A stretch of DNA of 20,000 bases, from the IMG/VR virus record IMGVR_UViG_3300042542_005136; one strand, written 5' to 3'. Of this stretch, positions 1 through 20,000 are shown in pieces. Origin of the DNA: an uncultured virus (IMG/VR IMGVR_UViG_3300042542_005136). Lineage: Duplodnaviria; Heunggongvirae; Uroviricota; Caudoviricetes. Below the pieces are notes generated by a model. It saw only the letters and a program-made list of their open reading frames with translations, did not search any database and was not told the origin of the DNA. Within the stretch, counting starts at the first letter, position 1, and the number at the start of each line of letters is the position of its first letter. The translations under genes were made by a program, and so were the position numbers.

Positions 1-303
1 GTCGGGAGCTTTGTCAAGGTGGTGCTCAATATCTTCCCCATCGAAATGATCTTCCAGCACACCGTGCATCCAGGTGCCACGATTGGCTGCAAGGCGAGTG
101 CGGCGATTGGCTTCATCAGCTCCCACACGCTTGCGCCAGTTAATCAGGGCCATCACCTTTGCCACAGGAGCCATGGCCGAAAGGAAGGTAGTGACGGAAG
201 GCAGGACGATACCCTCCGGCACATTGGGAAACCCTTCGTTGATGTAGTGGCGTTTGCCGTTGAGGCTGATGCGCTTCGGCTCAAACTGCTCAAACGAAGG
301 CAC
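1..303 (-). CDS. PD-(D/E)XK (Cas4/MGME1-like) phage exonuclease, N-terminal part; runs off the window start
   Basis: Not in the ORF track. Manual translation from GTG 303 (TTG 315 possible): MPSFEQFEPKRISLNGKRHY...LPSVTTFLS...NWRKRVGADEANRRTRLAANRGTWMHGVLE. PSVTT / WRKRVG / RGTxxH is the typical N-terminus of this family; it lies downstream of an annealing protein. Confidence 0.85.
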   Translation of the reverse strand, partial: MPSFEQFEPKRISLNGKRHYINEGFPNVPEGIVLPSVTTFLSAMAPVAKVMALINWRKRVGADEANRRTRLAANRGTWMHGVLEDHFDGEDIEHHLDKAPD

Positions 304-343
304 GGTGGCTGCCAAACAAAGGTCTAGACAAGCCACTGTACCG

Positions 344-475
344 TCAACGACTAGGAATGCAATAGCCGCCAGAGCTGTAGTAGCCAAGCGGGCAGGAGCC
401 GTTTTTGATGATGGGCTGGTTGCAAGCTGCAGCAGTGATGGGCAAAAAGCAGAAGAAAATGAGAACGATTTTCAT
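344..475 (-). CDS. Small secreted Cys-rich protein (43 aa)
   Basis: MKIVLIFFCFLPITAAACNQPIIKNGSCPLGYYSSGGYCIPSR: signal peptide then GSCPxGYYSSGxYC; ATGA overlap with the upstream gene. Confidence 0.7.
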   Translation of the reverse strand: MKIVLIFFCFLPITAAACNQPIIKNGSCPLGYYSSGGYCIPSR

Positions 476-726
476 GGTCGGGGAAACGAAAGACTTACTT
501 TGGGGTGGTCAATGATCGCGCCAGTGTCACGGTCCCAAGTGGTGCCGCAGTCTGGGCATTGATAGGCATAGCCTTTGTCCGTCTCCCATGACGACAGGAG
601 AATCACGCGGCTGAACCATTTGGAGCCGCCAAATAAATGACGGCTTTCTTCTGGAATCGGCTGGTCGTGCCAGAGACTGCCGCATTCAGGGCAATGTTGC
701 AGCTCATCAAACCGCATAATGTTCAT
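472..726 (-). CDS. Zn-ribbon protein
   Basis: CPECG...CPDCG pairs; start ATG 726 or 717. Confidence 0.75.
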   Translation of the reverse strand: MNIMRFDELQHCPECGSLWHDQPIPEESRHLFGGSKWFSRVILLSSWETDKGYAYQCPDCGTTWDRDTGAIIDHPKVSLSFPRP

Positions 727-798
727 CGAGAGGGTTGCCATTTTCGTCGCAGGCAATCAGGCCCGCAAAGCTTCTTGCGAGCCTGGCTGCTGCTCTAT

Positions 799-1767
799 CT
801 ACTTTTTTCCCTCCACATATGCCTTGACCCATTCAATGGCAGCATCAGCTCCATCAAGACAAGCGGCACGCAGGCAATCAATTTCTTTTGCCATTGCCAC
901 CTTTGTAATCTTGATGCCTTCTTCCTTTGTCCATGAAGTGACCATGGTGCTGATGACATTGGCAAACATTTCAGCATCCTGAATGTCTTCGCCTTTTGCC
1001 AAGCCAAGGGCCTGCAGCGCATTCTTGCCCAGCATCAGGCTTGCACGCTCATCAGCTTTGCCGAGAGGATTAGCTTTGCAGAAGCTAAGAAGCGCTCCTT
1101 TGCCATCGAACTCACTGGCTCCATTAGAGGCAGAAGTCCCATCGCCTCCAGATGCTGCAGCAGGCTCTGCAGCCTTTTGTTCCTTCGCGACAGTCCGCGC
1201 TTCAGGCTTCGGGCTTTCCTGTTGGAGCGGGAGCCTGGACGTTGTTTCTTCATCGGCTTTAGGAATGTCTTCACCTGCATAAAGCTTGAGGCCAAGGCCG
1301 GTGAAGGTGGCAATGCACTTAACACTGGCACGTTGGATGTTGTCGCTCACTTGACGAGCATCCAGCTCCTTCACTGCGTTGTGCTTGTTGTCCATCACGG
1401 GGAACACCAGCGCAGGAGTGCGTCTAATGCCGTCCGTCAAATAAGGACGCAGCAGCCAGCAGCCATCTCGGCCAAATACTGGCCAGCCAGCTTCCTTTTC
1501 TTCAAAGGCAACGAACACGCCAGGAAATTGTTCGTTGAGGTAGCGGAAGGCAAAAGGCCAAGACAGGTAGGACAGCCCTTTGTAGTTCTTCTCAACGTGA
1601 TCGCCAATGGGAAGCTCATAAGCTTTCTTAAAGGCTTCAGGAGAAATGTCAAGGGGCGAAAAATGGCCAAGCATGCGCTCAGTGAGCAAGGCTTCGTTCA
1701 CGGCAGTCACGGGAAGAGTCATGGAAGCAAAACTAGCAGGGTCGTAGGAGAGGAAGGAGTGGTTCAT
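799..1767 (-). CDS. Sak3/DUF1071-like single-strand annealing (recombination) protein
   Basis: HVEK..KGLSYLSWPFA, PVMDNKHNAV, IQRASVKCIA..GLGLKLYAGEDIP motifs; Ala/Gly-rich linker then helical C-terminal domain. Confidence 0.85.
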   Translation of the reverse strand: MNHSFLSYDPASFASMTLPVTAVNEALLTERMLGHFSPLDISPEAFKKAYELPIGDHVEKNYKGLSYLSWPFAFRYLNEQFPGVFVAFEEKEAGWPVFGRDGCWLLRPYLTDGIRRTPALVFPVMDNKHNAVKELDARQVSDNIQRASVKCIATFTGLGLKLYAGEDIPKADEETTSRLPLQQESPKPEARTVAKEQKAAEPAAASGGDGTSASNGASEFDGKGALLSFCKANPLGKADERASLMLGKNALQALGLAKGEDIQDAEMFANVISTMVTSWTKEEGIKITKVAMAKEIDCLRAACLDGADAAIEWVKAYVEGKK

Positions 1768-2027
1768 TTAACAATGGACGAGTCGAGCTTGTAATGATTG
1801 TCATAGAAAATGACAAGCTTCTTGGGCTTTTCGCCTTCGTAAGTGGTCAGGCTTGTACCAGGAAGAGGCCAATCTTCTACAATTCGCACATCGCTAATGC
1901 CTTCAGTGGAAGCCTCTTCATAACCCTCATCAATAGCCGTTTCTTCAAAGCAGAGAAGAATGGGCATGTCGGGGCCATGCTGGGCTTCAGCCTTGGCAAG
2001 GATTTCGCGCAGTTCGGAAACATTCAT
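1764..2027 (-). CDS. Hypothetical phage protein
   Basis: 87 aa, 4-nt overlaps on both sides; VSELREIL..HGPDMPI N-terminus. Confidence 0.75.
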   Translation of the reverse strand: MNVSELREILAKAEAQHGPDMPILLCFEETAIDEGYEEASTEGISDVRIVEDWPLPGTSLTTYEGEKPKKLVIFYDNHYKLDSSIVK

Positions 2028-2290
2028 TTGTCGTTACAAAAGATGGTAAGGAATTTGTCGTCGAGAGTGGAAGAGCGATCGCTTGAGAGATCGATGCCAG
2101 GTAAGTTCTCCGCTGATGAACCTGCGTAAGAACTCATCACTCGCAAAGACACGCTCATGAGGTCTTCAGCTCTGCCCAGTTCGTAGCAGTATTCAGCAGA
2201 ATACGCCCCAACAGGCATGTCGCCAAATTCTGCAACGCATTGCTCCAGCAGGAGAATCATCTCCGAAACAAAGAGAGTTTTAGTTTCCAT
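2024..2290 (-). CDS. Hypothetical phage protein, similar to 1764-2027
   Basis: Start ATG 2290; VSEMILLL..FGDMPV N-terminus. Confidence 0.7.
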   Translation of the reverse strand: METKTLFVSEMILLLEQCVAEFGDMPVGAYSAEYCYELGRAEDLMSVSLRVMSSYAGSSAENLPGIDLSSDRSSTLDDKFLTIFCNDK

Positions 2291-2504
2291 GGTCTCCGGG
2301 AATGGAATGGTCGATGATGCTGGGCCACACTTCGTCTTTAAGGATGTCCGCCTCGTAAAAGCTGAAGCCCCGAAGAATCCGCTCCACGGCCTCGGACTTG
2401 CTAAGTTGGGCGGCGCTTGAAATGGCCGAAAGGTGGGCATAGGCTTGGTCAGAGAGGGTAAGGTGGCGGCGACGCTTGCCGCCTTCATAAAGGCTGGTGG
2501 GCAT
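2280..2504 (-). CDS. Ribbon-helix-helix (CopG-like) DNA-binding protein
   Basis: KRRRHLTLSDQAYAHLSAISSAAQLSKSEAVERILR fits the strand-helix-helix pattern; first gene of the operon, ATG 2504. Confidence 0.7.
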   Translation of the reverse strand: MPTSLYEGGKRRRHLTLSDQAYAHLSAISSAAQLSKSEAVERILRGFSFYEADILKDEVWPSIIDHSIPGDHGN

Positions 2505-2643
2505 GGTTTTGTCGAGGGCTTCCCGAGCATAGGCCCACAAAGCCCTCCTGCAAGCCCTTTCAGTCATTAGCTTTTCTTATGGCCCACAAGCCTTGCGGCA
2601 GCAGGCTCGCGGTGGCATGATGGTCTGATTCCTCCCATGCTGC
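2505..2643. promoter_or_regulatory. Divergent promoter region between the recombination operon and the primase-helicase
   Basis: Plus strand TTGCGG-N17-CATGAT; minus strand TTGCAG-N16-TATGCT; GGCCCACAA repeated at 2532 and 2581. Confidence 0.5.
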
Positions 2644-4626
2644 ATGGCCTTTAACATCCTCGACTTCCTCGAGCAACTCGAGCCCAGCAACGAGAAGGGC
2701 AAGTTCGTCTGCCCCGCATGCGGCGGCAACGACTTCACGGTGAACAAGACCACAGGCGGTTACAACTGCTGGCACGACCCCAGCTCCGCTCATAGGGCCG
2801 ACATCCGCAATGTGCTGGCTCCAATGGTGCGATGGGAAAAGCCCTGCAGGGAGACTGGCTCGCATCACTTCCCCTACTACAACAAACAGCGCGAAGAAAT
2901 CGTGCGGGTGCATCGAGACGATTCGAGCGGCTCAAAACGCATCTGGCAAGAATTTCCCACCATCCCATCGGACGCCACCAACCAGAAGGCGCTCCTGCAA
3001 GAGATGAAAGCCGGCATTTTGCCGTACAAATATTCGGAAGCCGTTGACGAGAGCCAGAAGACTGGCCTGCCCATCGTTGTCGTTGAAGGTGAACTCACCT
3101 GCGAAGCCTGCTGGGCTATTGGCCTGCCTGCTGTCACCTTCCTTGGCGGATCAAAGCAATATCGCACCAACGGCGACTACAGCCAGCTTTTCAAGGGACA
3201 GAAGATTGTCCTGGCTCCCGACAGGGATGAACAAGGCGTGGCCTTCATGGCAGAAATCGCCAATGACAATCCTGGAGCATCATGGCTGTATGCCGATCCG
3301 CGTTCGTGGGAATGGGACAATCTCCCGCCCGGAAATGGCTATGACTTAGCTGATTACATTGAAGAAGGCGCCACGAAAGATGAACTGCTTTCTTCCATTG
3401 TCACCAAGAGCCGCCACAAGAATCAAGACGGCAAGCCTTCTTACGAGGAGATTATCTCCACGGTAGAGAATTTCGTTGGCCTTTATGCCAATGATGCTCG
3501 CATTGCTTACGAAACCAGCTCATGGTTGGAGCAGCGTGCAGTGAAGATGAATCAGCAAAACATTGACAAGATCATTGAAGAAGCAAAAGGACGCATATAT
3601 GGCAGGGAAGAAATTGAAACCATTGATGCTCTGACCATTGCCAACTCCGACAAAGCTCGCGACTGGCTGATTGCTGGCATCATGCCGCTTGGCACTGTGA
3701 TGCTACTAGCAGCTTCTGGCGGCACCGGCAAGAGTACTGTTGCCTACAACTGGGCGCTGCACATTGCCCTTGGCACGCCATGGTCTGGACGGCGCTGCAT
3801 GAAAGGCAAGAGCCTTATCATTCAAAGCGACGAGCCTTTGGTGGATACCAGCGAAAAGCTTGGTGTGATCGGCTATGAAGATGCTGGCTTGGATCCTGGC
3901 ACCATTGCATTCTGGGAAACTTGGCGCTTTGCTCACATGCGACAGTTGGAAGATTACGTTCGTAAGCATCGCCCATTGTTTATTACCATTGACTCCCTCA
4001 CCGCGTGCCTTGCGGGCATGGACGTGGATCTAATTAAAAGTAATGCTGGCGATGTTATTTATGGTCTGCGTGATATTGCCAACACTTACAAATGTTCCAT
4101 TCTCATTCTTCACCATTTGAACAAAAGCGGAGGACTTCGTGACTCAACAAGCTTTGTCGATAATGTTAGCGAAGTGGTGAAACTTACCAAGCCTGAAAAT
4201 AATTTTGACGGCAGTCAGTTTCATCTTGAATGGCTTAAGAGCAGGAGTGGTCTCACTGGCAAGCATATGCTTCGCCGCGATGCATTGAACTATGGCTGGG
4301 AATATGCTGGCCCTCTTGGCGGAAGCTTGGAAGAGCTGGATCGCGTGGTGAACACCATCAACATGCGTAAGCACGAACGCTTCACCAAACAACAAGCGGC
4401 AGCAATGGCTGGAGCATTTGACATTGCTGGCACGAGCAAAATGCTGGAAGTGGCCAGAAGGCAAGGCTTGATCACCAGCAGCTTTGAGAATGGTCCCAAT
4501 GGAGAAAAACAGAGAGTGTATCATTCTTGGGAATACCAAGAGCCCGACCTTGATTTCGAGAGCAATCACTCTCCCGCTGCTCCCGCAAAAGAAAGCGACA
4601 GCTCCCTTGATGACGAATTCTTTTAA
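2644..4626 (+). CDS. DNA primase-helicase (Zn finger + TOPRIM + AAA_25/RepA-like helicase)
   Basis: CPACGG..C.H Zn finger; VVVEGE and PDRDEQG TOPRIM motifs; Walker A ASGGTGKST; Walker B FITIDSL; LHHLNK motif; acidic C-tail. Confidence 0.9.
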   Translation: MAFNILDFLEQLEPSNEKGKFVCPACGGNDFTVNKTTGGYNCWHDPSSAHRADIRNVLAPMVRWEKPCRETGSHHFPYYNKQREEIVRVHRDDSSGSKRIWQEFPTIPSDATNQKALLQEMKAGILPYKYSEAVDESQKTGLPIVVVEGELTCEACWAIGLPAVTFLGGSKQYRTNGDYSQLFKGQKIVLAPDRDEQGVAFMAEIANDNPGASWLYADPRSWEWDNLPPGNGYDLADYIEEGATKDELLSSIVTKSRHKNQDGKPSYEEIISTVENFVGLYANDARIAYETSSWLEQRAVKMNQQNIDKIIEEAKGRIYGREEIETIDALTIANSDKARDWLIAGIMPLGTVMLLAASGGTGKSTVAYNWALHIALGTPWSGRRCMKGKSLIIQSDEPLVDTSEKLGVIGYEDAGLDPGTIAFWETWRFAHMRQLEDYVRKHRPLFITIDSLTACLAGMDVDLIKSNAGDVIYGLRDIANTYKCSILILHHLNKSGGLRDSTSFVDNVSEVVKLTKPENNFDGSQFHLEWLKSRSGLTGKHMLRRDALNYGWEYAGPLGGSLEELDRVVNTINMRKHERFTKQQAAAMAGAFDIAGTSKMLEVARRQGLITSSFENGPNGEKQRVYHSWEYQEPDLDFESNHSPAAPAKESDSSLDDEFF

Positions 4627-4674
4627 GGAGGTTATGACTGGCTTATAATTATGGCTAGTGCATAATTGTCGATA

Positions 4675-4857
4675 ATGAAGATCATCTGGGCCGATCACGA
4701 TCCTTCTTGGGGAGTCTCTAATCCTTTATGGGACGAGCCTTCTCGGGAAGAAGCAGAGGCTGAAGCATTAAAGGCCAAAGAATCTTCTCCGTCGGGAATT
4801 ACGAAAGAAGCTGCCCAAGAAAAAAGCTCCTGGAAGGAGCAAAAAGGGTTCGGTTGA
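4675..4857 (+). CDS. Hypothetical protein
   Basis: 60-aa ORF ending KGFG; TATAAT at 4644-4649 upstream. Confidence 0.55.
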   Translation: MKIIWADHDPSWGVSNPLWDEPSREEAEAEALKAKESSPSGITKEAAQEKSSWKEQKGFG

Positions 4858-4956
4858 TTGCATGTTGCTTACGGGTAGCAATAGCCTGTGTGGCCAAAAA
4901 AAGCCTGATAGAGGCAGAACGCTAGAAATAGCACAGATGCCACCTTTTTGGTGATG

Positions 4957-5238
4957 TCAACAAAATGGTTTTTCACAAGTATGTTGGTTACTGGGTTTCA
5001 AGCTCGACGGCTTGGGGCGGCGGGCGGCGCGGAGAGCTGGATACTTTCGCTCACTCATTACTTTGCTAGCTAACCACTCTAAGCACGCCTCCAATTCTTG
5101 GTCTGCACCAGCTTGGAAACCATTCCTCCAGGCACAGTCCAGCACATAATCAACGTTTTCTCGTTCGTTGAGAATGTCGTCCTCCCACTGCTTAAATTCC
5201 TCTTGCGGCGGGCTAATCGGGTGTTGCTGGTCAGTCAC
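4957..5238 (-). CDS. MTDQQHP-family hypothetical protein, possibly C-terminally truncated
   Basis: QHPISPP...GADQELEAC.EWL...LRAARRPKPSSLK; paralog of 5900-6244. Confidence 0.75.
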   Translation of the reverse strand: MTDQQHPISPPQEEFKQWEDDILNERENVDYVLDCAWRNGFQAGADQELEACLEWLASKVMSERKYPALRAARRPKPSSLKPSNQHTCEKPFC

Positions 5239-5419
5239 TGGTTTGGTTCAGATAGTCGGTTTGTGAAATTGTTGGCAATGGATCACCAAGTGCTTCAAGG
5301 GCGCAGATCATGCACCAGTGCCCTTCGTGGCCTTTGATGTTGCTTGCGATGGTATGCGGGTGTGTTCCATGCTTGGGGCAGATCACGCCAAAGCCGGCCC
5401 ATGTGTAGAAATCAGTCAT
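5231..5419 (-). CDS. Small Cys/His metal-binding protein
   Basis: CPKHG...HWCMIC; overlaps both neighbours. Confidence 0.7.
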   Translation of the reverse strand: MTDFYTWAGFGVICPKHGTHPHTIASNIKGHEGHWCMICALEALGDPLPTISQTDYLNQTSD

Positions 5420-5907
5420 TGATTTCCCCAGCGACCGAGAACGGCGCGAGCGTATTCCAGTGCAACGGTGTTAAGCACAACGCGAAAGAGACCCGGCTCG
5501 ACTTGGCCGCCAGTGGCTGTGGAGTACACACTGGAAACAGCCGCAAACTCATCCCGCATGGTTTCGGGCATCAGTTCCAGCAGTTCCTCATCTGTTGGCA
5601 TCTGCGGCTCGGGCTGGTCGAGATAGGCACGAGCTTCGGCCAGCAAATCAAGTTCATCCTTTTCGTACCAGCACTCCCATTTCATGAGCATTTCTAGCGC
5701 ATCAATGAATCGCCGGATCAAATCTCTGGGCTTGGCATCACATCGGTTTGTTGCGGTGTTCTGCTTGAGAAACTCCACCATCAAGCGGTGAGCTTCACCA
5801 GCATCGGCAATAAACTGGCCCCGATAGTGAAAGCCTTCTTTGTCGAGGCGGATGATCTCTTCGGTGGGCGTGTTGAGTGTGATGTTGCTGATTGGTTGGT
5901 CAGTCAT
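5416..5907 (-). CDS. Hypothetical protein, apparently two modules
   Basis: ATG 5907; IIRLDKEGFHYRGQ module then ARAYLDQPEP..PTDEEL...ARAVLGRWG module. Confidence 0.75.
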   Translation of the reverse strand: MTDQPISNITLNTPTEEIIRLDKEGFHYRGQFIADAGEAHRLMVEFLKQNTATNRCDAKPRDLIRRFIDALEMLMKWECWYEKDELDLLAEARAYLDQPEPQMPTDEELLELMPETMRDEFAAVSSVYSTATGGQVEPGLFRVVLNTVALEYARAVLGRWGNQ

Positions 5908-6244
5908 CGAGTTGCTCCAGGGCGCGGCGGATGGTGTTGTAAGTGTTCTGTTTGTCGCCGTGATCTGGATTGCCATAGACGTAAGCATCCAAGGCGGCGT
6001 AAGCCTGTTCTTTCAAGCTCGGTGGCTTGGGGCGGCGGTAATTATAAAACTCAATTACATCTTCTTCTTCCCACGCAGCGCACTGCTTAAGGTAATTTCC
6101 ACAAGCTAGTAACTCTTTATCGGCGCCCCACTGGGTAGCTTCAATCAGTAGTTCATTGATTCCTTTGTTGTAATCATCATGCTGCTCAAACCAAAGCTGC
6201 AATAATTCTGACGGTGGGATGATTGGATGTTGTTGGTCAGTCAT
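5900..6244 (-). CDS. MTDQQHP-family hypothetical protein
   Basis: QHPIIPP..WGADKELLAC...RRPKPPSLKEQA...TIRRALEQL. Confidence 0.8.
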   Translation of the reverse strand: MTDQQHPIIPPSELLQLWFEQHDDYNKGINELLIEATQWGADKELLACGNYLKQCAAWEEEDVIEFYNYRRPKPPSLKEQAYAALDAYVYGNPDHGDKQNTYNTIRRALEQLDD

Positions 6245-6495
6245 TAGTCCTTTCCATTTGTGGATTTGGGGAGGTTGTCAAAACCATTAGGATTAATTGG
6301 ATCAGGTAGGCCATCTTGGGGAAAGTTAAAAAACTTTTCTATCCTGTAAGCTTCATAGTCAAAACATTCAGCAACTGCAAACGAATCTAGTTCATACTTG
6401 AAAGCTAATTCGTGCAGGTCAAATGTTGTTGTGTCGCGCATTTTGTCAAGCATAAATGTGCGAACAATTTGTTTTCCTTGACTTGATAAGGACAT
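6244..6495 (-). CDS. Hypothetical protein (AT-rich)
   Basis: 83-aa ORF, TAATG coupling to the next gene. Confidence 0.7.
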   Translation of the reverse strand: MSLSSQGKQIVRTFMLDKMRDTTTFDLHELAFKYELDSFAVAECFDYEAYRIEKFFNFPQDGLPDPINPNGFDNLPKSTNGKD

Positions 6496-6507
6496 TGGTC
6501 GCTTTCT

Positions 6508-6579
6508 CTAAGTAGTGGCGATGATGTAGGTGATGCAGATGAAAAAAACAATAATGACCAAGGCTTCCCACGGTCCCAT
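6508..6579 (-). CDS. 23-aa single-TM peptide
   Basis: MGPWEALVIIVFFICITYIIATT; start overlaps the upstream stop (GTGATG). Confidence 0.5.
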   Translation of the reverse strand: MGPWEALVIIVFFICITYIIATT

Positions 6580-6713
6580 CACTTGCCCTCCTTCCACTTG
6601 GCAGCATCACGCTCAGCTTGGCAGTTCTTGTCTTTGCCGTAGAGCCATGCAGCAGTGCTCTGGCCGGGTTTTGGGCCGTTACGAGGAAGCTTGGTCAAAC
6701 GAGGTTCAGGCAT
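6579..6713 (-). CDS. Small basic hypothetical protein
   Basis: MPEPRLTKLPRNGPKPGQSTAAWLYGK...; first gene of the leftward block. Confidence 0.55.
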   Translation of the reverse strand: MPEPRLTKLPRNGPKPGQSTAAWLYGKDKNCQAERDAAKWKEGK

Positions 6714-7031
6714 GGTTGATTGAGAGGCTCGCTCATTGTACACCTGTGTCAACCTTCTCTCGATCACTGTGCCAATTAAATGACTGTCACAAGCCTGCTT
6801 GACTTAAGTATTACAATCCTCCCGTGACTGCTCTCCGGCATCTACGCGCCTGGGGACACCAGCCCGTTTCAGTCCCTGCGGCGCTTCTGACCAAAAGAAT
6901 CGATGGGAAGGGAAATTTAGTTGGATTCTTAATAACCGCCTGTTATTGAGAATGCAAGTATCCTTCGCAAGCGCCATCGCGCAGGAGGCCCCCAGGCCGA
7001 CCTTGTTCATGGCGCTTTAATTTCCTTTCCA

Positions 7032-7059
7032 TTGACTTCTTCTGAAAAATGACTATTGT
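7032..7059 (+). promoter_or_regulatory. Sigma70-type promoter
   Basis: TTGACT-N16-TATTGT, followed by a GC-rich leader stem AGGCCGCT...AGCGGCCT (7065-7109). Confidence 0.5.
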
Positions 7060-7129
7060 GGGAAGGCCGCTCGCGCAGGCGAGCCCCAGCGAGCTTGTTC
7101 AAGCGGCCTGTAGTTAATCTTCTTGATCA

Positions 7130-7372
7130 ATGCCCACAGCTCCTCTCGCTCCAGACAGACTCCCTCTGCTCGAGCACAACGGAACAACGATCGAGGTGTA
7201 CCAGCACCATGGTTATTCCAGGCCCGACAGAGGTCCCCTGCCTCCCAGCAGAATCCTTTACGCTGCTCGTGATCAAAATAACGAGCGCCATTGGAGAGGA
7301 AGCCTTGATGAAATCGAAAGCCTGATTGACCGAGGCTTTGTCGTGGCAACGATTAGCGGAGGCAGTCTGTGA
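7130..7372 (+). CDS. Hypothetical protein
   Basis: 80 aa, coupled to the next ORF. Confidence 0.7.
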   Translation: MPTAPLAPDRLPLLEHNGTTIEVYQHHGYSRPDRGPLPPSRILYAARDQNNERHWRGSLDEIESLIDRGFVVATISGGSL

Positions 7373-7689
7373 TGGACAATGAAGAGCTAATTAGCCTCCT
7401 AAAAGAAATGGAAGCTATCAAAGCAAATCAACGCGCATTGTCCGAAAAGGAACAGCAATGCCGCGAAGATATTTTTGCTCTCATGCAAGACCTTGGTATT
7501 GATCAAGAGAAAAGCAACTATGGCAACATTCGCCTGCAGCGCAGAGCAGAAAAAGACTATGGCGAAGCCATTAAAATGCTAGAGCGCCAATTGAAAGAAG
7601 CCAAAAAACTGGCTGATGACATGGGCGACTATCAAATTAAAGGCTACAAAGAAAGCCTTGTTTACACTCCTCCAGTTGAGCTGTTTTGA
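7369..7689 (+). CDS. Coiled-coil hypothetical protein
   Basis: 106 aa, charged helical sequence. Confidence 0.8.
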   Translation: MMDNEELISLLKEMEAIKANQRALSEKEQQCREDIFALMQDLGIDQEKSNYGNIRLQRRAEKDYGEAIKMLERQLKEAKKLADDMGDYQIKGYKESLVYTPPVELF

Positions 7690-7847
7690 CCGCACCATTA
7701 ACCAAAGCGGAAGTCACTGCTCTTATTGATCAAAAGATAAGAGAGCATGAAATTCGCATTGGCGTAATTAGCGGCCTTGCGGGAGTCTTGTTTATCGCAG
7801 GACTCTCTTATTTCCTTTCCATTGTTTACCTTGCTACCATCAGATGA
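7686..7847 (+). CDS. Small membrane protein (53 aa)
   Basis: TTG start overlapping the previous stop; EVTALIDQKIREHEIRIGVISG then a hydrophobic helix. Confidence 0.65.
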   Translation: MTAPLTKAEVTALIDQKIREHEIRIGVISGLAGVLFIAGLSYFLSIVYLATIR

Positions 7848-8020
7848 GCGCCCCATTTATTCCTTTACCATTGCTCTCTGACAGGGAGTGGAAAGAGCTA
7901 AATGTATTGCGCAAAGCCATTAGCGACAGCCCTTCAGCAGTGGTGCCAGAGCAGCAAGAGCGTTTTGCTGCATTGTTTGCTAGAAGCTTGCTTGGTAAAG
8001 GCGACAAGCCCTTAAAATGA
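7844..8020 (+). CDS. Hypothetical protein (58 aa)
   Basis: ATGA overlap; MSAPFIPLPLLSDREWKELNVLRKAISDSPSAVVPEQQERFAALFARSLLGKGDKPLK. Confidence 0.65.
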   Translation: MSAPFIPLPLLSDREWKELNVLRKAISDSPSAVVPEQQERFAALFARSLLGKGDKPLK

Positions 8021-8038
8021 TTTTACTGCCCATTGACC

Positions 8039-8788
8039 ATGCCCCTTCCTGAAATTGACTTCCCGGACAAGGAGCAGCAATTGAAATATGGCGTGAAGGT
8101 GCTTCTGGAAGCTGGAATGACGCCTCAGCAAATTGAGCACATTCGCGACAGAGTGGGAGCAGGTCCGGGCAAGATTCCCTACACCAAAGAACTCACTGGA
8201 TTGCGCCGGTATATGGTGCAGGAGCTTTTGGCGGCAAGTTTAAGCAACAGGCAAATTGCCGACATCTTGAAGCTAAGCAAAGAAACTGTTAGCGCCGATC
8301 GTCATCACAACCGCAACTTGTGGACTGCTGAAATCCTTAAGAGCCAAGACACTTGGCGGGCACGGCTAATCAAAGAACAAGGCGAACTTAAAGACAAAGC
8401 CCTCGAAAGCTTTGAACACAGCAAGCGCAAAAAAGTCACCACTTACAAGGAAGGGCCTGACGGCCCTGGCGAAACCATTGTGCGTATGGAAGAAAGTGCT
8501 GGCGAAAGCGGCTTCCTTGGCATTGCCCGTAGCTGTCTGGAGCAGCAGGCAAAGCTGATTGGCCTGTTCGATGTGAAACCACAAACGGAAGAGAAGAGCG
8601 GCTACAAAGCATTCCTTGATAATTTAAGCAAGGAAGTTCGCAAAATAAAAGAAGCTGAAAGCAATAGTGAAGTTAGAGCCACTGCCATTGATGCTGAGGC
8701 TTATTTCGACGAACAAGGAGAGCCCACTGGCCCCAGCAAGCCTTTGCTATTCGCGAATAGCGAACAGGACGATGGAGAGGAAAGTTAA
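8039..8788 (+). CDS. HTH protein, terminase small subunit-like
   Basis: HTH LSNRQIADILKLSKETVSADR; helical middle; AGESGFL...CLEQQAKLIGLFD resembles TerS-like C-terminal helices. Confidence 0.55.
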   Translation: MPLPEIDFPDKEQQLKYGVKVLLEAGMTPQQIEHIRDRVGAGPGKIPYTKELTGLRRYMVQELLAASLSNRQIADILKLSKETVSADRHHNRNLWTAEILKSQDTWRARLIKEQGELKDKALESFEHSKRKKVTTYKEGPDGPGETIVRMEESAGESGFLGIARSCLEQQAKLIGLFDVKPQTEEKSGYKAFLDNLSKEVRKIKEAESNSEVRATAIDAEAYFDEQGEPTGPSKPLLFANSEQDDGEES

Positions 8789-8800
8789 TTATTTCTTAGC

Positions 8801-8830
8801 TTGACAGGCCCTCCCGTGCATCGCTACGCT
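8801..8830 (+). promoter_or_regulatory. Sigma70-type promoter
   Basis: TTGACA-N18-TACGCT ahead of ATG 8852. Confidence 0.5.
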
Positions 8831-8851
8831 TGATGGGACTGCTTTGTCTTG

Positions 8852-9325
8852 ATGAACTTTTCGTTTGATTCTGTGGGCAACTTCCTTCGTAAAACAAGGG
8901 AAGCAAAAGCCAGCAAGCGAGCAGCGATTGACGAAGGGCTGTCCCCATTGCTCACCGATCCTTCCACCTTCGCCATTGCTCCTGACGCTGCTGACCTGCT
9001 CGAGAAAAGCTTGGAGCGCTATGGGGACGAAGCTCTCAAGGCAATGGCCATTGTGGCCCTTGGCAAGTGGGTGGAGCTGCATGGCACCTGGCTCGAGCAG
9101 CACATGCTCAATGGCGCCATCCAAGAAGCCGTATTGACTGCCTGCGACATGAACAAACTCACGCAAGCCGTCAGGCTCATGGAGGACGTGGGAAGCTTTG
9201 GAGGGGACGACGACTACAGGGCGGCCATGCGTCAGCAAATCAATCAGGCCGTGCTGGAAAGGCTCGAGGAAACTGGCGAAGAGCCTTCTGACATCTTCGA
9301 CCCCTACACCGACCCGTTGCTTTGA
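8852..9325 (+). CDS. Hypothetical protein
   Basis: 157-aa helical ORF with typical codon usage. Confidence 0.8.
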   Translation: MNFSFDSVGNFLRKTREAKASKRAAIDEGLSPLLTDPSTFAIAPDAADLLEKSLERYGDEALKAMAIVALGKWVELHGTWLEQHMLNGAIQEAVLTACDMNKLTQAVRLMEDVGSFGGDDDYRAAMRQQINQAVLERLEETGEEPSDIFDPYTDPLL

Positions 9326-9327
9326 TC

Positions 9328-9690
9328 ATGGACTCCCTCCCGCCCATGGTCACCATTTGCATTCCGCCAGTGCTGCGGAAGGAAGCAGAAGATTTAGTGG
9401 CCGAAAACCCTCCCGTGCATCCTGCCTGGCAGAAAGTGGCACAGCGTGGCCGTCATTATTCTCTTCGCACCTCCTCCATTGAAGACCTCGAAGAACTGGC
9501 CGACTGGGCCTATAGCTGGTTGATGGAGCCTGGCATGCCCTTGGACAAGACCAAACGACAAGCTTTTCAAAGCATCATCGCCAGAGCAGGCCGTCACGTT
9601 TTTCTGAAGCCCATTGGCAAAGGGCATTTCCTTGCAACTGGCTGGAAGCCGCCAAAGACCATAAGCAAGACTAATAACTCTACCCCTTGA
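9328..9690 (+). CDS. Hypothetical protein
   Basis: 120-aa ORF directly after the previous stop. Confidence 0.75.
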   Translation: MDSLPPMVTICIPPVLRKEAEDLVAENPPVHPAWQKVAQRGRHYSLRTSSIEDLEELADWAYSWLMEPGMPLDKTKRQAFQSIIARAGRHVFLKPIGKGHFLATGWKPPKTISKTNNSTP

Positions 9691-9741
9691 CTCTGCCCCA
9701 CTCTGCCCTTGATGATAGGCAAGTTCCTTCTCATTCCCTCC

Positions 9742-10083
9742 ATGGCTTCCCGCATTAAAACCGAATCATCTGGCGAAACCAGTGCCTTCACTACTGACGG
9801 CAAGCTCGTCATGAACTTTGGCAACCCTCACGTTGCATGGGGATTCTCCGTGAAAAGCCTTGAAGAATGGCTAATCACGCTTGAAGAGGCCATGTCAGTG
9901 ATGCCTGCTTGCCATAGTCGCTCCATTGAAACGCTCTATTTTTCTCTCAAGGCAGCACACAAGCGCCACCTGCAGGAGCATGAAGCAGTGATCAGCGAAG
10001 CCCCTACTTCCGACGATCTCATGGCCTACCTCACTTCTTACGCTGCCGCAATGACTTGGGAAGCAATGGAAGGGAGGAAATGA
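9742..10083 (+). CDS. Hypothetical protein
   Basis: ATG after a pyrimidine-rich leader; 113 aa. Confidence 0.75.
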   Translation: MASRIKTESSGETSAFTTDGKLVMNFGNPHVAWGFSVKSLEEWLITLEEAMSVMPACHSRSIETLYFSLKAAHKRHLQEHEAVISEAPTSDDLMAYLTSYAAAMTWEAMEGRK

Positions 10084-10256
10084 TTTCCCTGCCTGTTTGC
10101 ATGCCTTGGGAAGTGACGATCAAAAACGATGGCAATGTGAATATATTGTCTATCCTTGCTCCCACGAAAGAAAAGGCTCGCATCATTGCAGAAGAGCTTT
10201 ACCCTCATAGTCACTACGACATCCAGCTTCAGCCCGACTGGGACGACGCATCGTGA
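10080..10256 (+). CDS. Hypothetical protein
   Basis: GGAGG RBS and ATGA overlap; LAPTKEKARIIAEELYP. Confidence 0.7.
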   Translation: MISLPVCMPWEVTIKNDGNVNILSILAPTKEKARIIAEELYPHSHYDIQLQPDWDDAS

Positions 10257-10261
10257 TCACT

Positions 10262-10286
10262 GGCTCCTTCGGGAGCCTTTTTCTTT
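10262..10286 (+). terminator. Rho-independent terminator
   Basis: GGCTCC-TTCG-GGAGCC-TTTTTCTTT. Confidence 0.9.
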
Positions 10287-10448
10287 GTCCATGAATGATC
10301 ACCAGGGATGGGCTCTGTGGCATAGGTCCAGTCATCATATTCTGGATCATTCCTCAGCCATCGTGCCAAACGCTCACGCTCGCGTTCTTGTTCAGTCATT
10401 AGAAACTGGACAGCTTTCTATTGCGAGTCTAGCTGGCTTCCTATAGGC

Positions 10449-10476
10449 AAAAAAGAAGGGCCTTGCGGCCCTTCTT
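10449..10476 (-). terminator. Rho-independent terminator of the candidate ncRNA
   Basis: Minus strand AAGAAGGGCC-GCAA-GGCCCTTCTT-TTTT. Confidence 0.85.
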
Positions 10477-10481
10477 CCTTT

Positions 10482-10641
10482 GCTTGAGCTTCCGATGCCA
10501 CAGCCTCCCTCCCAAAGGGGAGCACTCCTCTCACTAGCCCATGCAATGCTAGGGACAGTCCTCGCGGAAAGTCCAGAGTGCTCAGCAGCGTCCACCCTTG
10601 CGGCGTCAGCGACGGGCCTTTCGGCCAGGACCAACTCAAGC
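10482..10641 (-). ncRNA. Candidate structured ncRNA, family unknown
   Basis: 9-bp stem closing the 5' and 3' ends, three GNRA hairpins, a perfect 8-bp internal helix; own extended -10 and terminator. Confidence 0.7.
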
Positions 10642-10647
10642 TTGCAA

Positions 10648-10656
10648 ATCATAGCA
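10648..10656 (-). promoter_or_regulatory. Extended -10 promoter (TGcTATGAT)
   Basis: Places +1 at about G10641, the first base of the closing stem. Confidence 0.6.
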
Positions 10657-10753
10657 CCACTACCAGCCACGGCAGCAAGCCTCACAATTGTGATACGGTA
10701 AACCTTGGCAGGGGCGACCCTCCGTAGTCTCACTTCTTCTTTTTCCTTTCCTG

Positions 10754-11110
10754 ATGCTTTTTCGTTTTCTTCTTTCAGCCTCCGTTGCCTTAGGCGCTCT
10801 GGTGCCTGCTGCTGCGGAGGCTAAGTCTCGCTGCGGCGAGGCCAGCTTCTACGGGCACGGTGACGGCTTTGCAGGCCAGACAATGGCTAATGGTCAGCCA
10901 ATGAACCCGCGAGCCATGATCACTGCCCACCCATCGCTTCCGCTCGGCACCCGCTTGAGAGTGGTGCGCAATGGTCGGAGCGTAATCGTCAAGGTGACTG
11001 ATAGAGGCCCTTGGTACGGTGGTAGGATTCTCGACCTGAGCTATGGCGCTTTTGCTCGCATCGCTCACCCTGGTAGCGGCCTGGCAACGGTCTGTTATCA
11101 GGTGGTGTAG
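10754..11110 (+). CDS. rlpA: RlpA-family lytic transglycosylase (DPBB domain) with signal peptide
   Basis: ASFYG, TMANG, TAHPSLPLGTRLRV, VKVTDRGP, RILDLSYGAF motifs. Confidence 0.9.
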   Translation: MLFRFLLSASVALGALVPAAAEAKSRCGEASFYGHGDGFAGQTMANGQPMNPRAMITAHPSLPLGTRLRVVRNGRSVIVKVTDRGPWYGGRILDLSYGAFARIAHPGSGLATVCYQVV

Positions 11111-11145
11111 GCACCAAGGTGGCCTAAGGGACAATGGAGGAAACC

Positions 11146-11177
11146 AAGGGCGCTTCGCATGGAGCGCCTTTTTCTTT
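11146..11177 (+). terminator. Rho-independent terminator
   Basis: AAGGGCGCTTC-GCAT-GGAGCGCCTTT then TTCTTT. Confidence 0.75.
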
Positions 11178-11265
11178 GGGCCTAGCCAGCTTCGTAACGA
11201 AAAGCAACTGAGCTCTTGCGAGATCCGGCTCGCTCGTTATCGTGCGCAGGTATCGCCTCTTAACC

Positions 11266-11430
11266 ATGCAAAGCATCATGCTGCCGCTGCTCACGCTCGC
11301 AAGCCTGGTGGCCTTGGCCACGCTACCCGTGCAGCAGCAAGACGACCTCACCGCCCTCCGCAAGTGCATGGCACTCCACCCCGAACGCTACTGCAGGCTC
11401 ACGCATGCCCCTAGTACAGTTGCACCATAA
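11266..11430 (+). CDS. Small exported protein with C-x8-C motif
   Basis: Hydrophobic N-terminus then KCMALHPERYCRLTH. Confidence 0.65.
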   Translation: MQSIMLPLLTLASLVALATLPVQQQDDLTALRKCMALHPERYCRLTHAPSTVAP

Positions 11431-11523
11431 GCAACGCTAATAGGCAAAGGGCTTCCCAAAAGGCTCTCGATGGGCAATCATAGTTTCAACGGGGCGCGAG
11501 CCTCACCATTCATCTTCCCTCCC

Positions 11524-11802
11524 ATGGACAAAACCGCTTCCGTTAAAGCTTTTATCCGCGACGCAGGCGCAGCAATCGTCTCCGTGCAGTTCGTCAAGGC
11601 TGATGGCACCTTGCGCAAACTGCAGTTTAACCCTCTCGACTCTTGCGAGATCAAGGGCACTGGCTATGCTCTCAAGAAGCCCGGCATTGTTCGCTGCCGC
11701 GACTTCACCATTGCCCGCAACAAAGGCCAGGGCGCTTGGCGTTCGTTTGATTGCGAGCGTGTGGTGAGCATCAAGAGCAATGGAAAGGAGCTGGTGTTCT
11801 GA
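11524..11802 (+). CDS. SH3/WYL-like beta-barrel protein (DUF2693-like)
   Basis: VSVQFVKADGTLR...WRSFDCERVVSIK. Confidence 0.7.
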   Translation: MDKTASVKAFIRDAGAAIVSVQFVKADGTLRKLQFNPLDSCEIKGTGYALKKPGIVRCRDFTIARNKGQGAWRSFDCERVVSIKSNGKELVF

Positions 11803-11804
11803 CC

Positions 11805-11987
11805 ATGGCAGTTCTTGATCGCGACAACGTTTGGAGCCTTTGGGCGCTGTCGGGCACGGCATGGGCCATGCTCGATTCCAACCCTGACAGGCAAGCCCTA
11901 GAACGACAAGCCAGAAGCCTCAAGGCCGTGTTCATCACCAAAACGTTCATGGTGGTGCAGGGCACGCAGAGCCCAGACCGTTTGTAA
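11805..11987 (+). CDS. Hypothetical protein
   Basis: 60 aa, directly after the previous stop. Confidence 0.65.
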   Translation: MAVLDRDNVWSLWALSGTAWAMLDSNPDRQALERQARSLKAVFITKTFMVVQGTQSPDRL

Positions 11988-12071
11988 ACAATTGTTACGG
12001 AGGGGCTGACCAGGCCCCTCCTGCCTGTACATTACTTGCAACGGGCCGCGAGGTCCACCCTCTCCAGAATC

Positions 12072-12290
12072 ATGAAGCACTATTCCTCCTATGAAGCCCG
12101 CCTGGAAGCCGACCGTCGAGCCCAGCATTCTGGCTATGGCATCAGGAAGTTCCATTGCGCTGATGGCACCATTAAATGGGAAGCCTATGGCTGGGAGCGC
12201 CTGACTGAGCTGACTACGCACACCACTTCCTACGGTCTATTCGACCACAAGTGGGAAGCTGAATACTATTTCAACTCCATCGTTCATTGA
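12072..12290 (+). CDS. Hypothetical protein
   Basis: ATG after a cassette leader; YGLFDHKWEAE. Confidence 0.75.
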   Translation: MKHYSSYEARLEADRRAQHSGYGIRKFHCADGTIKWEAYGWERLTELTTHTTSYGLFDHKWEAEYYFNSIVH

Positions 12291-12292
12291 TC

Positions 12293-12583
12293 ATGAAATA
12301 TATTTCTCGCGAAGAACTATTGGCCGTAGGCGCTTCACTCTCTTGGGCCGATGCCACTGTTTTCACTGGCAAGCTTTACGATCAGGCATTTTCTCAAAGC
12401 TGCCGCAATGGCAGCAGCGCCGGAGGCTTTGCTTCTGGAGAGTTCAATGGGAAAGAAGTAAGCTGCTGGATTGTTCCTCGGTGCATGGGCCGTGGTCGCT
12501 GGAGCAGCACCACGCTTTGGAAAGTCAATGGTAAGCGAGTGGCGCAGAAGAAGCTGATCGACGCTGTTTGTGAAGCTTTGTAA
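12293..12583 (+). CDS. Hypothetical protein
   Basis: 96 aa, ends WKVNGKRVAQKKL... Confidence 0.7.
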   Translation: MKYISREELLAVGASLSWADATVFTGKLYDQAFSQSCRNGSSAGGFASGEFNGKEVSCWIVPRCMGRGRWSSTTLWKVNGKRVAQKKLIDAVCEAL

Positions 12584-12656
12584 CAAGCAGGGGGCCTCGG
12601 CCCCTCTTGCCTGTATTGTTCCTTTGTCCGGCGGCGACGCCCTTTCCTTTCCTCCC

Positions 12657-12917
12657 ATGGCAACCATTCCCACCATCCACCTCAACGGCACCGGCTTCAC
12701 CGACCTGCGCGATGGTTACGCTGCTGCGTACGATGCCATCGACAAGGCCATTGATGCTCTGGCTGCTGCTGAGCTCAACGGCCGCGACTTTTATCCTCAA
12801 GGGCCTGATGCCTACTACCAGGCCCGCAAGGAGCGTGATCAGGCCTTCGAGCAGCTTCGTACTGCCCATGCCTACGTGGGCGAAATACTGGCCGGCATTT
12901 GTGATCAGCGGCGTTGA
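12657..12917 (+). CDS. Hypothetical phage protein
   Basis: PTIHLNGT...NGRDFYPQG motifs; ATG after a cassette leader. Confidence 0.8.
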   Translation: MATIPTIHLNGTGFTDLRDGYAAAYDAIDKAIDALAAAELNGRDFYPQGPDAYYQARKERDQAFEQLRTAHAYVGEILAGICDQRR

Positions 12918-13021
12918 TTGTGACGATAAGCAACAGTGATGGTTCAGGGGCTGGCAACAGCCCCCCTTTTGCTCTATTGTTCCTTTGTTCGGAGGCGCGA
13001 GCTTCCACCATCTTTAAGATC

Positions 13022-13240
13022 ATGACCTGTCCTCTCTGGGGCGACCTGACCAAACTGGCCGACTACGCCCTCGATAATGCTCATTCCATTGCCCTCCAGC
13101 GTTCCAGCTTTGACGAAGGCTGTGCAGCAGCTCTGCCTTTCATCAAAGCCGAAATGGACAAGCGATGGGAGAACGGCGGCAAGGCTGCTTTTCAGGCGAT
13201 GCTCAACAAAGAATTTGGAGATCGCGCAGTTCAGCTTTGA
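13022..13240 (+). CDS. Hypothetical protein
   Basis: ATG after a cassette leader; 72 aa. Confidence 0.7.
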   Translation: MTCPLWGDLTKLADYALDNAHSIALQRSSFDEGCAAALPFIKAEMDKRWENGGKAAFQAMLNKEFGDRAVQL

Positions 13241-13335
13241 TTGTTAAGCATTGTTACAGGCCCCTTTCCAGGGGCCTCTCCTGCTCTATTGTTCTTTCAA
13301 CGAGCCGAGAGGCTCACTGCCACGTTCTCAAGATC

Positions 13336-13512
13336 ATGCAAACCGTCGCTCTCTTCCGGCTCTTTGAACAAACCCCCGATGGGGCCATTCGCCAGTGTGG
13401 CTTCACTGGCCCAGACCATGAAGAAGCCCTGCTCTGGCAAAAGGAAATGCAGCAGTGTTTCCCGGCCAATCGCCACTGGATACGACCAGTGTTCAATCAT
13501 GCAGGTGCCTAA
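13336..13512 (+). CDS. Hypothetical protein
   Basis: ATG after a cassette leader; 58 aa. Confidence 0.65.
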   Translation: MQTVALFRLFEQTPDGAIRQCGFTGPDHEEALLWQKEMQQCFPANRHWIRPVFNHAGA

Positions 13513-13660
13513 TCACCAGCACAACAGCGGCAAGCCTCCCAAGCGGAGGCTTAAGCCGCAAGCCCTCAGGGCCGCTAGAGCCCGCAGACAAGCCCTTCTT
13601 AACCGGCTTCACCATGCAAGACGCAATCAACATCCTGGCCATCAGCAACAGAGGCCGTAG
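13499..13660 (+). CDS. Small Arg/Lys-rich protein
   Basis: MQVPNHQHNSGKPPKRRLKPQALRAARARRQALLNRL; resembles short basic cyanophage hypotheticals. Confidence 0.6.
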   Translation: MQVPNHQHNSGKPPKRRLKPQALRAARARRQALLNRLHHARRNQHPGHQQQRP

Positions 13661-13802
13661 CCGCATTGGCACCACTATCACTACTGCCATTGTTGAACAA
13701 GATCACCACGATAAACTGTTCATCGTGCTGCCGCAGTTCAATCAATGTCGATGGATAAAGAAAACAAACGATCCTGATTTTCGCATCATCGGAGAAGACT
13801 AA
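13614..13802 (+). CDS. Hypothetical protein
   Basis: 62 aa, RWIKKTNDPDF; TAATG coupling to the next gene. Confidence 0.7.
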   Translation: MQDAINILAISNRGRSRIGTTITTAIVEQDHHDKLFIVLPQFNQCRWIKKTNDPDFRIIGED

Positions 13803-13975
13803 TGATTCGTTCAGTGTTTTATTTTGCTTCTGAAGATGGCTACGAAGATTATGCTCTCACCATTGAAGAGCGTGATCAGCTAAAGACCATCTACGAAGCT
13901 GCTGGCACCTCGTTCGTCATCAAGACACTGCCAAGCGATGAAGAAGACTACGAGCCCCTTTACGAACCCTTTTGA
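13802..13975 (+). CDS. Small acidic protein (57 aa)
   Basis: Manual translation MIRSVFYFASEDGYEDYALTIEERDQLK...EEDYEPLYEPF; fills the gap between neighbours. Confidence 0.65.
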   Translation: MIRSVFYFASEDGYEDYALTIEERDQLKTIYEAAGTSFVIKTLPSDEEDYEPLYEPF

Positions 13976-13978
13976 ACC

Positions 13979-14305
13979 ATGAAAACCACTATGCGCCCCA
14001 AGGCAAAAGCGACCATCCGCACCTTTCAAGACAACGGCCCCTACTTCTCTGCAACAAAAGGCTGCTACCAAGCAACGAGCCTTGAAGAGCTTCTGTTCCA
14101 CACCAGACTGGCCATGGAAGACCGGGAAGATACCATTGCCATCTTTGATACAGAAGGCTCTTGCAAGGGCCTCTGGAGGCTTTCTATGGAAGGGCATGTG
14201 GACAGCGCTGGTGATAGCATTGTCGACCACGAAGGCTACGAGCTGATGCGCCCTGATACGAAGGAGCAATGGATGTGGAACAAGCTTGTGGAGGAAGTGA
14301 AATAA
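13979..14305 (+). CDS. Hypothetical protein
   Basis: 108 aa, TAATG coupling. Confidence 0.75.
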   Translation: MKTTMRPKAKATIRTFQDNGPYFSATKGCYQATSLEELLFHTRLAMEDREDTIAIFDTEGSCKGLWRLSMEGHVDSAGDSIVDHEGYELMRPDTKEQWMWNKLVEEVK

Positions 14306-14718
14306 TGGGCACTAACTATTTCTTGCATGCTCCTGCTTGCGAGCATTGCGGCAAAGAGCCGGAAGAGCCCTTGCACCTTGGCAAAAGCTCGGCAGGATGG
14401 TGCTTTGGCTTGCACGTGTACCCCGAAAAAGATTTACACAATTGGGGCGATATATGGAGCCATATTCATTACAGGGTGGAAGAAAAAGATTATGAAATCA
14501 GAAACGAGTATGGAGATTCTATTGATCCTGCTCTTTTCTTTTCTATTGTTTGGGACAGGAAAGGACAGCCAGAAAAGCTTCTCGACAAGAAATGGTTAGC
14601 AGACAATCACGCTACGATTGGCCCTTGTGGGCTTGCCAGGCATGCCTTGTATCCTGGCCATTGCATTGGTCATGGTGGCGACGGCCCTTTTGATTACATT
14701 ATTGGAGAATTCTCATGA
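14305..14718 (+). CDS. Conserved phage protein (MGTNY / HLGKSSAGW type)
   Basis: MGTNYFL..CEHCG..LHLGKSSAGWCF..NEYG...GEFS. Confidence 0.8.
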   Translation: MGTNYFLHAPACEHCGKEPEEPLHLGKSSAGWCFGLHVYPEKDLHNWGDIWSHIHYRVEEKDYEIRNEYGDSIDPALFFSIVWDRKGQPEKLLDKKWLADNHATIGPCGLARHALYPGHCIGHGGDGPFDYIIGEFS

Positions 14719-14894
14719 TTGACGATGATTCACTTTCGCATTTCGTTGAGGACTGGTGGAGAGGCATGGTGCTTTACGATCCTGACACCAAAGACTATGT
14801 GGACAATATCTTCAAAAACATTCACAAACAGCATTTTGTTGATTTCTTGCGGGATGCCTTAGCTGAATTTGGTGATCATCATGATTCTCATTGA
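14715..14894 (+). CDS. Hypothetical protein (59 aa)
   Basis: GGAG RBS and ATGA overlap; MIDDDSLSHFVEDWWRG... Confidence 0.65.
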   Translation: MIDDDSLSHFVEDWWRGMVLYDPDTKDYVDNIFKNIHKQHFVDFLRDALAEFGDHHDSH

Positions 14895-15036
14895 TTTCTT
14901 CACGGAAGCCTGCTGCAAAGGCACTGAACTTGTGGAAGGCTGGTACTGGTATGAAGACGATGGAGAAGAAGTGGGAGGGCCGTATAGAGACGAAGAAGCC
15001 GCTATTGAAGCGGCTCAGGAGCAGAAAGGCTGGTGA
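14881..15036 (+). CDS. Small acidic protein (51 aa)
   Basis: MILIDFFTEACCKGTELVEGWYWYEDDGEEVGGPYRDEEAAIEAAQEQKGW. Confidence 0.65.
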   Translation: MILIDFFTEACCKGTELVEGWYWYEDDGEEVGGPYRDEEAAIEAAQEQKGW

Positions 15037-15115
15037 TTCTGCGTTAGCATGGCAAAACGACGCAGGACTGGCATCCCACGTCGTTTCTAACCACTACCAA
15101 AAGAGAGGTTTGGCC

Positions 15116-15742
15116 ATGGCTACAGACAAGCATAGCAGTGTGCCTGAAGGATTCAAGGAGATCCCTGGGTATGGCGGGCGCTATTTTATTAATGAAAACG
15201 GTGATGTTTGGAGCATTGCAATAGCAAAATTGATGAGTCAGCAACGGGACGAGAAGCATCCCTATCCATGGCTTTTATTGCGCTGCAATGATGGCAAAAA
15301 TCGAACCATAGCTGTGCATCGCATGATGGGGCGCACGTGGCTTGAATTACCTCCCGGACCCATTGGCTCAAAAAAAGGACAGTATTGTATTAACCATAAA
15401 GATGGTGATAAATGTAACAATAATGTGGCAAACTTGGAATGGGTGACTTGTGAAGAAAACGTTCGACATGCCTGGACAAATGGCCTCAACCAATCAATAG
15501 GGGAGAATTCCCCCGTCGCAAAATTAAACTCTATTGAAGTTCGTCAAATACGAAAAGACTTTATTGATGGCAAATCGTTATCCAGCCTTGCTAGTGAGCA
15601 CAACATGAGCATACAGGGAATTCATGACATTTGTCGATTCAGGAGGTGGAAGACTCAGGATGCAGACTTGCTTGTTGCCATGAAACAGCGATCGTCTTCA
15701 ATCTTTATTGATAGGCTAATCGAAAGGGAATTAAACTCTTAA
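15116..15742 (+). CDS. NUMOD4-HNH homing endonuclease
   Basis: FKEIPGYGGRYFINENGDVWS (NUMOD4); VHR; INHKDGDKCNNNVANLEWVT (HNH); GENSPVAKL plus C-terminal HTH; GAGG RBS before ATG 15116. Confidence 0.9.
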   Translation: MATDKHSSVPEGFKEIPGYGGRYFINENGDVWSIAIAKLMSQQRDEKHPYPWLLLRCNDGKNRTIAVHRMMGRTWLELPPGPIGSKKGQYCINHKDGDKCNNNVANLEWVTCEENVRHAWTNGLNQSIGENSPVAKLNSIEVRQIRKDFIDGKSLSSLASEHNMSIQGIHDICRFRRWKTQDADLLVAMKQRSSSIFIDRLIERELNS

Positions 15743-15745
15743 TTG

Positions 15746-15823
15746 CCGGCTAGCTTCGTATAGTAAAAAATTACTACCGGCTAGGGTTGTATAGTAAAAA
15801 ATTACTACCGGCTAGGGTTGTAT
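15746..15823. repeat. 31-bp tandem repeat, about 2.5 copies
   Basis: GTATAGTAAAAAATTACTACCGGCTAGGGTT identical at 15758 and 15789. Confidence 0.95.
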
Positions 15824-15870
15824 TATGCTCTTTTTGTTTTTTTATGACCTGGCACGCATAGCAGCATAAG

Positions 15871-15886
15871 TAGTACATTTGTACTA
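15871..15886. promoter_or_regulatory. Cyanobacterial-type LexA box
   Basis: TAGTACA-TT-TGTACTA matches RGTAC-N3-DGTWCB. Confidence 0.7.
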
Positions 15887-15914
15887 ATATAAGCAAATCT
15901 TATGATTTCGGCCT

Positions 15915-16051
15915 GATCCATCAGCATTGCTTATCATATAAGGCATCCTAATCGTTTCCGGCTGACTGATCAGCATCCCTTATCATATAAGGCATCCTGA
16001 TCGTTCTTGGCCGATCCATCAGCATCGCTTATCTAATAAGGCATCCTGATC
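15915..16051. repeat. 49-bp period palindromic repeat, 3 copies
   Basis: ATCAGCATnnCTTATCwwATAAGGCATCCTrATC at 15920, 15969, 16018. Confidence 0.9.
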
Positions 16052-16443
16052 AGTACGGTTTGCCGATCGACAATAGGGGGATCCTGGCGGGATTGTCCGC
16101 ATTGTCGACCGGAGAACGGGAGAATCTATGGGCGGCAAACTGTAACGTTTTGCGACATAGGCTTGACCATGGCATCGCATTATCACGATGGCGTTATGGC
16201 ATGGGTCAGTGTGACGGAATGTTACAGGCCTTGACCTATGGGCGGCGCAAATGATACGGGCGGCATCCATGGCACGGTTTGATTGGTGCCCATAGCATCG
16301 CCTGCCCCATAGCGTCAAGGCAACGGCGCGGTATGGTGGCCACCTTTTTAACCGTCCACACTGACCTAGCGTTGACGGTTTGCCGGTTTTACAGTCCGTC
16401 CACGGCTGAGAGATCGGCCGCCCATCTCGCGGACTCTTTAATC

Positions 16444-16587
16444 ATGCGCCTGTCTCCCTTCCCTGTCTTGTTTGCTGCTCTGGCCGTTGGCATCGTTTGG
16501 GCCCATAACGACGCGCAAGCACGCTACGGGCGTTGCTTGGCCCGTCAGAGCGTGGACTACTGCCGCGTTGCGCATTGGGGGCGCTGA
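16444..16587 (+). CDS. Small exported protein with C-x8-C motif
   Basis: Hydrophobic N-terminus then RCLARQSVDYCRVAH. Confidence 0.6.
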   Translation: MRLSPFPVLFAALAVGIVWAHNDAQARYGRCLARQSVDYCRVAHWGR

Positions 16588-16635
16588 TAGCCTCTCTAGC
16601 CTCAGTCCCTGCCATTCTCTCTACTCTCTAAAACC

Positions 16636-17547
16636 ATGCAAGCTACCATTAACTCTCGCGCCAAAACCCCCACTGATCTTAACGCCATTCAGAAACAATA
16701 TAAAATTAATTTCAAAACTCTACTCTCCACCAATCCCAAAACCGAAAAATCTAAAGTCCAAACCTACATTCTACATCTAGCACCCGCTGATATATCAGGC
16801 GTTAACGTTTGCACAGGCGCTGGTAACTGTAAAAAGATTTGCTTGCATTTTGCCGGGAACCCTGTCTACATGACGGCAAAGCAAGCAGCCCGCATTCGAC
16901 GCACCTTAGCTTATTCTGCCAATCCTAGAGAGTTTGCTAAGTTGATTTTGCTAGCTATTCTTGACAAAATTAACAAGCATAATGGCGAACCGTTGGCAGT
17001 CAGACTGAACGGCACCTCTGACATAGCTTGGGAGAATGTAGACTTTATCGTCACGCCTGAGTTTGCTACATTTTGCCGGGTTAAGTTTGGGGCGATCCTA
17101 CCACTAGGACAGCGTAACCTTTTCGAAATTTTTAATTTCATGCGAGACAATACGGGCGAAAATGTCACTTTTTATGATTACACTAAGATTAAGCGTAACT
17201 GGACTGAATGCAAGCGCTTAGGCTATCACCTTACTGTTAGCTACGATGGCGCAGACAATATTGCTAATCATAAGATCGTAGCTAGCGCGTTAGCTGCAGG
17301 CGTTAACGTTGCTGCAGCCTTTGCAATTAAAAAGGGACGGCCTTTGCCTCCCGTTGCATACATCGCGAACCGTAGTTTCAAAGTGGTTGATGGCGATTTG
17401 ACGGACTATCGGCCGGCCGATCCTAGCGGCTACCATATCGTAGGGTTGCGGTTTAAGCTCCCCCACGGCATCGCATACAGCGCAGCAGAGCGCGATGCAT
17501 TCTGTCTTGACGGCCATGGAATGACGGCTGCCCTTAAGCCTGTCTGA
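16636..17547 (+). CDS. GP88-family (phage gene product 88, radical-SAM-like) protein
   Basis: NPKTEKS, LHLAPA, C-x5-C-x3-C, RLNGTSDIAWE, FYDYTK, YHLTVS, DGDLTDYR..DP, IVGLRFK motifs. Confidence 0.8.
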   Translation: MQATINSRAKTPTDLNAIQKQYKINFKTLLSTNPKTEKSKVQTYILHLAPADISGVNVCTGAGNCKKICLHFAGNPVYMTAKQAARIRRTLAYSANPREFAKLILLAILDKINKHNGEPLAVRLNGTSDIAWENVDFIVTPEFATFCRVKFGAILPLGQRNLFEIFNFMRDNTGENVTFYDYTKIKRNWTECKRLGYHLTVSYDGADNIANHKIVASALAAGVNVAAAFAIKKGRPLPPVAYIANRSFKVVDGDLTDYRPADPSGYHIVGLRFKLPHGIAYSAAERDAFCLDGHGMTAALKPV

Positions 17548-17583
17548 TGGGCTTCTGAGGCCCTTAGGTTGATGGTCGATCGC

Positions 17584-17611
17584 AGACCCTGCCATTAGGT
17601 GGGGTCTTTTT
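17584..17611 (+). terminator. Rho-independent terminator
   Basis: AGACCCTGCC-ATTA-GGTGGGGTCT-TTTT. Confidence 0.75.
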
Positions 17612-18136
17612 AATGGGATGAGATAGGGGCAATTCTCAACAAAAACCACTATTGAGAATAACCAATCAGCATTACTAATCTAACCAATCTACAAAACGGT
17701 ATCAACGGCTACAGAATCGGCGGCGGATTGGTGGTAGATTGGCTGCAGCGCAGTAGCACGGCAAAATATTTTACGGGGGTGCGGGGTATCCCAAAATTGA
17801 TGACGGGATATTTTCAAACGACTTTTTCTGCCCAATATTTACACCCACCCCAGCAATTTACGAACGTGCTCGTAAAGCTAGTGCGCACTGCGCGAACGAT
17901 CTAGTCTGCAATGCATTGGAGTGAGCGCATTAAGATTGTTCGTACCAAGGAAAGGCTTACGAGAAGAAGCCGCCCAAAGCGGCGTAGGTTAATGCCTTTC
18001 CCATAGATTTTTCTTAGTAATGCCGTTATGGCATAAATTATTGCTTAATTTTTATTTTTCCATTGCTGCTGCGCACACTTTCAGCGGCTCGAGGCTATTT
18101 ACGAGCATTTAAGCAGAAGAAGAAAGTCGTTTAGGA

Positions 18137-18313
18137 GATGGTTGTTAGAAGAGGCCCTTGGAACAATCGCCTTGGGGGCTTCTGCGCGTATCGGGCCTCT
18201 GCGAAGGGAGCTTATGAAAGCTTTTCGAGAGGGCCAGGAGGAAGGTCGCTTGAAACAATCGCCTTGAGGGCTTCCTTCGCGAGGCGACCTTCCTTGCAGC
18301 GTTAACAACCATC
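18137..18313. other. Two-domain structured non-coding element (ncRNA or origin-like)
   Basis: Perfect 11-bp terminal inverted repeat enclosing two stems that each carry a 24/26-identical motif. Confidence 0.55.
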
Positions 18314-18480
18314 GTTAACTATCTTAGGCGGCTGCTGCGCCTATGCCTATCATATATCGGCCTGTGGGTCTTCTGCGACGGTTTTACTAGGGTTTTGGGC
18401 AATGAAGCTTAAAAATTACAGAATTTCTTAACAATTCAATTGGGAACAAAGCGGCTATGCTGAAGCCTGCCTGAGGAGCC

Positions 18481-18720
18481 ATGAGCTACCACGACCCCTT
18501 TGAAACGGTTTCGGAAGTGCGTTCCGTATGGCGCATCCACACGCCCAGCAGGCGCTATAAGAACAAAGTGCTAGCAATGTTTGAGAAGCTCATGCAACTG
18601 CCCAAAGCCAGCTTTTACAAAACCAGCTTTCCAAGGTACGATGGTTATCAATTTGACCTCCTTTCCTTTTCCATTGATCATGGAGAAGAAAGCTTGTCTT
18701 CTTTTTACCCTGACTGGTAA
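18481..18720 (+). CDS. Hypothetical protein
   Basis: GAGGAG RBS; 79 aa. Confidence 0.7.
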   Translation: MSYHDPFETVSEVRSVWRIHTPSRRYKNKVLAMFEKLMQLPKASFYKTSFPRYDGYQFDLLSFSIDHGEESLSSFYPDW

Positions 18721-19124
18721 TGACTTATTCTCTTGAGGAGCTTTGTCGCCTCGCCACTAAATACGCCCTGTGTCCTGAAATGTCTGAACCTTCCCTTTCT
18801 GAGCTGAAGAAGCGCTTTGCTGGTTTTGAATGGTGCGCCGATAAAGCCACTGCCGCTGCTTTTGGTTATTACGCCGCCATGGAAGAAGCTAATGGCAAGA
18901 AGACCATTACAAAAGGCATTCATGAGCAATGCTCGTCAGTAGTGGAAGAGGCGATAGAAAGGAAAATTGATTCGCTAGAAGCTACGGACAGAATTCTCAC
19001 TCTTGTATATTGCTGGCTTTGCGAAGAAATGATGGAAGACGAAGAAGAACTAGAGCAGCTTGATCTCCTCTTTGGACCTTTTTTGATCAGCAAAGATTTT
19101 GTTGAGAAATACTTAGCGGATTAG
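18720..19124 (+). CDS. Hypothetical protein
   Basis: TAATG coupling; 134 aa, acidic. Confidence 0.75.
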   Translation: MTYSLEELCRLATKYALCPEMSEPSLSELKKRFAGFEWCADKATAAAFGYYAAMEEANGKKTITKGIHEQCSSVVEEAIERKIDSLEATDRILTLVYCWLCEEMMEDEEELEQLDLLFGPFLISKDFVEKYLAD

Positions 19125-20000
19125 TCTCTGTAAAACATTGAAGCCGCATGCAGCACGCTAAAGCCTTCTAGATTCAGTCGCTGAAGACGTTCGGGATAGA
19201 AGCAGGCAAGGCGATGATCTTCCATGTCCTTGTTGCGCAATGCCAAGCGCAAATCACGATCATCCATGTTGCAAGCGCTGAAGGGCTTTTTGAGAATGGT
19301 TTTCACAAAATTAAAAGTGCTCTCAAACAATTCTGGCGAATAGAGCTTTGTTGCTCGGCTATACACTGTCATATACCTTTCCATTGTCAAACGATTGCCA
19401 ATGGCATAAAGGTCGCAAATGTCGTTGCCATGAGCCCCTTCATGCTGCCATAATTCATCTTCGGGCTCTGGCCCCTCGCTTCTTTTATCTCGCCAGCCCT
19501 GTTCCCACCATTTACGATGCTGCTCGCAGCAAGCTAAACAGCCTCCTCCGCCTCCTGGATGCTTATGCACTGCTTCGTTAGAGGCAATGAGCAAACGAGC
19601 AAAGCGAGGGTCTTCGGAAAGAAAAAATTCTCTTTTGTCCCAGCGCTTAGGCTCTATATCAAAACGAAGCTTAACAATGGTGGAATGCTCTATATCATTT
19701 TCTTTTTCCCATTGGATCATTTGCTCATAGCTGCGCTGCATGGAATAGAGCTGCATGCCAATGTGCTTCTTTGCGGCTTGTTTGTCCAATATAAAAGCTC
19801 GTTCAGGCAGTACTAATTGAGCTTCCGCTTTTTCTTCATCCTCGAAGCAATAGTTCTTAAAAGCAAGCGCATCAATCATTTCTTGCTTGCCTTCCAAAGG
19901 CACCTTCACATAGGAGCCTTCAATGCGCTGCCTTCCTCGTTGCTCCACTTGACAATCCACCGTCCAAGAATGGAAAAAGCAATTGACAATGGCGCCATCA
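19121..20000 (-). CDS. Glycosyltransferase-like protein, 5' end outside the window
   Basis: Frame stays open past 19960 (...VNCFFHSWTV); FFHSW, IVKLRFD, DLYAIG and SPE resemble motifs of viral glycosyltransferase-like hypotheticals. Function uncertain. Confidence 0.5.
   Translation of the reverse strand, partial: DGAIVNCFFHSWTVDCQVEQRGRQRIEGSYVKVPLEGKQEMIDALAFKNYCFEDEEKAEAQLVLPERAFILDKQAAKKHIGMQLYSMQRSYEQMIQWEKENDIEHSTIVKLRFDIEPKRWDKREFFLSEDPRFARLLIASNEAVHKHPGGGGGCLACCEQHRKWWEQGWRDKRSEGPEPEDELWQHEGAHGNDICDLYAIGNRLTMERYMTVYSRATKLYSPELFESTFNFVKTILKKPFSACNMDDRDLRLALRNKDMEDHRLACFYPERLQRLNLEGFSVLHAASMFYRD

Follow-up and report, generated by a model that had tools for sequence, protein, structure and literature searches.

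The window analysed here, a stretch of 20,000 nucleotides, comes from a lake phage that is a relative of Synechococcus phage S-CBS4. The metagenome runs containing this stretch are for the most part of lake or freshwater origin and, by extension from S-CBS4, the host of the phage is presumably cyanobacterial. Four matches were found in non-cyanobacterial metagenomic genome bins labelled Verrucomicrobia or Gammaproteobacteria, and these are probably mis-binned phage contigs. The Sak gene lies upstream of an exonuclease gene and opposite a primase-helicase gene, an arrangement also found in S-CBS4. The features of the locus are the following:

1..387, minus strand: exonuclease gene, truncated by the edge of the window (phrog_298, E 4.1e-19)
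472..717, minus strand: gene for a small Zn-ribbon protein, next after Sak, a variable neighbour that begins within the end of the tail
707..802, minus strand: -1 frame tail, 31 codons (802-710) and a stop (709-707), with frame-specific selection
749..793, minus strand: predicted 3' stimulatory hairpin, inner stem 785-774 with 769-758 and outer helix from 793 (minimum free energy fold, covariation)
752..802, minus strand: tau-like core of the tail, [VIL]DxxAxR[LF]AxxFxGx[IV][VIA] (column counts, PSSM, hhalign, complex model)
799..801, minus strand: 0-frame stop codon TAG, read from the sequence
799..1767, minus strand: gene of a Sak-family single-strand annealing protein, 0 frame, 322 aa (PF06378, E 1.4e-17; phrog_8492, E 8.8e-45)
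802..808, minus strand: A_AAA_AAG slippery heptamer, immediately before the stop (sequence and conservation)
805..811, minus strand: overlapping G_GGA_AAA heptamer, found in 19 of 122 distinct gene ends
802..1110, minus strand: helical C-terminal domain, about residues 220-322, following a low-confidence linker (AlphaFold2 pLDDT about 82-94)
1246..1632, minus strand: Rad52-like annealing domain, residues 46-174 (Pfam match and structure model)
2644..4626, plus strand: phage primase-helicase, Toprim-like and AAA_25 (Pfam and PHROG matches), divergent from the Sak operon

The exonuclease is likely to be the recombination partner of Sak, and the Zn-ribbon reading frame likely starts at the ATG at 717. 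The Sak product shares 58% identity with S-CBS4 gp079 along its full length. SSAP_Sak is its sole Pfam match, and AAA+ clamp-loader domains are absent. Its structure model matches the Sak of phage 80alpha (8pq8) with a Z of 10.9 and an rmsd of 2.9 over 116 aligned residues; for the C-terminal domain, searches with the whole model gave no clear fold match (best Z 6.9). Ring formation is a known trait of the Sak (Rad52-like) family, and both this property and the annealing activity are attributed to the window protein by analogy with its family. Positions 504-886 are also covered by a DNA contig of another run (X2, record 8), with zero differences and zero gaps, so that the frameshift signals described below are not an assembly error. 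In the RNA runs X17 and X18, contigs map elsewhere in the gene only and are uninformative on expression at the site.

Several other genes of the window can be described. The primase-helicase (2644-4626, plus strand) ends in an acidic C-terminal tip with two terminal phenylalanines; tips of this kind are reminiscent of the SSB-type C-terminal binding tips. Three small genes on the minus strand, at 4957-5238, 5416-5988 and 5900-6244, have N-terminal segments that are alike, which suggests local duplication or shuffling, and two of them match phrog_32006. On the plus strand, the genes at 8033-8788 (phrog_645, labelled RNase E, with an HTH-like match as well) and 10754-11110 (phrog_7930, lipoprotein precursor) bear labels that also occur in the S-CBS4 annotation. 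An HNH endonuclease gene (phrog_59) is found at 14891-15742 and a 303-aa protein matching phrog_1617 (function not assigned), with a cysteine cluster at about residues 57-68, is encoded at 16636-17547, both on the plus strand. The plus strand also carries, at 12449-12455, a G_GGA_AAG located one codon ahead of a stop and followed by a fold of -21.3 kcal/mol.

The original prediction concerned the 3' end of the Sak gene, read as GAG GGA AAA AAG TAG; this end is confirmed and closes a 322-aa reading frame at 1767-799. Two overlapping heptamers had been proposed there, and both are indeed present, at 811-805 and 808-802, while conservation is limited to the one ending in AAG; the overlapping G_GGA_AAA at 811-805 is probably incidental. 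The homologue set consisted of 194 loci and the window, or 195 in total, of which 16 are cut too near the stop; the remaining 179 reduce to 122 distinct 3' ends. In 121 of these, an A_AAA_AAG (53) or a G_GGA_AAG (68) ends at the last or second-last codon, against a background of 31 in-frame XXX_AAAG heptamers at 29,758 internal codon positions of the same genes. G_GGA_AAG is also the slip site of the lambda gpG/gpGT genes. The single exception (L111, around position 2370) leaves the family sequence of Sak at residue 301 and lacks the signals, and is either a chimeric contig or a rearrangement. A later scan with a distant member as query returned 80 loci, 33 of them already known, and 36 new distinct ends. 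A_AAA_AAG lies within the final two codons of 34 of these; the remaining two (L455 and L477) have the 0-frame stop shifted by seven codons into the hairpin, with slip site, hairpin and tail unchanged. Overall, 157 of the 158 distinct 3' ends have one of the two heptamers. In a phylogeny of 58 proteins, from which L026 was excluded as too short, the heptamer class switches eight times between A_AAA_AAG and G_GGA_AAG, and at least four of these switches are forced by well-supported branches. Both heptamers are reported as shift-prone in E. coli, and the shiftiness of A_AAG is discussed alongside the presence of a single lysine tRNA, in the part of PMC5009743 that was available. The tRNA-Lys(UUU) pattern was detected in 40 of 41 genomes of the Cyanobiaceae family, and the CUU pattern in 3 of 41.

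A hairpin had been predicted downstream of the slip site. Its inner stem, 785-775 with 768-758, is present and gains a twelfth pair in the minimum free energy fold. The outer helix, expected 8 nt past the heptamer, is found at that spacing in the same fold (793-787 with 756-749). The fold of the window site reaches -28.9 kcal/mol (z -2.3; 4 of 200 shuffles equally good). The hairpin statistics were computed on the 60 nt following the heptamer for 59 loci, the set left after thinning at 88% identity. The median z is -3.1 against dinucleotide shuffles (below -2 in 46 of 59 loci) and -2.7 against synonymous recodings that keep the tail peptide (below -2 in 47 of 59); about 6-7 of the 59 have no unusual fold in these first 60 nt. 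Among 121 loci, the hairpin occupies one main register in 60, the register of the window in 34 and others in 27. Changes on both sides were counted at 8 of 14 pairs in the main register (30 sequences) and at 4 of 11 pairs, with 21 cells, in that of the window (14 sequences), numbers that are inflated since the register classes were picked by pairing. The covariation scores exceed 500 of 500 shuffles in both registers; in the register of the window, the pair-count measures did not beat the shuffles (239 and 245 of 500). The same tail peptide is encoded on different stems, so that structure and peptide are selected separately. In one locus (L024, after position 2933), eight extra codons separate the slip site from the tau-like motif; its hairpin is displaced downstream, and motif and frame are retained. 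Upstream, a Shine-Dalgarno-like GGAGG is located 10 nt before the slip site in 16 of 59 loci, and the G_GGA_AAG class has a synonymous bias toward the codons GTG (28 of 31) and GAG (17 of 21) compared with gene-wide values of 0.37 and 0.35, these counts coming from related sequences. The window copy has no such element at a 9-14 nt spacing and shows only AAGG 13 nt upstream.

As originally described, the -1 frame of the window is open for 31 codons and stops a few bases inside the Zn-ribbon reading frame. It is open for 22-43 codons in all of the 122 distinct ends. Stops were counted over codons 1-21 in 120 ends, L111 and L024 (the one with the 8-codon insertion) being left out, and the -1 frame has none (0/120). 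Read-through in the 0 frame and a +1 frame were considered and rejected, with stops in 67/120 and 98/120 ends respectively; as for the antisense frames, all three are broken in part of the set. Over codons 1-22, the tail has a pN/pS of 0.51 when all pairs are taken and of 0.41 in close pairs, as against 1.0-1.4 in the other two frames, the pairs being non-independent in both cases. Over codons 15-22, mostly beyond the stem, it is 0.64 for all pairs and 0.33 for close pairs. The tail is under purifying selection as a protein. Its stop overlaps the ATG of the next gene as ATGA in 15 of 58 loci, though these neighbours are unrelated. In S-CBS4, the tail is encoded but unannotated; in the same genome (L030, 5015-5280), an unannotated ORF of 87 codons begins 13 nt before the end of the tail, and the record annotates a short gene on the opposite strand at this site. 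No natural in-frame fusion of Sak and tail was found among the matches listed (120 of 697 homologous proteins), an absence that is weak as evidence. A search for longer proteins produced a single tail-carrying one, P0121, which has no similarity to Sak and looks like a chimeric call. All members retain a 0-frame stop at the slip site or close by, and no fusion was found, so that both isoforms seem to be needed. Heptamer, hairpin and -1 peptide, for which a conservation check had been suggested, are kept in homologues down to about 50% protein identity. Their conservation supports the reading of the site as a candidate programmed -1 frameshift of the bacterial dnaX/IS3 type, and such a shift very probably occurs at the 3' end of Sak.

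The tail also resembles, on sequence comparison, the C-terminal motif of cyanobacterial DnaX/tau. The tests of this likeness were post hoc relative to the hypothesis. The DnaX set started from 63 loci, reduced to 59 by removing four open-ended ones, and 58 of these were anchored on the conserved FxG near the end. A PSSM was built from 56 DnaX C-termini, two misaligned rows having been dropped. Among the 21,494 six-frame positions of the window, the tail scores highest with this PSSM, by a narrow margin (9.15 vs 8.89); the tail is also the top-ranked site in 98 of 121 phage loci (50 of 59 after thinning). A reverse PSSM made from the tails has the DnaX motif as its best site in 41 of 59 cases; the misses are mostly divergent motifs, with one wrong ORF and one misalignment. 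In hhalign, 50 tails against DnaX gave a probability of 93.2 and an E of 3e-7 over 25 columns, with a DnaX side of 39 rows hand-chosen as having a typical motif. The key columns of tail and DnaX agree position by position, and some tails have FNG, FKG and GEIV/GQIV like DnaX. The best-domain HMM scores are low: of five DnaX proteins, four score 1.4-4.8 bits and one scores -1.7. The tail profile gave 32 matches in 1.84 billion proteins, namely tails called as short ORFs and long repeat-like proteins, and no match of DnaX type was recognised among them (12 were read, and the remaining 20 were assessed from their length and from repeated matching). When five cyanobacterial genomes were searched with the tail profile at E<=10, the matches did not include the DnaX motif; in the opposite direction, five phage genomes gave no match to the DnaX profile. 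The tail had no significant match in Pfam or in PDB sequences. The tailed Sak appears to be a mimic of the C-terminus of DnaX/tau and is not a DnaX.

In the host, the partner of tau is the alpha subunit of Pol III (DnaE). The tail (710-811, 50-row alignment) was therefore modelled with the last 205 residues of a DnaE (25 rows) taken from a stand-in Cyanobiaceae genome. The complex score is 0.79, compared with 0.01 for the best of three controls; the benchmark mark is reached by 116 of 157 solved pairs and 2 of 215 mismatched pairs, counts that are only roughly valid with alignments of one's own. The model runs agree in at least 93% of contacts, and the pLDDT of the partner is at least 83. The tail residues touching alpha in the model are those that the tail has in common with DnaX. 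On the alpha side, contacts 135, 162 and 171 align by HMMER with L1098, Y1119 and L1128 of E. coli alpha, which were mutated to break tau binding according to the available part of PMC11869525. The PDB entries 5fkv and 4iqj contain related alpha chains in solved alpha-tau complexes, so that the pass of the model may be a matter of memory and shows likeness only. As a prediction of the model, it appears likely that the tail binds host Pol III alpha on its C-terminal domain, to which tau also binds.

It is rather unlikely that the frameshift is real and the tail binds another partner, such as the phage exonuclease or primase-helicase, the host SSB or the C-terminal domain of Sak itself, its likeness to tau being due to chance among short amphipathic helices that end in FxG. 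The weak HMM scores, the lack of a match at library scale and the shortness of the motif fit this explanation, as does the cooperation of Sak proteins with a cognate SSB reported in the accessible text of PMC5499656. It sits poorly with the position-by-position match of the key columns to DnaX, with the DnaX-like variants of some tails, and with a model that places the tail on residues aligned to the tau-binding positions of E. coli.

Capture of the host polymerase would answer a need of this phage. Five near-complete relatives (92-100% complete) and the S-CBS4 annotation were searched for a polymerase. No match to PolA, PolB or PolC/Pol III alpha was obtained in 5/5 relatives, and none is annotated among the 105 genes of S-CBS4; a very divergent polymerase may still be compatible with this search. 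There was likewise no match to an SSB (PF00436) in 5/5 relatives. The phage repertoire includes its own primase-helicase, exonuclease and annealase. Having no detected polymerase, the phage must borrow that of the host.

On this basis, it appears fairly probable that a minority Sak isoform, carrying a frameshifted tail that mimics tau, captures host Pol III. Most ribosomes would terminate at the TAG at 801-799 and produce the 322-aa annealase. Some would pause at the hairpin 8 nt downstream, slip by -1 on A_AAA_AAG with two tRNA-Lys(UUU), bypass the stop and add 31 residues. This tail, copying the C-terminal motif of host tau (DnaX), would bind the tau-binding C-terminal domain of DnaE. Tailed subunits would then join Sak oligomers, giving each of them a few polymerase handles, and the frameshift rate would fix their proportion. 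The oligomers could in this way bring the host replicase to phage DNA, either at annealed recombination intermediates or at the primase-helicase fork. We infer both the mixed oligomers and a role in recruitment rather than inhibition. The more specific proposal, that tau-mimic tails on a set fraction of Sak let the annealing ring pass paired 3' ends to the captured Pol III, has slightly better than an even chance of being correct.

The same frameshift and the same binding to alpha could instead make the tail a competitor that displaces tau, uncouples the replisome and halts host replication, freeing polymerase and nucleotides, with low-level synthesis limiting the harm. All the evidence for binding (PSSM, hhalign, model and contact alignment) applies equally to such a role; the available text of PMC1888804 describes low-level expression of the C-terminal domain of E. 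coli tau as lethal, and that of PMC3561973 reports that SPP1 disables host replication. A decoy, however, needs no fusion to an annealase, yet the slip site that joins the two is kept in 157/158 ends, and a phage without a detected polymerase depends on that of its host; this explanation is accordingly held to be improbable, even if recruitment and competition could exist side by side.

Re-initiation at the Sak stop or close to it, which would make the tail a small protein in its own right, is very improbable. An ATG, GTG or TTG is available upstream of the conserved tail in 53 of 122 ends, gene callers list short tail ORFs (P0126-P0146), and in one locus (L152) the TGA stop of Sak creates an ATG (ATGA) in the tail frame; in a few members (L152, P0132, P0139), a free tail peptide could also be made. 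No such start is present in the other 69 of 122, and the first tail codon varies between V, I and L. The 41-aa ORF from ATG 832, put forward originally as the alternative to a frameshift, exists in the window copy and fails on conservation, since 69/122 ends have no start and close homologues (L001-L003, L005, L008 and L014) interrupt it by a stop. Re-initiation also leaves unexplained why two slippery heptamers can replace each other while their synonymous codons stay fixed. It is highly implausible too that transcription slips on the A run, or that the site is a non-coding RNA element such as a processing site or a terminator whose open frame is incidental, for all that the A_AAA_AAG class has a run of six A and a stable hairpin marks the gene boundary: the G_GGA_AAG class (68/122) has just three A, scans of the site gave no terminator-like site at the hairpin and no Rfam match, and codon-level selection acts in one frame, even 3' of the main stem, with the antisense frames all broken.

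If the capture of Pol III by a tailed Sak is true, it would be a new way of taking over the replicase through molecular mimicry, in which an annealase replaces the coupling role of the host clamp loader in a lineage of cyanophages without polymerase. It would widen the scope of phage frameshifting beyond structural genes to those of recombination and replication, link annealing to DNA synthesis and point to a natural ligand of 20 residues for the alpha-tau interface. The tail has been read as intergenic DNA or as a stray small ORF, and its proposed function was therefore missed by annotation. The recoding mechanism itself is of a known kind. In a literature search covering mostly non-subscription journals, no paper turned up that describes a frameshift in Sak or in S-CBS4, or a phage mimic of tau; supplementary catalogues of frameshifts may include the site.

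Among known systems, SPP1 and the MPP-C cyanopodoviruses are similar in having no polymerase of their own, and recruitment of host Pol III has been proposed for them, whereas the accessible part of the same source describes neither a tau mimic nor a frameshift (PMC9860041). How cyanophages without polymerase take over the replicase is raised there as an open question (PMC9860041). The answer offered here would involve one peptide and one host surface, with the cultured S-CBS4 on Synechococcus CB0101 as the system. The Sak proteins of 80alpha and of the lactococcal 936-group phages share the PF06378 domain and the Rad52-like fold; they work with a cognate SSB, whereas the five relatives searched here gave no match to one, and Sak is reported in the available text to be needed for phage replication in S. 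aureus (PMC5499656). In lambda gpG/gpGT, a low-level -1 shift near the stop likewise sets the ratio of a short and an extended product, as described in the part of PMC5009743 that was available. This case and other extensions of structural genes differ from Sak, a recombination/replication gene with an extension of 22-43 residues and a predicted target in a host enzyme.

With E. coli tau, the tail would share an unstructured, amphipathic C-terminal motif that folds on alpha, as described in the accessible text of PMC1888804. The tail copies this last motif only, without the clamp-loader domains, and it showed no match to the folded portion of domain V, a region that increases the affinity in E. 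coli. The E. coli dnaX frameshift signal, like that proposed for Sak, includes a 3' hairpin. It also comprises an A_AAA_AAG site and an internal Shine-Dalgarno sequence 9-14 nt upstream (available part of PMC5009743), and yields two isoforms, with and without the alpha-binding C-terminus (available part of PMC4756838). The carrier of this end is the clamp loader in dnaX and a phage annealase here. The shift removes the alpha-binding end in dnaX, whereas in Sak it would add one: if true, the recoding switch of dnaX operates here in reverse.

What the first reader, a model, noticed from the sequence alone, without database searches (positions are those of the whole stretch)
10449..10656. Stand-alone ~160-nt structured phage ncRNA with its own promoter and terminator
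Seen, minus strand and opposite to all neighbouring genes: extended -10 TGcTATGAT (10656-10648), 6 nt, then 5' GCUUGAGUU pairing with 3' AGCUCAAGC (10641-10633 / 10490-10482). Inside: GUCC...GGAC enclosing GGCC-GAAA-GGCC, CGUC-GCU-GACG and CC-GCAA-GG. A perfect GAGCACUC/GAGUGCUC helix encloses GGAC-UU-UCC-GCGA-GGA-CU-GUCC and CUAGC...GCUAG. A GCAA-capped terminator with U-tract follows the closing stem. Loops read GNRA only on this strand, and no convincing ORF is present. Inference: an independently transcribed multi-junction RNA that I cannot assign to a known family (could be a decoy, scaffold, packaging RNA or ribozyme).
Basis: partly seen in the sequence, partly recalled or inferred. Interest (0 to 1): 0.9.

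Follow-up and report, generated by a model that had tools for sequence, protein, structure and literature searches.

The report
New structured RNA gene in cyanophages
A roughly 190-base RNA gene with its own promoter and terminator folds into an elaborate, evolutionarily conserved shape in a group of viruses that infect Synechococcus; it matches no catalogued RNA family and its job is still unknown.

Summary
Window 10449-10656 (minus strand) holds an extended -10 promoter, a 160-nt core of ten helices (P1, P2 with P2a/b/c, P3, P4 with P4a/b, P5) and an intrinsic terminator.

- **Structure:** In 67 homologs, 95.8% of pair cells are paired and 49 of 53 pairs show compensatory changes, against 0 of 500 shuffles. 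A MAFFT-only alignment gives independent support.
- **Strand:** G·U cells outnumber A·C cells 362 to 18, which fixes the minus strand.
- **Coding:** Indels are not multiples of three, so it is not coding.
- **Known families:** Rfam 15 gives no match.
- **Distribution:** The family occurs once per genome in S-CBS4-like cyanosiphoviruses. That includes the isolate Synechococcus phage S-CBS4, where it sits in an unannotated gap.
- **Context:** It is nearly always divergent from a secreted DPBB/RlpA-like gene.
- **Expression:** Lake metatranscriptome contigs cover just this RNA.
- **Conserved core:** Nineteen near-invariant bases cluster at the P1/P2/P3 junction (GCC-GNRA-GGGUG and AUCGGA).

Best reading: a stable, stand-alone, trans-acting folded RNA that acts as a binding platform. 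The function is inferred, not shown. The main rival is a riboswitch-like leader of a small downstream ORF. It is a new family; interest is moderate to high.

The parts
10648..10656 (-). Extended -10 promoter TGCTATGAT of the RNA gene. No conserved -35 box.
   Evidence: Read. TGnTAnnnT sits at the same place in 63 of 68 distinct homologs. It is one of only 3 TGNTAYGRT sites in the 20-kb window.
10449..10643 (-). Predicted primary transcript of about 190-195 nt, running from a start near 10641-10643 to the U-tract at 10449-10454.
   Evidence: The ends are inferred from the promoter and terminator positions. Contigs from four RNA libraries cover 10470-10629. The ends themselves were not mapped.
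10633..10641 (-). P1, 5' strand (GCUUGAGUU).
   Evidence: Pairs with 10482-10490. Eight of 9 pairs show compensatory change, and the U·G pair is kept in 64 of 67 sequences.
10590..10631 (-). P2 domain. GUCC/GGAC closes a four-way junction with hairpins P2a (GAAA loop), P2b (GCU loop) and P2c (CC-GNRA-GG). The stretch GCC-GNRA-GGGUGGAC is near-invariant.
   Evidence: P2 has 4 of 4 pairs and P2b 4 of 4 pairs with double changes, and the P2c pairs are invariant. The P2c loop is GNRA in 67 of 67 sequences.
10585..10589 (-). P3, 5' strand (GCUGC), pairing with 10497-10501.
   Evidence: Five of 5 pairs show double changes and 98.5% of cells are paired. The helix was also predicted from the MAFFT-only alignment.
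10520..10583 (-). P4 domain. GAGCACUC/GAGUGCUC encloses P4a (internal loop, mostly GNRA-type cap) and P4b (loop with conserved CAUGG), followed by the junction GUGAGG.
   Evidence: P4 has 8 of 8 pairs with double changes, and P4a and P4b covary.
10507..10519 (-). P5 hairpin (CCCUU-UGG-GAGGG), of variable length in relatives.
   Evidence: Five of 5 pairs show double changes and 91.7% of cells are paired.
10491..10496 (-). Invariant single-stranded AUCGGA joining P3 to P1.
   Evidence: Conserved at 97% or more in 67 sequences and invariant in the MAFFT alignment.
10482..10490 (-). P1, 3' strand (AGCUCAAGC).
10449..10478 (-). Intrinsic terminator T1: a 12-bp stem, a GCAA loop and a U-tract.
   Evidence: Read. 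An equivalent hairpin with a T-run is present in 62 of 67 homologs by rule and in 5 more by eye. The loop is GNRA on this strand in 44 of 67. The consensus scan also flags the hairpin.
10691..10699 (+). Back-to-back extended -10 box TGATACGGT of the divergent DPBB gene. This is context, not part of the RNA.
   Evidence: It is conserved as TGnTACGGT in the alignment.
10754..11110 (+). Divergent neighbour: a 118-aa secreted DPBB_1 (RlpA-like) protein.
   Evidence: Pfam DPBB_1, E = 1.3e-22. It is adjacent and divergent in 65 of 68 RNA loci, and in 35 of the 38 loci found without using it.
10229..10399 (-). Conserved 56-aa ORF downstream of T1, with the motif DPRN..DYD.W.YG.EPIPGD.SW. Its function is unknown.
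   Evidence: tblastn and ORF listings. Fifteen database homologs, all unnamed or 'hypothetical'.

Best explanation
**Shown.** This is a real gene for a non-coding RNA, carried once per genome by S-CBS4-like cyanosiphoviruses.
- A host-type extended -10 promoter starts transcription at or next to the first base of P1.
- A strong intrinsic terminator stops it 3-6 nt after P1.
- The product is therefore a discrete RNA of about 190 nt with both ends locked in helices.
- It folds into P1, a P2 four-way junction, P3, a P4 three-way junction and P5.

**Inferred.**
- The peripheral helices vary freely, but 19 near-invariant bases cluster at the P1/P2/P3 junction: G, GGUCCU, GCC-GNRA-GGGUG and AUCGGA. 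The RNA most likely works in trans as a folded binding platform. That pocket would hold a specific partner, and the GNRA loops would brace the fold.
- I consider a host or phage protein somewhat more likely as the partner than a small ligand.
- It probably acts early in infection as a decoy or ribonucleoprotein component. It is unlikely to act through coding, long antisense pairing or control of a downstream gene.
For: - **Structure:** 33 of 47 pairs are compensatory in the MAFFT-only alignment. In 67 sequences, 95.8% of cells are paired and 49 of 53 pairs carry double changes, against 0 of 500 shuffles.
- **Strand:** 362 G·U against 18 A·C cells. GNRA loops are found in P2c (67 of 67) and in the terminator (44 of 67).
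- **Own transcription unit:** the promoter is kept in 63 of 68 homologs and the terminator in 62 of 67 by rule, plus 5 by eye.
- **Not a leader:** the small downstream ORF is on the same strand in 42 of 68 loci, on the opposite strand in 11 and undetected in 15, yet the RNA and terminator are intact in all.
- **Not coding:** core lengths mod 3 are 22/17/28, and only 221 of 636 indel runs are multiples of 3.
- **Copy number:** one copy in 5 of 5 near-complete genomes.
- **Expression:** contigs from four lake RNA libraries cover 10470-10629. Elsewhere in 9800-11300 they cover only a 151-nt piece of the DPBB gene, in one run.
- **Conserved core:** it clusters at the junction.
Against: - No partner, ligand or phenotype is known. 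The trans-acting binding role is inference from architecture only.
- The 42 of 68 loci with a same-strand small ORF just after the terminator fit a cis-regulatory reading too.
- The metatranscriptome evidence is from assembled contigs. It shows neither strand, ends nor level, and DNA carry-over cannot be formally excluded.
- The large alignments were fitted to the model and so lean towards it.
- All members come from one phage lineage, so the link with the DPBB gene may be plain synteny.
Confidence: 0.55

Rival explanations
1. Riboswitch-like or attenuator leader. The 160-nt fold senses a ligand or protein and sets how much transcription reads through terminator T1 into the conserved small ORF (10399-10229).
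For: The ORF lies on the same strand 74-200 nt after the core in 42 of 68 loci. The layout is aptamer-like: a conserved junction core followed directly by a terminator.
Against: - In 11 loci the ORF is on the other strand, and in 15 it was not detected, yet the RNA and T1 are fully conserved.
- P1 and the 12-bp terminator do not overlap. I saw no conserved alternative (antiterminator) pairing, though this was by eye only.
- The spacer carries -10-like boxes (TATGCT or TAGACT) and, in one group, an AGGAG before the ATG. This hints that the ORF has its own promoter.
- The RNA-library contigs stop inside T1, which is a weak hint only.
Confidence: 0.15
2. A new ribozyme, either self-cleaving or acting on another RNA, whose catalytic core is the invariant junction.
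For: It has three multi-helix junctions. A few invariant unpaired bases (AUCGGA, GGGUG) sit beside freely varying helices. This pattern is shared with ribozymes; that comparison is recalled general knowledge.
Against: No Rfam ribozyme model matches. No pseudoknot or other tertiary covariation was found among the top mutual-information pairs. RNA-library contigs run uninterrupted through 10470-10629, so no abundant cleaved form is evident. Contigs are poor evidence for this.
Confidence: 0.1
3. A base-pairing regulatory sRNA that uses the single-stranded AUCGGARG or the CAUGG loop as a seed against a host or phage mRNA.
For: It is a stand-alone transcript with a terminator, like bacterial sRNAs. 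It carries short invariant unpaired stretches.
Against: The invariant unpaired stretches are only 5-6 nt long. Ten covarying helices are far more structure than a seed-presenting sRNA needs. No target search was made.
Confidence: 0.08
4. Not an RNA gene: a protein-coding stretch (ORF 10392-10733), a plus-strand 5' leader of the DPBB gene, or a DNA-level element.
For: A 113-aa ORF overlaps the region. The plus strand also folds well, z = -2.69. The element always lies upstream of the DPBB gene.
Against: The frame is not conserved. Treating the plus strand as the RNA would turn the 362 G·U cells into mismatches. The promoter, terminator and GNRA or UUCG loops all read on the minus strand. The DPBB gene has its own -10 box 34 bp beyond the RNA's -10 box.
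Confidence: 0.02

Closest known systems
Orphan complex-folded environmental or phage ncRNAs (GOLLD, ROOL, IMES-1 to IMES-4). The names and properties are recalled; I saw only the abstract of bioRxiv 10.1101/2024.12.08.627333 in the listing.
   Same: A stand-alone RNA with multi-helix junctions and strong covariation. It occurs in phage or environmental DNA, is visible in metatranscriptomes, and has no known function.
   Different: It is much smaller: about 160 nt of core against roughly 600-800 nt. It does not match their Rfam models. There is no evidence of multimerisation: the conserved CAUG in the P4b loop is not kept palindromic in variants such as CAUUGG.
Candidate structured RNAs mined from IMG/VR (Fremin et al. 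2023, PMC10690425). I read passages of the text and searched supplement tables 3 and 5.
   Same: The data source (IMG/VR) and the type of evidence (covariation) are the same. Two of their candidates lie next to DPBB_1 genes in aquatic Caudovirales: DNAVirus_786 (74 nt) and DNAVirus_8392 (106 nt, with a terminator and some Synechococcus hosts).
   Different: Their candidates are 29-151 nt long with 1-4 covarying bases in the rows I saw. None was described as a 160-nt, ten-helix RNA. Whether any is a fragment of this RNA could not be checked, because the alignment files (supplements 1 and 2) could not be searched.
phi29-type packaging RNA (pRNA). Its properties are recalled.
   Same: A phage-encoded RNA of about 170 nt with its own promoter, a closing 5'/3' helix and a three-way junction. 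Its structure is conserved more than its sequence.
   Different: pRNA belongs to phi29-like podoviruses with protein-primed DNA. Here the isolate relative S-CBS4 has a large terminase, a portal and a tape-measure protein. The RNA lies among early or replication genes. No Rfam match was found.
Riboswitch aptamers, including ones released as short terminated transcripts that act in trans. The SreA/SreB example is recalled.
   Same: Conserved junction core, variable peripheral helices, and a terminator immediately after P1.
   Different: There is no consistent downstream gene, no visible expression platform, no match to any riboswitch model and no known ligand.

Membership tests
Any Rfam 15 family (4227 models) | A covariance-model score at or above the family's gathering threshold. 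| tested here: not met
   There were 0 matches in the window at gathering thresholds. On 10300-10800 at E <= 10, the best of 7 matches scored 17.7 bits against a threshold of 55, and the strongest ones lie on the terminator hairpin. Twelve divergent relatives at E <= 1 gave no family on the core.
Independent sigma-70-type transcription unit | A conserved promoter just upstream and an intrinsic terminator just downstream, on the same strand as the structure. | tested here: met
   TGnTAnnnT is present in 63 of 68 homologs, ending 0-5 nt (5 in most) before the model-hit start, which is 2 nt before P1. A hairpin with a T-run is present in 62 of 67 by rule and in 5 more by eye. The transcript ends were not mapped experimentally.
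Riboswitch or cis-regulatory leader | A regulated gene downstream on the same strand in (nearly) all members. | tested here: not met
   A same-strand small ORF is present in 42 of 68 loci, on the opposite strand in 11 and undetected in 15.
Riboswitch or cis-regulatory leader | An expression platform: mutually exclusive pairing between the aptamer and the terminator. | tested here: inconclusive
   P1 and T1 are separate, with a 3-6 nt linker. No conserved alternative helix was noticed in the alignments, but no systematic search was made.
Riboswitch or cis-regulatory leader | Specific ligand binding. | not testable with these tools
   This needs in-line probing or ITC.
phi29-type pRNA | Encoded by phi29-like, protein-primed podoviruses, and matching the pRNA model. 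| tested here: not met
   The isolate relative S-CBS4 has terL, a portal and a tape-measure protein. No Rfam hit was found.
Known self-cleaving ribozyme classes | A match to the class model, and site-specific cleavage. | tested here: not met
   No model matches. Cleavage itself cannot be tested here.
tRNA or tmRNA | A cloverleaf or tRNA-like domain recognised by ARAGORN or Rfam. | tested here: not met
   ARAGORN finds 0 genes in the window. Rfam finds none.
Protein-coding gene | A conserved reading frame, with indels in multiples of three. | tested here: not met
   Core lengths mod 3 are 22/17/28. Only 221 of 636 indel runs are multiples of three. There is a frame break in L016.

The most novel reading that the evidence does not exclude
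The RNA is a trans-acting aptamer 'sponge' made at once on infection. Its invariant junction pocket would capture a host signalling nucleotide, a metabolite or a defence protein, making it an RNA counterpart of the protein sponges that phages use against bacterial immunity. Alternatively, it is the first member of a new ribozyme class. Nothing found here excludes either reading. The architecture fits both: a stand-alone transcript, a strong host-type promoter, a terminator, a conserved pocket and variable scaffolding.
Probability: 0.12. Interest if true: 0.9.

Novelty: new variant of a known kind. Interest (0 to 1): 0.65.

Why it matters
Few stand-alone, complex-folded RNAs are known in phages, and most large ones still lack a function. 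This one is compact at about 160 nt and is supported by unusually dense covariation. It is also visible in natural RNA libraries.

Importantly, it is present in a cultured phage, S-CBS4, with a cultured host, Synechococcus sp. CB0101. Its role can therefore be tested directly by deletion, pull-down and probing.

The RNA also fills an unannotated 416-bp gap in a RefSeq phage genome. It could be added to RNA family databases, which would improve the annotation of cyanophage contigs.

Tried and rejected
- **Coding ORF 10392-10733:** rejected.
- **Plus-strand 5' leader or riboswitch of the DPBB gene:** rejected by the G·U against A·C counts and by the orientation of the promoter and terminator.
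- **RNAalifold's alternative pairing:** it paired GGUCC and GGAC with AUCGG. This is rejected because GUCC/GGAC covary with each other (U-A to C-G, C-G to U-A) while AUCGGA never changes.
- **Host from genome scan:** the pattern hit in a 2.77-Mb Actinomycetes contig (L065), and those in L063 and L064, are chance matches and are not recognised by the model. The true genome-collection hits (L060-L062) are short MAG contigs of mixed taxonomy, so they say nothing about the host.
- **blastn of the window region against 50,697 phage records:** no match. S-CBS4 was reached only through proteins and the covariance model.
- **Pseudoknots or tertiary pairs:** none found by mutual information. The highest-ranking column pairs are all pairs of the model, and the few off-model pairs further down show no consistent base-pairing.
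- **Kissing-loop dimer through the CAUG of the P4b loop:** not supported, since variants such as CAUUGG and UCAUUC break the palindrome.
- **The RNA beside DPBB genes of other cyanophages:** no model hit in the whole records of S-PM2, S-CREM1, Elbi and S-CBWM1.
- **Small ORF function:** no Pfam or PHROG family. The protein atlas gave a best score of 0.78, which is no lead. Homologs are unnamed.
- **Parts of 9800-11300 without RNA-library contigs** (the small ORF and most of the DPBB gene): no conclusion is drawn from these.
- **Prior print:** five full-text searches and one preprint check found no description of this RNA. The alignment supplements of PMC10690425 could not be searched.

Full report
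**What is in the sequence.**
- An extended -10 box, TGCTATGAT, lies at 10656-10648.
- P1 starts seven bases after the -10 hexamer: 10641-10633 pairs with 10490-10482.
- GUCC/GGAC closes a four-way junction with three small hairpins: a GAAA loop, a GCU loop and CC-GCAA-GG.
- The helix GAGCACUC/GAGUGCUC encloses a GCGA-capped hairpin and CUAGC...GCUAG.
- A 12-bp GCAA-capped terminator with a U-tract lies at 10478-10449.

The single-sequence fold is more stable than shuffles on this strand (z = -3.0, 0 of 200). The other strand gives almost the same result (z = -2.69), so thermodynamics alone decides nothing.

**Relatives.** blastn against 50,697 phage records found nothing. An exact 31-mer found seven near-identical IMG/VR contigs.

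Searching with the neighbouring protein (10754-11110, Pfam DPBB_1, E = 1.3e-22, with a signal-peptide-like N-terminus) gave 51 loci.
- Forty-one of them hold the element just upstream of that gene on the opposite strand.
- Four are too short on that side to tell.
- Six lack it.

A pattern built only from the RNA's conserved blocks hit at least 120 further viral stretches before the scan reached its limit. It also hit six genome-collection contigs. Three of those six are true hits on short MAG contigs, and three are chance matches.

**Structure.** A MAFFT alignment of 19 sequences, made without any model, gave 47 RNAalifold pairs, 33 of them with compensatory changes.

- In 31 distinct sequences, 95.5% of pair cells are paired and 49 of 53 pairs have double changes.
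- In 67 sequences, 95.8% are paired and 49 of 53 have double changes. The covariation score is 0.691 against 0.08-0.12 when partners are slid by 1-3 columns, and no shuffle of 500 reaches the observed values.

These two alignments are fitted to the model and lean towards it. The MAFFT result is the independent check.

RNAalifold's one disagreement was to pair GGUCC and GGAC with AUCGG. That is wrong, because GUCC and GGAC covary with each other while AUCGGA never changes.

The highest mutual-information column pairs are all pairs of the model, and the few off-model pairs further down show no consistent base-pairing, so no pseudoknot emerged.

**Strand and coding.**
- Pair cells include 362 G·U against 18 A·C. 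The helices would drop from 95.8% to 85.4% paired on the other strand.
- The P2c loop is GNRA in 67 of 67 sequences, and the terminator loop is GNRA in 44 of 67.
- The overlapping ORF 10392-10733 is not conserved. There is a frame break in the closest diverged relative.
- Core lengths are spread over all residues mod 3 (22/17/28), and only 221 of 636 indel runs are multiples of three.

**Transcription unit.**
- TGnTAnnnT precedes P1 in 63 of 68 distinct homologs, at a nearly fixed distance. Four more have TAnnnT without the TG at that spacing, and one has none.
- A stable hairpin running into a T-tract follows the core in 62 of 67 by an automated rule. The five misses show the same hairpin and T-run in the printed sequences.
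- The RNA should therefore be about 190-195 nt long, with its 5' end in P1 and its 3' end in the terminator.
- Contigs from four lake-water metatranscriptome runs match 10470-10629 without a difference. Elsewhere in 9800-11300 they cover only a 151-nt piece of the DPBB gene, in one run. Contigs cannot show strand, ends or level, so this is supporting evidence of expression and not proof of a discrete transcript.

**Whose RNA it is.**
- The window is phage DNA: it carries a Sak-type annealing protein, a primase-helicase, an HNH endonuclease and a GP88-like protein.
- The primase-helicase is 56.5% identical over its full length to that of Synechococcus phage S-CBS4, whose host is Synechococcus sp. 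CB0101.
- The refined model finds the RNA in S-CBS4 at 64,540-64,728 on the minus strand (138 bits). It sits in a 416-bp gap with no annotated feature, between gp092 and gp093, the 'lipoprotein precursor'.
- Five of five near-complete genomes (66-70 kb) have exactly one copy.
- Four other cyanophage genomes that carry a DPBB gene have none.
- S-CBS4 has a separate endolysin, a large terminase, a portal and a tape-measure protein.

**Context.**
- The DPBB gene is divergent from the RNA in 65 of 68 loci, and in 35 of the 38 loci found without using it.
- In two loci without a DPBB gene, the first divergent gene is a small secreted protein with a C..LHPERYCR motif. Its window homolog lies at 11242-11430.
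- The two -10 boxes are back to back, 34 bp apart.
- A conserved 56-aa ORF follows the terminator on the same strand in 42 loci. In 11 loci it is on the opposite strand, converging on the RNA. In 15 it was not detected.
- All these phages belong to one lineage, so the neighbourhood may reflect synteny rather than function.

**What it probably does.** In 172 consensus columns, 19 positions are conserved at 97% or more. All lie at or next to the P1/P2/P3 junction: the J1/2 G, GGUCCU, GCC-GNRA-GGGUG and the single-stranded AUCGGA. Helices P2a, P2b, P4a, P4b and P5 change sequence and length freely; cores range from 141 to 201 nt.

A conserved pocket carried on a variable scaffold is what binding RNAs and ribozymes look like. 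That comparison rests on general knowledge.

The RNA has its own terminator and no constant downstream gene. I therefore think it most likely acts in trans as a folded binding platform, either a decoy or a ribonucleoprotein component. This step is inference. Nothing here identifies a partner.

The riboswitch-like reading keeps some weight because of the 42 same-strand ORFs. Three observations weigh against it:
- The RNA persists unchanged where the ORF is inverted or absent.
- P1 and the terminator do not overlap.
- The spacer carries -10-like boxes and, in one group, an AGGAG before the ATG.

**Comparison with what is known.**
- No Rfam 15 family matches the window at gathering thresholds or at E <= 10. 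None matches the core in 12 divergent relatives. ARAGORN finds no tRNA or tmRNA.
- Five literature searches and a check of one preprint found no description of this RNA.
- The IMG/VR survey PMC10690425 lists 8,495 candidates of 29-151 nt (passages read). Two of them lie next to DPBB_1 genes: DNAVirus_786 (74 nt) and DNAVirus_8392 (106 nt, with a terminator and some Synechococcus hosts). These may be the DPBB leader hairpin or fragments of this RNA. The alignment files could not be searched, so partial prior listing cannot be excluded.
- In kind, it resembles the orphan complex-folded RNAs of phages and environmental DNA (GOLLD, ROOL, IMES; recalled). It is much smaller and unrelated by model.

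**Verdict.** This is a new, well-supported RNA family of unknown function in a cultivable phage-host pair. I score interest at 0.65. The structure is certain and testable, and the function is open. Large-scale surveys have already shown that phage genomes hold thousands of unassigned structured RNAs, which tempers the surprise.

Noticed in passing
window 10691-10723 (+): The DPBB gene has its own extended -10 box, TGATACGGT (10691-10699). It is followed by a conserved GNRA-capped hairpin (core GGCGAC, about 10707-10723) roughly 35 nt before the ATG. The hairpin is conserved in the 20-sequence alignment. It may correspond to DNAVirus_786 of PMC10690425.
   Followed up: partly
L021:2057-2187(-), L032, L023, L031, L074, L022, L035, L070 (alignment A8): In one subgroup of relatives, a second conserved element of about 85 nt follows the RNA's terminator on the same strand and has its own terminator. 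Fourteen of 35 predicted pairs show compensatory change. L031 gave no Rfam match. It is possibly a second small RNA gene.
   Followed up: partly
window 10229-10399 (-): A conserved 56-aa ORF with the motif DPRN..DYD.W.YG.EPIPGD.SW. Its orientation relative to the RNA flips between phage subgroups. Its C-terminal KKKAPEGA is encoded by the hairpin of the plus-strand terminator at 10262-10277.
   Followed up: partly
window 11242-11430 (+); L061 3121-3351; L113 2732-2932: A small protein with a hydrophobic N-terminus and a C..LHPERYCR motif. In the two RNA loci that lack the DPBB gene, it is the first gene divergent from the RNA.
   Followed up: no
window 10682-10693: A perfect 12-bp palindrome, TCACAATTGTGA, lies between the two divergent -10 boxes and overlaps the TG of the DPBB promoter. 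It is not conserved in distant relatives.
   Followed up: no
L028 and L033 (DPBB relatives without the RNA): These contigs carry long tRNA arrays next to the DPBB gene. L028 2132-2201 (+) gives a weak tmRNA-like match of 33 bits, below the gathering threshold. In S-CREM1, too, a tRNA lies just upstream of the DPBB gene.
   Followed up: no
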